DNA of 64,000 bases from positions 3,744,001 to 3,808,000 of the forward strand of contig OY969763.1 of NCBI GenBank assembly GCA_963702845.1, in the 5' to 3' direction. The stretch is from an uncultured Verrucomicrobiae bacterium. Its GTDB lineage: Bacteria; Verrucomicrobiota; Verrucomicrobiia; Limisphaerales; Palsa-1400. Position 1 is the stretch's first letter; every line of letters begins with the position of its first letter. The translations under genes and the position numbers were made by a program. The notes under the pieces were generated by a model. That model was given only the letters and a program-made list of their open reading frames with translations. It had not been told where the DNA came from and did not search any database. Positions 1-64,000 of the stretch are shown piece by piece.

Positions 1-2673
1 CGAACACAAATACCGTGCTTACTTTCGCAAGTGAGCACCGAGCGAATCTTGACCTTTTCAACGCCCGCGGCTTCGACCGCCTTGGCTTTGAGTTCGTCAA
101 TCATCTCGGTGGATTTGATGATGATCTTCTTCGTATCAGCGGGATCATGAATGTCGTCGGAAGCAAATCGGCCAACGATACGTTCGCTGAGTTTGACGAC
201 TTCGTCTTCGCCTTCGTAGATGGACTGGACGAGAATGCCGTTGGTCGTGCCGCAGTCTTCCTGACGGATGATGACGTCTTGAGCGACGTCCACGAGTTTA
301 CGGGTCATGTAACCCGAATCAGCAGTCTTGAGCGCCGTGTCAGCGAGACCTTTGCGCGCGCCGTGAGTCGAGATGAAGTATTCCAACACGGTCAGACCTT
401 CGCGGAAGTTCGACAAAATCGGTTTTTCGATAATGTCGCCGGAGGGCTTGGCCATCAAACCGCGGACACCCGCGAGCTGACGGACCTGCTGGCGGTTACC
501 ACGCGCGCCGGAGTCCACCATCAAGGAAACTGGGTTGTATTCCGTTTTGCCTTGGTTGGTTTCCAACGTGCGCAACATGACGTTCGCGATCTGGTCGGTG
601 CAATGCGTCCAGATATCGATGACCTTGTTATAGCGTTCGCCAGGGGTGATGACACCTTTGCGATATTGTTTTTCCACTTCGCGCGATTTGTTTTTGCGCG
701 GTGTGGATTTCCTCGTTCTTTTCCTTCGGGATGATCATGTCATCGATACCGATGGAGCAGCCGGAGTGAGTCGCTTCGCGGAAGCCGAGCTCTTTCAGAC
801 GATCGAGCATGACAACGGTCTTTTCGTGGCCGCAGATTTTGTAGCAGTTCCAAATGAGATCGCCCAATTGGGATTTGCCGACAACCTTGTTCTGGAAGCC
901 CATTTCTTCAGGCCAAATTTCGCTGAAGATAACGCGGCCAACAGTGGTGTCGAGGGCGACGGCATCAGGATTGCCGTAAGTCGTTTTGCGATTTCGGTCG
1001 GGGTTCGCAATTTTCACGCGTTCGTGAATGCGCAACTCACCGTCGTTGTAGGCGAAAATGACTTCGCTCTTGGAACCAAACAGCATCGGCTTGCGTGTTT
1101 CTTTGCGCGCGCGCGGTTCGGCGGTCAGATAATAACAGCCGAGCGTAATATCCTGCGTCGGCGTCATGATCGGCTTGCCGCTGGACGGGCTGAAGATGTT
1201 GTTCGGCGCGAGCATGAGCAGGCGCGCTTCCATCTGCGCTTCCACAGAGAGAGGAACGTGCACGGCCATTTGGTCGCCGTCGAAGTCCGCGTTGTAAGCG
1301 GTGCAAACCAGCGGATGAATACGGATAGCCTCACCTTCGATGAGGATCGGTTCAAACGCCTGGATGGACAAACGGTGGAGCGTCGGGGCGCGGTTGAGCA
1401 ACACTGGATGCCCGCGTGTGACTTCTTCCAGGATGTCCCAAACTTCGGGCGATTGACGCTCGATCATTTTCTTGGCGGAGCGCACGGTATGCACGTAACC
1501 AAGTTCTTTGAGGCGGCGGATGATGAAAGGCTCGAACAGAACGAGCGCCATCTTCTTCGGCAGACCGCATTGATTCAGTTTGAGTTCCGGACCGATGACG
1601 ATGACCGAACGGCCAGAGTAATCGACGCGTTTACCGAGCAAGTTCTGACGGAAACGGCCGCTCTTGCCCTTGAGCATGTCGCTCAAAGATTTCAGCGCGC
1701 GATTGCCGGCGCCGGTGACAGCGCGACCGTGACGACCGTTGTCGAACAAGGCGTCAACAGCTTCCTGCAACATGCGTTTTTCGTTGCGGATAATGACTTC
1801 GGGCGTCTTGAGCTGGAGCAGGTTCTTCAACCGGTTGTTACGGTTGATGACACGGCGATAAAGGTCATTCAAATCCGACGTCGCGAAACGTCCGCCTTCG
1901 AGCGGAACGAGCGGACGCAGGTCAGGAGGAATGACTGGGAGCACCGTGAGAATCATCCATTCCGGACGAGTCTTTGATGAGAGAAACGCGCTGAGCAACT
2001 TGATACGCTTTGCGATCTTTTTGCGGATCTGCTTGCTCTTGGTTTCGGTCATCGCGGTGTTCAGATTATCAATGCCCTTTTGCAGATCGACATTGGCCAA
2101 ACCTTCACGAACAGCTTCAGCACCCATCTTGGCGATGAACGCTTCGGCTCCGTAGGTTTCGCGGGCTTCGCGATATTCGTGCTCGCTCAAAAGCTGATGC
2201 AGCTTGAGCGGAGTCGAACCGGGATCAATCACCATGTAATCCTCGTAATAGATGACGCGCTCGAGATTACGAGCGGTCATGTCAAGAACGAGGCCCAAGC
2301 GTGAAGGCATGCATTTGAAGAACCAGATGTGCGAGGTCGGCACGGCCAATTCGATATGGCCCATGCGTTCGCGACGCACGCGCGCGAGCGTCACTTCAAC
2401 GCCGCAACGATCGCAGACTACGCCGCGATGTTTAATGCGTTTATACTTTCCGCAGGAACATTCCCAGTCCTTCACAGGGCCGAAAATGCGCTCGCAGAAC
2501 AAGCCACCTTTTTCGGGCTTGAACGTGCGGTAGTTGATGGTCTCCGGATTCTTGACTTCGCCTTTGGACCACGCGCGGATCGACTCCGGTGAGGCCACTG
2601 AAATTGCGACGTATTCAACCTGGTTAACTTTATCCAGGCCGAGCAACTCGCGGGCTGTCTCTTTAGTGTTCAT
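1..2673 (-). CDS. rpoC: RNA polymerase beta' subunit, runs off the left edge; one frameshift near 681-685
   Basis: NADFDGD catalytic motif, Zn-finger cysteines, [12 protein letters not shown]. After AQKQIA the RpoC sequence ([24 protein letters not shown]) continues in another frame. ATG at 2673 (TTG 2688 alternative). Confidence 0.97.
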
Positions 2674-2691
2674 ATTTTCGCTAAGCAAATG

Positions 2692-5600
2692 TTATTGGCG
2701 CAATGCCGTTAGTTGGGATTGCTGGTTGGCAGCGGCATCTTCGACGGGGTTGGAGTATCCAACCTTAACGTCCATGCCCAGTGACTGCATTTCTTTGACC
2801 AGCACGTTGAACGATTCAGGCACACCGGCTTCGAGACAGTTGTCACCTTTGACAATGCTCTCGTAGATGCGCGTGCGACCTTGCACGTCGTCCGATTTCA
2901 CAGTGAGCAATTCCTGCAAACTGTAAGCGGCGCCGTAAGCTTCCATCGCCCACACTTCCATTTCGCCGAAGCGCTGACCGCCGTATTGAGCTTTGCCGCC
3001 CAGCGGTTGCTGAGTGACGAGCGAATACGGTCCAACCGCGCGCGCGTGAATCTTGTCAGCCACCAAGTGACCGAGCTTCATCATGTAGATGTAACCAACG
3101 ACGATTTCCTGGTCGAACATTTCGCCGGTACGACCGTCGTAAAGGTGCGTCTTGGCGTGCTCAGGCAAGCCAGCTTGCTTGAGATAACCGCGAATTTCTT
3201 TTTCTTTGATACCGTCGAAGACCGGCGTCGCGAACTTCAAACCGAGCAGCTTGGCCGCCCAGCCGAAGTGCGTTTCCAACACCTGACCGACGTTCATACG
3301 CGAGGGCACGCCCAGCGGATTCAAAACGATGTCCACCGGATTACCATTGGCGAGGAACGGCATGTCTTCTTCAGGAACGATTTTCGCGACAACACCTTTG
3401 TTACCGTGACGTCCGGCCATCTTGTCACCGACTGAGAGCTTACGCTTCGAGGCGACGTAGACTTTGACGGACTTGATCACGCCAGAATCAACTTCTTCGC
3501 CCGCTTCAGCGCGTTCGAGTTCTTCGTCGTGCTGCATCTGCAGGTCGTCGAATTTCTTCTTAAACGTGCCGATGATTTCGTTGATCTTGTTACGGATCGG
3601 CGAAGGATCGATTTCGATGCGGTCGTAAACGTTCGCCAGCTTGCGCAGGAGCGTTTTGGTGATCTTGCGATTTGCCGGGATGATGATTTCGCCGGTTTCA
3701 GAATTAACGACGTCGAGAGGAATCTTTTCGCCGAGGAGGATGTTACTGAGCGCTTCAGTCAACTGCTCTTTCAGTTCTTCGCTCTTGTTCTTGTAATCAT
3801 CGGCGACAGCCTTCGAACCCTTCTTTGCTTCGGGCTCGCGAATTTCGATTTCGCGTTCTTTCTTCGACGAAACTTTGACGTCCATGACGATGCCATAAGT
3901 GCCGGAGGGCACCTTCAGCGAAGTATCTTTAACATCGGCGGCTTTTTCACCGAAGATGGCGCGGAGCAAACGTTCTTCCGGCGCGAGTTCAGTTTCGCTC
4001 TTCGGCGTGATTTTACCGACGAGAATGTCGCCAGGCTTCACTTCAGCGCCGATGCGGATAACACCGTCGGGTCCGAGGTTCTTCAACGCTTCATCACCGA
4101 GGTTCGGGATGTCGCGCGTAATTTCTTCAGGCCCCAGCTTGGTGTCGCGGGCACCGACTTCGAATTCATCGATGTGAATCGAGGTGAACACGTCGTCTTT
4201 AACTATGCGTTCGCTGATGAGAATAGCGTCTTCGAAGTTGTAACCGTTCCACGGCATGAACGCGCAGAGCACGTTGCGTCCGAGAGCAAGTTCTCCGCCC
4301 TGAGTGCAAGGACCGTCAGCAATAGCCTGGCCCTTCTTCACCGTTTCACCCTTTTCAACCAAGATTTTCTGGTTGATGCAAGTGGCGGCGTTCGAACGCA
4401 TGAATTTGCGGATCGGATAAACCCAAACACCGTTACCTGGATCGGTCTTCAGCTTCTTCTTCGTTTCCGGAACCTTGCCGTCTCGAGTGATGATTACCTG
4501 ATTGCCAGTCACAGAAGCAACTTTGCCGGCTTCTTCAGCCACCAGCACCGCACGTGAGTCGCGCGCGACGCGTTCTTCCAAACCAGTCGCGACCAGAGGC
4601 GCTTCGGTGATCAAAAGAGGCACAGCTTGACGTTGCATGTTCGAACCCATCAACGCGCGGTTCGCGTCGTCGTGTTCGAGGAACGGAATCAAACTGGCCG
4701 CGACGGACACCAATTGTTTCGGTGACACGTCCATGAAATCCACGCGCGTCGGCTCGACGTCAATGAAGTCGCCTTTGCAACGGCACGGCACCTTTTCAAC
4801 CAGGAAGTTGCCTTTGTCGTCGATAGGCGCATTCGCTTGCGCGACGATGTACTGCTCTTCGCGATCGGCGGTCAAATATTCGATATGGGTCGTGACACGG
4901 CCCTTCTCGACGCGACGATACGGCGTTTCGAGGAAGCCGAAGTCGTTGACTTGCGCGAACGTCGCGAGGGACGCGATCAAACCGATGTTTGGACCTTCAG
5001 GCGTTTCCACCGGGCAAATACGGCCGTAGTGGGACGGATGAACATCGCGGACTTCGAATCCCGCGCGGTCACGAGACAAACCGCCTGGCCCGAGAGCCGA
5101 CAAGCGGCGCTTATGGGTCAACTCGGCGAGCGGGTTAATCTGATCCATGAACTGCGAAAGCTGGCTGCGGCCAAAGAAATCGCGGATGACGGCTGACAAC
5201 GCTTTCGGGTTGATCAGCTTTTGCGGCGACATGCTTTCCAAGCTTTGATCGAACAGCGTCATACGCTCTTTGACCAAACGCTCAGTGCGGGCCAGACCCA
5301 CGCGGCATTGGTTGGCGAGCAATTCGCCAACGGTACGGATACGGCGTGAACCCAGATGATCGATATCGTCCAGGCTGCCTTCGCCTTTTTTGAGGCGGAG
5401 CAAATATTTCGTTGCGGCAACGAGGTCTTCCTTCGTCAGGATGCGGCTGTCGCCACCTTTGATGCCGAGTTTTTGGTTGATCTTATAACGACCGACACGA
5501 CCGAGGTCATAACGCTTGGCGTCAAAGAACAAACGTTTGATCAACGCGCGAGCATTAGCTGCAGTGGGCGGATCTCCAGGGCGCAAACGACGATAGATGT

Positions 5601-6507
5601 CTTTGAGCGCTTCTTCTTCGTTCTTCGTCGGATCCTTCTTCATGCACTTGATGACGATTCCATCATCAACTGTCGTATCAACAACCTTGATTTTGTTGAC
5701 GCCGAGTTCTGCAATCTGCTTCACGACCGCTTTGGAAAGCGGTTCGAATGCGCGGGCAACGACGATGCCTTTCTCAGCATCAACGGCGTCTTCAATCAAA
5801 ACTTTATTTTGGATGTCTTCGAGCTTCTCGGCTTCTTTGACCGTCAGGTCTTCGATGTCGTAGAACAGCTTGAGGATGTCCGCGTCGGTGCCATAACCGA
5901 GGGCGCGGAAGAACGTCGTCGTCAAAAACTTGCGGCGGCGTTTTTTACGGTCGAGATAAACGTAGAGCAGATCGCTGGTATCAAACTGCGCTTCATACCA
6001 CGAGCCACGATCAGGGATGATGCGGAACGAATGCAGGGTCTTGCCATTCGGATGCTGGGTCGCTTCAAAAGCCAGACCAGGCGAACGATGCAACTGGCTG
6101 ACGATCACGCGCTCGGCGCCGTTGATGACAAACGTGCCTTGCGGCGTCATCAGGGGCAGTTCGCCCATGAACACCTTTTCTTCCTTCGTGCTCTTCTCTT
6201 CCTTGAGCAGGAACGTCACGTGCAGCGGGGCGCCGTAAGTGATGCCTTCCCGCAAGCATTCGAGCCAGTCGTGCTTAGGCTCGCCGATATCGTAGCTGTG
6301 GAAGTCGAGCTTGCACTTGTTGTCATAGCTCTCAATAGGAAACACTTCGGTGAACACCGCCTGAAGCCCCATGTTTTTTCGGGAGCGTGGCGCTATATCT
6401 GTTTGCAGGAATTCCTTATAGGAATTGGTCTGCAGCTCGATTAGGTTCGGTGGAGCGATGACCTCTTTAATTTTTCCAAAGTGAACTCGTTCGTTTGTTC
6501 GTGGCAT
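2692..6507 (-). CDS. rpoB: RNA polymerase beta subunit
   Basis: [34 protein letters not shown] motifs; 1271 aa. Confidence 0.99.
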
Positions 6508-6529
6508 GTGGCGACCTTCTCTTAATGTT

Positions 6530-6600
6530 GTCAGTTCTCAGCAGTCAGTGGTCAGTGGTCAGTAGCAAAAACAACTGACAGCTAACGACAGACAACCGAC
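6530..6600. repeat. Degenerate 7-bp tandem repeat arranged as an inverted pair
   Basis: tcagttc/tcagcag/tcagtgg/tcagtgg/tcagtag followed by the complementary arm aactgac/agctaac/gacagac/aaccgac. Confidence 0.7.
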
Positions 6601-6741
6601 ATCTTCTTATTTTCTGTACAAAGCAAAATGCTGCGGCGCGACCCATTCTTTCCAATGAGCCGAGCCGGGCTAAAACACTACGCCTTAAGGCGTAACAATA
6701 TTTCTTTTCGAAATCGTGATGGCTGCTTCTCTTTCGGAGCC

Positions 6742-6774
6742 TATAGGGCGCGCCCTTATCGGGCGCGCCACTAC
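6742..6774 (-). repeat. GTAG-type REP-like palindrome after rplL
   Basis: ggcgcgccc-ttatc-gggcgcgcc stem next to ctac (GTAG on minus strand). Confidence 0.55.
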
Positions 6775-6798
6775 AAAGCTTCGCAATATATAGCCAAT

Positions 6799-7185
6799 TT
6801 ACTTAACTTCAACTTTGGCGCCGGCTTCTTCCAGCTTCTTCTTGGCGGCGTCGGCATCAGCCTTATTCGCACCTTCAAGAACGGGCTTAGGAGCACCTTC
6901 AACCAGAGCTTTCGCATCAGCCAGGCCCAAACCGGCCTTAACTTCGCGGACAACCTTAATGGCGGCGATCTTCTTGTCGGCCGGCACTGACACCAAAATG
7001 ACGTCAAATGCGGTCTTCGCTTCAGCAGCGGGAGCAGCGCCAGCGGCGGGTGCACCAGCGGCGGCGGCGGCGACAGGCGCGGCGGCAGTAACGCCCCACG
7101 CGGTTTCAAGCTGTTTAACCAAATCAGCGGCTTCAATAACCGTCAATTTGCCCAATTGATCTACTAAACCTGCGATATCTGCCAT
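6799..7185 (-). CDS. rplL: 50S ribosomal protein L7/L12
   Basis: Ala-rich hinge, [26 protein letters not shown] 7185 preceded by AAAGG. Confidence 0.98.
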
Positions 7186-7199
7186 AATTACCTTTCGTC

Positions 7200-7253
7200 T
7201 CGTCGCCATCCGCAGCCGCGGATAATTTGAGCAGCAAGCCTGCTGACCGACGA
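7200..7253 (-). promoter_or_regulatory. Candidate structured RNA leader of rplL
   Basis: Enclosing stem tcgtcg/cgacga with two internal hairpins, both looped by GGCU, just 5' of the RBS. Confidence 0.4.
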
Positions 7254-7352
7254 TTTACTTTATTCTAGTTTGTTTTTATTTGCCCCCCGCACATCGCGGC
7301 CCAAATTGTTTTCGTGTGCCGCCGGCTTAGAAACCGGCGATACGAACAAGCC

Positions 7353-7877
7353 TTAAGCTGCCGGAGCCGCTTCGCCCTTTTCAGCCTTGGCTCTGATCAC
7401 CTGCGCCAACTGGGTCGCAGGCGTGTTGATAATCGTCGCGAGCTTCGTCGCCGGGGCCAGGAGCACACCGAGCAACTTCGAACGCAGAACTTCCAACGAA
7501 GGCAAGTCGGCGAGTTCCAAAATGGAAGCGCCTTCGAGCCGTTGATTGTTCAAAAATCCAAATTGGATTTTCGGACGATCGAATTCCTTGCTGAAAGTCT
7601 TAACGACTTTCGCTGCCGACGAAACGTCACGGGAACCGGTCACCACAGCCAATTGGCCGCTGAGCGCACCGATATCGCCCGCGCCGGCTTCTTTGACGGC
7701 GATCTTGAAGATCGAGTTCTTCACCACGTGCATTTCCGCACCCGCCTTGTTCAGGCGCTTGCGCAATTCAGTGATGGGTCCAACCTTCAGGCCTTTGTAA
7801 TCTACGACAATGAAGAACGGGGAACCGTTCAGTCGTTTCAAATATTCTTCGCTAATCGCTTGTTTTTCCGCGCGCAT
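7353..7877 (-). CDS. rplJ: 50S ribosomal protein L10
   Basis: VDYKGL, VVKNSI, LADLPS motifs; operon position. Confidence 0.97.
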   Translation of the reverse strand: MRAEKQAISEEYLKRLNGSPFFIVVDYKGLKVGPITELRKRLNKAGAEMHVVKNSIFKIAVKEAGAGDIGALSGQLAVVTGSRDVSSAAKVVKTFSKEFDRPKIQFGFLNNQRLEGASILELADLPSLEVLRSKLLGVLLAPATKLATIINTPATQLAQVIRAKAEKGEAAPAA

Positions 7878-7912
7878 AAAAAATTTGTAAGTTGTAAGTT
7901 GTAATTCCCTCG

Positions 7913-8626
7913 TTATGCCGCCGCGAGAAACTCGCGCACATCCACACGCACGCCGGGACTCATCGTCGCCGAAATGGTGCAGCTTTCAATGAATTGGCCC
8001 TTGGCGCTCGATGGCTTCGACTTGGCCACCGCGTCGATGACGGCGCGCGCGTTTTCTTCAATTTGGCTGGGGCCAAACGATGCTTTGCCCACTGGCACAT
8101 GCACGTTGCCGCCCTTGTCCACCTTGAATTCGACACGGCCTGCTTTGACTTCCTTCACTGCGCGAGCAGTGTCTTCGGTCACGGTGCCGGTCTTCGGATT
8201 CGGCATCAAGCCGCGCGGTCCGAGAACCTTACCGAGTTTACGCACTTCGATCATCGCGTCAGGCGTTGCGATTGCGACGTCAAAATCAGTCCAACCTTCG
8301 ACGCACTTCTTAATCATGTCGTCGAATCCGACGTATTCAGCGCCGGCGCCGCGAGCAGCATCAGCCGAAGCGCCTGGACGTGCGAACACGAGCACTTTGA
8401 CCGTCTTACCGGAGCCGTGAGGCAGCGGGACAGTGCCGCGCACCATTTGGTCGGATTGCTTGGGATCAACTCCCAGCTTGAATGCCAAATCAATGGATTC
8501 ATTGAATTTGGCCTTCGGAAATTTGGTGAGAACGTCAACGGCTGACTTCAAGGGATAAGATTTCTTCTTATCTACCAGTTCCAGCCCCTTGCGGTATCTT
8601 TTGCTTGGCAATTTTTTATTCGACAT
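7913..8626 (-). CDS. rplA: 50S ribosomal protein L1
   Basis: LGPRGLMPNPKTGTVT, VRGTVPLPHGSG. Confidence 0.99.
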   Translation of the reverse strand: MSNKKLPSKRYRKGLELVDKKKSYPLKSAVDVLTKFPKAKFNESIDLAFKLGVDPKQSDQMVRGTVPLPHGSGKTVKVLVFARPGASADAARGAGAEYVGFDDMIKKCVEGWTDFDVAIATPDAMIEVRKLGKVLGPRGLMPNPKTGTVTEDTARAVKEVKAGRVEFKVDKGGNVHVPVGKASFGPSQIEENARAVIDAVAKSKPSSAKGQFIESCTISATMSPGVRVDVREFLAAA

Positions 8627-8634
8627 ATGTCTTA

Positions 8635-8664
8635 GCGGTTCAAACGAGTTTTTAGCTCTCCCGC
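8635..8664 (-). promoter_or_regulatory. Putative L1-binding autoregulatory site upstream of rplA
   Basis: Minus strand GCGG-GAG-agctaaaaactc-gtttgaa-CCGC resembles the GGGAG asymmetric-loop L1 site; 8 nt before the ATG. Confidence 0.55.
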
Positions 8665-8734
8665 GCGTTTTGTCTGCCAGCTCTCATATTTCAGTGCTGC
8701 ACACTGAAACCTGAACACCAGCAAACGTTATTAT

Positions 8735-9160
8735 TTATTCCTGAACCTCAATGCCCATGCTGCGGGCCGTCCCCGCAACAATCCGGAACCCCGCCTCTTC
8801 AGAGGTGGCGTTCAAATCTTTCATCTTCAGCTTCACGATATCGAGCACCTGCTTGCGCGTGACCTTGCCGACTTTTTCTTTGTTCGGCACTTTGGATCCG
8901 CTGGCGATACCGGCTGCTTTCTTGAGCAAAATCGAAGCCGGTGGCGACTTGGTGATGAACGTAAAAGACTTATCCTGGTAAACAGTGATAACAACGGGAA
9001 TCACCATTCCAGCCTGGTCTTTGGTCGCTGCGTTAAATTCTTTGCAGAACGCCATGATGTTCACGCCCTGCTGACCGAGCGCGGGGCCGACCGGCGGTGC
9101 CGGGTTGGCCTGTCCGGCCGGAATCTGCAACTTAATCTGTCCTGTAATCTTCTTTGCCAT
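8735..9160 (-). CDS. rplK: 50S ribosomal protein L11
   Basis: [31 protein letters not shown] 9160. Confidence 0.99.
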
Positions 9161-9167
9161 ACAAAAT

Positions 9168-9238
9168 TTGTCAGTGGTTCGTTGTCTATCGTCCGTGGTC
9201 AGCAAGAGGCATCTGACAACCGACTATGACAACTGACC
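9168..9238. repeat. Degenerate 7-bp inverted tandem repeat, same class as 6530-6600
   Basis: tgtcagtggttcgttgtc...gtggtcag and ctgacaaccgactatgacaactgac arms. Confidence 0.6.
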
Positions 9239-9241
9239 TGT

Positions 9242-9793
9242 TTATGCTTTTTCAACTTGCCAATACTCCAGTTCAACTGGCGTATTGCGTCCAAAAATAT
9301 TTACCGTGACTTTCAGCTTGCCGCGGTCCGGTTCGATTTCCTCAATCACGCCGCTGAAATTCAAGAACGGACCATCGTTGATCTTCACCGTTTCGCCAAC
9401 TTCGAAGTTGACCTTCGGTTTCTCGGTATCTTCTGAGTCCGAAATCGTCGATTTAATCGTCGCCATTTCGTCTTCCGTCACCGGAATTGGACGATCCCCG
9501 CCAACGATGCCGATTTTTCCAGGCGTATCCTGGATGAAATACCACGGCTTTTCTAAAATTCTTTTATTTTCATCCACTAGAACCATGTCGATATAGACAT
9601 AGCCGGGATGAAGCTTGCGCGTCGTCACGGTCTTTTTACCGCCACGAACATCGACTACCTTTTCCACAGGAACGAGAACTTCTTTGATGAACTCCGTCAT
9701 CTCTTCGGTCTTCAACCGCTTCTCGATGTTGTCTTTGACCTTCTGCTCCTGGCCGGACAAAGTATGGATTACAAACCACTGGCTTTTAGGCAT
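9242..9793 (-). CDS. nusG: Transcription termination/antitermination factor NusG
   Basis: WFVIHTLSGQE, PGYV, KOW motif DGPFLNFSG, IFGRNTPVEL; ATG 9793. Confidence 0.98.
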   Translation of the reverse strand: MPKSQWFVIHTLSGQEQKVKDNIEKRLKTEEMTEFIKEVLVPVEKVVDVRGGKKTVTTRKLHPGYVYIDMVLVDENKRILEKPWYFIQDTPGKIGIVGGDRPIPVTEDEMATIKSTISDSEDTEKPKVNFEVGETVKINDGPFLNFSGVIEEIEPDRGKLKVTVNIFGRNTPVELEYWQVEKA

Positions 9794-9803
9794 CGCAATG
9801 TCC

Positions 9804-10061
9804 TCAAACGATTGCCTGAACGATCCAGGCAACCACAAAATCAATTCCCACGGTGAATGCTCCGAGCAGCACAATGGCTACCAGCACCACGATGGTTGAG
9901 CCTTTCAGCTCATTCCACGAGGGCCAGGTGCACTTCCGCAATTCTTCTTCAGTTTCTCTGAAAAAGCCCGAAACGCGCAAAAACGCTCCACGCCGCACAA
10001 GCAACGCGAAGACGATGGTGGCAATGACCACCGCGATAATAATCGGCAACAATTCTTTCAT
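9804..10061 (-). CDS. secE: Preprotein translocase subunit SecE
   Basis: ELRKCTWPSWNEL motif followed by a TM helix; upstream of nusG. Confidence 0.93.
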   Translation of the reverse strand: MKELLPIIIAVVIATIVFALLVRRGAFLRVSGFFRETEEELRKCTWPSWNELKGSTIVVLVAIVLLGAFTVGIDFVVAWIVQAIV

Positions 10062-10094
10062 GTTTTCCTAACTTATCTCTCACCACTTCCGCAA

Positions 10095-10184
10095 TGGCGG
10101 AGGGGGAGGGATTCGAACCCCCGGTGCGGTTTCCCGCACAGCGGTTTTCAAGACCGCCGCAATAGACCACTCTGCCACCCCTCC
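10095..10184 (-). tRNA. tRNA-Ser(TGA)
   Basis: Cloverleaf with long variable arm, anticodon loop CTTGAAA, GGTTCGAATCC, 3' CCA. Confidence 0.96.
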
Positions 10185-10217
10185 ACTCAAACTTCAACTC
10201 TCATTTTCAAACAAGAG

Positions 10218-10293
10218 TGGCACGGCGGGAGGGACTTGAACCCCCAACCGACGGTTTTGGAGACCGCTACTCTACCAATTGAGCTACCGCCGT
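10218..10293 (-). tRNA. tRNA-Trp(CCA)
   Basis: 76 nt, anticodon loop CTCCAAA, GGTTCAAGTCC, 3' CCA. Confidence 0.97.
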
Positions 10294-10407
10294 TGCCTGT
10301 AGCGTCCCAGTTTCGAGATCGTATCGCAGATTTATCCTGCGAACCGCCGTCTCACCAGGTTCGGAGCGCAAGAGGGAGCCGCATTGAGCGACTCCCTCTG
10401 TGAAAAA

Positions 10408-11598
<1,191 letters not shown>

Positions 11599-11724
11599 TG
11601 CTGACTCCTACTTTTATTTGTTTTAGTTTCTTCTTGTTAACAATTGTTTGTTTCGCGCATCGGCCTCAGCCGCCGCGATGTTCTCATCTAATTCGCTCCG
11701 CATTCCGCCTCTCACTCCCGAAAA

Positions 11725-11800
11725 TGGAGCCCATGATCAGGATTGAACTGATGACCTCGTCCTTACCAAGGACGTGCTCTACCAACTGAGCTACATGGGC
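11725..11800 (-). tRNA. tRNA-Thr(GGT)
   Basis: 76 nt, anticodon loop TTGGTAA, 3' CCA. Confidence 0.97.
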
Positions 11801-11968
11801 AAAGCCAAAAATCTTTGCGTGTCCTGATCTGCAACTCGTCCCTCAAATTGCACCAAATTTTGCCGTCCTAATATAACGACGACAAAAAAACCAACACCCC
11901 CGACTCTTTCAATAAGAAAAAGCTTCGGGGCTGCTGATTTATAGCCATTTACCCGATAACTGGCACAG

Positions 11969-11997
11969 AAACTAAGTTCGGCCCCTACAACTGTCAA
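11969..11997 (-). promoter_or_regulatory. Putative sigma70 promoter of the tRNA-Thr-tuf operon
   Basis: Minus strand TTGACA-17 bp-TAGTTT. Confidence 0.5.
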
Positions 11998-12059
11998 CGC
12001 TTTTTTTCCGGAATTTTGGTGATGCAACGCTCTCCAAGCCCTCAAAATCGCGCCCCAAT

Positions 12060-12551
12060 CTATATCGTTGCCAACCCAGCGATGTAATTCGGACGTATGC
12101 GGGCAGTTATTTCCTTTGCATTCACATGAACACCACCCGCCAGCAGGATAAACGCACTCACCCATAAAAAATAGCCACTGCCAAAACCTTGGTCGTCGTG
12201 CAGGAATACGTCCACCGACGCCACATATAAGACCAGCACAACAGTCGTGATTCGAAGCCACAACATCGGATTCTGTTTACGCCATGAATAAATCCACAAA
12301 ACGGGCGAGATAACCATGATCAGGTTCGCGACAGTAAAGAAACCGTAATAGACCCACCCACCTAGACGAGGCAGCAGTCCATCTCCACTTGAGTCTTGCA
12401 GTGGCCGAATGAAAATCTCCGCGCACATCTGCGCCGCACCCCATCCTGAAGTTATAGCGAAAAGACCCTTCGTTACCGGCAGAAAAAGCGAAACCACAAA
12501 CGCAAGCCAAGCCGCTGCAAGAAACCAAACCGAAACGCGGGGCAACCTCAT
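12060..12551 (-). CDS. Hypothetical membrane protein (about 4 TM)
   Basis: ATG-started 163 aa ORF with alternating hydrophobic segments and GYFLW motif. Confidence 0.7.
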   Translation of the reverse strand: MRLPRVSVWFLAAAWLAFVVSLFLPVTKGLFAITSGWGAAQMCAEIFIRPLQDSSGDGLLPRLGGWVYYGFFTVANLIMVISPVLWIYSWRKQNPMLWLRITTVVLVLYVASVDVFLHDDQGFGSGYFLWVSAFILLAGGVHVNAKEITARIRPNYIAGLATI

Positions 12552-12656
12552 ACAATCGGTTTACGCCTGACCGAGTCGACTTGCAATTGCATAGTAATTG
12601 CCGTCGTAAATTACAAAAGAGGTTGGGTTTGGGGTTCGCTAGAACCATAGTGAAGT

Positions 12657-14876
12657 ATGGCGTCAGCCAACACTGAACTAGTGGTGAGAGGAATGAATTG
12701 CACCGGATGCGCGAACAGCGTGACGCAGGCGCTGCGCGCTGTCCCGGGCGTCACTAGCGCCGAAGTGTCGCTACAACAAGGCCGTGCCAAAGTGCGCTGG
12801 AGCGATGGCGCGCAAAGTGCCGAGCAATTGATTCAAGCAGTCCACGACGCCGGCTTTCAAGCGGAGGTCTTGTCATCAGAACAGCCCAACCGCAACGAGT
12901 GGTCTCCACTCGAGGGCTGGCGATTCAATGCCGTGGTCGGCGGAGCCGTCACGGCTCTGTTAATGATTGGCGAATGGGTGCTGCACCTCGAAACGCAGGC
13001 AAGGTTTCAATGGATGGCATTCGCGCTCGCCACAATTGTTCAAATCGCCTGCGGTGCGCGATTCTATCGCGGGGCGTGGCGCCAATTGAAACAAGGCGCT
13101 TCGAACATGGACACGTTGGTGTCGCTCGGATCGACCACCGCCTTTGCTTACAGCGTCTGGGTTCTGTTTTCACACGCAGGCGGTCACCTCTACTTCATGG
13201 AATCCGCGGCGATCATCACCCTGATCAGCGTCGGCCATTGGATGGAAGCCCTCGCCGCAACTCGCGCGGAAAGTTCATTAAAAGCGTTGCTGCACCTCGC
13301 GCCGCAAGTCGCGCGCCGAGTCGAAAATGGCAACGAACGAGAAGTTGCCGTCGACGATTTGCGATCGGGCGATCTGATCCGCGTTCGTCCCGGCGAACGA
13401 ATTCCGGTCGACGCCAATCTCACGGAAGGACAATCGGCTGTCGATGAAGCAATGCTCACTGGAGAATCCTTGCCCGTCGATAAAGAGACGGGCTCCCAGG
13501 TTTACGCAGGAACGATGAACGTGACCGGCCAATTTGTCGCACAAGTGAGCGCGACGGGTGAAGGCACCGCCCTCGCGCAAATCATCGCCGCCGTGCAACG
13601 CGCCCAGAACAGCCGCGCCAATATTCAAAGACTCGCCGACAACGTCAGTAATGTTTTCGTGCCGATTGTCGTTTTGACCGCGCTCGCGACCGGCCTTTGG
13701 TGGGGATTCGCACCGGACACCGCGCATCGCGTCGTCGATTTTCTCGGCCGATATTTGTGGAAATCGCACGTGCCAGATTCCGCTTTCACGGCGGCGATCA
13801 TTTGCGCCGCGGGCGTTCTAATCGTGGCTTGTCCATGCGCGATGGGATTGGCCACACCCATATCACTTATGGCGAGCAGCAACGCAGCGGCGCGACGTGG
13901 GATATTGATCCGTGATGGAATTGCGCTTGAGCGCGCTGGCGAACTTACCGCAATCGTCTTTGATAAAACCGGAACATTAACAAAGGGCAAACCAGCCGTG
14001 GCGGCATTCGAAAATTTCGGCAGCGCTCCCCTGCCCGCCGACCAATTGGCGGCGGCGCTGGCACACGCTTCCAACCATCCCTTGAGTAAAGCGGTCGCGA
14101 AAATTTCCGCGACCAAAGTTGATCTGCGCAATTGGAAGGAATTGCGTGGAGCCGGTGTTGAAGCAGACATTGACACAGGCAAAGTGCGGCTCGGTTCCAT
14201 CGCCCATTTGCAACGCTCAGGAGTTGACACGGTTGCCGCGTCGAAATTCCTCGAGGACTGGACAGGTCGCGGCGCAACAGTGCTGGGGTTGAGCATTAAC
14301 CATCAGCTTGTAGCGGCGATTGCGCTACAGGATTCGATTCATGCAAATGCGCGCGACGTCATTTCCCGGCTCCGCAGGGCTGGGCTGAAAGTGTATCTGA
14401 TCACCGGCGACAATCCGCGAACAGCCAAAGCGATCGCTGCTCAGGCGGGCATCAAAGAGGAAAATGTCTTCGCACAGGTCCGGCCCGAAGAAAAAGCAAC
14501 GCTTGTCAAACACCTGCAAGGAGGCGGCGAGCGCGTCGCATTCGTTGGCGATGGGATCAACGACGCGCCTGCGCTCGAGCAGGCTGATTTAGGAATTGCG
14601 GTGAGCAAGGCCAGCGATGTCGCCAACGAAGCCGCGGATATCATTCTGCTGAAATCGGATATCAGCGGTGTCGTCGAAGCGCTGGGATTGGCCCGGGCGA
14701 CGTTGCGAACAATTAAGCAAAATCTTTTCTGGGCCTTTTTCTACAACGCCGCTGCGGTGCCGCTGGCGGCCCTTGGATTTTTGAATCCAGTCCTGTGCGC
14801 AGCCGCTATGGGTTTATCCGACCTCGTGGTTATCGGTAACGCCCTGCGGTTGGCGAAGTATCCCGGAAGAAAATAA
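12657..14876 (+). CDS. copA: Cu(+)-type P1B heavy-metal translocating ATPase
   Basis: N-terminal GMNCTGC HMA domain, [22 protein letters not shown] and MGLS TM motifs. Confidence 0.92.
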
Positions 14877-14951
14877 AACGACAGAGACACAGAGGAATGA
14901 CTCCTCCATGTTTCTGTATGTCTGTGGTTATGCCACAGTGGAAATTGGGCG

Positions 14952-15056
14952 TTACGCCTTCTTCGCCTTAGTCTTCGTCTTAGCGACAACTTTTTTGCGT
15001 TTAATGTATGCGTCGCGACGGCTACGTTTGATTACTTTGTTCGATTGTTGGCCCAT
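14952..15056 (-). CDS. Small basic protein, 34 aa: MGQQSNKVIKRSRRDAYIKRKKVVAKTKTKAKKA
   Basis: ATG-to-TAA ORF below the ORF-track cutoff, Lys/Arg-rich, fills the gap between copA and the next gene. Confidence 0.6.
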   Translation of the reverse strand: MGQQSNKVIKRSRRDAYIKRKKVVAKTKTKAKKA

Positions 15057-15136
15057 AAGGATTTGATTTTTAGACTACAAATACGGATACAAAACTTTAC
15101 TTTGTGTTTCTAATTTCGTCTTGTATCCGAGGCAAT

Positions 15137-15646
15137 ATGAAGAAGGTGTTCTCGTCGTTCAATCTCTATTTCATTCTCGCAATCCTCATCGCGGGCTGCG
15201 CTACCACCGAAAAATCCAAACAAAAGAAGGAGCAGTCGACCGTTCGACTCCATCTGGAAGCTCCACAAACCGACGACAACGGCGCCAGCGGCGTCGTTCT
15301 GGTGACAAAGCAGCGGGTGCCCGTCAACGTCGATCGCGAACCATTCTTGAGCGAAGGCGAGCTCCATCATGCCGAAATCGTGGCAGCCCCGGGCGGCTTC
15401 GCTATTGCGCTGAATTTCTCCGATCACGGCATGTTCCAACTAGACATGGTTTCGACATCCAACAAAGGCCGGCGGGTCGCAGTGTTAGCCCAATTCCCGG
15501 AATCACACTGGATCGCAGCACCGATGATTACCCGGCGCATGTCCAACGGCGTATTCACCTTCACACCCGATTTGACACTGGAAGAAGCCCAACGATTCGT
15601 GCGCGGCTTGAATAACGTGGCGGAAAAAGCCCGAAAACAGTTTTGA
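15137..15646 (+). CDS. Putative lipoprotein, possibly a SecD P1-head-like domain
   Basis: Lipobox IAGC; GRRVAVL...AAPMI...GVFTF resembles the SecD head domain. Confidence 0.6.
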   Translation: MKKVFSSFNLYFILAILIAGCATTEKSKQKKEQSTVRLHLEAPQTDDNGASGVVLVTKQRVPVNVDREPFLSEGELHHAEIVAAPGGFAIALNFSDHGMFQLDMVSTSNKGRRVAVLAQFPESHWIAAPMITRRMSNGVFTFTPDLTLEEAQRFVRGLNNVAEKARKQF

Positions 15647-15679
15647 AGCCGTTTCCATCCGTTTTCGTGAGAAGCTAAA

Positions 15680-16768
15680 ATGGAAACGCTCCAAGCTCCA
15701 ACATCCAAGCTCCAAGGAAGCTCCAAACTTCAAGCTTCAACCTCCACCTTCCGATTTGGTGTTTGGAGCTTGAAGTTTCTCTTGATCTTGGTGCTTGGAG
15801 CTTGGAGCTTTTCCGCCTCGGCGCAACCTTTCCATCTCCCCACCGCCAATCACGCTCTCTTCGAAAAAAACGGCGGCGACAAATTTTTCGTAGGCACGAC
15901 CGGCAAACCATGGGAAAGCGGCTGTTTCGGTTGCGTGCGCTCGGACGGCTGGCAAATGCACGAAGGTCTCGATATCAAATGCCTCCAGCGCGACAGACAC
16001 GGCGAACCCACCGATCCAGTCATGGCCACCGCCGAAGGCACCGTCGCATATTTTAGTAACAAACCCGGACTGTCTAATTACGGCCGCTACGTCGTGTTGC
16101 GCCACATTGTCGACGGCATCGAGATCTATTCACTCTATGCACATCTAAGCGCCATCCGCGATGGCTTAAAAATTGGTCAACAAGTCCACACCGGCGAACA
16201 GATTGCCGTGATGGGCCGCACCAGCAACACCCGCGAACGCATCACCAAAGAACGCGCTCACGTCCACTTCGAACTGAATCTCCTCTACAGCGACAACTAC
16301 TCGAACTGGCACAAAAAGAACCTCCCCGGACAACAAAACGACCACGGCGAATGGAACGGCCAGAATCTCGTCGGCATGGATCCCAAGCTGATGCTCCAAG
16401 CCGGGCAAATGCAGGGATCGAAGTTCAATCTCGCGCAATGGATCCAGACCCGCCCCGAACTCCTTCGCGTGCTCGTGCGCAAAACCGATTTCCCATGGCT
16501 CCGTCGCTATCACGCGTTGGTTGTCGAACGCAATTTGGACAAAAAGACGATCGCCGGTTACGAGATCGCCTTTGACTACAACGGACTCCCCTTCCAACTC
16601 ATCCCCCACACCGCCGCCGAAATGAAGAGCGGCTCGAAATATCAACTACTCACCGTCAACGCCGCCGAGTACGCTAAAAATCCGTGCCGCAAATTAGTGA
16701 AGCAACGCGGCTCACGCTGGGAACTCACGAACAAGGGAACGTCGCTACTGGATTTGTTGCTCTATTGA
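15680..16768 (+). CDS. M23 family metallopeptidase
   Basis: HEGLD, YAHL, AHVHFE zinc motifs. Confidence 0.9.
   Translation: METLQAPTSKLQGSSKLQASTSTFRFGVWSLKFLLILVLGAWSFSASAQPFHLPTANHALFEKNGGDKFFVGTTGKPWESGCFGCVRSDGWQMHEGLDIKCLQRDRHGEPTDPVMATAEGTVAYFSNKPGLSNYGRYVVLRHIVDGIEIYSLYAHLSAIRDGLKIGQQVHTGEQIAVMGRTSNTRERITKERAHVHFELNLLYSDNYSNWHKKNLPGQQNDHGEWNGQNLVGMDPKLMLQAGQMQGSKFNLAQWIQTRPELLRVLVRKTDFPWLRRYHALVVERNLDKKTIAGYEIAFDYNGLPFQLIPHTAAEMKSGSKYQLLTVNAAEYAKNPCRKLVKQRGSRWELTNKGTSLLDLLLY
15688..15810. repeat. 7-bp-unit inverted repeat element (aagctcc / ggagctt) inside the 5' end of the M23 ORF
   Basis: Left arm aagctcc/aacatcc/aagctcc/...aaacttc/aagcttc; right arm ggtgttt/ggagctt/gaagttt...ggtgctt/ggagctt/ggagctt. 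Confidence 0.8.
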
Positions 16769-17439
16769 AGCTGTTTGGGGCCGCCGTAAGGACTTTGGTA
16801 GTCGCGTTTGATCTGCCGTTTTTCTCTTTCTGTGTTGGCCTTTTCCATTTCAAGCGAGTGCTGTCCGACGTATTCCGGGCTCAGCCGCTGCTGCAACCCA
16901 TGCTCACCGTAACGAAGGCTTTGATTGCGATTGAGGCCAATAGCCGGTGGTTCCAGTAACGCCTCGCCCCAACTGTGCGCGTCCGCCGGCAACAAAATGT
17001 TCGCAACATCCGACAGGCTCATCACCGTTACCAGCACCTGGATCGCATTACCGCCCCCCAGCTTCTCTTTCCACTTTTTTTCACCGATTGAACGCAACAC
17101 GCCAAAATCATCAAAGACCAGCATGGCCGCTTGCTGGTCGAGATTATTCCACGCATGCACGAATTTGAAGTAACGTAAAAATCCCACAGGCACACTGAGG
17201 CCGAGTTGGAATTCTTTCACACGCGTATACTCGTAAAGAAAAACAAATCCATCCGGCAACCGACTCGCGCGATTTGGCGGACCTAAATCATGGATCACAG
17301 TCCCAACTTGAGTTTTTCCTTCAGTGAAAGTGTTATGTTGCGCCGGCAATGGTCGTCCCATTTCCGTCCGAAAAGACGAACAACCGCAAAGCAGACACAC
17401 AACCGTGCTGCAATGCGCGATGAGCCAAAAACGGTTCAT
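16762..17439 (-). CDS. Hypothetical lipoprotein
   Basis: Lipobox LCGC; LGPP motif; start overlaps the stop of the upstream gene. Confidence 0.7.
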   Translation of the reverse strand: MNRFWLIAHCSTVVCLLCGCSSFRTEMGRPLPAQHNTFTEGKTQVGTVIHDLGPPNRASRLPDGFVFLYEYTRVKEFQLGLSVPVGFLRYFKFVHAWNNLDQQAAMLVFDDFGVLRSIGEKKWKEKLGGGNAIQVLVTVMSLSDVANILLPADAHSWGEALLEPPAIGLNRNQSLRYGEHGLQQRLSPEYVGQHSLEMEKANTEREKRQIKRDYQSPYGGPKQLQ

Positions 17440-17813
17440 TTCTCGCGAGGGATGAATTCAGGACTGTAGGAACAATCCGTCAGCATCCGCTGCCGATCAA
17501 AAAAGAAGACCGCCCGATCGTAAGTAATGCGTTGCTTCGTCTGATTATAAATAATCAGGTAGAACGCCTTCGTCCGCGATTGCTCGCGCAAATAATAAAA
17601 AAGCGTTTGGTCGTGCAACGCGATCACTTGCGAGGGTGGGCCTAGCACGCGCATGACATCCGATTCGGTAGAACGCCCTTTTTCGAAAACTGGCGCCGAC
17701 GAATCACGCCACTTGTTTTCCACCCCCATCTCGCTGCTCTTGCTGACGCACCCAACTGCAACAAACAGCAACAACGCCAGTCCACTGAGCTTGTTAAAGC
17801 ACTTCATCATCAT
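17436..17813 (-). CDS. Lipoprotein, BamE/SmpA-like
   Basis: Lipobox AVGC; G-x-ST-x-x-DV-x-x-x-LGPP pattern. Confidence 0.65.
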   Translation of the reverse strand: MMMKCFNKLSGLALLLFVAVGCVSKSSEMGVENKWRDSSAPVFEKGRSTESDVMRVLGPPSQVIALHDQTLFYYLREQSRTKAFYLIIYNQTKQRITYDRAVFFFDRQRMLTDCSYSPEFIPREK

Positions 17814-17910
17814 AATCCCTCCAGGCCCGGGTAAGCGTGGTGCTGGAGTCAGTTGGCTGCCTCGCCAACAATCAACAGCACCACGGTGAACCTGGCAATC
17901 GTCGTCACGG

Positions 17911-18489
17911 CTACTTGCTGCTCACATCAATTGCAAGCGATTGGGTAGCGGTTACCACCACCTGGTCTCCATTTTTCAGACTGTCGAATCGTTTCATGTC
18001 CTCGGGCACCTTAACGACGGTGGTTGTTCCATCCGGCGCCATGAGCGTGACTTCCCTTGTGGTGCGATCAATTTTTTCGACGGTGGCGCTGATTTGCTGC
18101 GTCGTCGTTTGTTCAGCGGACGGTTTCGCTCCGACCGGCGCGCGGCTGAGAGTTTGGCTCTGAATTGCAGACGGCGGCTCGTCCGACTTGCGGATGTCCA
18201 ATGCGACGGATTCACTGTATTTCGCCGTCACGGTATCACCTTTTTTGATCTGATCGAAATTCCTGACCGTGTCCGGCGCTTTGATTGTCACGAGCGAGCC
18301 GTCTTCCCTGCGCAACGTTACTTCACGCGTATCTTTGTTAACTTTGTCAACCGTCGCCTTCGTGGTTTTGGCTTCTTCCGATTTTACCGGCGAGCCGGCA
18401 TTTTGCGTTTGTGTTTGCGCGTGCGCCACAAAATAGGGCGCTGCCGCCAGCAGCACACAGGTTTTAATCGTCAACACGATCATTCTCAT
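17911..18489 (-). CDS. Exported protein with two internal beta-barrel-like repeats
   Basis: AGGAGG RBS, signal peptide AHA, duplicated ATV(D/E)K...TREVTL...DG...FD.(I/L)K.GD.V unit. Confidence 0.85.
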   Translation of the reverse strand: MRMIVLTIKTCVLLAAAPYFVAHAQTQTQNAGSPVKSEEAKTTKATVDKVNKDTREVTLRREDGSLVTIKAPDTVRNFDQIKKGDTVTAKYSESVALDIRKSDEPPSAIQSQTLSRAPVGAKPSAEQTTTQQISATVEKIDRTTREVTLMAPDGTTTVVKVPEDMKRFDSLKNGDQVVVTATQSLAIDVSSK

Positions 18490-19015
18490 AATTCCTCCTT
18501 TTAGTTTTTTACTGCACTCCCAGTCATCAAATGCTCTCGAGAGCCCTCAGAAGTTTTGCCCGCACCGATGCGCACCCTTTCGAGGGCGGAAAGTAACAGG
18601 AGGGGACGATACAGGCGTAAATAACCGCCTCCACCGTACCCCTCCCGGGTTCCTCTTCCCTACCTGTTGGTCAGTTGCAAAAAGCGGATGCTTGTAAAAA
18701 ATTGCGTAGCTTGGGATGCCCCACACAGAGCTACTGTACACAGGAGTGACGCCATGGCTCTCTGGTTGTACGAAGAAATCGTTCATATAGCTCCTAGCTC
18801 CTTGGTCGCCCCTGAGGTTAATACCGTTTGCTGATGCTCGCCATGGGACTTTGGTCGTCAGCGTGATTGTTAAATTGCTCTCCTCGATTGCATTAAGCCC
18901 AAGGTCTCATTGCTCGAATGCCAAATCAGACCGAGAATAATCTGCCGATAGACCAAGTATCAGGAGCGGCCCTTTACCCCACAAATGGAATCTGTGCCGA
19001 TGGCGTGGAGGAAAG

Positions 19016-19372
19016 GTGATAATGCAAGATGAAATAATGTTGTATTTCGGTAGCGTTGCCGAAGGGTTGATAGTCCTGGCTGTAATCATCATTTCGGGCG
19101 TTGCTTTGACAACCGGCTATTCCGTTCTAAAAAACCACCAGCGCTGTTCTGGACATCCGGAGAGATCACCCGCCTGGGACTCATTTGCCGCCTGGCTTCT
19201 CATCGCCGTCCAAATCGTGTTGGCGATCCACATCATCAAAGCATTCGTTTGGCCGAATTGGATTACCCTTTGCGCAGCCGGGGCGATAGCCATCGTCCAG
19301 ATGCTCCTGAACTGTGTTATCCGCAGAGACAGCGAGTCTGCCTCTTTGCCAGTGAAACATGAACAAATTTAA
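19016..19372 (+). CDS. DUF1622-like small membrane protein (divergent)
   Basis: Three hydrophobic segments; C-terminal pattern resembles DUF1622. Confidence 0.5.
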   Translation: MIMQDEIMLYFGSVAEGLIVLAVIIISGVALTTGYSVLKNHQRCSGHPERSPAWDSFAAWLLIAVQIVLAIHIIKAFVWPNWITLCAAGAIAIVQMLLNCVIRRDSESASLPVKHEQI

Positions 19373-19615
19373 ATGCCGGAGAAAGCGCTCAACGGCAAAC
19401 CGACTGCACGATACAGCATTTGCCTAACCGCTTTTACACGTCCTACCACTCTCGCGTGAAGCTCCTTTGCGCTATGGTCTTAGGTGAACAAACTTTCGGA
19501 AAAGAGCTGGATGAATTCACGATTCACTTCATCGACTGGTTTGAAGATCGTCGCCAGCGCGCATTGTTATTCCAGCATCCGCTCCGATACGGGTTCATTG
19601 CTTAAGGCGGATCCC

Positions 19616-20305
19616 ATGATTTTAATTGTCGCACAACATCCCACTACATCACGGCGGATCGTCGACATCGTAAGAAGCGCAGGCTATCGCACCGCCACGT
19701 TCGAAAGCACGATGGAGTTGCTAAACTCACCCCACCTGCAACCACCCTGTTGTTTACTGTTGGAATGGAATCTGACGCAAAATAATGGATTGGATTTCCA
19801 GCAGGAGCTCGCACGTCGTTTTGAATTTATTCCGGTCATTGCTCTGAGCGAAAATTCATCGGTCGCGGTTGGAATCGCCGCGATGAAAGCCGGCGCAGTT
19901 GATTACCTGGTCACGCCGGTGGAAGCAGCCGTGCTTGCAGACGCCATTAAGACCGCTCTCGCGAAACAGGTAAAAACCTCCGAGTCCAACAAACGTTCCG
20001 TGAAATTCCGTCGAGGCTGGCAATCGTTAACCAGCCGCGAACAGCAGGTCCTCTCCTTCATCACCAACGGTTACTTGAACAAGCAGATTGCGGCCAAACT
20101 GGGAATTTCCGAAAAAACGATCAAAGTGCATCGCAGCCGTGTAATGAAAAAAATGCAGGTCGCTTCTTTCGCCGAATTAGTGCGATTAGCCGAGCACGCC
20201 TCGATCACCGAAAACCTCAGTGACGAACGCACGAGCAACAGCGCGGGTCGTAATGTGAAACGCAACGGATCTCACACTGAGTTGGCGCCAAATTGTTTGC
20301 CGTAG
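19616..20305 (+). CDS. FixJ/LuxR-family response regulator with atypical receiver
   Basis: AMKAGAVDYL; LTSREQQVL...NKQIAAKLGISEKTIKVHRSRVMKKM HTH. Confidence 0.88.
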   Translation: MILIVAQHPTTSRRIVDIVRSAGYRTATFESTMELLNSPHLQPPCCLLLEWNLTQNNGLDFQQELARRFEFIPVIALSENSSVAVGIAAMKAGAVDYLVTPVEAAVLADAIKTALAKQVKTSESNKRSVKFRRGWQSLTSREQQVLSFITNGYLNKQIAAKLGISEKTIKVHRSRVMKKMQVASFAELVRLAEHASITENLSDERTSNSAGRNVKRNGSHTELAPNCLP

Positions 20306-21429
20306 CCGGCAAATTGGTCCGCATCGACCAATTCATCCGCCTTGGTTTCCCGCAATTTTCGCGTCAGTCCTTTTTGCGAATACCGTCCGCGTTGCGCCGC
20401 CAATTGCAATACATTGCGCTCCGTTTGCTCGCCAAACGCGAAACCCAATCTGTCGTAAATTTGACGCATTGTCTTTAACGGATCAGCAGTCAAATTAGTG
20501 TAAGTCACATCTATAAACCGATTCTCAAGGTCCGGCCGTTGTTGTCGGAATTGTGTGATCCTGGTGATTTTCTGTTGCAGCGCCTCCGCCTCGCCGCGTG
20601 CAATCTGTTCGAGGTCCAGATCATTCGAAAACGCCTTTCGCACCACGAACGCCATTCGCGTCGCCGATTTTACCACCTGCATCGGCTCGCGATGCGTCTG
20701 GATTACCATTGCGTCTGGAAACACTTTGAACAACGAATCAAGCGCATACGCATGGTCCGGCGCCTTCAAAATCCAGCGGCCAACACGCCCCTCAGATTGC
20801 GTACGTTCCATAAAACGCTTCTGCCATATATACGCGGGCGTAAAGTCGATTTGGTCCAGGAACGCATCGTACGTCGGAACCCGCAGCATCGTCCCGAATT
20901 CCCGCGAGAGTAACGAATAACTGTGCAACGAAACGCACTCGTGCGGCGAATTGGCGCGCAACGGATGAACCGCATCCGCACCGGGAGCCAACCGTCTGAA
21001 AACCCAGAGTGACATTCCCGTGCGAAACTTGCGCAGGGCCACCGAACCGCCGATCGGCTCCAGAAGTTCCCACGCCGACAACACCCGGTTGGCTTCATCT
21101 CCCGCCAACAGCTCGTGCAAAAAAGTGGAACCACTGCGCGGAATCCCGGTTATAAAAACTGGCGATTTCACTCCGCCGTTTGCAACCGGCCCGGCCGCTT
21201 TCCACGCCTGCTCCAGGACAAGTCTGGACTTGAGAAGCTGGCACAAATAATTGCGGATCAAAAATCGACCGACGGTGTGCAGATTCGCTTCCTGCTCAAT
21301 ACTCGCGCCCAGCACCGTCAACCGTAAGCCGATTTGCGAATCGCCGAAGTCCTGCAACCCGGTTTGAGATTGCGCCCTCGAATACAACTCGACCGGATCG
21401 ATTCCCCCGCGTGTTTCGGTGAGTTTCAT
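20272..21429 (-). CDS. Sulfotransferase family protein
   Basis: PAPS-binding loop GIPRSGSTFLH; WILKAPDH; FPDA..I.THR. Confidence 0.9.
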   Translation of the reverse strand: MKLTETRGGIDPVELYSRAQSQTGLQDFGDSQIGLRLTVLGASIEQEANLHTVGRFLIRNYLCQLLKSRLVLEQAWKAAGPVANGGVKSPVFITGIPRSGSTFLHELLAGDEANRVLSAWELLEPIGGSVALRKFRTGMSLWVFRRLAPGADAVHPLRANSPHECVSLHSYSLLSREFGTMLRVPTYDAFLDQIDFTPAYIWQKRFMERTQSEGRVGRWILKAPDHAYALDSLFKVFPDAMVIQTHREPMQVVKSATRMAFVVRKAFSNDLDLEQIARGEAEALQQKITRITQFRQQRPDLENRFIDVTYTNLTADPLKTMRQIYDRLGFAFGEQTERNVLQLAAQRGRYSQKGLTRKLRETKADELVDADQFAGYGKQFGANSV

Positions 21430-21606
21430 GGCCTGTCAAATAGTTTTTACAACATATCGATATCCCGCCTGCGTCGCTATGAGACCTAAGCCCAATTGTC
21501 CTTTAGTGTTTTTCAGTCAACCGGCCCTTAGGTTTAGGCACTACGACCTTTGTACCACTTGAGCTCCCACTGCATGAGACGACTCTTGAGCGGAGGATTT
21601 TTAGAT

Positions 21607-22866
21607 ATGAAAATGAAACAACATAAATTCATGTTTGCAACCGGCGTGGAGAATAGCATCCCAACCATTCAAAACGGACGTGTCCGCGTCGACCAAATGG
21701 AAAGTTGCGGCCACTACAAACACTGGCGCACCGACTTCGACAAGGTCCAGGAATTGGGAATCGAATATCTCCGATACGGCCCACCGCTGCACAAATGCTA
21801 TCTCGGCCCCGACCGTTACGACTGGTCGTTCGCTGACGAAACTTATGCGGAATTGAGACGGCGCAAAATCACGCCAATAACCGATCTATGTCACTTCGGC
21901 GTCCCGGATTGGATCGGCAATTTTCAAAACCCAGAATTCCCGGAATTGTTCGCAAAATACGCGCGCGCATTCGCCGAACGCTTTCCGTGGGTGCAGCTTT
22001 ATACACCCGTCAACGAGATGTATATCTGCACCATCTTCTCCGCCAGGTACGGTTGGTGGAACGAGCAAATGACCAGTGACCGCTCAGTCGTGACCGCCCT
22101 CAAGCACATCGTCAGGGCCAACGTGCGCGCCATGGAAGAAATTCTCAAAGTGCGGCCAGACGCCATTTTTATTCAGAGCGAATCGTCGGAATATTTTCAC
22201 CCGGAGAATCCAAAATCCATTGCCTGGGCCGACAAAAAAAATATCGCCCGTTTTATGACCTTGGATTTGAACTACGCCCACGACGTCGGCGCCTACGCCT
22301 ATCAATTTCTGCTCGATAACGGCATGACTCAGGACGAATACAATTGGTTCATGAGCAAAAACCTCAAGGCCTCCTGCATCATGGGCAATGATTACTACTT
22401 CACCAACGAACACATAGTATATCCCGACGGCAACACCGGTCCGTCCGGCGAAATCTTCGGCTACGGCGAAATCACCCGCCAATACTTCGAGCGTTACGAC
22501 CTGCCCGTGATGCATACCGAAACAAATATGGCCCAGGGCCCGGCCGGAGACGAAGCCGTTAAATGGTTGCACAAACAATGGGCCAACATCATGCAGGCGC
22601 GCCAGCGACTGGTCCCGATCTTGGGTTTCACATACTATTCCATCACCGATCAAATGGACTGGGACACCGCACTGCGCGAAACAAACAATCGCGTCACCCC
22701 GGTCGGACTGTTCGATCTGGACCGCAAGATCCGTCCCGTCGGCAAAGCCTTTAAAAACCTGATCTCCGAATGGCGAGAAGTCTTGCCCACAGCGAGCCGG
22801 TGCATCCAGGTGCCAATCGACTTCGAATACAACTTCGCGGAACAGGAAGAAGCCGTCCCCGCGTAA
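21607..22866 (+). CDS. Glycoside hydrolase family 1 (beta-glucosidase-like)
   Basis: DLCHFG.P.W, acid/base TPVNE, nucleophile HTETN. Confidence 0.88.
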   Translation: MKMKQHKFMFATGVENSIPTIQNGRVRVDQMESCGHYKHWRTDFDKVQELGIEYLRYGPPLHKCYLGPDRYDWSFADETYAELRRRKITPITDLCHFGVPDWIGNFQNPEFPELFAKYARAFAERFPWVQLYTPVNEMYICTIFSARYGWWNEQMTSDRSVVTALKHIVRANVRAMEEILKVRPDAIFIQSESSEYFHPENPKSIAWADKKNIARFMTLDLNYAHDVGAYAYQFLLDNGMTQDEYNWFMSKNLKASCIMGNDYYFTNEHIVYPDGNTGPSGEIFGYGEITRQYFERYDLPVMHTETNMAQGPAGDEAVKWLHKQWANIMQARQRLVPILGFTYYSITDQMDWDTALRETNNRVTPVGLFDLDRKIRPVGKAFKNLISEWREVLPTASRCIQVPIDFEYNFAEQEEAVPA

Positions 22867-22897
22867 ATTCAACCATTCGTAGATGCCAACCAACCAC

Positions 22898-22926
22898 GGC
22901 GGGGCCCGCGAGCCCCGCCTTTTTTC
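22898..22926 (+). terminator. Rho-independent terminator
   Basis: ggcggggc/gccccgcc stem followed by a T-tract. Confidence 0.8.
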
Positions 22927-23017
22927 TGCCCATCCACCTCGGAAGAGAGGATGCCCATTTTATTATCGTTGAGCCCGCCTCAACCTGCCCGTATACTACC
23001 CAATTCGAACCCGGCCC

Positions 23018-23881
23018 ATGAGCGGTGATTTCCCAAATGGACGCGGCCGACCGCCCGCAACGCACGAAAAACGTAATGCATTTACGTTGATCGAACTCCT
23101 CGTCGTCGTTGCCATCATCGCGGTGCTGGCTTCCCTCCTGTTACCCACTCTGGCGGGTGCAAAACAAAGGGCCCGCACCATCTCCTGCCAAAACAACCTT
23201 AAACAACTCCAACTCTGTTGGCACATGTATCCGGGCGATTATCTCGACTACCTCGTGCCCAACGCGTTTGTTTACAACTTCGGGACACAAAGCAATAACG
23301 GTTACATCAACCAATACTCATGGTGTTCCGGGAGCGCGCGCACCGACACCAACACCGACAATCTCAAAACGGGTCTGCTCTTTCCCTACAATACACAACC
23401 CGGCATTTACCATTGTCCCGCTGACTCTTCTACAGTCGAAGACGGCTCTGGGAACAAAATGTCCCAGCTTCGCAACCGCAGTTACAACATGAGTCAATCA
23501 GTTAATGCCTACGGCTGGGTTTTCAATCCCTACACCGGAACGAGCATCGGTGACCGGCAGCCCTGTTTCGAGAAACTGACCCAGATTACCAATCCCCCGC
23601 CCTCCCAGCTCTTCGTCTTCGTCGACGAGCATGAAGATACCTTATACGACGCTCAGTTCGGCTTTCCACAACCACCGGAAGACAGCCAGTGGTGGGACAT
23701 GCCGGCCGACCGCCACAACCAGGGCGCGAACTTTTCCTTCGCCGACGGTCACGTCGAACGCTGGAAATGGAAAGTGCCCAAGAAAGTCCAGTTTTTGGGA
23801 CAATCGGTGAAGACCAATCCGGACGAATATCCAGACTATCGTCGGATCCAAAACGCCATGCGCGTTCTTTCAGAGTTCTAA
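23018..23881 (+). CDS. Prepilin-type N-terminal methylation domain protein with H-X9-DG motif
   Basis: [43 protein letters not shown]. Confidence 0.92.
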
Positions 23882-24001
23882 CTTACGACTTCTTTGCAGG
23901 GCTTCTCGTGGATTTGACTAAAAAACATTCGGGTTTGCGTCCGCATTGTCAATAACAGCATATGTGCGAAATTTTGGCGGAACCTCTAAGGAGTAGCATA
24001 T

Positions 24002-24442
24002 ATGAAAAGACAAATCAGAATGATCATGTTGGTCGCAGTTTCGGTTTTGGGAGTCGGGACGTTAATGACGACGGGTTGCAAGAGCTCGGGAAGTGAAACA
24101 CATCGCACTACCGGCACCTATGTGGATGACTCGGCGATTACATCGAAGATCAAATCCAAGTTGATCGGAGACAGCGTCGTGAAAGCGCACGAAATCAATG
24201 TGGACACCTTCCAGGGCAACGTGCAGCTGAACGGCTTTGTTGACAACGCACAGCAAAAACAACGCGCCGAAGAAATCGCGCGCAATACGGCTGGCGTCAT
24301 CAACGTGCAAAACAATCTGCAACTGCGTCCGGAAGCAGCCGGTGCGGGTCGCGCCTACACCACGCACAACAACAGCAGCGCACAAATTCAGGGCCAGGCA
24401 GGTGGCGCAAAAGTCGAAGCTCAAATCAATACCAATCCGTAA
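24002..24442 (+). CDS. BON domain (OsmY-like) lipoprotein
   Basis: AAGGAG RBS, lipobox TTGC, DDSAITSKIK...GNVQLNGFV. Confidence 0.9.
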   Translation: MKRQIRMIMLVAVSVLGVGTLMTTGCKSSGSETHRTTGTYVDDSAITSKIKSKLIGDSVVKAHEINVDTFQGNVQLNGFVDNAQQKQRAEEIARNTAGVINVQNNLQLRPEAAGAGRAYTTHNNSSAQIQGQAGGAKVEAQINTNP

Positions 24443-24534
24443 CCGAACTTTAGGGAGGGACGGTTACGGACCGGGAGTTCCGGCGCCGCAACCGTCCGCT
24501 CTGCTGGCCGGTCGGGAAAAACAAAAAGGATAAA

Positions 24535-25107
24535 ATGAAAACCATTAATAACATTATTTTAGCATCAGCACTCTCGTTGGTGTTCGTCGGCTGCGCGGGA
24601 GACCGTTACCATCGGTCCACCGGCGCCTACTTCGATGACAAAGCAACCACCGCAAAGGTGAAAACAGACCTGCTCGTCTCCCCAGACGTTAAAGGCAGAG
24701 ACGTCAAAATAGAAGTCTACCAGGGCAGAGTGCAACTGGCAGGTTTCGTCGACAGCCAGCACGAGAAGGATTGCGCAGGTAATATCGCTCGCCGTGTCAA
24801 CGGCGTGCAATGGGTTAAGAACGACCTCGTCGTGAAGAACCAGTTGCCAGCAGCTCCATGTGTGCCTGTCTCGCAGACGCAGACAACAACACGGACTACG
24901 GTTACTACCACGAGTTCGGTCAATGAACCTGCAGGCGCGAGCAACACGCAAGGCAGTTCCGGCGGTGGCATTGGCGTAGGTGCCCACGTCGGGCCTGTCG
25001 GGGCAGGAGTCAATGTCGGTGGCGGAACCGGCGTTGGAGCGGGTGCCCATGTCGGCTCCGTTGGTGCAGGTGTCAACGTTGGTGGCGCGCCCAAAAACAA
25101 CCCATAA
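24535..25107 (+). CDS. BON domain lipoprotein with Gly/Val-rich tail
   Basis: Lipobox FVGC, DDKATTAKVK...GRVQLAGFV; repeated GVGAHVG/GAGVNVGG tail. Confidence 0.88.
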   Translation: MKTINNIILASALSLVFVGCAGDRYHRSTGAYFDDKATTAKVKTDLLVSPDVKGRDVKIEVYQGRVQLAGFVDSQHEKDCAGNIARRVNGVQWVKNDLVVKNQLPAAPCVPVSQTQTTTRTTVTTTSSVNEPAGASNTQGSSGGGIGVGAHVGPVGAGVNVGGGTGVGAGAHVGSVGAGVNVGGAPKNNP

Positions 25108-25155
25108 AGTTGATGCGCTGATGCGACGCCGAGATTCGGCCCCGGGAGATGGATT

Positions 25156-25314
25156 ATGCCGATGGCAATTTGGTGGGTGGCGGGGTTTGTAGCCGTCCTG
25201 CTGGTTCTCCTCCCGCACTGGGGTTACTCAGGCAAATGGCAGCATAACCTGGGCTCCGCTGTTGGGATCATTCTGATAATCTGTTTGGTCTTGATCGTGT
25301 TAGGCAGGATCAAA
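25156..25314 (+). CDS. DUF3309-like small membrane protein; expected stop after LGRI is absent, ORF reads on to 25566
   Basis: LLPHWGYS..W...GIILII.LVLIVLGRI pattern; terminator hairpin directly follows. Confidence 0.6.
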
Positions 25315-25323
25315 CAAATCGAG

Positions 25324-25356
25324 AAAATCGCCGATGCAAAAACATCGGCGATTTTT
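25324..25356. terminator. Bidirectional-type intrinsic terminator
   Basis: aaaatcgccgatg/catcggcgatttt perfect stem. Confidence 0.75.
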
Positions 25357-25562
25357 GCTTTTCCAATCGGACCTCATCCTCGTCCGTCGCCGTCGGCTCG
25401 TATGGAGTTCCGCCTTCAGGCGGCTTCCGGATCAACAACACCGTTTTGTTTACCTCAACCGCATCCCAAACTCACCACACTTGCCAATTCACTTGACACA
25501 ATTACCCCAACCGCTCACGCTCCGCACGGCTCCCCAAACAAACGACAACTTATGATTCGTTT

Positions 25563-27172
25563 ATGAAAACCACTACCCCTGTATCTGTCCACGCACCGTC
25601 AAGCTGCTATTCCCGTTAGTCGCAGCTTTCCACCTTGCATCCGGCCTCGAACCCGCGCACGCACGTCCGCTCGGCATCGACGTCTCCAGCTTTCAAGGCT
25701 CGGGCGTCAACTGGTCCAGCGTTAAAAGCGCCGGACGAAGCTTTGCCTGGGCCAAGGCCACCGAAGGCGTCACCATCAATGACTCCACTTTTGCCGGGAA
25801 TGAGAGTCACGGCAAATCCGCCGGAGTAATCATGGGCGCATACCACTTCGCCCATCCCGAATCCAACAGCGGCGGCACCGAAGAAAATCATTTTTGGGCG
25901 GCCGCCGGCGGCTATATAAAAGCCGATGGCAAAACGCTTATGCCGATGCTGGACGTCGAAGTCTTCAGCGGCCACGTTGGCGCCAGCAGTTATTCCGACT
26001 GGGCCAATCAATTCAACAACGCCCTTGTCGCCGACGCCAAAGCTACCGGCGTCAAAATCACTCCATTCATCTACACCAGCTCCTGCAGCGCCTGCAACTT
26101 CAACTCCTCGGTTGCCGGGTGGGGTGCCGATCTAGCCAATTATAATGGCGAAAGTTCGCAAACCGGTAATCCATGGAACGTCTGCACCAGTTGCGAAGCC
26201 TGGGGTGCCGGCGCCTGGGATGCCTGGCAATATACCGATTCCGCCTCGGTCTCCGGAGTTTCTGGTGGCGTCGATGCTGATGTCATCAATGGGACGGTTG
26301 CCACTTGGACTGCCACCTCGCGAGTCATTGCCGCTTCCAAACTCCGCGTTGACTTCAACAACGACGGCCGCGACGACTACGCCTTCTTCAGACCGTCCGA
26401 CGGCACTTGGCACATCAACTTCAGTTCCGCTCTGGGCGACCACACCTTCCAATACGGACAAAACGGCGACATTCCACTGCTCGGCGGTGATTTCAGTGGC
26501 GACGGCGCAGCCGACGCCGTCGTCTTCCGTCCATCAAACGCCACTTGGTATATTCGCTTCAGCGACGACGCCAGCAGTCACAGCTTCAGCTTCGGCCAAA
26601 CCGGCGACATCCCGCTACTCGGCGGTGACTTCGACGACGACGGCGTTCCCGACGCGGTCCTCTTCCGTCCATCCACTGCGATGTGGTACGTCCGTTTCAG
26701 TTCCGACGGCGGCGTCCACAACTTTTCCTTCGGCCAAGGCGGCGACATTCCTTTGATCAATGGCGACTTCAACGGTGACGGCGCTCCGGACGCCGTTCTC
26801 TTCCGCCCATCCACTTCAACTTGGTATGTGCGCTTCAGCTCCGACGCCAGCGTCCACAGCTTCCAATTCGGAACCACCGGCGACATCCCGGTCCTCGGCG
26901 GCGACTACGACGGCGACGGCGCACCCGACGCCCAAATCTTCCGTCCCTCCGACGGTACCTGGCACATCCGCTTCAGCACCGACGGCTCCGACCACGTCTT
27001 CCAATTCGGAACCAACGGCGACAAACCTTGGGGCGGATACATCACTGCCGACCACAAAGTCGACGCCATCCTCTATCGCCCATCAACCGGCGTCTACTAC
27101 GTGCGCGACAGCGTGACCGGCACCTACACCTCCACCCAACTCGGCACCAGCACCGACATCCCGGTCCATTAA
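25563..27172 (+). CDS. Secreted GH25 muramidase with FG-GAP-like repeats; frameshift in the first ~10 codons
   Basis: In-frame upstream of the called ATG: signal-like KLLFPLVAAF..AHA, GIDVSSFQ, KATEG; then GAYHF, LDVE, WQY; C-terminal GDF.GDG.PD...FRPS..TW repeats. Confidence 0.85.
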
Positions 27173-27192
27173 AAAAGAATCCGCAGATCCAG

Positions 27193-27349
27193 GTAGGGCC
27201 CGTCGCTCCGCGAGGGCCGTCTCATTCTCAGGTAGGGCCCGTCGCGCGGTTCGCGGCAGCGAACATCAAAATATTTGTTCAAATCTCACGCGGGCCGCTC
27301 TTCTATTCTAATATCCCAAAAACGGGCCGCGCAGCGCGACGGCCCCTAC
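27193..27349. repeat. Cluster of three GTAG REP palindromes flanking the RAYT 3' end
   Basis: GTAGGGCCCGTCGC at 27193 and 27232; inverted copy 27324-27349 whose TAG is the RAYT stop codon. Confidence 0.85.
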
Positions 27350-27728
27350 CACTTCGGCCTCTCCCCATCCGCAAAATAAACAAACGCCCAATCCTCCGCC
27401 TTCACGACCAAATTCTTCCGCACCGGATTATGCAAAATATAATTCGCCTTCTCCATTCGACTCTCCTCGCTCCGCAACCGATGCTCAAAAAAATTCTTCT
27501 GCCACTCAATCCCGATGCCCTTCGCCGTCCACTCTTTCCATTTCGAAATCACGATCAACATCGTTTTGTCCGATGGCGGAAACGAAAGAAGCGCATGCAC
27601 ATGATCCGGCATGATCAAAAACAAATGTGGCCACCAAAGAAGTTTCTCCTGCCGATGCCGCACCGTCTCAAACAACCGGTTCGCGACCTCTGGCACCGCC
27701 AACTGATTGACCCCGCGTTTGTCGCAAG
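27346..27728 (-). mobile_element. REP-associated tyrosine transposase (RAYT, HUH Y1), apparently 5'-truncated
   Basis: IMPDHVH HUH motif, WQKNFFEHRLR, YILHNPVR catalytic Tyr motif; adjacent REPs. Confidence 0.85.
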
Positions 27729-27926
27729 GTGCTAAATCGGTCCAAACCCAAAATTGTGAGTGAAGCCCTGTCAGCCCAACAACGCCGCGACAATCAGGAA
27801 AATGTCGTGGCTCGTGCAGGTGATCTGGTTGGAGAATCTGCAAGGAACGAAAAAATTCAGGGCTCGTAGCGGTGTTCCTGACGGACTAAGGCGCTTTGGT
27901 TTCGCTATTCTTTGCGACGTGTCTGA

Positions 27927-28259
27927 TCAGGGCTTGCTTGTCTTCTTACGTTTCTTGTTCGGCGCAGCCTGTGCAATTGCGCTCAATATCGCCGGCAGAT
28001 TCTCGATGGTGACCAACTGTCCTTCGTCGACGATGTAATGGGGCTTTGCTCCCGGATAAGGCGCGCCCTTTTCACAAACGTTCTCCAGTTCGCTGCTGGC
28101 AGGAACGATCTTCACATAGAACAAATTGTCGCAAATGAGTCCAACCACCTTGCCGTCGGCATACAACGCGTATTCGCCGAACATCGCGCGCGCAGCAAAG
28201 TCACCGCGTCCGCGCAGCCTCTCCAAAATGAATTCAACCGTTTCCTTGCATGTCGCCAT
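27927..28259 (-). CDS. TfoX/Sxy N-terminal domain protein
   Basis: ARAMFGEYALYADGKVVGLICDNLFYVK; PYPGAKP. Confidence 0.88.
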   Translation of the reverse strand: MATCKETVEFILERLRGRGDFAARAMFGEYALYADGKVVGLICDNLFYVKIVPASSELENVCEKGAPYPGAKPHYIVDEGQLVTIENLPAILSAIAQAAPNKKRKKTSKP

Positions 28260-28409
28260 AAGGGCTTCAATCAATGTCAGGCGCTGACTCTCTTCTCCGT
28301 TGTTCGCCCGACGGCTGCACCATTACCATACTGAAATGGAAGTAACACTGCCAAAGCCTTTAGAAGCGCGGCTCTCGCCGAACTTGCTTCGCCAGTTTAC
28401 TACATAATA

Positions 28410-28512
28410 TTGACACACCGTAACTTTACTATACAATCCCTTCAGCCGCCGGTCCTTACCGGCACTGGGGACCGTCAAAAATGTGCGACTTTCCCCGGTT
28501 CGTTCTTTGAAA
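28410..28512 (+). promoter_or_regulatory. Stable-RNA-type promoter, hairpin and boxA-like element (locus A)
   Basis: TTGACA 28410-15, 16 bp, TACAAT 28432-37, hairpin 28448-63, CGTTCTTTGAAA 28501-12. Confidence 0.6.
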
Positions 28513-28547
28513 ACCGCACCAAAAGTGCAACTTAATCCCCACCGAAA

Positions 28548-28762
28548 GTGGAACAATGTGCGGGAATGTGGGACAATGTGTGACAATGTGCGACTTTCCC
28601 GTGATATTTTTAGTCCGCATTGCGAGGCCGACGTTCGGCCTTTGACAAAAGTAGAAACATTTCCTTCTACGGTGGCCGCGTGCAAACGCCTCCACTTGGC
28701 AACTAATTGCCGGAAGTAGAAGGAAGTTGCCAGAAGTAGAAACATTCCGACGATATTTTTTC
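28548..28762 (+). repeat. Two 10-bp-period repeat blocks (..caATGTG and ..GAAGT(A/T)G), each followed by GATATTTTT
   Basis: gaacaatgtg cgggaatgtg ggacaatgtg tgacaatgtg cgactttccc; cggaagtaga aggaagttgc cagaagtaga. Confidence 0.8.
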
Positions 28763-28874
28763 GAGGAGCCAATGCCGATCAGACGACGCGCGCGGAGCCG
28801 GAACGTCCGGTTCGCCAACGCGCCCTACCTATGTGAAACCGGGGAGCGCCGAGTTCAGTCTGCTCCGGCCTTCC

Positions 28875-31800
28875 TCATGGAATTACCTGGACGCGATAGA
28901 GCTGGACGGTGTTCGTCGAGGTCGGCGTTTGCGTAAACGTTTGAGTGGATGCCTGGCCCGGCGGCGCGGGGTCGGTTTCGGTCGCGGCATCACGAGCGAT
29001 GTCGGTGAAGGGACCGCCGGCGCTCGAGGCGTATTGCAACCGGTATCGCTTGCCACCGATGGACGACCATGTGACGGTCAGCTGTCCATCCGGTTGCATG
29101 TTCGCGTCGAGAATCCGGAATGCGGACGTGGCGCTAGTCGGATCTGTCCCCGCGAGGTATTCGGCGTAATTACTTTGTCCATCGCCATCGTTATCGGCGG
29201 CAGAGTCGGTGATGCCGTAACGTGCTTTCCATTTCTCATAATCCCCTGCACTCACCAGGAAGGGATGGGTAGAGCCAGCGGAAGAATCCAGTTCAGCCGG
29301 CGTCAGCACTCGATTGTGGAAGCGTATGCGATCGAGATTGCCGGTGAACCAATTCGCGCCCTCCGATGCCGCTCCGATGGTAATCTCCCCACTTGTGCGA
29401 TAGCCCGCCCCGTTGGTGTAAACCACGGTGGCGGAGAGCGCCCCATCAATATAAAATTTCATGTCCGTGCCATCGGTGTGAACGACGGCCACATGATGCC
29501 ACGCTGCGTCATTCGGGACGGTCGCGGTGCTGGCGATGTCCTTAATCTTGAAGGTGGTGGTGAATAGCGTCCGGTTGGTGTTGATCGAAAATGCGAATCC
29601 CGGTTTGCGCTCGTATTGGAATAGAATAGCCCTTTGCGCCGGCGCGTAATTCAACGGCAGTTTTACCCAGGCCTCGAGGGTGTAGTCATCGTTGAACGGA
29701 TTAGGGCCGATGATCTGTTTCGGATCGGGAACGGTTATTTTTTTGAAGCCATTGAAATTGAGTGAGAAATCGCCGGTGTGACCGCTGGGTGAGTTGGTGT
29801 TCCACGGCGGTGTCGTTGTGCCGTCGGATTGCAAGCCGCCGACGGCATCGGTCACAGTCGTTCCCGTGCCCTCATCAAATGGGAAAGAGAATCCGATCGA
29901 ATGATTGGTCGTGCTGGTCAGGATGAAATCCGTGATCACCGGGTAATGGTCCGAAGCTTCAATCGTGTAGCCAACGAAAGCGTTGGTGGGCTTGATCGTC
30001 GTCCCGGTCGCCTTCCAAATGTAATCGATTCGCGCATTCAAATTATTCGGATATCCCGGCGAGGGAACCGTCCGGCCCAGGCCCCCATCTCCGGCGGTCG
30101 TCCAGCTATCATTCCAACTATCGTCCATTCGGCTGTAAACCGAGCTGTCGGGCGTGTCATTGAAATCCCCGCAAATCATCGTCGGAAAAGTTTCATCCAA
30201 GAGCCAGAGGTTGATGTTTGTCGCGCACATCAGCCGCTCGGTGCTGTCGGCGTGGAAATCCAAATGCGTGCTCTCGAAGGTGACGTACTTGCCGTTGACA
30301 TCGACGATCGCCTTGAGCCAGCCGCGTTGTTCGTTGCCGTTGATGTTCGGCAAGAGACGGTGATCGCGGAATAAAATCGGGAAGCTCGACAGGATTGCGT
30401 TTCCAAATTCCTGGCCAGCGGGGAGGCCTTGCATGTTGTTGCTGAAAACGAAGGGCAGGCCGGTTTTTTGCGAGATTTCGGCGATGATGTCGCGACCATT
30501 TGAGCGCGGCATGTTGCGAGCAACTTCGTTAAGAGAGATCAAATCGATGTGGTTTGTGGTGATGAAATTCGAGACGCGCGTTGTATCGATGTTGCCGGTT
30601 ACCGGGTCTGCGCCGGAGTGGATGTTGTAAGTCATCACGCGGAAGATGCTGTTGGTTTCCACGGCAATGACTTTGAGTGCGACGACGCCGGGAGTAATGA
30701 AAATCAGTGCGCGAAGGTTGGCTTTCAACCCCGAGCCGGTGATGACGGGGGTGAGGTTGAATGTGCCACTTCGCGTGCCGGTGTAGGTGAGCAGCGAGTA
30801 ACTTCCCGCGCCGAGTGTTCCGCCGGAGATGTTCACGGTGATCGTATTATTGTTGAGGGTCAGACCGCCGGTCACGCTGATGGCGCCGACGGCTCCGGTG
30901 GCGCCGTTGACTGGAATCGAAAGGCTGGAGCCGGAACCGAACGTCGTCGAACCGTTGATCGTGCCCGTTCCGGAGGCTGCCTCGCGTGTGACGGTTTGCG
31001 AGGCCGCAAAAGCAAAACCGGACGAAACGTTTAGCGTCGTGCCGCTGGCAATTGTGATCAGTGGCGAACTGGCGATGGAGCCGCTTGATCCAATCGTCAA
31101 AGCGCCGGAGTTGATCGTGGTGTTGCCGGTGTAGGTGTTGGCGGCGCTCAAGGTAAGCGTTCCCGCGTCGTTCTTCGTCAATGCTCCAGCACCACTGACT
31201 ACGCCACTGATTGTCGTGTTTCCGATGCCATCAACACTCAGCGTCTGGCCACCGCTGACGCCTCCGCTGATTGTTAGTGTTCCCGAATCAGATTGGACGG
31301 TTGACGCGCTACCGAGGGTAACGATTCCGCTCCAGCTATTATTGCCGCTGATGTTTCGCAACGCTCCGTTTCCGCTGATGCCGCTTCCATTAATTGTCAG
31401 CGGCTGAGCGCTGACGGCGATGCCGCCTTGCAGTTCCAAAGCGGTACCGCTGCTCACGCTCACCGCTCCTGCTCCGCCGAGCGCAGTGGCATTCTGAACA
31501 TTCAACACGCCACTGTTCACCGCCGTTGCACCGGTGAAAGTGCTCGCGCTGCTCAAGGTCAATGTGCCCGAACCCGCTTTGGCCAGACTCCCCGTCCCTG
31601 AAATGCTCCCCGCGTAGGTTGTCGAGTTACCGTCACCAACGGTCAACGTGCCCGCACCGAGATTGATCAGACTGCCCGTGCTGCCGGACAGAGAACCAAT
31701 CGTTTCGTTAAACCCATTCAAGTCCAACAGGCCACTGGCAGAAATCGTTACCGCCGAGGTTGAGATTTGATCGGCCGCCGCGAGTCGGACCACGTCCGCG

Positions 31801-33989
31801 CTTGCTCCTCCGACGCCATCGCCAACGGTGAGATTGCCCGCGACCGCATTGACGCCAGCGGTTTTCGCCAACAGAAGCGTTCCTGAATTTACAGTTGTCA
31901 GGCCGGAATACGTGTTGGCGCTCGCCCCTGAAAGTTGAAGTGTTCCCGCGCCATTTTTCGTCAGCGCACCCGCGCCGCTGATGATCCCGCTAACCGTAGT
32001 GCTGCCCGCGCCATCAACCGTCAACGTCTGGCCGCCGCTGACGCCTCCGCTGATTGTTAGTGTTCCCGAATCAGATTGGACGGTTGACGCACTGCCGAGA
32101 GTGACGGTTCCGCTCCAGCTGTTATTGCCGCTGACATTTCGCAACGCACCGTTTGCGCTGGTGCCGGTTCCGTTAATTGTCAGAGGCTGAGCGCTGACAA
32201 CGATGCCACCTTGCAGTTCCAAAGCCGTACCGCTGCTCACGCTCACCGATCCTGCTCCGCCGAGCCCAGTGGCATTCTGAACATTCAACACGCCGCTGTT
32301 TACCGCCGTTGCACCGGTGAAAGTGCTCGCGCTGCTCAAGGTCAATGTGCCCGATCCTGCTTTGGCCATACCGCCCGTCCCTGAAATGCTCCCTGCGTAG
32401 GTTGTCGAGTTACCATCGCCAACGGTCAACGTGCCCACACCGAGATTGACTAGACCGCCCGTGCTGCCTGACAGGGAACCAAGCGTTTCGTTAAACCCGT
32501 TCAGGTCTAACAGGCCGCTGGCAGAGATCGTTACCGCCGAGGTAGAAATTTGATCGGCTGCCGCGAGTCGGACCACGTCCGCGCTTGCGCCTCCAACACC
32601 ATCGCCAACGGTGAGATTGCCCGCGACCGCGTTGACGCCAGCGGTTTTCGCCAACAGGAGCGTTCCTGAATTTACTGTTGTCATGCCCGAATACGTGTTG
32701 GCGCTCGCCCCCGAAAGTTGAAGTGTTCCCGCGCCATTTTTCGTCAGCGCGCCTGTGCCACTTACAACACCACTGATGGTGGCGTTGCCGGCACCATCCG
32801 CGGTCAAAGTTTGCCCGCCGTTCGCGACGGTTCCGCCGAGTGTGAGTGTTCCGGCGTCTGATTGAAGGCGCAATGCGCCGGACGACGTCACCGGTGCGTT
32901 GATGGTGTTGTTGCCAGACGAATTGGTGATCGCGCTGCTAACGGTTAGCGCATTTCCATAAATTGCAAAACCACCAGTGTTAAATTTGAGCCATGGGACA
33001 GTGAGCGCGCTGAGGTCATTTGTGTTCACTGTGCGTGTCGAGCCCCCGAAAATCAGCAGGTCGCCGTTGCCGGGAACCGCGCCGCCCCAGTTGGTGCTGT
33101 TGCTCCAGTTGCCGGTTGTCCCAGCGCCGGTCCATGTGCGCGGGCCGGATTTCCAGGTCATTGAATAATTGTCGAATGTGATAGGCCCTGCTCCCGGTGC
33201 GATGTCAAACATGATGTGACGGCCCGAGGCGTTTAGACGCCAGCCGTTTGGCAAATCGGAGTCGGCGGCCGTGTCGTAAAACCATGTTGAGCCGCCGTCG
33301 AGCGAGAGTTGCACCCGCGAATGGAACGCGGTGGTTTCCGCTCCGGCGTCGGTGACGCGCATGAGGACGATGATTTCCGTTCCGAAAGTGTTGGCGGCGA
33401 GCGTGGTAATGGCCGAGTTCAAATCAGCAGCGAGGCCGGAGGCGGTCGTATCAATGCGTTTGCCGATGAGGTATTTCGTCATCGTGCTGTTGGTGCGATA
33501 GATTTGAAAACCAAAAGCCCAACTGAAGGCATCGCTTTCAATGGTTCCAAGAGCGAACGAGCATCGTTGATTGTCTGAGGAAGCGTTTTTGATGCTGATC
33601 GAGAGGTCGTAGACGACGGGAGTGGATGGCGTGGCTGCGGCAATTCCCAAGGCGCTGGAAAAGTCGTATGAGCTGGCGCCGTCGGAAGAGAGGACAAAAC
33701 GACCAGGATCGGTGGCGACGTTGATTTGGATTTTGCTGGAGGTTATGGTGAAGGCGCTGGCCGGTTTGATGGCTGTTGGAAAGTAACGAAGGTTTGCGAT
33801 GGTGGAACCTGTGAGACGAGTGGTCGGCGGATTGATGCCGCGATTGACGCCGGTGTCCAGCGCGAAACCCGACCCTGAACCCGTCACGTTGCAATTATCG
33901 CTGACAATCACCGTCGCCCCCCGCACATGCCCGCAGGCAAAAACGGCCAAAAACGCGAACACCAACGTTTGTATGCGGATAATATTCAT
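28875..33989 (-). CDS. Large secreted protein: autotransporter-associated beta-strand repeats, endonuclease/exonuclease/phosphatase domain, LamG domain, C-terminal DxDGDG/FYR-type domain
   Basis: LTKNGAGTL.LS..NTY.G.TTVN.G repeats; MTYNIH, GDFND, RIDYI, SDHYPV; WHHVAVV...FYIDG; DNDGDGQSNYAEYLAGTDP; ATG 33989. Confidence 0.9.
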   Translation of the reverse strand: MNIIRIQTLVFAFLAVFACGHVRGATVIVSDNCNVTGSGSGFALDTGVNRGINPPTTRLTGSTIANLRYFPTAIKPASAFTITSSKIQINVATDPGRFVLSSDGASSYDFSSALGIAAATPSTPVVYDLSISIKNASSDNQRCSFALGTIESDAFSWAFGFQIYRTNSTMTKYLIGKRIDTTASGLAADLNSAITTLAANTFGTEIIVLMRVTDAGAETTAFHSRVQLSLDGGSTWFYDTAADSDLPNGWRLNASGRHIMFDIAPGAGPITFDNYSMTWKSGPRTWTGAGTTGNWSNSTNWGGAVPGNGDLLIFGGSTRTVNTNDLSALTVPWLKFNTGGFAIYGNALTVSSAITNSSGNNTINAPVTSSGALRLQSDAGTLTLGGTVANGGQTLTADGAGNATISGVVSGTGALTKNGAGTLQLSGASANTYSGMTTVNSGTLLLAKTAGVNAVAGNLTVGDGVGGASADVVRLAAADQISTSAVTISASGLLDLNGFNETLGSLSGSTGGLVNLGVGTLTVGDGNSTTYAGSISGTGGMAKAGSGTLTLSSASTFTGATAVNSGVLNVQNATGLGGAGSVSVSSGTALELQGGIVVSAQPLTINGTGTSANGALRNVSGNNSWSGTVTLGSASTVQSDSGTLTISGGVSGGQTLTVDGAGSTTVSGIISGAGALTKNGAGTLQLSGASANTYSGLTTVNSGTLLLAKTAGVNAVAGNLTVGDGVGGASADVVRLAAADQISTSAVTISASGLLDLNGFNETIGSLSGSTGSLINLGAGTLTVGDGNSTTYAGSISGTGSLAKAGSGTLTLSSASTFTGATAVNSGVLNVQNATALGGAGAVSVSSGTALELQGGIAVSAQPLTINGSGISGNGALRNISGNNSWSGIVTLGSASTVQSDSGTLTISGGVSGGQTLSVDGIGNTTISGVVSGAGALTKNDAGTLTLSAANTYTGNTTINSGALTIGSSGSIASSPLITIASGTTLNVSSGFAFAASQTVTREAASGTGTINGSTTFGSGSSLSIPVNGATGAVGAISVTGGLTLNNNTITVNISGGTLGAGSYSLLTYTGTRSGTFNLTPVITGSGLKANLRALIFITPGVVALKVIAVETNSIFRVMTYNIHSGADPVTGNIDTTRVSNFITTNHIDLISLNEVARNMPRSNGRDIIAEISQKTGLPFVFSNNMQGLPAGQEFGNAILSSFPILFRDHRLLPNINGNEQRGWLKAIVDVNGKYVTFESTHLDFHADSTERLMCATNINLWLLDETFPTMICGDFNDTPDSSVYSRMDDSWNDSWTTAGDGGLGRTVPSPGYPNNLNARIDYIWKATGTTIKPTNAFVGYTIEASDHYPVITDFILTSTTNHSIGFSFPFDEGTGTTVTDAVGGLQSDGTTTPPWNTNSPSGHTGDFSLNFNGFKKITVPDPKQIIGPNPFNDDYTLEAWVKLPLNYAPAQRAILFQYERKPGFAFSINTNRTLFTTTFKIKDIASTATVPNDAAWHHVAVVHTDGTDMKFYIDGALSATVVYTNGAGYRTSGEITIGAASEGANWFTGNLDRIRFHNRVLTPAELDSSAGSTHPFLVSAGDYEKWKARYGITDSAADNDGDGQSNYAEYLAGTDPTSATSAFRILDANMQPDGQLTVTWSSIGGKRYRLQYASSAGGPFTDIARDAATETDPAPPGQASTQTFTQTPTSTNTVQLYRVQVIP
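31187..32752 (-). repeat. Intragenic tandem duplication, 783-bp (261-aa) unit, two copies
   Basis: 31261 matches 32044 and 31921 matches 32704; high nucleotide similarity; boundaries approximate. Confidence 0.9.
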
Positions 33990-34291
33990 AGACGTGCAGA
34001 GTTTGTCCCACGTCTGCAAGGGTTGGGGTTCAGGCCTTGCACCGAAAACATGGCAAAACACGATCCGACCATCGGATCGTAACGGCAGGCGAAAACCTGC
34101 CGTGTTTTGTCATGGGGACTTACCTGATTAGAACAATAAATCACCCGTGTCAACAATACCCGCAAACGAGGGTGACCCGTTTCCAATCACGGTAGCCTTC
34201 CCACGGTTGGTTTCGTCCTCAACTAGCGGTTAAATGGCCTGAAATCTTCGATTGCGTGGTTTTACGTTAGGCGTTTATGATGCACGGGCCA

Positions 34292-35296
34292 ATGAAACAT
34301 CAGCTTGATTTCGAAAAACCAATTCTCGATCTGCAACGCAAGCTGGACGAACTGAAGAAGCATCCAGAAGCTCACTCCATCAAAATCAGTTTTGAGGATG
34401 AAGTCGCGTTGATGGAGAAAAAGATCGAGGAAACCAAGCGCGAGATCTACGCGAATCTCAGCCCCTGGGATCGGGTCAAAATCGCGCGGCATTTTTTACG
34501 GCCTTTTACGTTGGATTATCTCGGCATGGCTTTCACCGAGTTCAGCGAGTTACACGGTGATCGCCTCTATGCCGATGACGAAGCGGTGGTGGGCGGCTTT
34601 GCCCGCTTGGACGGTCAAAAGGTGATGGTGATCGGCACGCAAAAAGGGCGCGACACGAAAGACAAGATCCGACGCAATTTCGGTTCGGCCCATCCCGAAG
34701 GTTATCGCAAGGCGCTGCGTTTGATGAAAATGGCGGACAAATTTGGTCTGCCCATTATTACATTGATCGACACGGCGGGCGCTTACCCCGGCATCGGCGC
34801 GGAGGAACGGCACATCGCCGAAGCCATCGCCGTGAACCTGCGCGAGATGATGCTTTTGGAAGTGCCAATTATCGCGGCGATCATCGGCGAAGGCGGTTCG
34901 GGTGGCGCACTTGGTATTGGTGTGGCGGATCGCGTGCTGATTTTGGAAAACGCTTATTACTCGGTCATCAGCCCGGAAGGTTGCGCGGCGATTCTTTGGA
35001 AAGATCGCGCCGCCGCTCCGAAAGCGGCCGAAGCATTGCGCATCAGCGCGAAGGATTTGCTCGAACTCGGGCTCGTCGATGAAATCGTGCCCGAACCGTT
35101 GGGTGGCGCGCACAACAGTCCTCCGTCCGCTGCCAGCAATTTAAAGGCGCACCTCCTCAAGAATCTCAATGAACTGAAATCGATTTCGAGCAGCGACCGA
35201 CTGAAGGCTCGTTATGCGAAGTTTCGCGCCTACGGCAAATACAAAGAAAAGACGGAGGCGCTGGTCGCCGAAGGCCAAGCGCCGGCCCAACCGTGA
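34292..35296 (+). CDS. accA: Acetyl-CoA carboxylase carboxyltransferase alpha
   Basis: LDFEKPI, PEGYRKALR, GEGGSGGALG, YSVISPEGCA. Confidence 0.97.
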   Translation: MKHQLDFEKPILDLQRKLDELKKHPEAHSIKISFEDEVALMEKKIEETKREIYANLSPWDRVKIARHFLRPFTLDYLGMAFTEFSELHGDRLYADDEAVVGGFARLDGQKVMVIGTQKGRDTKDKIRRNFGSAHPEGYRKALRLMKMADKFGLPIITLIDTAGAYPGIGAEERHIAEAIAVNLREMMLLEVPIIAAIIGEGGSGGALGIGVADRVLILENAYYSVISPEGCAAILWKDRAAAPKAAEALRISAKDLLELGLVDEIVPEPLGGAHNSPPSAASNLKAHLLKNLNELKSISSSDRLKARYAKFRAYGKYKEKTEALVAEGQAPAQP

Positions 35297-35299
35297 CGC

Positions 35300-36271
35300 A
35301 TGCTGTATCCACTGACTTTCGAGCCGATCTTCAAGGAACGCATCTGGGGCGGTCGTAAGCTCGAACAGCTGTATCACAAGACGCTCCCGGCCACCGTGCC
35401 CGTCGGTGAATCGTGGGAAATCAGTGATCGGCCTGGCGATGTCAGCGTGATCGGCAATGGACCGCTGAAAGGGAAAACGCTTCATTGGTTGGTTGAAAAT
35501 CACGCGACCGAATTGTTCGGCAAAAAACTTTCAGGAAGCTTTCCGTTGTTAATCAAAATTCTCGACGCCCAGGAAAAGCTCTCGTTGCAGGTGCATCCGC
35601 CCGCCAAACTCGCGCCGTTGCTCGGCGGTGAGCCGAAAACGGAGATGTGGTACATCGCCCACGCCGAAGCCGGAGCGGAGTTGTATGTCGGATTGAAGTG
35701 CGGGGTGACGAGAGCGGAGTTCGAAACGAAAATCAAAACCGGCAACGTTGCAGATTGTTTTCATCGTGTCCCGGTGAAAACGGGTGACGCGATGTTTCTT
35801 CCGAGCGGCCGCGTCCACGCCATCGGCGCAGGCCTGGTGATTTTCGAAGTGCAACAGAACTCGGACACCACGTATCGCGTGTTCGATTGGAATCGCGTCG
35901 ACAAGAGCGGGAAAGGGCGGGAACTCCACGTCAAACAATCGCTGGCGAGTATTGATTTCGAGGATTTTGAACCGGAGCTGGTTACGGCCTCCTCTCCCCG
36001 ACCCTCTCCTCCAGAGGAGAGGGAGAAGAGCCTCGTGGACCACGAACTCTTTCGCGTCGGTAAAGTTGAACTTCAAACGGGCGGCTCACTCACGGTCAGC
36101 GGCGAAATGGAAATTATCGGGATGCTTTCCGGATCAATAAACGTCGCCAGCAACTCCCCTGCCCTGACGTTATCCGCCGGCCAATTCTGTCTCGTTCCCG
36201 CGTGCTGCACCGGTGTAGAATTACGAGCCGAGCAATCCGCGTCGTTTTTGCGGATTGGCCTCGGACGATAA
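35300..36271 (+). CDS. manA: Class I mannose-6-phosphate isomerase
   Basis: IWGG, GESWE, LSLQVHP, KTEMW, HAIG, EVQQNSDTTYR. Confidence 0.92.
   Translation: MLYPLTFEPIFKERIWGGRKLEQLYHKTLPATVPVGESWEISDRPGDVSVIGNGPLKGKTLHWLVENHATELFGKKLSGSFPLLIKILDAQEKLSLQVHPPAKLAPLLGGEPKTEMWYIAHAEAGAELYVGLKCGVTRAEFETKIKTGNVADCFHRVPVKTGDAMFLPSGRVHAIGAGLVIFEVQQNSDTTYRVFDWNRVDKSGKGRELHVKQSLASIDFEDFEPELVTASSPRPSPPEEREKSLVDHELFRVGKVELQTGGSLTVSGEMEIIGMLSGSINVASNSPALTLSAGQFCLVPACCTGVELRAEQSASFLRIGLGR
35988..36028. repeat. CCCTCTCC/GGAGAGGG palindromic repeat inserted in frame in manA
   Basis: Nearly identical to the intergenic copy at 48191-48233. Confidence 0.75.
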
Positions 36272-37179
36272 TGTTTCGACTAAAGGCCATTTTAGTAACG
36301 ACCTTACTCGTCTGCACCGTCGCGTTTGCGCAAACGAAGTCGCCGAACGAGATCGCGCGCGAGGAAGCTATCGCTGAATTCACCAAGAAACAGCAGACGG
36401 CAAATTGGCCGGAAAAGTTTGCGCGCATCGGAAATGAAACGGGTGTGCCGAGCGACGTGCTCGCAGCCATCGCTTTTGCCGAGACGCGTTGGGAGCAGTT
36501 GAAATGGCCTGCGGGTGAAACGACATCGCCGGAAACCGGCGCGCCGCGCGGATACGGCGTGATGTTCCTGCAGGACAACGACTACTTTGGCCATAGCCTC
36601 GTCGAAGCCGCGAAGTTGATTGGCAAAACGCCCGACGAATTGAAGGAGGATCCGGACCTGAATATTCGCGGTGCGGCAGCATTGTTGAAAAAAATTTACG
36701 CCGACAATCCGAAACCGGATTTCGCCAAGCCGGACCAGATCGAAAGTTGGTATAACGCGATCATTAAATATTGCGGCATTCCGGAGCCGTTCCTGAGTCA
36801 TTCGCACGCGTTGAACTGCTACGTTTACATGAGCAAAGGCTACAACCAATACGGGATGTATTGGACAGCGCATTCGGTTGACCTGAAGCCGATGAGGGGA
36901 GATGTGATGAGGTTGCGGAAGGAATTTGACGAAGTAATTAGACAGCGACAAACCAACGAAGCTGCTATTGCGCAGAGTGCGAGCGGCACAACAAACGCTA
37001 TTGTGAAACCCGTGAGCATAAACGCGAGTCAGCCAACAAACATAAAGACAGCGAAACAACCCCACGCCGAGCCCGAACGCGTCCGATTCAATCTCGGGCC
37101 ACTGTTCCTAGTAGGCGTGGCAATTTGTGTGACGATCGTAATTTTTCTCGCCCGAAAACAACGCCATCGCAAAGTGTGA
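36271..37179 (+). CDS. Exported protein with lysozyme/SLT-like domain and C-terminal membrane anchor
   Basis: Signal AFA; LAAIAFAETRW, GYGVM, NIRGAAALL; C-terminal TM plus basic tail; TAATG overlap with manA. Confidence 0.7.
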   Translation: MFRLKAILVTTLLVCTVAFAQTKSPNEIAREEAIAEFTKKQQTANWPEKFARIGNETGVPSDVLAAIAFAETRWEQLKWPAGETTSPETGAPRGYGVMFLQDNDYFGHSLVEAAKLIGKTPDELKEDPDLNIRGAAALLKKIYADNPKPDFAKPDQIESWYNAIIKYCGIPEPFLSHSHALNCYVYMSKGYNQYGMYWTAHSVDLKPMRGDVMRLRKEFDEVIRQRQTNEAAIAQSASGTTNAIVKPVSINASQPTNIKTAKQPHAEPERVRFNLGPLFLVGVAICVTIVIFLARKQRHRKV

Positions 37180-37233
37180 GCTGGTTCGCGCAGTTTCACT
37201 TTCACTTTCAACGCTGATTGGCATACTGCGCCC

Positions 37234-37917
37234 GTGACTTCTGCCATTATCGTTGCTGCGGGCAAGGGAACGCGGATGGGTATCGACCAGGATAAACTTT
37301 TCCTCGAAGTTGCCGGACGACCACTGGTCGCCCACACATGGCAACGCTTCGATGAATCGCCGGAGATTCAGCACGTCGTCATGGTCGTGCGCAATGGCAA
37401 TCAACCGATGTTCAGCGAAATGGCCGCGCAGTATGGATTCAAAAAGCCGTTCACGTTGGTGGCTGGTGGAAAGGAACGGCAGGATTCGGTTTGGAATGGA
37501 TTGGAGGCATTGCCTGCGCAAACAGAAATCGTCGCCATTCAAGACGCGGCGAGACCTTGCACTTCAGTTGAGTTAATCAGAGCGTGCATCGAAGCGGCTG
37601 AGGATTGTGGCGCGGCAGTCGCAGCGATGCCAGTCACCGACACGATCAAAGCTTCCGAGGATGGCGAGTTCATTTCACGGCACTTGGACCGATCGCGAAT
37701 GTGGTCGGTGCAAACGCCGCAAACATTTCGGCTCGGTGTCATTAAGCGCGCATTGGCGGAAGTCCAGAAGCAGAAGTTGCAGGTCACCGATGACACAGCC
37801 GCGTGTGAGTTAATCGGGCAACCGGTGAAACTTGTGCATGTGCCTGCTCCAAATCCGAAGCTGACGACCAAAGCGGATATCGCTTACATCGAATCGATCC
37901 TAAGCGCCCGCGTGTAG
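37234..37917 (+). CDS. ispD: 2-C-methyl-D-erythritol 4-phosphate cytidylyltransferase
   Basis: AAGKGTRM, GGKERQDSV, DAARP, QTPQ, TDD, NPKLTT. Confidence 0.95.
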   Translation: MTSAIIVAAGKGTRMGIDQDKLFLEVAGRPLVAHTWQRFDESPEIQHVVMVVRNGNQPMFSEMAAQYGFKKPFTLVAGGKERQDSVWNGLEALPAQTEIVAIQDAARPCTSVELIRACIEAAEDCGAAVAAMPVTDTIKASEDGEFISRHLDRSRMWSVQTPQTFRLGVIKRALAEVQKQKLQVTDDTAACELIGQPVKLVHVPAPNPKLTTKADIAYIESILSARV

Positions 37918-38142
37918 CATCGTTTGCTCGCCGGACAAAACCTCGTCTTCGAACTCGGCGATTTGCTCCTGAGCTTCTTCGATGGTGATCCAATAATGCT
38001 CCTGCAGCGCGCCGACGAGCATATCGCGTTGGCCTCGGATCAATTCAAATTCGACGTCGTCGATGTCAGGCCAGCGTGTCTTGATGGCAGCGCGCAGGTC
38101 GTTCCAGTGCTGTTGCAAAACTTCATCGTGGCGAAAACGCAT
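37900..38142 (-). CDS. CsbD/YjbJ-like stress protein
   Basis: AGGAGG RBS; W..L...IK.RW...G.RD.LVG.LQE.Y....EEA. Confidence 0.8.
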   Translation of the reverse strand: MRFRHDEVLQQHWNDLRAAIKTRWPDIDDVEFELIRGQRDMLVGALQEHYWITIEEAQEQIAEFEDEVLSGEQTMLHAGA

Positions 38143-38216
38143 TGTATCCTCCTGAAACAATCTAGCGCAGATCAAGTGGTTGAGAAGTTAGAGACTCGTT
38201 ACCTCGTCTCCTACAA

Positions 38217-40631
38217 TTAATTCAGGAGGAGAACCCGATAAAAGCGCGGCCCTGGACCGAGTGTGTCGGTTTTCGAGGCAACGTTTGAAGTTGCGGTGAC
38301 GTCCGGAGTAAGGTTGGTCCAGTTTTGGAAATTGAGGTCGGTGTTGTATTGAACCCGATATTTCACGCCGGCACTGGCGGTCCAATTGATTGTTATCGTG
38401 TTGCCGTTGATGGTGGTTGGAAGAACGATTGGGCTGCTTAGCAGATCAAAAAACCGCAGGACGTCAGACATGTAGACGTCGCGTAGCGCGGAAGTGGTAA
38501 TGCTCTCGAAAGGAAAACCCCAGTTCACAACTTTGCCGCTCGATGGCGCACCGTCATAGGTGATCGCCGCTGCGCCGCCGCGGCCACCAACGTAAGTCAT
38601 CGCCAAGAAACTGCCATTGGTAGGCGTGAGGACATCCGGAAAATCAATGTTGTAGAAATACGTGCCGTTATCGAAAGTTCCCGAAGCGTCCCCGACAAAA
38701 ACGCCACCCCCGGCGGCCGCAGCGAACGAATAAGTGCCGGCGTCGTCGTTGGCATTTCCATTGAGCGCGGCGTGGAGTTGGTTGTGATAGAAGTTGCGAT
38801 CGGCAGCGGTCGGGCCGGAATCGCGGTCGAGGTCCCAACCGATTTCCGCGCCGGACACGAAGAGGTTTCCACCTTTGTTAAGAAAGGTTGTGACGAGCGA
38901 TTGTTCCGTGGAATCAAATGTTTGGTCGTCGGTGGATTCTTCACCGAGCAACCAAATGACAGCGGGATAATTGGTAAGCTTGACCGTGCCGTCGATGACC
39001 GAATTGTGGTAAACCGTTTCAAACGCCGGTCCGTTAATATTTTGTTCGGTCATGGCCGCGAAGGCGTGGTTGGTGGCTTGCGGATTTTCGGTGGTTTGAA
39101 ATTGCCATCGATCGTTGCCGTCAACGACCAGGATCGGCGGCGGCACTGTTCCAACTTGCGCGCCATAAACGCGCGAGAACGGGCTTCCGCCACCGGTGCC
39201 AACGACGCTCACTTTGTAGTAACGCTTCATTCCGGGCGCGAGGCCTCCTTCGATGTAACTGAGGACGGTTGAAGCAAGGTTGACAGGGCCATTGAAATTA
39301 AGACCGTCGCTGCTGATATAGATTCTGTAGCCCGTGTGAATGAAACCTTCGTCTGACCATGTCACTTTGATGGAGTTGTTGCCGGCGTTTGTGACGGTCA
39401 AAAGATGCGGACTGGTGGGAACACCGCGCGCACCCATCAGGACAACGCAACTGTCGATGGCGTTGCGAGTAGAGGTTTGATCGATGCCCGAGGAGTTATT
39501 ACTGATAAATGAAAAGTAGTAACGGCGGTTGTCGTATTTATTGATGATGTAACCGCTGAGAGCGATGGAGATGCTGAGGGAGCCGGTTTTTGCATGGACC
39601 TGGCTCGCGCCGTCGGTCCCGCAAAAACGGCTGGAAATTGTGCCGTCCACGCAGCCGATTGGGAGAATTGTCGACCAACTCACGTAGTGGTTTACCATGA
39701 AGCGAACGAGTGTGACGATTTCGCGCGCACTGAACCGGTTTCCTGATGAGAGCCCGGAACCATCGTTCATCACCATATCGGTGGTGCTGAGACCGACGTT
39801 GGTGCTGAGCCAACTAAACACTTGCGTTTTGCCTGCCACAAAAGAATCGGTGCCGCTCATCTTATAGCCGATGTGACGCAGAAGTTCGTCGGCCATGGGA
39901 TTTGCGCTGCTTTTTGCGAGCGGGATGCAGGCGACATCGAGCCGAAGTGGTTTACCGCCGTAGGTCAGGTCGGACGATTTGTGGGTGTACATCAACGTGC
40001 CGGGCGGGCTGAAACCGGTTTGGCCGAGAGCGGAACCAGAGACGGTGATGCCTTGCGCGTTCAGCGCCGCTACGAATGCGGTGGCACCCTCGGCATTGTA
40101 AGTTGCCTGGTTAGCCGTATCGCGAGTATCGGCGGTGTCGGAATAGTTATATATGCAAACGCCGTAGATCTGAACGTTGCCTTGAACATTGGTCAGCCCG
40201 AGCGTTTTCAATTGGGTGGCAATGCGATCGAGCGGCTTGCGCGCGCCGCCCGTGCCGAAAGTGATGTCGTTCCAGGTGATGTCATGCTCGCAAACCAGAT
40301 TGAGATCGCCGGTGAGCGTACCGTTTGCGAGAGTGCCATTGCGGTAAACGCGTGATTCGAACCAGTGATTGGTGCCGAGCAAACCAAACGCAGTAGAGGT
40401 GGTAAAAATTTTCGTGTTGGACGCCGGCGCTTTTGTGGTTGTCGGGTTCTTCTGATAATAGGCGGTGGTTCCGGAATCGTTTTCGATCAGGATGGTCCAG
40501 GTGTTGTTGCTTACGGCGCTTCCGGCGAGGATGGAATTAATCTGATCAGCAATCGTTGCCACCGCCCTGAACGGTAACAGACACACCCCTGCCATCAGCA
40601 CTGCAAGTAGCGTTAGTCGAGTCTGTTGCAT
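38217..40631 (-). CDS. dacB: D-Ala-D-Ala carboxypeptidase/endopeptidase (peptidase S13) with FN3 and additional C-terminal domains
   Basis: PASNTK (SxxK), SAN (SxN), DGSGLS, KTGS. Confidence 0.85.
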   Translation of the reverse strand: MQQTRLTLLAVLMAGVCLLPFRAVATIADQINSILAGSAVSNNTWTILIENDSGTTAYYQKNPTTTKAPASNTKIFTTSTAFGLLGTNHWFESRVYRNGTLANGTLTGDLNLVCEHDITWNDITFGTGGARKPLDRIATQLKTLGLTNVQGNVQIYGVCIYNYSDTADTRDTANQATYNAEGATAFVAALNAQGITVSGSALGQTGFSPPGTLMYTHKSSDLTYGGKPLRLDVACIPLAKSSANPMADELLRHIGYKMSGTDSFVAGKTQVFSWLSTNVGLSTTDMVMNDGSGLSSGNRFSAREIVTLVRFMVNHYVSWSTILPIGCVDGTISSRFCGTDGASQVHAKTGSLSISIALSGYIINKYDNRRYYFSFISNNSSGIDQTSTRNAIDSCVVLMGARGVPTSPHLLTVTNAGNNSIKVTWSDEGFIHTGYRIYISSDGLNFNGPVNLASTVLSYIEGGLAPGMKRYYKVSVVGTGGGSPFSRVYGAQVGTVPPPILVVDGNDRWQFQTTENPQATNHAFAAMTEQNINGPAFETVYHNSVIDGTVKLTNYPAVIWLLGEESTDDQTFDSTEQSLVTTFLNKGGNLFVSGAEIGWDLDRDSGPTAADRNFYHNQLHAALNGNANDDAGTYSFAAAAGGGVFVGDASGTFDNGTYFYNIDFPDVLTPTNGSFLAMTYVGGRGGAAAITYDGAPSSGKVVNWGFPFESITTSALRDVYMSDVLRFFDLLSSPIVLPTTINGNTITINWTASAGVKYRVQYNTDLNFQNWTNLTPDVTATSNVASKTDTLGPGPRFYRVLLLN

Positions 40632-40808
40632 TGACAGGTCGCCGTTGGGGGGCTGGTTTTACGAGTTTACTTTAGCACAAACGCATTTCCACGACATATT
40701 TATCGTAAGCATTCGATTGCCGTAAGCTTGACTAATTGGCCGAAAAATGCATCATTTTGGTCTGGGCCCAGAGTGTCACTTTTCCGAAAAAGCCATCCTA
40801 GGATTGTT

Positions 40809-42892
40809 ATGAAAATTGACTGGTTGCGTAAGCTGATTGTCACTTCCCTACTCATCGCACCTTTGTTCACCCGCGCTGACGGCACGGCTGTTTCAATCGT
40901 GAATCCCACGAACAACGCCTCGTTCACCAAACCGGTGAATGTGCTGTTGCAGGCATCGGTTACCACAAGTTCTGTTAGCAATAATATTTTGCGCGTGAAC
41001 TTTTACGCGGGGCCGTCCGTCAGCATAACGACGTTGATTGGTTCGCAAATGGCACCCGACGGGGCTGGCCTTTACGATGTGACATGGACCAATCCTCCGG
41101 CGGGGACCTATTCTATAAGCGCCGTGGCGGTTGATTTCCTGGAACATCGCGCAACTTCCGCGCCGGTGGTGGTCACGATTAAGTCGAACGTCGATTTGAT
41201 ACCAGTCATTACGGTAGTTGCGACTGACCCGGCCGCGTCGAAATCTGGAACCAACACCGGAACGTTCACGGTTTATCGCACAGGATCGACCAGTAACCCC
41301 CTGACGGCGTTTTATGGGATGAGCGGAACGGCGTCGAACGGCGTGGACTATACGACGCTAACCGGAACGGTGACGTTCAACGCTGGGGATGCGTCGGAAA
41401 ATATTTTGCTGCAGCCGCTGAATAATCCGTCCACGACCGTGGCATTGGCCGCGACCTTGGAATTGCATCAGCCACCGTTCGGCGCACCGACCACTTACAT
41501 TATTGGGGAGCCACACACGGCAACTGTTTACATAACGAATGATATCAATCCACCACCAACGAACATTCCTCCTTCGGTGCATATTTATACGCCGACGAAC
41601 AATTCCTCGTTTTTTGAGCCGGCGAATATCTTCATTGGCGCAGAAGCGGCCGATAAAGATGGTTATGTGAAGACCGTGGAGTTTTTTGAGAACGGCATTA
41701 GTCTCGGGGTGAAAACGAATAACCCGGCTTCGGCGAATTCGATCAATCCGTTTTATCTTTATTGGACGAACGTGCCAGCCGGTGCTTATGGTCTGACAGC
41801 TTTGGCAACGGACGATAAAGGAGCGACAACACTTTCCGCTCCTGTGCACGTGACGGTGACTCCCCCGCCTCCGCCGCCAACAAATTATCCGCCGGTGGTG
41901 CGGATTTCGAGTCCGGCAAATGGAGCGACTTATCACATGCCGGTAAATATTCCGGTTTACGTGTATGCATTTGATCGGGATGGGTCGATTGCGAGCGTGG
42001 AGATATTCGCAGGCACGAACGATTTGGGTGCGGCGCACCCGCCTTGTTACCTGACGCCGTCGCCGGGTGTCGAATGCCCAAGCAATTATTACACTTTGGT
42101 GTGGAGCAATGCGCTGCTTGGGACTTATCCGATAACTGCGGTGGGGACGGACAATGTGGGCGCAACCACGACTTCGGAACCGGTGAAGGTGACAATTCTG
42201 CCGCCACCACCACCGCCTTCGAATCATCCGCCGGTCGTCAATATCGTGGCCACTGACCCGATCGCAATTGAAGGCACGAATTGTTGGACCTGGGTCGCTC
42301 CGACGAATTCCACGACGACATGGTCGAACTGGATGTCGGGAGCTGCGTTGCCTTGCCGGGTCTACACGAATTGTGGGCCAAAGTCGGCGACGTTTGTGCT
42401 ACATCGCGACGGCAGCACCAACGGTAGCCTGACGGTGAATTATGAAATCGGCGGGACTGGCAGCAATGGCGTGGATTATGTCACGTTGCCGGGTAGCGTG
42501 ACTATCGACGCTGGTGAACGCAGCTCGATGATTACCGTTGTGCCGCTGGACGATGGTCCGCCGGACATTAATAGCACGGTGATTCTGAAAATTAAGTTGT
42601 CCACGAATTACACGATTGGAACACCCGCAACGGGCGGCAGCGTATATTTTGGATCGGCCTCAACTCGAGCGCGACGAGCGAGGTTACGCTCGACCGTTGC
42701 TTCCATTTGAAAGCCGACGGTCCGGACGGCGCATGGTTCCATATAGATTACGCAACGGATCTGGCAAATTGGATTCCGCTATGCACAAACCAAGTGGTGA
42801 ATGGGTCAATCGACTTTATTGATCCAGATGCGCAAGGTAATCAATTGCGATATTATCGCGCGGTGCCGCAGGATGCTCCGCCGACGCAATAA
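40809..42892 (+). CDS. Secreted Ig-like/Calx-beta repeat protein; about two frameshifts at 42620-42700
   Basis: Three Ig-like repeats (A.D.DG....VEF...W.N...G.Y..TA.A.D), two GTASNGVDY Calx-beta units; C-terminus TDLANW...RYYRAV in another frame. Confidence 0.85.
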
Positions 42893-42911
42893 GTAATCCG
42901 GTTTCGAAACA

Positions 42912-42948
42912 AAAAGGCCCAGAAAACGGATAGTTCTCCGGGCCTTTA
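42912..42948. terminator. Bidirectional terminator between convergent genes
   Basis: aaaggccc...gggccttt stem with A/T flanks. Confidence 0.65.
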
Positions 42949-42964
42949 TATTTAAAATTGAAAA

Positions 42965-43936
42965 TTAATCCGGATAACCGGTCGGATGTTTCCGATGCCA
43001 TTCCCAGGCGGTCCCGATAATTTGGTCGATTTTCGGATACTTCGGTTTCCAACCCAATTCGCCCATTGCTTTTCCGGCTGAGGCGATCAGGCGCGGTGGG
43101 TCACCGGGACGGCGCGGTTTTTCGATCGTTTTAATTTTTTTGCCGGTCACCTTCTCGCATGTTTCGATGACCTGACGGACAGAATAACCGTCGCCGTTTC
43201 CGAGGTTGTAAAATCCTTGTTTGCCCGCTTCGAGCGCCTGGATGTGGGCCTGCGCGAGGTCAATGATGTGAATGTAATCGCGAATGCAGGTGCCGTCGGG
43301 CGTCGGATAATCTGTGCCGTAAATGTCGCAATGTGTCGCCTGGCCAAGCGCGACTTTGAGCACGTTCGGAATCAGGTGCGTTTCGATGCGATGATGTTCG
43401 CCAAATTGTTCGCTGGCGCCAGCGGCGTTGAAGTAACGGAATGCGACGAATTCCAAACCGAAAATTTCATGATACCATTTGAGGATTTTTTCGAACATCA
43501 ACTTCGATTCGCCGTAAGGATTAATCGGACGTTGCGGCAAATCTTCGGTCATCGGAATTTTATCCGGGGGGCCATAGGTCGCGCAGGTTGAGCTGAAGAC
43601 GAATTTTTTGACGTCGGCGGCGCGGGCGGCTTCGAGGAGTTTCAAACCGTTGCAGACGTTGTTGCGAAAATACTTTGCCGGATCCGTCATCGACTCGCCG
43701 ACAAGTGCGTTCGCCGCAAAATGAATGATGGCTTGAGGCTTCGCATCGCGGACGGCTTCGTTGATGTTGTCTTTGTCGCCAAGGCGCGCGTGAATAAAGA
43801 CCGCACGCGTGTCAACAGCAGAGCGGTGCCCCTCGGTTAAGTTGTCGTAAACGGTGACGTCATGGCCTGCGTTGAGCAATTCTTCGACGCAAACCGAACC
43901 GATATACCCTGCTCCGCCGGTGACAAATACATTCAT
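42965..43936 (-). CDS. galE: UDP-glucose 4-epimerase
   Basis: TGGAGYIGS, FSSTCATYG, YGESK, RYFNAAGA, RDYIH. Confidence 0.95.
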   Translation of the reverse strand: MNVFVTGGAGYIGSVCVEELLNAGHDVTVYDNLTEGHRSAVDTRAVFIHARLGDKDNINEAVRDAKPQAIIHFAANALVGESMTDPAKYFRNNVCNGLKLLEAARAADVKKFVFSSTCATYGPPDKIPMTEDLPQRPINPYGESKLMFEKILKWYHEIFGLEFVAFRYFNAAGASEQFGEHHRIETHLIPNVLKVALGQATHCDIYGTDYPTPDGTCIRDYIHIIDLAQAHIQALEAGKQGFYNLGNGDGYSVRQVIETCEKVTGKKIKTIEKPRRPGDPPRLIASAGKAMGELGWKPKYPKIDQIIGTAWEWHRKHPTGYPD

Positions 43937-44056
43937 GTCGTCGTAACGGTAACTCTGGTTTTCCAAGCTCACAACGTGAAAAGTTTCTCAGGGGAAAACT
44001 GAGTTATGTGGAAATAACTTTTGCGCTGCGGAGATGATTCGTTACATTCCAGCGAC

Positions 44057-45893
44057 GTGGCAGAGGAGTCACATAACACAAAACCGAAGTCGTTTCTGCC
44101 GAAGACCGGATCGGTAGGTTATTATATTCTTCTCGCGGCTGTTGCCATTTTCATCCTTGGACCACTGGGCGGCATTTCGGCCGCTTATATGAATTTTTCG
44201 CTGGGGTTCTTTGTCGGCGGACAAGTTCTGGCTGGAATTTTGGGGAGCGTCGTGACTTATGGATACGGGAGCGAAGGCAAACATGGCGCGAACTATATCC
44301 AGACGATGGCGGCGTCGGTTGCAGGCATGTCAGGGATGGCGGTATTGGTTCAAGCGATGGTTTGGCTTGGCCTGCCACAGCCGCCGATGTGGAAGTTGAT
44401 TTTGTATTTCACTTGCATCGGCATGTTCGGCGTTGGCGTTGGAATGTTTTATACGCCCATTCTGGTGGATCGGATGCAGTTGATGTTTCCGTCGGGGCTC
44501 GCGGTGGCCAACATCTTGCGCGCGCTCACTGACAAGGCCTTGTTGCGCCGATCGGTTTTAAAACTCGGCAGCGGCACAGGCGGAGGTTTGTTGGGTGGAT
44601 TGCTCCCTTTTCTAGCCGGCAAAATGCAACAAGCGCCCTTTCCGCAAGTCGCCGGTTGGCTCGATAACAATGGTTTCTCGGCGTCGAACGTCGGCGCAGG
44701 AATGATTGTTGGGGCGCGTATCACGATTCCTGCGGTTGTGGTGGCGCTAATTGGATATTGGGCTACGCCATGGTTGCGCTCGATTGGCTGGCTCGGGCCC
44801 GACGATCCGTTCCGGAGAATCGGATTTATTCTGGCGCTGGGAACGATTCTTGGCGCGGCAATTGTCGATCTGCTGCTGATTGCGTTTAAGGCCGTGCAAC
44901 GTTTCCGCGAAAAGCATGCCGCTCCGCCGACAGAGGATTGGAAAAAGGTTAATCAATGGATGCTGCTGAGCTGGGTTGTGTTTTGGGCGGCGGCAACGAC
45001 GTTCGTCGCGTCGCAACTTCTCGGACAGCCGATCGGGTATGTATTATTCGCGATTGCGCTCGTGTTCCTGTTCCTGATGATTAACGGGATTTCCCAGGGC
45101 ATCTCCGACAGCAATCCGATTTCCAGCGCATTCGTCGTATCGGTGATTTTGATGGGATTGCTCGGACTGAAAGATCGCGGGCACGGGACTGATGTGTGCT
45201 TCAATCCTGTTCATTTCATGCAGTGCCGGTGTGGACATGCAGCAGGATCGTTCGACAGGCTGGCGACTCGGGACTAATCGCGTCATTCAATTTAGGTTCC
45301 AGGTTGTCGGGATTGTGATGGGAGCGATTATGTCGGTAGTGCTGGCGCGGGTGTTCATGCAGTCGTATCCGGTGCTGACGGTCAATAGTTTTGCGCATCC
45401 GAATCCAGCCAGGCGGCGAGAAATGGCAATCGGCGATGACTTACAAATTTGTCGGCGCGCTGCAAGGGTTGCAGCATCCAAAAGCGTTCGTCATGTATGC
45501 GCTGTTGATCGGGATTGGTGCGGGAATCCTGATCGAATTCCTCCGCAAAGTGATTCGCAGTAATGAGGGCTATCGACAGTTCGCTCAAGGATCGCCCGCG
45601 GGCAAAGTCACCGACTTTATTCTCGATGCCATCGTTTTGCCGAGCCCGTATGCGTCGTCGTTCGGCGGGTTTGTCGAACTCGGAGCTTCGTTATGGTTCG
45701 GGCTGGGCGGCGTCGTTACCGATTCGCTCGAAGGATTTTTCAGATGGAGCGACCGACACAAGCCCCGGCCAGCCGAAGGTGAAGTTCCATCGGACATGAG
45801 CACGACTTCGCTTGTCGGCGGCGGATTGATTGCGGGCGACTCGTTGGCGGCTCTCGCCATCGGTATCTATGGCTTGTTCGAACGCTGCTCTGA
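44057..45893 (+). CDS. OPT/YSL family oligopeptide transporter; frameshifts near 45180, 45410 and 45880
   Basis: NYIQT.A, FPSGLAVA, DMQQDRSTG, GGGLIAGDSL distributed over successive frames. Confidence 0.82.
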
Positions 45894-48095
45894 TTACGGA
45901 GTCTGCTTGGGCGCTTTTATTACATCGCCTTTTGTTGCCTCACCGGCTTGCGACGTTTTGCCGACTCCGATCTTCTTCAGGAACGGCTGGATCGACTCTT
46001 TGCGTCCGAGGAATTTCTCGATGGAAATGTTCACGTCGCGCGAGTCGCCCTGCGCGTAGATTTCGTCGCGAAGACGCATGCCGACATCTTTGTCGAAATA
46101 GCCGTCGGGTGCTTTTTCGAAAACGCTAGCCATGTCGGAGGCGATGGCGTCGGCCCAGGCGTAACCATAATAACCTGCGGCGTAGCCCATCAGGTGACCG
46201 AAGTAGGCGACGAATGCGGTGTCCGGCGGCTCGGGTAAAAAGACTTCGCCTTCGATGCGGTTGGACATGGGCACGACCTGGTCCTTGTTGTCCTCATGGA
46301 TGCGCGTGTGCAGCGCGAGGTCAACGAGGCCGAACGCGAGTTGGCGACGATAGAACGTGCCTTCGGTCGCCATGCGCGCTTCTTTCAGTTTGTCGAGAAT
46401 CGCGGCCGGAATTTTTTTCGACGGGTCACGGTAATCGGCCGCGAAACTGTCCAAAACTTTTTTGTCCCAAACCCAGTTCTCAAGCATTTGCGACGGGGCT
46501 TCGACGAAGTCGCGAGGGACGCTGGTGCCGGCGAAACGGGAGTAGTTGGCGCGCGTCAGGATGGAATGCATGGCGTGGCCGAATTCGTGGAAGATCGTTT
46601 CGACGTCGCGATGTGACATGAGCGAGGGCTTGTCGCCAGAGGGCGATGGGAAGTTGCAAATCAAGGCGACGGTTGGGCGCTGATATAGCCCATTCTCGAG
46701 TTGTTTACCTTCAATGATTCCAAACTGGGCGAAGTGGTTGTATTTGCCTTCGCGCGGGAACATATCGAGGTAAAACAGGCCGAGGGGCTCGCCGGTTTTG
46801 GCGTCGCGGACTCCGTAGAGTTGTAAATCGCCGATCCATTTATACGGCGGCGTCAGCACATCGAATTTCAGACCAAAGATTCTCTGGTAAATGCTGAACA
46901 TACCGTCGACAACGTGTTGGTATGGGAAATAAACTTTAAGCTGTTCAGCATCGATATTGTATTTCTGTTTCTTGAGTTGATTGCTGTAATAGCGCCAATC
47001 CCAGAGGTTGATCTTCGCGTTTTGGTCACCGGTTTCTTTGACTTTCATCGCGCGGAATTCGGCCATCTCAGCGTCGAACTTGGGCTGCAGACCTGTTTTC
47101 AACTTCTCCAAAAAGTCTTCAGCGGTCTTGGCGTTTTTAACCATTTTCGTTTCGGTTTCGTAATCGGCGTAGGTTTTGTAGCCGAGCTTGTGGGCGATGT
47201 CGTCGCGCAGGACTATAATCTGTTGCAGCAACGGAACGTTTTCTTTGCGGGCCAGGTTGTCACGTGCGGTTTCGAGCCTCAGGCGGGTAGCTTCGACTTT
47301 GCAGTTGTCGAGCACGGTTGTGTAGTGCCACGTGATATTCGCCATGACGGCATAGGTCTCATTGCTCTGATTCACGCCCGGCGAATTCAGGAAATCTTCA
47401 GGGACACCGTCGAGTTCGGCTTTGGTGAAGACGATCTTCTTTTGAGCTTTGGTGACGTTGCTCTCGAAATCGGTGGTCAGGCCCGAGAGCTTCTTGCGCA
47501 ATTTCTCCACTTCATCGCGTTGGGGCTTCGGCAATTCCAAACCGGCACGGCGATAATCGCGCATCGTCTCTTTCAGGAGCTTGTTATCTTCGCCTTTGAG
47601 CGTGGGGTGCGTGTCGGCGTAGGCTTTGACTGCTTTATAGACGTCTTCGCGATAGTCGAGGCCGACCATCCACTCTTCGAGGACTTTGATCTGATCCGTT
47701 GCGGCATCGCGAACGGCGGCGTCGGTGCTGGTTTCTTTAATCAGCGACAGGCGATTGGCGGCAGTGCCGATGTCGTAGCCGAGGTCGTCCAAGGCGCGGA
47801 TGGTGTTCTGGAAATTGGCCTCGCCAGGCTGGAGCTTGCCGATTTTGTCCAGCTCTGCGTTGGCGATGTCCATCGTGTGCTTCACCGTGGTGGCGATGGC
47901 GTTTGAGCTCGTCTCGAATTTCGGGACGCTGATAATGGAGTGGAATTGTTTGGCGGCTTTTTCGTAGTTGGCCAAGGTCGGATGTTCTTCCGACGCGAGA
48001 ATGGATTTTGATTCCTGGGCACCGACCATAGAGGTAAAGCAAAGCAGAGCAGCGAGTCCGCATCCGGACCGGCTCAACAATTGTCGTAGTGTCAT
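45894..48095 (-). CDS. M3A family (thimet-type) oligopeptidase with signal peptide
   Basis: FHEFGHAMH, DFVEAPSQMLENW, GYAAGYYGY; ATG 48095. Confidence 0.93.
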   Translation of the reverse strand: MTLRQLLSRSGCGLAALLCFTSMVGAQESKSILASEEHPTLANYEKAAKQFHSIISVPKFETSSNAIATTVKHTMDIANAELDKIGKLQPGEANFQNTIRALDDLGYDIGTAANRLSLIKETSTDAAVRDAATDQIKVLEEWMVGLDYREDVYKAVKAYADTHPTLKGEDNKLLKETMRDYRRAGLELPKPQRDEVEKLRKKLSGLTTDFESNVTKAQKKIVFTKAELDGVPEDFLNSPGVNQSNETYAVMANITWHYTTVLDNCKVEATRLRLETARDNLARKENVPLLQQIIVLRDDIAHKLGYKTYADYETETKMVKNAKTAEDFLEKLKTGLQPKFDAEMAEFRAMKVKETGDQNAKINLWDWRYYSNQLKKQKYNIDAEQLKVYFPYQHVVDGMFSIYQRIFGLKFDVLTPPYKWIGDLQLYGVRDAKTGEPLGLFYLDMFPREGKYNHFAQFGIIEGKQLENGLYQRPTVALICNFPSPSGDKPSLMSHRDVETIFHEFGHAMHSILTRANYSRFAGTSVPRDFVEAPSQMLENWVWDKKVLDSFAADYRDPSKKIPAAILDKLKEARMATEGTFYRRQLAFGLVDLALHTRIHEDNKDQVVPMSNRIEGEVFLPEPPDTAFVAYFGHLMGYAAGYYGYAWADAIASDMASVFEKAPDGYFDKDVGMRLRDEIYAQGDSRDVNISIEKFLGRKESIQPFLKKIGVGKTSQAGEATKGDVIKAPKQTP

Positions 48096-48190
48096 AGGCG
48101 AAAGGATTAAGCTAAATAATAGTTTACGCAAGTGGGACAGGGCCTGAGGGCAGAGCGTTCGAACTAAGGTGAGCTTACCCAAGCAAACAA

Positions 48191-48233
48191 CCTCCCCTCC
48201 CCGGCCCCCTCCTCCAGAGGCGGAGAGGGAGAA
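48191..48233. repeat. CCCTCTCC/GGAGAGGG-class palindromic repeat
   Basis: cctcccctccccggccccctcctccagaggcggagagggagaa. Confidence 0.7.
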
Positions 48234-48240
48234 AAGCGGA

Positions 48241-48750
48241 AAAAAACTACTGCGACTAGGCGCGACCCAGTGCGACTAGGCGCGACCCAGTGCGACTAGG
48301 CGCGACCCAGTGCGACTGGGTGCGACCAGGTGCGACAAACCGATGAGTAGTCGCACCCGAGTCGCAGTTGGGTCGCAGCACCAGTTGAGGGCCGGAAAAA
48401 ACAGTTTTGGTTACCGTTACCTTCGGTTGGTTACCGTTGGTTACCGGGGTCGTCAGTTCGCGCGAAGAGGATTGAGCTGTAACGGCTAAACAATCTTTTA
48501 TTTTGCCGTTAGGAAGTGTTAGCGGGCGATAGCAGGTGTTAGATAACGTTAACGGATTCCACGGCAAAAGGCCGATCAGTGGAGCGGGAATTAAAGGATT
48601 CCTTATTTTTGTGTCAGAAGGTGTCCGAAGGTGACATGTAACGTCGAATGAGTTAACCGCTGAATACGCAGATGGCGCGGAAGGGGGCGGGAAAAAAATG
48701 ATTTTTTTTAAAATCGATATTAACCGGTACAACTCGATACTGCCCGGTAC
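48241..48750 (-). repeat. Five distinct 10-bp-period repeat blocks, each bounded by an A/T tract (locus B)
   Basis: Plus-strand cores: GCGAC x9 (48251-48336, with 3 inverted copies 48350-48377), GTTAC (48409-48446), GTTA (48507-48552), GTG(T/A)C (48611-48635), G(A/G)TA (48716-48750). Confidence 0.85.
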
Positions 48751-48917
48751 GTGTGAGCAAAGGACGCAGAATAAAGCATGAAAGATGAAGTTGAGATAGC
48801 GCCGAAACGGTGAGGATTGACGGGCACACCGCTGGCGTCCGCCTTTGCGCGGCTACGGCGCGACAAGCGAGATTTGTTCGCGGTTTTGTTGCGGGTCGCA
48901 TAGCTGTAAATTTCAGA

Positions 48918-49026
48918 TTTCAAAGATCGCGCTTTAGCGATTCAATTCAGGGCTTCGGAAAGACCTTCTATTGATTCCTACCCAAGTAGGGGTGAAGGAG
49001 TTTACTATAACGTTGCTGTATGTCAA
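48918..49026 (-). promoter_or_regulatory. Stable-RNA-type promoter, hairpin and boxA-like element (locus B)
   Basis: TTGACA 49026-21, 16 bp, TAAACT 49004-48999, hairpin 48977-90, CGATCTTTGAAA 48929-18. Confidence 0.6.
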
Positions 49027-49129
49027 CTATTGAAGCAACGCGTATCCGTCAGCTTGGCCATCGGCCCCGAAAGCGGGAAATCGCTGATTAGTTGTCGATA
49101 CTCAGAACCGACCCGTTTTACGATCTCAA

Positions 49130-49748
49130 TATGTGCTGAACTGTGACGTCGCCCCGCCGTCCGCTGAGGTGACCTCGTTAGCCTTCAGGTCAATAAATCT
49201 CATAAATTCTGTCCGTCACTCGGTTGTAACTGTCGTAATGGTTGCCAGACACACCACCACGAGCTGGCTGTGGCCGATAGCTCGCTGCATTGGTGGCGCA
49301 AACTACCTCAAGCCCAAAATACGGGGTTGAGTGTCCACCAGTCGAATGCATACCGAAAATCCTAATGCGCACAACCACAACCTGAGGCTCATCCTTGAAT
49401 TCTCGCGATAGGGTCGGTGAGTAGTAACGCACCTCCCGCGGCTGGAGTGCTGCCAGTGATGGTGGCAGCGCGTTCGTCGCGCCACGATACCAGTCAAATG
49501 CGCTGTCTCGATGCTGCTCCACGAGTGCATCACACTCTTTTTGTAAAGCGGCCCAACCATCTGCTGACTGAACTCGCTTGATGACCTTCTGTCGCTGCGT
49601 GCGTCGCTCAAGCCAATCTGGTGGCCACGAGTTGAGCAACGACGGCAAGATGAAATAGAGAACGAACAAACCCACCGGTATCCAGAGAATGGAAGGCGAA
49701 CTCTTTTTAGGTGGTAGTAAATCTGCCATGCGCGTAGTGCAGGCTAAC
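49130..49748 (-). mobile_element. Orphan integron-type gene cassette with partial attC
   Basis: GTTAGCCT 11 nt before the ATG and complementary AGGCTAAC 5 nt after the stop, followed by attC-like left arm. Confidence 0.6.
49190..49729 (-). CDS. Hypothetical protein with N-terminal TM helix (cassette ORF)
   Basis: ATG 49729; ILWIPVGLFVLYFIL; no recognised family. Confidence 0.75.
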   Translation of the reverse strand: MADLLPPKKSSPSILWIPVGLFVLYFILPSLLNSWPPDWLERRTQRQKVIKRVQSADGWAALQKECDALVEQHRDSAFDWYRGATNALPPSLAALQPREVRYYSPTLSREFKDEPQVVVVRIRIFGMHSTGGHSTPYFGLEVVCATNAASYRPQPARGGVSGNHYDSYNRVTDRIYEIY

Positions 49749-49840
49749 AATTAATCTGCGCCAACTGTTCGCATAGTTTTAATCCGCGACCAAGGGTTTT
49801 AAAGGTGGCGCGCAGGTTTGGCGCGAGCAGTAATGGTGGC

Positions 49841-50001
49841 AGCTCCGTTAGGAGCGTCATGCTTATAGAAACCGGATTACAAGATATACCAAGCTCCGTA
49901 GCAGCGGCATGAAGGCGGTGGCGATTCTGCAACGTGCCGCTCCTACGGAGCTTGGTTGTTCTTGGTTGATCTACTATAGACATGGCGCTCCTAACGGAGC
50001 T
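49841..50001. repeat. Nested inverted repeat (MITE/REPIN-like), 161 bp
   Basis: agctccgttaggagcg..catg / catg..cgctcctaacggagct outer pair; aagctccgtag.agcggca / tgccgct.ctacggagctt inner pair. Confidence 0.8.
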
Positions 50002-50002
50002 A

Positions 50003-50134
50003 GGCAGCGAAACTTCTTCCGCAGTCACCGAGCCCCTTTCCGTGACCACCCAAACGCTTTCCGCGACCATGACAACCCTCTCCGCAGGCACGGGAACTTC
50101 TGCCGTGGTCACTCCCGTCCTTTCCGCTGTCACC
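50003..50134. repeat. Degenerate 21-bp tandem repeat, about 6 units
   Basis: Units mostly begin (g/a)ncac and end ccg(c/t)n at a 21-bp period. Confidence 0.7.
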
Positions 50135-50201
50135 AAGTGAGCGGCGTGGGTTTTTTAATATACAATGGAGTGGTTGCTGCCCAATAGTTGCCGAGAACCG
50201 T

Positions 50202-50552
50202 ATGTTGAATTGGCTAAAGAAAATCACAGGGCCGAAAGAGAAATGGCTGCGATTGCAGCAAATGCCTGGGACGCCATTCCCTTTTCCTAAAGGCGCAAAG
50301 TTGAGGCCAGAGGAGGAAGTGGTTTTAGCTCTTCCAAAAGCGCTGATCGCAGACAATGAGACGATTGGATCCGTTTTACTATGTGACAATGACGCTGGGT
50401 TCACCATCAACGATGAGGCGGGGGCTTTATACGTCAAACTCAAACCTGGGATGACATTCTCGCTCTCAAAATCGTGCGAAATTATGGTGATAACCGAAGA
50501 TCGTCGCCCGCGCTTTTTCCAATACATGGCACCAGACAAAAGGATTACTTAA
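50202..50552 (+). CDS. Hypothetical protein
   Basis: ATG-started 116 aa ORF with typical globular composition. Confidence 0.65.
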   Translation: MLNWLKKITGPKEKWLRLQQMPGTPFPFPKGAKLRPEEEVVLALPKALIADNETIGSVLLCDNDAGFTINDEAGALYVKLKPGMTFSLSKSCEIMVITEDRRPRFFQYMAPDKRIT

Positions 50553-50813
50553 GCGATTCCCGCTTTGCGGCTTGAAGTTTAACCCATCCGGTTACCTGCG
50601 AATCGAGACGCGCCATGTTCTTTGCGCCGACGTGGCAGATGTCGGACGTGCCCAAAACTGACCAGCTTACGGCGTTGTTCATCCCAGAGCCGAAACGTGA
50701 AGGACTTTAAGCTTCCCCAAAAGGTGACCGGCTTGACGCTTACACGGACCTACACGAACGAGCACGGATTACAAAATGCTGTATCGGCCCATGCACAAGG
50801 ACCTTGTTCCAGT

Positions 50814-51710
50814 TCACTGCGAGGCCTGCTCGGGTTGTGGGTGGACAAGATCGTTGAACAGGTCGCGCAGGTGCGCTGGGATTTGGCCTTGGATGATTTT
50901 CCAGGGGCCACCGGTTGAGAACCAACTGCTACCTGATTTGATGCTCAGGTTGTAGCTTCCGTCAGGGTGGCGGAGCAGTGAGATGGTTTTTGGTTTCGCA
51001 CCAGACTGGCTGAATTGCTGATCGAGCCAAGTTTCGGATGTCTGTAATAGAAGGTCTGCGCGTTGCGCACCAATTTCATCACGCAGGGCTGTCTCGAATT
51101 GTTGCATAAACCGTTTTCCATCCTCGGGCTGCGGCTGCACGCGGATGGTCAATTTTTCGCCCTTTTGTCCGGCGATGCCGGGCAGGTCGTCATCTGTTTT
51201 CTCGGCTTTGGCGGTCTCAATGGCGTGATACTCAGCTAACAGGTTTGTCAGTGTGGCATTAAGCGCAATGGTTTGTTTTTCGTTCAAGGTCAGGACGGCA
51301 GCGACGTCGGCATTTACCGCGCCGTTTTCATTGAAGGCTTGGACGGGGAGCTTGGGCAGGATGTCCTTTCGCAGCCAGACATAGGGTGACCCGTTGATCC
51401 AATTCGGCAATGTGGAAGGTGCCGCAACCCAACGGCTTTCTGGGGCCACTTTACTCAATGCGGCCTCCGCTCTCGCAATGGCGGACCGGGTTTGTTTTCG
51501 ATTCGAGTTCTGAGTCTGCAATTCGCGACGGGCGGATTCCAGTTCGGCGGTCGCGGCGTTGATGCGCTCTTCAAGCTTGAGCCGCTGCGCGTTCGTTTCG
51601 GCCAATGCCGCGTGCGCTTCGGTGAGATGGCGTTGATGCGGAATCCACACTGCCGTTGCCGCAGAGAGGATCAACAGGATCAGAATTATTTTAAACAAGC
51701 GCTTTGACAT
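50814..51710 (-). CDS. Membrane-anchored coiled-coil protein, paralogous to the C-terminal extension of the upstream ECF sigma
   Basis: ATG 51710; N-terminal TM, coiled coil, W...SP....K..L..LP motif. Confidence 0.8.
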   Translation of the reverse strand: MSKRLFKIILILLILSAATAVWIPHQRHLTEAHAALAETNAQRLKLEERINAATAELESARRELQTQNSNRKQTRSAIARAEAALSKVAPESRWVAAPSTLPNWINGSPYVWLRKDILPKLPVQAFNENGAVNADVAAVLTLNEKQTIALNATLTNLLAEYHAIETAKAEKTDDDLPGIAGQKGEKLTIRVQPQPEDGKRFMQQFETALRDEIGAQRADLLLQTSETWLDQQFSQSGAKPKTISLLRHPDGSYNLSIKSGSSWFSTGGPWKIIQGQIPAHLRDLFNDLVHPQPEQASQ

Positions 51711-51717
51711 GGCGGAT

Positions 51718-53301
51718 TCAGTTTTTGGTAGGCTGGCTTCGTGCGAGAGTGATCCAATCCTGAAGATCAGCACGGAACATTTCCGGAATGTCATCCAGTG
51801 GGATCGATGTCCAATAACCTTCGCCATTGTTTTTCCCGACGCTCCAGTCGAGCCAGTCATTGCCGGGCCGTGGTTGGTAAAAGCGCACGCGACGGTCGAA
51901 ATTGAAAACAGCCAATCCGGAATTGAGGCCGTGGTTTTCGTCGTCGGTCGGCATCCATTCGGCAAGTGCGGCTTTGAATTGGTGTGAACGTTCTGGTCCG
52001 AGCGTGTTCTCCAGTTCGCCAAAGAAGGTTGCTCTCAATTCACCGAAGCGGTCCCCAATGGCAGTCATTTCAAATACTCGCGTTTGTGCGGCGTTACGGC
52101 CACTCAGGTCGCTATCGTTGGGGTCAACCCGCCGCATTTTCGAAGCTTGCGCGGCATGGTAGGTGGCCAGAAAACGGTCGATGGAATCTTGCACGCCTTC
52201 GGTTTCTGCGTCGTTGAGTTGCAACACTTCTTTGATCTGTTCGGTCAGATGGCCACGCTGGTTGCTCACGGCGCCAATCGGAAGCTGGGCTAGAAGCTGC
52301 TTTGGCACTCGGGCCACGGGTGAGCTGTCGTCCCAGTGGTAAGCGGCGATCGGAGCGTGACCGTCGAGTCGAGCATTAAGTGCCGCCAGGCGCAGCTCGT
52401 TGGTGGCTGTTTCACCGCGCGAGACGCGCAGAGTTTCGCGCGTGCGGGCGAGGTTTTTTTCGAGGTCGGCTGCCTGCCGATTGGAAGCGACGAGTTGGGT
52501 ATTTAACTGGGCCTGTTCGCGAGTGACACGCGCTTGAGCGTGCGATTGCCAGGCGAGAGGCGTGGCGGCAATTACTGCGCACAGAACTATGGTTTGGGTT
52601 TTTGTGAGGGCCATAAGATTGAAAAGCAGAAGGTTGAGACCGGTGGACGCGCCGCCAGCAGCCAGCCCGGCATTGCTCGCGGATATTGCAAGCCCCGCGG
52701 GTGCTGCTTTTGCAGCGTTAGCAAGGACTGCCGCGCCACCGGCAGCGGTGCCTGTTGTGAAACCTTTGCTGCGGAAGAATGCGTTGAGCCGTTCGAGGGC
52801 GCGCGAAACGCGTTTGCGGGCGGCATCTTCGTTTACGCCCAAGGCAGCACCAACTTCTCGCAGACTGCGGTCCTCCAAAAAACGGAGCATCAGTGCCAGC
52901 CGATCGCCTTCGCGCAGGCTGAGCAGCGCTTCATCGACGAGCGGAATCATGGCGGCAAACGGTGAAGCGCCCTCGCGTTGAAGCTGACCGAGTTCAACGG
53001 CGACTTCCTCGCGACGGCGGCGGCGCAATTCTGAACGGATGCGGGATTTTGATTCGAGAACCGCGGCGCGATGGAGCCAGCCGGCCAGTGTTTCGACCCC
53101 GCCGAGGCGTGGCGCTTTGCAGGCGAGGGCGACAAAAACGTTTTGGGTTATTTCCTCAGCGAGTCCGGTATTACCCACCTGCCGTAACGCAGTGGCGTAG
53201 ACGAGATCGACATGCCGCTGCACGAGAGCGCGGAAGGCGGCTTCCGAGCCATGCGCCGCGTAGGCGCTCACTAATTCGCAGTCAGGCGATGCAGCAGTCA
53301 T
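51718..53301 (-). CDS. ECF sigma-70 factor with C-terminal TM and extracytoplasmic extension
   Basis: AFRALVQRH, AEEITQNVF, LAGWL (region 2); SLREVGAALGV.EDAARKRVSRALERL (region 4). Confidence 0.9.
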   Translation of the reverse strand: MTAASPDCELVSAYAAHGSEAAFRALVQRHVDLVYATALRQVGNTGLAEEITQNVFVALACKAPRLGGVETLAGWLHRAAVLESKSRIRSELRRRRREEVAVELGQLQREGASPFAAMIPLVDEALLSLREGDRLALMLRFLEDRSLREVGAALGVNEDAARKRVSRALERLNAFFRSKGFTTGTAAGGAAVLANAAKAAPAGLAISASNAGLAAGGASTGLNLLLFNLMALTKTQTIVLCAVIAATPLAWQSHAQARVTREQAQLNTQLVASNRQAADLEKNLARTRETLRVSRGETATNELRLAALNARLDGHAPIAAYHWDDSSPVARVPKQLLAQLPIGAVSNQRGHLTEQIKEVLQLNDAETEGVQDSIDRFLATYHAAQASKMRRVDPNDSDLSGRNAAQTRVFEMTAIGDRFGELRATFFGELENTLGPERSHQFKAALAEWMPTDDENHGLNSGLAVFNFDRRVRFYQPRPGNDWLDWSVGKNNGEGYWTSIPLDDIPEMFRADLQDWITLARSQPTKN

Positions 53302-53428
53302 TTCAATCTATATACTGCCGGAGCCGGCCAAAACCGGACAGTTTAGAAGCACAAAAAACAGCCAAGTCATTAGTGCCGCGTCGTGGAATAGGTCCGATTG
53401 ATTTGATTTGCTGAGAATATCCTCATGC

Positions 53429-53453
53429 GGCGCTCGCGGAGCGAACGCCCTAC
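53429..53453 (-). repeat. GTAG REP palindrome downstream of murJ
   Basis: GTAGGGCGTTCGC-TCC-GCGAGCGCC on minus strand. Confidence 0.65.
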
Positions 53454-53456
53454 CAC

Positions 53457-55049
53457 TTAGCGGCGGAGCAGCAGATTCGTGATGTCTTGCGCGGACGGGA
53501 CGCGGAGCAGCAACGCGATGGCAAAATAGATGGCGGAGGCCAGGGTCATCGGCACGAAGACTTCGCCGAGTTTGAGCGCGAGATTCTCGTGGCCATAGTG
53601 ACCAGTCCAATATTCGCGCGAATACCAAGCGATGATTGCGGCGATGACGGCGGCAATGAGGATTCTTGGAATGGCGCGGAAAAAATCGGTCAGTTCGAGG
53701 GTTTTGAGTTTTTTGCCGAGGAAACTGCCGAGCAAGGCGACGTTGACTGCGGAGGTGAGTGTATTGGCAAGACCCAAGGAACCGGAGCCGAGCTTGAATT
53801 GAAACAGGAATACCGCGGTGAAGATGAGGTTTATGAGCAGACAGAAGATGCTGATGCGCATCGGCGTTTTGATGTCGCCCATCGCGTAAAAGGCGCGGGC
53901 GAGAATGTTGACGCACGAAAACGCGACCAGTCCTGGGACGAGGCACACGACGGCGAAGCTGACGTTGGCGGTTGAATGGGCGGTGAATTTTCCGTGCTGG
54001 AACAGTAATCGCACAATGGGTTCGGCGAGAATGAACAATAAAATGGACGCAAGCAGGTTGACGAAAAAAACGTGCGCCAATCCCTGGCGAAGCATGGAGC
54101 GAAAGCCGCCGTAGTTTTTTTCGGCAGCCAATCCTGACAAGGTCGGCAACAGGAATGTGGCGAGCGAAATGCCGAAGACGCCTTGTGGCACTTCCATGAG
54201 GCGGGTCGCGTAGTTGAATTCGGCGTTGATCGATTTGTCCACGCCGAACGCGAGGATTTGCGTGAGCATGACGTTGATCTGGAAGGCCGCAACTCCGACG
54301 GAAGCGGGGATCATTTGGATGACAACTTTATGCACTGTTGCGTCGCGCCACGGAGCAATCCAGCGATAGCGAAAGCCTTCGCGGCGCAGGCTGGGCAGTT
54401 GGAAGCAGGCTTGGGCGACTCCTGCGGCGAGGACGCCGTATGCGAGAACGAAAATTCGTGTACGCAGTTGTTCGTCCGACAATTCAGATACGTGTCCGTG
54501 ATGGAAAAGCAGGTTGCGGTTCGCGATAAAAACGGACGCGATCATGACGATGTTGAGGCTGGCTGCGCCTAAAGTCGGGATGAAAAAGTAGCCACGGGCA
54601 TTGAGGATGCCCATCATGACGGCGGCGAGACAGGCCAGGATCATGTAGGGAAACATCAGCCGCAAAAGGCCTAACATGAGTTGTGTATCTGGCGAGAATC
54701 GGTCCCGAAAAAAGAACAGGATCAGGGTCACAACGAGGACGGCGATTACGCAAATGATAGTCGATGCAACGATCAAACCGGAGAGGACGGCGTTGCCCGC
54801 GCGCCACATTTCGGTTTCGCCTTCGTTTTTTTCTTTGGCTTTGAAAATGGGGATGAATGAAGCGCTGAGTATGCCTTCGCCGAGTAAACGGCGGAACAGG
54901 TTCGGGATGGTAAAGGCGAGGACGAATGCGCTCGCGACGGCGCTGGTGCCCATGAACCAACCGTAAACTTGTTCGCGAACGAGGCCGAGAAGGCGGCTGG
55001 TCAAAGTAGCAGCGCCCATGGCTCCCGACGATTTCAACATCTGCGACAT
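53457..55049 (-). CDS. murJ: Lipid II flippase MurJ (MviN)
   Basis: SRLLGLVRE, AFTIPNLFRRLLGEG, ARAFYA.GD.KTP. Confidence 0.95.
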   Translation of the reverse strand: MSQMLKSSGAMGAATLTSRLLGLVREQVYGWFMGTSAVASAFVLAFTIPNLFRRLLGEGILSASFIPIFKAKEKNEGETEMWRAGNAVLSGLIVASTIICVIAVLVVTLILFFFRDRFSPDTQLMLGLLRLMFPYMILACLAAVMMGILNARGYFFIPTLGAASLNIVMIASVFIANRNLLFHHGHVSELSDEQLRTRIFVLAYGVLAAGVAQACFQLPSLRREGFRYRWIAPWRDATVHKVVIQMIPASVGVAAFQINVMLTQILAFGVDKSINAEFNYATRLMEVPQGVFGISLATFLLPTLSGLAAEKNYGGFRSMLRQGLAHVFFVNLLASILLFILAEPIVRLLFQHGKFTAHSTANVSFAVVCLVPGLVAFSCVNILARAFYAMGDIKTPMRISIFCLLINLIFTAVFLFQFKLGSGSLGLANTLTSAVNVALLGSFLGKKLKTLELTDFFRAIPRILIAAVIAAIIAWYSREYWTGHYGHENLALKLGEVFVPMTLASAIYFAIALLLRVPSAQDITNLLLRR

Positions 55050-55094
55050 CCTCGGCGAGGAATCTAAAGAGACGGATAGAAAGGCCAAGGAAAT

Positions 55095-55188
55095 TAAATT
55101 CGAAGCACGAAACGGAACGTTCAACGCGCAAACGAAACTCGAAACAAATTCGAATGTTAGTTTGGGACGACGTGGAAGTCGTCCCTAC
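55095..55188. repeat. 7-bp-unit (..cgaa) repeat half-element plus GTAG REP
   Basis: aaattcgaagcacgaaa...actcgaaacaaattcgaat; gggacgac-gtggaa-gtcgtccc-tac. Confidence 0.6.
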
Positions 55189-55194
55189 CAAGCT

Positions 55195-57769
55195 CTAGAA
55201 CTTCTTTAGTTCGGTTTGCGTCCAGGCGTCTTGGCGGCTTGCAGTTGTGTCTCGGAGGGATTTAACGCTGCTCGCGGTAATTGGGGCGGCGGCGTTGTCC
55301 CATTCGCGGCGGATGTAGGTGAGGATGGCGGCGAGTTGGTCGTCGTTGAAGGCGCGCATGCTGGGCATGTCCAGCCTGAAGGAACGTCCGTCCACTTCGA
55401 TGGGGCCGCGCAGGCCGTTCAAGACGATTCGGATGAGACGTTTTTCAGTTCCCAGCACCCACTCAGAATCGGCAAGCGGAGGCGCCAAGCCTTCCATGCC
55501 TCGACCGTGAAGTTGATGACAAGCGGCGCATGTGCCGGCGAACAAGGTTTTGCCTGACGCGAATCGCGCCTGCTCTTCTGCGGTCAGCGGCGTAGGTTCG
55601 GGTTCAGGTGTGTAGCCGGGTTTGCCGGGCCAAACGATGACTGATTCCAATTTGGTCAGGGACTTAAGTGAATTCTTAGGAAGCGCTGATTTCAATTTGG
55701 CAAGCGTCACAGGTTTGGTTTTGAACTTTATGGGTTTGCGGGAAAGTGTTCGCGCCGGAGAGATCGAACCGGCCAACAAGGCGGTCTGACTGGCACTTTG
55801 TTGCACGGCTGTTAATTGGAGAAGGCGGTCGATGGCGTCTGCACGGCGCTCCAACATGATGCAGGAGGCCAGGCTGGATAGGAATTCCGCGTGCGCTTTG
55901 TCCGGATTTTCCCATGCTGGTTTTTGCAGGAGTCGTTCCAACAATTGCAGTTCGCGGCCGGACAATCCGCTCACGATTGCATCGGGAAGGAATTTGTTGG
56001 AAGGATTTGAATCCAACAAAGATGCCATGAGGTCATCCGTACCGTTGTCGCTCACCTGTCCTAAGGTTAACGCCAATTGTAATTGCACCGTCGGATCGGG
56101 ATCGCCGCTCATTTTCTCGAAGGCTTCGATCGCGGCTACTTTGTCCTCGGATCGGAGCAGGCCTTCGCCGACGTGGATGGCCGCCACTCGGACTGAGGCG
56201 TTCGGTACTCGCAAGGGCCGCGCGAACGGCCTCCATGGTCACTTCGTCCAGACCGTGCAAAGTCCACAAGGCGTGGAGTTGGCCCAGCGGGCTTGGGCCT
56301 TTTGAAGCGAGATTGTTTAGCGCAGTTATCGCGGCGTCGTCGCGATGTTCCACGAGAAGTCGTTGGGCGGTTTCGCGCCACCATGCATTGCCATCGGAAA
56401 GGTGCTCCACCCATTGGCTCGGCGTTTCCGCCGCGAAGTTCGCTTTCTTTGGCGCATAAGGATGATCTGGAACGACGCGATAGATACGGCCGAGATGCGT
56501 CGGCAATACCAACCCGCGTTCTTCGCTTTGTTTGCGCAAATAGGTCGTGACTGAGATGCGATGCTGCAAGACGCCACGATAGAAATCGACGATGTAAAGG
56601 CCGCCATCGGGCCCCTGGCAAAAACTCACGGGACGAAAACGCTCGTCAATGGAAGCGAGGAATTCCTGTTGGTCGTAGGCGTTAGTGGCGACGATGGTGC
56701 CGTTGGTTTCGACGAGAATATTGCGTCTGACGAGATTACCGGCTGGTTCAGCAACAAAAGCGTTTCCATAAAAATCTGCCGGGAATCGGTCGCTACGGAA
56801 AATGAAAGGCGAACAGGCGGCGGTGAATTCTTTCAAACGTCCGTTGCGCAACATTTCTGGACGATAGCCTCGATTGATACCGGGATTGACGCGCGCCGGC
56901 CAAACGAATTGGTCTTTCGGCAATTTGACGTTAATTCCTGCGGGCTGCTGAAAGGCTGGATTGCGACCGAGATAATAATCTGGAATCAAATCGGCTCGGA
57001 GTTGGTCACTATTGGAATTGTAAAACAATCTGCCATCGTCGTCCTGGCTCAATCCAAATTGGCCGCGGAAAATCGTTCCGAGCCGTTCCCATTTTCCGCT
57101 ATGAAAGCGAAATTTTGCGGTATAGGACGAGCCACAGATCCAGTTGTCGCGACCCCAAAGCAAACTATTGGGGGCTCGTTCAGGATTGGCTAACCCTGGA
57201 TTGCGTGGATCAACTTGCACGCCGAAATCGCCTGCGACTTCGACTTTTTCGTCGCAGACGTCATCGCCGTTTGTGTCGCGGCAGAACCACAGTTTGGGTG
57301 GCGCTCCAATTAACACGCCGTCGCGAACAAACATGAGTGCGCGTGGAAGGATCAAGCCGTCGAGGAAAGTTTTCCGCGTATCCATAACTCCATCGCCATT
57401 GGTATCGGTCAAAATGGACACGCGCCCGATTGGTGCGTCTTCTCCCTGACCGTCCATATTCGGCATGTAGCCGCGCATTTCAACAACCCAAAGCCGGCCT
57501 TGTGGATCGAATTGCGCAACCACGGGATCTTCAACAAGAGGATCTGCTGCGGCGACTTCGATCCGGTATCCTTTCGCCAATTTGAAAGTGTGAAGCGCTT
57601 CAGCCGGGGTTAGTGCGGGCGACGGAGGAATCTGGTCGCGTGGAACAATCAGCTTTTGGACTTCGCCGTGCTTGTCGGCCTTGTCGCCGATCTGAGCGCA
57701 AGCGCTCCAGCACGAAAGCGCGAAGACAACCGAAATAGTCCAAATGGATCGGATCAAGGGAAATAACAT
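55195..57769 (-). CDS. PVC-type membrane-bound dehydrogenase-domain/heme-binding protein; frameshift near 56205
   Basis: GRLWVVEM, DTNGDG, FRPV...GPDGGLYIVDFY, HEAT-like repeats, C-terminal CAACH...APPL...MP cytochrome c. Confidence 0.88.
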
Positions 57770-57916
57770 GGCCGATGAACAGACCGGTCTGAGTTGCAAA
57801 ATATTCAACGTGAATGTGGTTTGGTGTCGGTTGTTGTCGAGGTAAATTTGACGCTTGATCGCACGTTGGAGGTTACAGAAAAGAAGTTAGAGCCTCCTGA
57901 CGTCGGCTGCTATGAG

Positions 57917-59293
57917 TTATAGAGTGTCGCGGATGGAGGCGCGCAACGTTGCGATCAATGTTTCGACCTGCTCGGCGGTTGTGCAGTACGGGGGCATGAT
58001 GACGATGACGTTGCCGATTGGGCGTGTCAGCACGCCGCGCTTGGCCATCGCTTCGCAGACGCGGATTCCGGCGCGCTCGCGCAAATCGTAAGGTTTACGG
58101 GTGTTCCAATTGCGAACGAGTTCGATGCCGGCGACGAGTCCAACCTGGCGGATGTCCCCGACTTGAGGCACATCCCATATTGTCTGCAAACCCGTACGTA
58201 AGTTTTTTTCCAGATCTGAGCGCTGCTTCCCGGAACGCGGAGATTGCAGTAACTCCAAACTCTCTAATGCTGCGGCCGCGCCGAGCTGGTTTGCGGTGTA
58301 GCTGTGGCCATGGAAAAAGGTTTTGAACTCTTCGTATTCGCCGAGGAACGCGTCGAATACTTTTTGCGTCGTTAAGGTTGCGGCCATCGGCATGTAGCCG
58401 CCGGTCAGACCTTTGGCCAAGGCCATAAAGTCCGGCTGCACATTTTGATTCTGACAGGCGAACAGGCCCCGCCCACCGGTTCGGCCGAAGCCGGTCATGA
58501 CTTCGTCGGCAATCAATTGCGCGCCGTGGCTTCTTGCAATTTTCGTCGCGCGTGAAAGCCAACCTTTCGGTTGGGCAATCATGCCCGCAGCGCCTTGCAT
58601 TAAGGGCTCGAATGCGAAAGCTGCATACTGGCTTCCTTTCTTTTTTTGCGTGACGAAATTTTTGTCGAGAGTTTCCAGACATTCCCAATTGCATTTGCGG
58701 CATTCGCGCGCGTCGATGCGTTCGGCTTTCGCTTTGTTGTGGGGACAACGATAGCAATACGGCGCAGGCGTTTTGTCGACTTTGAACAATAACGGTTGGT
58801 AAGCTTTATGAAACAGGTCGATGTGCCCAAGGCTGACCGCACCGATGGTGTCGCCGTGATAGGCATTATCGAGGGAAAGGAATTTCGGATTTTTAGTCCC
58901 GTTGCGACGCGAATATTGAAACGAAAGTTTTAACGCCACCTCCATCGCTGTCGAGCCGTCGTCTGAATAAAATACTTTATTCAGTTTTGGCCCCGCCTCT
59001 TTGACGAGTTGTTCGCCGAGAATCGAAGCGGGCTCGTTGGCAAAGCCCAGCGCGGATGAATGAGCGATTTTCTTGAGCTGCTTGTTTATCGCGGCATTAA
59101 TCGACGGATGAGCGTGGCCGTGAAGGTTCGTCCAAATGGACGAATTGCCGTCGAGGTAGCGTTTGCCGTTCGCATCGAATAAATATGTGCCTCGTCCACG
59201 AACGATAGTGATGGGCTCGCGTTTGAGCCAATCGCGCATTTGTGTGAACGGGTGCCAAAGATATTTGTGATCGAGGCGGGCGAGCTTATTCAC
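57917..59293 (-). CDS. bioA: Adenosylmethionine-8-amino-7-oxononanoate aminotransferase
   Basis: WHPFTQM, YHGDT, ADEVMTGFGRTG, AKGLTGG, HGHSY; GTG 59293. Confidence 0.93.
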   Translation of the reverse strand: MNKLARLDHKYLWHPFTQMRDWLKREPITIVRGRGTYLFDANGKRYLDGNSSIWTNLHGHAHPSINAAINKQLKKIAHSSALGFANEPASILGEQLVKEAGPKLNKVFYSDDGSTAMEVALKLSFQYSRRNGTKNPKFLSLDNAYHGDTIGAVSLGHIDLFHKAYQPLLFKVDKTPAPYCYRCPHNKAKAERIDARECRKCNWECLETLDKNFVTQKKKGSQYAAFAFEPLMQGAAGMIAQPKGWLSRATKIARSHGAQLIADEVMTGFGRTGGRGLFACQNQNVQPDFMALAKGLTGGYMPMAATLTTQKVFDAFLGEYEEFKTFFHGHSYTANQLGAAAALESLELLQSPRSGKQRSDLEKNLRTGLQTIWDVPQVGDIRQVGLVAGIELVRNWNTRKPYDLRERAGIRVCEAMAKRGVLTRPIGNVIVIMPPYCTTAEQVETLIATLRASIRDTL

Positions 59294-59297
59294 GGGC

Positions 59298-60509
59298 TTA
59301 AATCGAATTAAGCGCTTCGACAAGTTGCGCAACCTGCTCGGCGGAATGCGCCGCGCTCAACGTGATGCGCAAACGAGCCTGGCCGCGCGCAACAGTCGGA
59401 TAGCGCACAGCGGGAACAAACATGCCGTTTTTGCGCAATTTTTGTGCAACATCCATCGCCTTGGCTTCGTCACCGATCATAAACGGGATGATCGCGCCAC
59501 GCGTTGGAGGCGCAACCGTCACGTCATGGTTTTTTTTGCGCGATTCGCAGAACTGATCAATCCGTTGCCAAAGATTTTTGCGCAAATTGATGCCACGTTC
59601 GCTTTGCAAAATATCCAATGCGGCGCTGGCTGCAGCAGCGGCGGCCGGAACTGGCGCGGTGGAGAAAATAAAACTGCGCCCACGATTTATGAGGTAATCG
59701 ACCAACGCACGTGAACCGCAAATGTAACCACCGGCCGATCCGAGTGACTTGCCCAAGGTTCCCATCTGCACTTCGATTTTATCAGCGACGGCATATTCTT
59801 CGGCGAGGCCGCGTCCGGTTGCGCCATAAACGCCAGTGCCGTGCGCCTCGTCCAACATCAGCCACGCGCCGAAGCTTTCTTTCAAGGACACCAACTCGCG
59901 CAGGGGCGTCCGGTCGCCGTCCATGGAGAAAATGCTTTCGGTGACGATCAATGTGCGCGGCTCTCGGTCGGTTTCCACCAGCGACGCGTGTTCGTGTCGT
60001 TTATCGGCCCAAGCGAGAATTTTTGCCAAGCCGTCGAAATCGTTGTGGCCGAACACGCGGAGTTTTGCACCGGATAACCGCGCGGCATCGACAATCGAGG
60101 CATGGACCAATTTGTCGACGACGATAACATCGTTGCTGTCCAGCAACGCGCAAATGGTGCCGACAGCCGCAGCGTAGCCGGACGAGAACACAAGCGCTGC
60201 TTCCGTGTTTTTGAACGCGGCGAGTTTTTGCTCAAGCACGTGATGCGGGGCCAGCGAACCGGAAATCAAGCGCGACGAACCCGAGCCGGCGCCGAATTTT
60301 TCCACGGCTTCGATCGAGGCTTTTTTCAAAGCCGGATCGTTGGCAAGGCCCAGGTAGTCGTTCGACGAGAAGTTCAGGTAAGACTTGCCGTCGATTTGGA
60401 TTTTGGCCGCTTGCGGCGAATCGACCTGGAGCAATTGCCGGTAAAGGCTCTGCCCTTTCAATGTGTCGATTCGTCTTATTAGCTCCTCGTTGAACGATTT
60501 CACTGCCAT
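59298..60509 (-). CDS. bioF: 8-amino-7-oxononanoate synthase
   Basis: SSNDYLGL, HASIVD, SIFSMDGD, DEAH, TLGKSLG; ATG 60509. Confidence 0.93.
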   Translation of the reverse strand: MAVKSFNEELIRRIDTLKGQSLYRQLLQVDSPQAAKIQIDGKSYLNFSSNDYLGLANDPALKKASIEAVEKFGAGSGSSRLISGSLAPHHVLEQKLAAFKNTEAALVFSSGYAAAVGTICALLDSNDVIVVDKLVHASIVDAARLSGAKLRVFGHNDFDGLAKILAWADKRHEHASLVETDREPRTLIVTESIFSMDGDRTPLRELVSLKESFGAWLMLDEAHGTGVYGATGRGLAEEYAVADKIEVQMGTLGKSLGSAGGYICGSRALVDYLINRGRSFIFSTAPVPAAAAAASAALDILQSERGINLRKNLWQRIDQFCESRKKNHDVTVAPPTRGAIIPFMIGDEAKAMDVAQKLRKNGMFVPAVRYPTVARGQARLRITLSAAHSAEQVAQLVEALNSI

Positions 60510-60587
60510 AGGAATGACATGCTCAGCGCTTTGCGTCCAGCGCGATTGGAATTGACGGAAAGTCTGGTCGCTGCGTTCATGTTCTAT

Positions 60588-61277
60588 ATGTGCAGAATGA
60601 TCGCAGTGGTTTCGCAAAAACCAGTGGCCTGTGGGCGTTTTTTGGATGAACTGGCGAAACAATCGTGCGGCGGCGTCGAATCGCCGCACGGCGACGGGTT
60701 CGGCGCGGCAATTTTCACGAATGGTCATTGGTTCCACGTGCGCGAACAATGCTCGGTTTGGGACGCGGCCCGGAGCGCGTTGAATTCGATTGAAGGGACA
60801 ATTCTGCTGCTCCATTCGCGCAAAGCCTCTGACCCGACGAGCATCAATCTTACAAAACTGCATCCGTTTTGTTGGCCGGGCAAAGGTCAGGGCATCATGT
60901 TTTGCCAAAATGGAACGATCCGTAAACACGACCGACTGAAGTCGTCGCCTGGTCCGGATGCGATTGATACGGAAAAGTATTTCGACATCGTCATCCGTCA
61001 TTACAAACAAAAGCCTGACCTTGGCGACGCGGTCCTAAATGCCGCAGAGGAAATCTACGCGGCCGATGCGGATACGACCTCGCTTAATTCCTGCATTTCG
61101 GATGGACGCGAACTGGTTTGTTACAAAGGCCAAATTCTCCCGCAAAACGCCGGCTATCATACATTGTTCGTGCATGAGGAGCCCGAGATGGCTGTCGTGA
61201 GCACGGAAATGTTCGAGGGCTCCAAGCCGAAGGAATGGAAGCCGCTCCAAGGAATTTTTCGCAAGAGTTTTTGTTAG
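60588..61277 (+). CDS. Class II glutamine amidotransferase (YafJ/EgtC-like)
   Basis: N-terminal MCRM, HGDGFG, HSRKAS, HPF, QNG, DTE. Confidence 0.85.
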   Translation: MCRMIAVVSQKPVACGRFLDELAKQSCGGVESPHGDGFGAAIFTNGHWFHVREQCSVWDAARSALNSIEGTILLLHSRKASDPTSINLTKLHPFCWPGKGQGIMFCQNGTIRKHDRLKSSPGPDAIDTEKYFDIVIRHYKQKPDLGDAVLNAAEEIYAADADTTSLNSCISDGRELVCYKGQILPQNAGYHTLFVHEEPEMAVVSTEMFEGSKPKEWKPLQGIFRKSFC

Positions 61278-61307
61278 ATACGCGAGCCATAGAAAGAAAA
61301 CCCCGCG

Positions 61308-62030
61308 TCACTCCTGCTTCATCTGGATCGCCCGATGGACCAGTTCCGTTGCACTGCGCAAATTGAGTTTCTCTTTGATGTGCGCACGATGTGATTCGAC
61401 GGTCTTGATACTAAGATGCAGTTGTTCAGCAATCTGGCGCGTTCCCCTGCCCTCGCCGATCAATCCGAAAACTTCCAACTCACGGTCGCTTAACCGTTCG
61501 ATCAGCGAACCATTGGCCGCAGTCCTTCCGCCACCAACCAGTTGGTGCATGAACTTTGAACTCATCCGGTCGCTCAGATAAATGCCACCAGTCGCCACTT
61601 TGCGCAGCGCAATCATGACTTTGTCAGTAGCCTCTTGCTTCATCACGTAACCCGCGGCGCCCGCGCGCAAAGTGCGTTCGGCATAGAGGGCTTCGTCGTA
61701 CATGGAGAGCACGAGCATGATGAGCTTGGGGTGTGCGGCTTTGACGCTCTTGATCAATTCCAACCCACTGCTGGATTTGAGTGATAAATCGATGACCGCG
61801 ATGTCGGGCTTGAGTTTTTCGACCGCGCCGAACGCGGCTCCCGCATCTTCATACTGGCCACAAACAACAAAATCCTTCTCGACTGAAATGAGCTGAACCA
61901 GACCACTGCGCATGATTGGGTGGTCTTCGACGATGAGAACCCGTCGAACATCTTTTCTGGCTCCGGGAATCGTTGCTACAACTTTGGCGACAACTTCTTT
62001 ATCCTTCCGCTGGGGAACTTTCGTTTTCAT
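61308..62030 (-). CDS. NarL/LuxR family response regulator
   Basis: VEDH, IDLSL, GYVMK; LSDRELEVF...TVESHR. Confidence 0.93.
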   Translation of the reverse strand: MKTKVPQRKDKEVVAKVVATIPGARKDVRRVLIVEDHPIMRSGLVQLISVEKDFVVCGQYEDAGAAFGAVEKLKPDIAVIDLSLKSSSGLELIKSVKAAHPKLIMLVLSMYDEALYAERTLRAGAAGYVMKQEATDKVMIALRKVATGGIYLSDRMSSKFMHQLVGGGRTAANGSLIERLSDRELEVFGLIGEGRGTRQIAEQLHLSIKTVESHRAHIKEKLNLRSATELVHRAIQMKQE

Positions 62031-62083
62031 ATAGTGATCGTGTCCACATATACCGTAACTACGCTCCAAAGAGCGTCCGACAA

Positions 62084-63598
62084 CTACACCGAAGAATCCG
62101 GAAACGAACAAGTCACCACGGTGCCTTTGCGAACCCCACGTTTTATATCGAAGCTACCGGCCAGCATCCCCGCTCGATACTTCATAATCTGCAAACCCAT
62201 TCCGCGTGACTTGGTCAAGGACTTCGGGAATCCCTTCCCGTCGTCTTGTACCGTTAGATTGACATGTCCGTTGTCTTTTGCAAGTCGAACTGTAATTTTT
62301 CGCGCTTCACCATGCTTAATCGCGTTTTCGATAGCTTCTTGCGCAATTCGATAGACTTGCGCTGCTTTGTTTAAGTCGGGCATCAATGATTGAACTTCAG
62401 TATATATTTCGCACTCAACGCCAAATATGCTGTGCTCGCGCGCGGCGAGATCATGCAGCGCGGAAATCAACCCATTCTTCTCCAGTTCAATCGGATAAAA
62501 ACCACGAGCGAGGTCGCGCGTTCTTGCAATCGCCTCATTTACATAGGTGGCAATCTGGGCGGCATCGTCGGTATGCGGTGACGACTCAGCTTCGAGTCTT
62601 TTCGCGAGGACCTTGGTCATGAAGGAAATGCCGGTCAGCGTCTGGCCAAGTCCATCGTGTAACTCTTCGCCGAGCCGACGTTGCTCGCGCTCACTGATTT
62701 GTAAAATCTTTTCCTCGGCGTTTTTGCGCTCCGCCACTTCGGCTTCCAAAGCCGACATCATTCCGAGCATCTTGTGTTGCGCATCTTCTAATTGAGCGGT
62801 GTAGCGGCGCACCTGTTCCTGGGAGGCTTCACGATCCGTCACGTCAAGCAACATCGCCGTGAACAAGGTCCGATCACCTCGATGCCACCGCGCAATCGAC
62901 AGTTCCACCGGAAAAAGTTTGCCGTTCTTTTTGCGCGCTTTGATGACAAAGGTTCGGCCAAGCACTCGTTTAATGCGCGTCGGCTGAAGATTGGCAATGC
63001 GCGCCATCAAGCGAAATTTGCGCGGCAACAGCAGGGACAATTCGCTCCCGGCCAGCTCGCCGGTCGTGTATCCGAACATGCGCTCAACACTCGGGTTTGC
63101 GTAATTGATGCGCCCGTCGGTATTCGCCGTCAGGATGCCGCACAAGGCGGTTTCAGTCACACTGCGGAAACGTTCTTCACTTTCCTTCATCTGTTCGCGT
63201 TGACGGAACAATTCAACGAACACGGCGACTTTTGCGCAAAGGATTTCCGGAATGACTGGCGTAAAAATGTAATCAACGGCGCCAAGTGAATAGCCCTTGA
63301 ACATGTGCATTTCACTAGTGCTGATGCCTGTGATGAAAATGATCGGGGTGTATTCGGAATTTTTACGTTGCCGAATCAGTTCCGCCGTTTCGAAGCCGTC
63401 CATCCCTGGCATGGAAACATCCAGCAAAATCAGCGCAAAGTCCTGTTTGAGCAAAATACGCAACGCTTCCTTGCCGGAGCGCGCTTGCACAATCTGATGC
63501 CCGGCGCTTTCCAGCAGGTTTGCGAGGGAAAATAATTTGGACGGCGTGTCATCCACCAACAAAATTCTTGCGGCGATTGGGGTGTTCATTGGAGACAT
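62084..63598 (-). CDS. REC-PAS-HisKA_3 histidine kinase
   Basis: LLDVSMPGMDG; PAS; ELHDGLGQ; QEAIENAIKHG, DDGKG, GMGL. Confidence 0.93.
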   Translation of the reverse strand: MSPMNTPIAARILLVDDTPSKLFSLANLLESAGHQIVQARSGKEALRILLKQDFALILLDVSMPGMDGFETAELIRQRKNSEYTPIIFITGISTSEMHMFKGYSLGAVDYIFTPVIPEILCAKVAVFVELFRQREQMKESEERFRSVTETALCGILTANTDGRINYANPSVERMFGYTTGELAGSELSLLLPRKFRLMARIANLQPTRIKRVLGRTFVIKARKKNGKLFPVELSIARWHRGDRTLFTAMLLDVTDREASQEQVRRYTAQLEDAQHKMLGMMSALEAEVAERKNAEEKILQISEREQRRLGEELHDGLGQTLTGISFMTKVLAKRLEAESSPHTDDAAQIATYVNEAIARTRDLARGFYPIELEKNGLISALHDLAAREHSIFGVECEIYTEVQSLMPDLNKAAQVYRIAQEAIENAIKHGEARKITVRLAKDNGHVNLTVQDDGKGFPKSLTKSRGMGLQIMKYRAGMLAGSFDIKRGVRKGTVVTCSFPDSSV

Positions 63599-64000
63599 TT
63601 TTTCAACGCGTTTAGTAATAGTTCGGGATCAAGAGGCTTGGCAATGTATTCGGACGCTCCAGCACGCAAACATTTTTCGCGATCACCTTTCATGGCTTTG
63701 GCTGTAACGGCGATGATCGGCAAAGTCTTAAACCGTTCAGTGCGCCGCAACTTTTCCATAATGGCAAACCCATCCATTCCGGGCATCATGATGTCCATTA
63801 ACACGACGGCGATGCAGCCATTCGCTTCCAGTAAATCAAGCGCAGCCTGCCCTTCCTCAGCCGAGACCACACTCATTTCAAATCGCTCGAGCAAGCTGGT
63901 GAGCGCAAAAATATTCCGGATATCATCATCGACGACCAGCGCCACAAGACCGCGCAAATTCTCGGTCACCTGAGGATCCTTGGTGAGCTTTTCAATCGAT
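63586..64000 (-). CDS. Receiver domain, probably the C-terminus of a hybrid kinase starting beyond the window
   Basis: VDDDIRN, MDIMMP, TAKAMKGDREKC, AKP; frame open to the window edge. Confidence 0.85.
   Translation of the reverse strand, partial: SIEKLTKDPQVTENLRGLVALVVDDDIRNIFALTSLLERFEMSVVSAEEGQAALDLLEANGCIAVVLMDIMMPGMDGFAIMEKLRRTERFKTLPIIAVTAKAMKGDREKCLRAGASEYIAKPLDPELLLNALKKCLQ

Follow-up and report, generated by a model that had tools for sequence, protein, structure and literature searches.

What is a promoter with a boxA for when no gene follows it? The question is raised by locus A, found in a 64,000-nucleotide stretch of DNA (the window) from an uncultured Verrucomicrobiae bacterium. 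The genome that carries it is designated G000; positions are those of the window, and features are on the plus strand unless marked minus. The initial annotation had described the locus as an rRNA-like promoter and boxA followed by two blocks of 10-bp repeats, and had suggested that it gives rise to an antiterminated, untranslated RNA.

Structure and Surroundings of Locus A

The 5' edge of the repeated unit is formed by a segment containing the word (A/G)CTACA (28393-28409), where conservation is 0.73 versus 0.46 farther upstream. It is followed by a sigma70-type promoter, TTGACA-16-TACAAT (28410-28437), which agrees with the consensus at 11 of 12 positions and belongs to a class common to stand-alone terS genes and head genes. 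The promoter spacer holds an operator-like motif, GTAACTTT (28420-28427), for which the family consensus is near G(C/T)(A/T)ACTTCA. Two hairpins come next, the first with six pairs and boxB-like in its position (28448-28463), the second (28465-28499) enclosing a lone A-type unit (28480-28495). They are followed by a boxA, GTTCTTTGAAA (28502-28512), in which 10 of the 11 columns are invariant in eight copies.

The A block (28544-28611) contains five period-10 units with an A(A/T)GTG core at 28544-28593, with GATATTTTT next, at 28603; the end unit matches the spacer motif, and a T tract closes the block. The joint (28625-28647) is a short palindrome running into a second, partial boxA, CTTTGACA. 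A 16-mer of this palindrome occurs 22 times in the genome, and the same partial boxA is elsewhere the head of copies that have only a B block. In locus A, the palindrome and the partial second boxA join an A-type unit to a body of the B type. The body comprises a lone B-type unit (28649-28661), a 12-bp insertion (28671-28682) found in the locus A copy only among 19 aligned B blocks, and the B block itself (28712-28761), with three period-10 GAAGT(A/T)G units at 28712-28741, GATATTTTT next, at 28752, the spacer motif in reverse orientation and a T tract. Promoter, hairpin, boxA, both period-10 blocks and the block ends had all been placed correctly in the initial annotation. Its observation that a lone copy of the last unit of each block stands upstream of that block is likewise real; the copies are an exact 16-mer at 28480/28585 and a 20-mer at 28642/28727 with 90% identity.

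The unit is flanked by a divergent TfoX_N gene (27927-28274, minus) and a convergent gene for a large PATR/LamG/EEP protein (28875-34061, minus), both outside it. The convergent direction of the next gene had been noted before and is borne out; a 5' UTR is rejected on this ground, and a small open reading frame was also considered and rejected. Locus A is set among unrelated host genes, outside any phage or satellite genome, and viral contigs gave no match to its B block. A query with the neighbouring TfoX protein, meant to locate an empty site for comparison, found nothing in five relatives. A 431-nt stretch of the locus folds better than its shuffles (z -4.05). Rfam gave no match at locus A, its only hits in the window being three tRNA genes at 10098-11800 (minus).

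The Promoter-boxA Leader

In the eight copies of the unit found by BLAST, conservation is 0.98 for the -35 and -10 boxes and 0.99 for boxA, while it is 0.78 for the spacer, 0.86-0.89 for the A-block columns and 0.46 for the flank (0.46-0.55 over flank and joint). The leader hairpins stay paired via G-U pairs and double changes; for hairpin 1, 11 sequences display three G-U cells, three double changes and one broken pair. Comparison with the boxA of the host rRNA operons, a check suggested in the initial annotation, shows that the two match. The host rrn variants are GTTCTTTGACA and GTTCTTTAACA in the spacer and GCTCATTGAAA in the leader, and the locus A boxA is one change away from the spacer variant GTTCTTTGACA. 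Sister-species copies have switched to the other host rrn variant, TCATTGAAA. Both NusB and Rho are encoded in the host genome. Taken together, the promoter-boxA leader looks functional, as judged from its sequence.

As a correction to the initial annotation, the promoter itself has no specific likeness to rRNA promoters. Two candidate rrn promoters were read upstream of the 16S gene. Neither has the conserved spacer motif, and the 16-bp spacer, earlier taken as an rrn trait, is absent from the one with TTGACA. No rRNA or tRNA gene was found by Rfam behind the locus A leader, and the single 16S gene lies elsewhere. Operons known to be headed by a boxA are those of rRNA, suhB and CRISPR (PMC13753749). 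Locus A resembles such leaders in having promoter, hairpin and boxA before untranslated repeats in a host with NusB and Rho, but it differs from the rrn and CRISPR cases in having neither rRNA nor a repeat-spacer structure, and in that its tandem 10-mers are linked to terminase genes. A CRISPR array was rejected, the 10-mers being in tandem without spacers and Rfam giving no CRISPR match.

A Multi-Copy Family in the Genome

BLAST with locus A detects 28 clusters in G000. There are six other full-length copies with 78-84% identity, and others have the promoter and only one of the two blocks in common with locus A. A genome scan for promoter plus boxA, with matrices trained on 35 of the resulting matches, gave 64 matches versus 5 and 14 in the reversed and complemented controls. 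After six had been dropped by eye (five weak, one duplicate), 58 units were kept. A period-10 array is found in 51 of these, versus 76 of 992 other intergenic regions, which confirms the expectation that further loci with this layout would exist. The gene downstream is on the same strand for 35 units and convergent for 23, locus A included, and the units have no leading-strand bias (26/58). The 4-mer autocorrelation at lag 10 is 0.037, versus 0.006 for the rest of the intergenic DNA. BLAST copies, scan and autocorrelation show the layout to be beyond chance. Across the genome, 174 loci hold a total of 294 non-coding period-10 arrays, representing dozens of different words, and most finish with an A/T tract. 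A separate abundant repeat class, 213 non-coding period-7 arrays, is also present.

The window holds a second family member (48240-49026, minus), which has a promoter, a variant boxA and a stack of about six modules. Two of these modules match arrays that lead TerS genes in a sister genome, and the unit lies upstream of an oligopeptidase A-like gene. Other units lie upstream of glnS, gltX, hisS, valS, rpsO, rpsJ and rpsA (L176, L177, L178, L179, L180, L181 and L182), these cases having been chosen by eye from the 58. Split genes, even glnS, suggest indel errors in the assembly.

Among 40 relatives the boxA-headed form was found in the same genus only. A looser promoter-boxA pattern gave 0-4 matches in each of nine genomes from other genera, which lacked the spacer motif as judged by the printed match alone. 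With a promoter-only pattern, G001 was not above its control (9 versus 21) and G002 modestly above (29 versus 15). A transposase gene, which we take to be IS3-like, interrupts one sister-genome leader copy just past boxA (L003:700-1330). For the units themselves, a MITE or other non-autonomous transposon was rejected; inspection by eye of the flanks of 23 copies displayed neither terminal inverted repeats nor target-site duplication.

Linkage to Small-Terminase-Like Genes

G000 encodes several families of stand-alone HTH proteins that match PHROG terminase small subunits (phrog_426, E 8e-10; phrog_6299, E 9e-21). Of 151 genomes of the order, 22 carry one TerS family, and several of them have 11-18 copies of it. 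For the array family in general, direct repeats occur at terS promoters or gene starts.

Period-10 arrays track stand-alone TerS-like genes. In relatives, 24 of 28 loci (the 30 returned minus two from G000) have an array between -300 and +900 relative to the TerS-like match. Among control windows, which cover 395 kb in ten of these genomes, 13 of 316 have one. Periods of 8, 9, 11 and 12 are seen at 5, 8, 0 and 5 of these 28 loci, respectively. The arrays lie at the start or the end of the gene, often abutting the start codon, and terS-terL pairs carry an array and an A/T tract immediately 5' of the ATG. In G000 an array lies within 800 bp at 22 of 39 terminase-like loci versus 312 of 3879 genes. 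A terminase-like gene is found within 1.5 kb of only 21 of the 174 array loci and 3 of the 58 boxA units. None of the five TerS-TerL pairs that belong to intact capsid-forming elements has an array closer than 5.8 kb, and the two TerS loci of relatives in a prophage context have none beside the gene. The arrays therefore mark stand-alone TerS and not ordinary pac sites.

TerS and TerL pairs have dN/dS of about 0.14-0.38. The acidic nuclease motifs and Walker B of TerL look intact in all six aligned sequences. The structure model of TerS is weak (pLDDT 67), and neither Foldseek with this model (top row Sf6 TerS, E 2.5) nor a PDB sequence search gave anything significant. In a tree of 32 TerS domains, one clade of 15 (100/99) largely shares one word across host families; the clade that holds this genus has long branches, with a different word on almost every branch. 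Array word and TerS tree are correlated (Mantel rho 0.37, 0/999 permutations), but this is not proof of binding, because kin share both and ancestry alone could give the match.

This correlation bears on the idea that the arrays are operators for some other protein that binds DNA head to tail, the TerS link reflecting shared regulation only. Proteins of the BldC, excisionase and Apl type do bind promoter-located direct repeats spaced by one turn of the helix, the arrangement seen here (PMC5859096; PMC7498355). Compared by description, the present arrays differ in being linked to terminase-small-subunit-like proteins and stacked behind boxA. Dozens of words would moreover require dozens of paralogues, and the words change with the TerS tree. 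Inspection by eye of the 28 biggest clusters of small proteins revealed TerS-like families and no large family of the BldC/Apl kind, and we hold such operators to be very improbable. Arm sites of integrases were rejected, no array being near the integrases viewed.

For locus A, the tie to TerS consists of family membership and the shared motif, since scans of genome contigs, metagenomes and viruses yielded no gene-leading copy of its own A or B block. With the A-type pattern, the genome contigs gave one chance match in coding sequence and eight matches in a Chloroflexaceae MAG, all of the latter to copies of a palindromic repeat that is unrelated to this family. The metagenomes gave five chance matches only, and the viral scans no match to the block patterns. 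The Chloroflexaceae repeat (L086-L093) is long and multi-copy, and its central palindrome differs by subfamily. Two species carry arrays with different words just 5' of the same host gene, presumably thiE-like (L022 and G000 3388842).

Gene-Less Modules as Leader Copies

TerS and TerL leader arrays of sister genomes recur in the G000 units without a reading frame. At 14 gene-less loci, 21 of 21 hits to such modules are sense to the promoter (one self-hit and repeats of one family included), and the modules mostly lack an ATG. On sequence grounds, the gene-less modules are copies of terminase leader arrays. The best G000 matches to four sister TerS proteins have only 34-56% identity, and G000 thus has words for TerS variants that it does not encode.

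At orthologous sites, which are occupied across species, the unit is kept in G002 while its modules differ. The one case of polarity is the site before glnS, where the two genomes have the distal modules in common but not those next to the leader. Whole 10-bp units have been gained and lost between copies, and at G000 273580 an array is followed by a truncated terL start, a second array and a lost ATG.

A rival reading takes the units for remnants of terS-terL cassettes, or for non-autonomous repeats of them that are copied passively. At most the promoter leader would then be retained, to allow read-through into neighbouring genes. The locus at 273580, the turnover of 10-bp units, the replacement of modules at orthologous sites in sister genomes and the restriction of the boxA-headed form to the genus all agree with it. 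Against it, the A-block columns are better conserved (0.86-0.89) than flank and joint, the sites remain occupied across species, and 23 of the 58 units face a convergent gene, as locus A does. We judge this reading to be unlikely.

A DNA or an RNA Site

At 33 promoters of the class, including terS, protease-capsid and adaptor-portal-terL promoters, a period-10 TTTCCCT array lies upstream of the -35 box. These arrays can act as DNA only, because that DNA is untranscribed. In the body of locus A a matrix of the spacer motif gives nine matches, on both strands, versus 2.0+/-1.4 in 1000 base shuffles. Folding of the arrays has no strand preference (z -1.99 sense, -1.88 antisense, n=57).

CsrB/RsmZ-type sponge RNAs are non-coding and repeat many times a site that also occurs where translation begins. 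The non-coding units of this family could be compared with them, and the TerS-like proteins would then bind 10-nt mRNA repeats just before the start codons of terS and terL, thereby controlling translation, while antiterminated gene-less transcripts carrying leader copies would titrate them. The most conserved parts of the unit being boxA, -35 and -10, the switch of the sister boxA to TCATTGAAA and the G-U pairs in the leader hairpins speak for such an RNA. So do the 21 of 21 sense modules, mostly without ATG, and class promoters that aim into 58 of the 174 array loci and away from 7. Furthermore, no boxA was found upstream of the translated terS genes examined. An RNA role accounts for the conserved boxA and the uniform sense orientation of the modules no less well than a DNA role does. 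However, the sense orientation is also expected from descent and recombination, period-10 arrays occur on untranscribed DNA too, the promoter spacer contains the word, which locus A carries in either orientation, and the folding is strand-neutral. The units also differ from CsrB/RsmZ in having many words, no series of GGA-loop hairpins and no Rfam match. HTH terminase subunits bind DNA, which also speaks against the sponge RNA, and we regard it as rather unlikely.

The untranslated RNA proposed in the initial annotation is partly supported. The boxA match, NusB and Rho, the conserved leader, the hairpin pairing and the many like loci make it plausible that locus A gives an antiterminated non-coding transcript. 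RNA as the whole story is unsupported, as is the view that the function is beyond any statement: the repeats are tied to TerS-like genes, arrays also lie upstream of -35 and the folding is strand-neutral.

Relation to Known Packaging Sites

The pac site of SPP1 has direct repeats across promoters and the start of the gene, and TerS represses transcription there; for SF6, the TerS domain shows little sequence specificity in its binding to pac repeats (PMC4737164). The present family shares with SPP1/SF6 the direct repeats over promoter and terS start, the HTH small terminase and a promoter inside the bound region. It differs in its strict period-10 rows of three to eight units with dozens of words and in its about 170 chromosomal loci, mostly gene-less, with stacked modules and a boxA leader, and intact packaging modules here are mostly without arrays. 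In island-mediated generalized transduction a separate SaPI TerS directs packaging from pseudo-pac sites across the host chromosome (PMC6687093). The separately encoded TerS and the dispersed chromosomal sites have their likeness here, where they are read from sequence. The SaPI sites are homologues of one pac, whereas those of G000 are multi-word composite cassettes with their own promoter. Judged by what defines them, the pac, rrn and CRISPR families do not include the present one. Titles and abstract openings in the literature revealed no paper on terminase-linked arrays behind antiterminated promoters, and terminase-derived phased arrays stacked behind such promoters are a real and apparently undescribed architecture.

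A Model for Locus A

The blocks are likely to be DNA docking sites set in rows, with one site to each turn of the helix, and would serve on the chromosome as mimics of pac sites. For locus A as a whole, we give a probability of about 45% to stacked docking arrays that mimic packaging sites and have antiterminated transcription running through them. According to this model, an oligomer of a TerS-like HTH protein would bind the phased words, the word of locus A being the promoter-spacer motif. The best candidate for its binder is the TerS type that lies divergent from such arrays (G000 1875xxx and 1783xxx; G002 L158). The modules would derive from terS and terL leaders, copied minus the reading frame, and recombination would have shuffled them between loci, so that the resulting stacks hold the words of many TerS variants. 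The boxA leader would sustain Rho-resistant transcription across the untranslated array, and occupation of promoter and blocks by TerS would end it; this shut-off is modelled on the repression by SPP1 TerS of its own promoter. Bound TerS might then draw the terminase to host DNA, away from an invading element, and the terminase might start headful packaging of the chromosome.

In G000 a tail-less head module with protease, capsid, adaptor, portal and TerL lies among host genes (L175:1999-11251; G000 5239999-5249251), and the promoter class of the terS genes drives this module as well. Of the head, packaging and tail genes that a gene transfer agent keeps in the chromosome, those for head and packaging were present, and the tape-measure and baseplate-J families were not found. 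Similar compact head modules are seen in G094, G051, G116, G169 and G034. A capsid query found nothing in the TerS-rich genomes G004, G092 and G134.

A wider and more speculative reading, which we consider improbable at present, is that the genus keeps a dispersed, updatable library of terminase words. Leader arrays of many TerS variants, unencoded ones included, would be stacked behind antiterminated promoters and swapped over time, capturing incoming or resident terminases by DNA or RNA decoy, and would thereby both blunt packaging parasites and make the whole chromosome cargo for tail-less heads.

Natural pac sites show weak sequence rules, which is partly why site choice by small terminases is an open question. 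Here each of dozens of TerS variants comes with a short word in strict phase, and together they offer a ready set of protein-site pairs for this problem. If the gene-less stacks are functional, the bacterium places packaging signals, or decoys, about every 28 kb (median gap) along its chromosome. If true, gene transfer or defence would here take a route that is so far undescribed, and boxA antitermination would be put to a new use.

Follow-up and report, generated by a model that had tools for sequence, protein, structure and literature searches.

Promoter-led period-10 repeat arrays in a Verrucomicrobiae genome, their link to small terminase genes and a possible origin in phage packaging sites

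Locus B, a unit of a promoter, a boxA-like motif and five short tandem arrays ("bricks") at positions 48240-49026 (minus strand) of the window (the whole stretch of 64,000 nucleotides that was analysed), was found to belong to a genome-wide family of period-10 arrays, some of which lie beside small terminase (TerS) genes and have a counterpart at one end only of transposable phages. The array family is real and is undescribed in the literature searched. Judging from the sequences, we favour on balance the reading that the bricks are captured pac-type sites, since amplified, that act as decoys for phage packaging or redirect it; taken separately, an origin of the arrays in terminase-binding arrays is likely.

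Architecture of locus B

The features of locus B and its surroundings are as follows.

48999..49026, minus strand: promoter of sigma-70 type, from a class specific to the family; conserved spacer motif at 49016-49009
48977..48990, minus strand: short leader hairpin, from sequence and fold
48918..48929, minus strand: putative boxA-like antitermination motif CGATCTTTGAAA, from motif similarity
48653..48901, minus strand: putative leader ORF of 82 codons, with a start common to other family loci
48839..48867, minus strand: REP-like palindrome within the leader, with similar copies elsewhere in the genome
48692..48749, minus strand: brick 1, TACCGG/TATCGA units and an A/T tail; 6 further genome copies
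48589..48636, minus strand: brick 2, TGTCAC/GACACC units; tail like that at a TerS-TerL junction
48486..48551, minus strand: brick 3, TAACAC/TAACG units and an A/T tail; 1 further genome copy
48396..48445, minus strand: brick 4, GGTAAC units and a T tail
48240..48377, minus strand: brick 5, an inverted arm, a 13-nt centre, nine GTCGCA-type units and a T tract
48191..48229, minus strand: dispersed GC-rich hairpin repeat, separate and not array-specific; 12 other genome copies
45894..48095, minus strand: M3 peptidase, a downstream host gene outside the element (PF01432, E=3.5e-121)
28410..28760, plus strand: locus A, the second family member in the window, with the same promoter class and boxA and other bricks

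The promoter (TTGACA-16-TAAACT, 49026-48999) was the sole promoter-like site within 48000-49300, where shuffles gave 0.7, and it is followed by the hairpin and by CGATCTTTGAAA at 48929-48918, which has one mismatch in 12 with the copy in locus A. The distance from the -35 element to the box is 98 in locus B and 92 in locus A. The sequence-only reading, which had reported these elements, their similar spacing and a layout common to both loci with differing arrays, was accurate on all of these points. It had also described five 10-bp-period blocks, each with an A/T tail: the five tailed blocks are present, but brick 5 is a dyad of three inverted units spaced at 11 bp, the 13-nt centre and nine direct units spaced at 10 bp.

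Within the array region, repeated 5-mers at lags of 10, 20 and 30 numbered 21, 56 and 13, compared to 0-6 at other lags and to a mean of 0.6 and a maximum of 7 in shuffles. The lag-5 count was 0 (vs 21 at lag 10), and on this count VIPR was rejected as the identity of the array. Blocks 1 and 3 are degenerate and were missed by Tandem Repeats Finder. The 12-mer CGATCTTTGAAA taken alone, with 4 matches in the window at up to 2 mismatches vs 9.3 expected, was not above chance, and its weight therefore comes from the genome-wide boxA test described below.

The 82-codon leader ORF had no family match. Leader ORFs of varying length read brick 1 in one frame at five loci (48653-48901 in the window and the paralogs at C1 2054506, 2389608, 2702822 and 5140019), and a sixth differs; these ORFs may be a translated leader. 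An Rfam scan of the window returned tRNAs only and no rRNA, and thus an rRNA leader was rejected in spite of the boxA. A CRISPR array was rejected too, as the earlier reading had argued, because a constant repeat with unique spacers is absent. No integrase or replication genes lie beside locus B, and a SaPI- or PICI-type satellite, which would have them in one island with TerS, was rejected; PADLOC gave no convincing match for 15 proteins. Terminons were likewise considered as the identity of the array family and rejected.

A genome-wide family of period-10 arrays

A period-10 scan, which had been proposed as a check, found 149 lag-10 blocks in 107 loci of the 6.03-Mb genome; eight other lags gave 4-45 blocks, and the shuffle gave 2. 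Locus B is therefore not the second of two copies, as first described, but one of 107 period-10 loci. With 40 core families and bricks occurring in differing combinations among these loci, the earlier suggestion of a multi-locus system with variable cargo was upheld. An A/T tract flanks 39% of blocks, compared to 5% of control sites. No shared frame or bendability code was detected over the 40 core families, as the information content was not above that of shuffles.

The array loci are irregularly spaced (median 47 kb, CV 0.79). When the origin was placed by GC skew, 69 polarised blocks were divided 30 vs 39 with respect to the replichores. This absence of orientation bias counts against the partition or replication-oriented role that had been entertained, and KOPS-like polar chromosome sites were rejected on the same grounds. 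Many arrays adjoin apparent core genes, which from the starts of their sequences we take to be recA-, ligase-, smc-, tRNA-synthetase- and ribosomal-protein-like.

Some other repeats and sites were noted. The GC-rich hairpin repeat at 48191..48229 was found in many relatives as well. Period-7 tandem repeats occur in the window at 15688-15810, 6530-6563 and 7885-7904, and lags 7, 14 and 21 represent a separate abundant repeat family in the genome. Both TerS genes and gene-less arrays are also headed by a second leader class, in which a perfect inverted repeat flanks a centre of 5 bases; its sites lie upstream of five TerS-like genes (L001, L002, L003, L009 and L010) and on C1 near 42050 and 4979320. 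Outside this genome, a full brick 5 is carried by a Verrucomicrobiales record (L427). GTCGCAC tandems were found in 80 loci of many phyla, mostly as plain repeats without tails, and no gp27-like gene was near these 80 loci. In one Gemmataceae record (L386), a boxA-like motif is immediately 5′ of a GTCGCAC array, which hints that the layout occurs beyond the phylum.

Exchange of bricks between loci

By blastn, each brick of locus B has one to seven other copies in the genome, in differing combinations, and a single tail of brick 3 was found in congener G002. At one site, upstream of a gene that is presumably hisS from its sequence start, the promoter class and boxA are common to this genome and G002 and the leader hairpins are similar, but the bricks differ. 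This comparison indicates that the bricks are swappable. In one paralog of brick 5 (L497), the core is switched in both the inverted and the direct arms.

In congener G001, murJ is immediately 5′ of the M3 gene and locus B is absent there, and therefore locus B lies within an insertion of about 5 kb, which also carries an ECF sigma gene. A transcript that was only the mRNA leader of the M3 peptidase had been named as a refuting outcome. BoxA was found in 0 of 19 ortholog loci and an array of this kind in none, which together with the absence of locus B from G001 excludes an M3 peptidase leader or riboswitch.

Terminase genes near the arrays

The genome contains 13 gp27-like TerS genes (PF11985, phrog_426), 9 TerS genes of a second family, 7 small HTH genes and 23 large terminase (TerL) genes or pieces, and many of the TerS and TerL genes are paired and lie among host genes. 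Of 24 terminase cassettes, 11 have an array no more than 600 bp away (1.0 for random positions), and 15 of the 107 array loci are within 700 bp of a terminase or related HTH gene (random 1.8, maximum 7); the other 92, including locus B, have no terminase gene near. Five cassettes in prophage-like settings have no array, nor do primase- or helicase-linked TerS cassettes, whereas the array-linked cassettes sit among host genes. The order at TerS-TerL junctions is array, A/T tail and TerL start. The tail of brick 2 matches the tail of one such junction, just before the TerL start codon, and bricks 1, 4 and 5 were found beside no terminase or HTH gene of this genome. The link of locus B itself to packaging sites is indirect.

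The association extends to relatives. A strict lag-10 block was found near 84 of 146 TerS loci, comprising 13 from this genome and a sample of 133 from relatives (about 80 listed loci and others retrieved; 117 of the 133 have at least 600 bases after the stop codon), whereas lags 11, 12 and 13 gave 3, 3 and 0. These arrays adjoin the gene in one of two places, immediately 5′ of its start codon or at its 3′ end. Among metagenome TerS loci, many of them short, 25 of 80 have a lag-10 block. TerS has a TerL neighbour at 57 of 58 viral loci, at 10 of 133 loci of relatives and at 1 of 80 metagenome loci. Genes of the gp27-like type are present in 29 of 30 genomes of the family and in 17 of 121 of the order.

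A predicted structure of one TerS (pLDDT 83) shows three short helices and long helices. Its best fold match was the G20c small terminase, with a middling Z of 6.3 (rmsd 6.6, 91 residues aligned), and NV1 TerS was third; a Foldseek search with the model gave no match at E<=0.001. The assignment of these genes to the gp27-like small terminases draws on the family profile, the HTH and helical fold (of middling Z) and the TerL neighbour in phages. Phased protein-binding sites, putatively bound by this class of protein, are favoured, which agrees with one suggestion of the sequence-only reading.

The arrays could instead be operators only, for TerS-like HTH regulators or DNA organisers that have been domesticated, with the arrays acting as operators or sinks and no packaging today. 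The positions of the arrays at the 5′ or 3′ end of solo TerS genes suit this idea, as do the lack of TerL beside most bacterial TerS copies, the many tails that end in a start codon and the repression by SPP1 TerS of its own promoter (PMC4737164). We regard it as unlikely, because several orphan TerL genes retain Walker and nuclease motifs, bricks 1, 4 and 5 are beside no terminase or HTH gene of their own genome, and the class promoters show no preference for host genes that run in their own direction (52% vs 77% for other promoters; see below).

It would also be conceivable that the arrays are programmed start sites for a gene-transfer agent that the host would build from terminases and head genes of its own genome. 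In favour of this, several intact TerS-TerL pairs lie outside prophages, the median spacing of loci is 47 kb, and there is one head module among host genes (C1:5.240-5.249 Mb; L061, C1:5239999-5250045), which encodes a protease, capsid, adaptor, portal and split TerL. Judged from the head genes alone, this is very unlikely, since a single capsid gene of the L061 family was found in the genome and the TerL is split; moreover, the spacing is irregular and relatives mostly have solo TerS. The head genes of L061 are in an unusual order and have host genes between them, and a piece of TerS lies on the opposite strand. The portal of TerS-carrying transposable phages had no match in the genome. At locus L001 (7668-9035), an aldehyde-dehydrogenase-like gene is joined in frame with an N-terminal stub of TerL and an array.

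Recognition helix and array core

The similarity of array cores was compared with that of the TerS recognition helix, taken as the 7 residues before a conserved Trp, after dereplication of TerS at 80% and with overall identity removed. Core similarity tracked helix similarity for both the 3′ arrays (r=0.37, p=0.0005, n=41) and the 5′ arrays (r=0.22, p=0.01, n=24), in sets that include kin that are not independent. A tree test on 78 rows with the helix masked was not significant, but it had only 5 independent pairs and was underpowered; the changes were 2.3 and 3.3 in the same direction and 0.0 in the opposite direction, for two traits that were both picked after inspection of the data. One TerS locus (L313) has the GTCGCA core of brick 5 within a GTCAAA clade, and its helix is changed.

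The promoter class and boxA

The promoter class with the conserved spacer motif has 70 copies in the genome (4-9 in shuffles), 67 of which are outside long ORFs. Of the 107 array loci, 32 have a boxA-like motif that points into the array, compared to a control mean of 1.7 and a maximum of 5, and 4 have one that points away; similar boxA motifs are present in the rRNA operon of this genome. Around 44 class promoters in non-coding DNA, repeats are found downstream in 68% and upstream in 9%, boxA in 57% and a co-directional next gene in 52%, whereas for 164 other TTGAC-TAnnnT sites the values are 7, 9, 4 and 77%, respectively. Therefore, the class promoter appears to serve the array and not the neighbouring gene, because the repeats lie downstream and the next gene is co-directional in only 52%. 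A boxA-like motif was also seen upstream of a sequence near G000:C1 4908240 (minus strand) that we presume to resemble a cobalamin riboswitch.

The class is narrowly distributed: this genome has 23 exact matches, none of 300 genomes of the phylum has more than 2, and 3 of 30 genomes of the family contain it. Among 139 loci with the promoter pattern in viral contigs and other genomes of the phylum, downstream arrays were absent except at a locus of this genome itself. Such a distribution would be expected if the arrays were selfish or relic repeats, that is, decayed ends of terminase cassettes that were copied and shuffled at intergenic hot spots with no benefit to the host; many array copies do end in truncated TerS or TerL stubs, unrelated REP-like repeats occupy the same sites, and locus B is missing from its place in G001. 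We nevertheless consider this explanation improbable, because near-consensus promoters and boxA have been retained facing the arrays (68% vs 9% upstream; boxA 57% vs 4%), both arms of the brick 5 paralog carry a changed core, and gp27-like genes persist in 29 of 30 genomes of the family.

The orientation of promoter and boxA toward the arrays also raises the idea of a non-coding RNA sponge or scaffold, with an antiterminated transcript as the active molecule. The locus B region folds better than shuffles (z=-5.4), and boxA is reported to protect CRISPR transcripts as well (10.64898/2026.07.09.737519). However, no Rfam family was matched, the pair counts of brick 5 over 10 copies were not above those of shuffles, the fixed-length centre and unequal 11/10 spacing fit a DNA site, and the phage counterpart is at a genome end outside genes, and we judge such a sponge or scaffold to be very unlikely. 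For the reading of the bricks as captured pac-type sites, the promoter and boxA are the least explained part.

A decamer array at one end of transposable phages

Gp27-like TerS is encoded on 58 viral contigs, and in two annotated contigs TerS, TerL and a Mu-type portal are consecutive, which is the gene order reported at the left end of KS10 (PMC2628397). No strict array was found beside TerS in the 58 viral loci. When a matrix built from the bacterial arrays was applied to 42 viral contigs (after removal of 5 duplicates and of those that were too short), its best match was in the 1-kb phage-end window for 11, compared to 3.0 expected (P=3e-4). Control matrices with periods of 9, 11 and 12 gave 5, 4 and 2, and the other strand gave 7 with low scores. 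The matches, mainly on one strand, are 3-4 kb past TerS and near the end of the contig or prophage; several of the contigs cannot show the phage end because they are cut at the portal gene. At 7 opposite phage ends the scores were at most 8.5; three of these ends show the doubled end site inverted, and two may stop short. A phased decamer array is therefore present at one phage end only.

The cultured phages B3 and KS10 were tested after the environmental set, and both were positive. In B3, the best match of the whole 38-kb genome was at bases 32-61 of the left end (L656, minus strand; 11.2 bits, next best 9.1 bits), with a lag-10 peak at the left end and a lag-11 peak at the right. In KS10 (L655:1-70), the two best matches of the first 5.6 kb start at 45 and 65. 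The left-end decamer array of these phages is a candidate pac site that is directly testable. For comparison, we assume that the pac of Mu is near bases 32-54. Mu-like phages have been described as beginning packaging at a set distance from one end (PMC5557969).

In the reverse direction, a matrix from 10 phage ends found 24 sites in this genome, 12 of them within arrays (0.09 expected), a result that is partly circular because the phage units had been chosen with the bacterial-array matrix. Brick 5 scored weakly against the phage-end matrix (7.1 bits, p=0.09), and bricks 1-4 did not match this single matrix. The exact patterns of bricks 1 and 5 were not found in the viral contigs, and that of brick 5 had 0 matches in metagenome contigs. 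Thus, of the match between block cores and phage sequences that had been put forward for checking, only the weak score of brick 5 was obtained. Searches of viral sequences with a single TerS or TerL of this genome found no relatives, and tblastn of one TerS vs cultured phages gave 1 weak match. The transposable nature of the environmental phages is judged from inverted end sites, portal family and gene order; a search for the Mu transposase C-terminal family matched nowhere and was uninformative. A loose regular expression for phage ends performed weakly (20 of 38 vs 63 of 213 windows).

A model for the arrays and its relation to known systems

In the model that we favour, the bricks would copy the binding array that is read by a ring-shaped TerS to start DNA packaging, with the decamers serving as sites for successive HTH domains of the ring, one per helical turn. 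Transposable (Mu/B3/KS10-like) phages would have the original form, a degenerate run of 3-5 decamers just within one genome end, which would be the pac site and be bound by TerS. This bacterial lineage would have captured such arrays with TerS genes, raised the uniformity and number of the units and spread them to about 100 sites, locus B being a gene-less cassette in which a promoter and boxA precede bricks of five specificities. In an infected cell, the terminase of the phage would bind the chromosomal arrays, and heads would fill with host DNA; alternatively, the binder might be a solo TerS of the host, which would recruit the large subunit of the phage and lend its own specificity to the motor. 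Because transposable phages package from copies within the chromosome, terminase could be drawn to host DNA by some 100 strong sites, and the outcome would be a lower infectious yield and transducing particles. Of the options attached to the earlier binding-site reading, a decoy is favoured by the TerS link and the phage-end counterpart, and a partition function is not.

A pure DNA decoy needs no promoter or boxA, yet both point into the arrays. They might license packaging by transcription, as in T7-like phages, or make an RNA. The promoter and boxA might also have been inherited from a promoter-array-terS unit, as at SPP1 pac, which consists of direct repeats over the promoters and start of terS, and where TerS represses those promoters (PMC4737164). 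The arrays resemble the SPP1/SF6 pac with G1P in these direct repeats at the TerS gene promoter or start, in A/T-rich bendable DNA and in the autorepression described there (PMC4737164). However, SPP1 and SF6 have one weakly specific site per phage, whereas here there are about 100 chromosomal sites with cores that follow the helix. Against the model, the in vitro binding of pac by TerS proteins that have been characterised is weak and of low specificity (PMC4737164, PMC9611059).

A close relation is to transposable phages (Mu, B3 and KS10), which have the same gp27 protein family and, in B3, KS10 and environmental phages, a decamer array within one end. In contrast, the arrays described here are chromosomal, uniform and amplified and have many specificities; they do not lie by transposase end sites, and a promoter and boxA often precede them. 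In SaPI island-mediated generalized transduction, a non-phage terminase subunit directs the packaging of host DNA at scattered chromosomal sites (PMC6687093). The mechanism proposed here would share both the non-phage subunit and the scattered sites with this process and with pseudo-pac sites, but most of the loci are without an island, integrase or replication module, and the arrays are modular and multi-unit instead of chance homologs, with several specificities stacked per cassette.

The sequence of promoter, hairpin and boxA ahead of non-coding DNA is like that of rRNA and CRISPR leaders, although neither rRNA nor a repeat-spacer structure is present here. VIPR vrRNA arrays are also short-period tandem arrays, with orphan copies that are used as decoys (10.64898/2026.10.15.759431), but they have a period of 5, a conserved GGY and a hypervariable NN (10.64898/2026.04.26.720920), unlike the near-identical period-10 units and 40 cores found here. 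The periodic clusters in another report are mostly of 5, 18 and 60-79 nt, and the words "terminase" and "boxA" do not occur in the accessible portion of its text (10.64898/2026.10.21.760802). A description of the array family was not found in the literature searched, with most subscription journals and bioRxiv supplements beyond its reach, and the cluster database that accompanies one of the VIPR reports (10.64898/2026.10.15.759431) could hold this family.

The recognition by TerS of its own genome has been called unclear and controversial in a review (PMC9611059). The natural pairs of a TerS helix and a uniform decamer, together with the one-ended array of B3 and KS10, open this recognition to direct tests. 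Should the chromosomal copies act as decoys or redirectors, the resulting strategy of defence or gene transfer would consist largely of non-coding DNA, and for this reason protein-based defence scans would miss it. More tentatively, it is possible that the bricks form a host-encoded, updatable library of phage packaging addresses, in which cassettes acquire and exchange pac-type bricks and, together with solo TerS, divert the heads of transposable phages onto host DNA. Such a library, if real, would be defence and kin gene transfer at once, with one brick per terminase specificity, and would expose a readable helix-to-decamer code for small terminases.

Other decamer tandems in viral contigs

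AATCAAG tandems were found in 45 viral contigs, mostly of one gut phage group and in non-coding DNA. One of these tandems is about 400 bp upstream of a terminase operon and was not counted as support, and PF03237 had no match in 5 records. A common gut phage group (L337-L379, 80-156 kb) has a long and variable AATCAAGG decamer array in non-coding DNA, often at contig breaks, and beside it there is a palindrome that we take to be parS-like.
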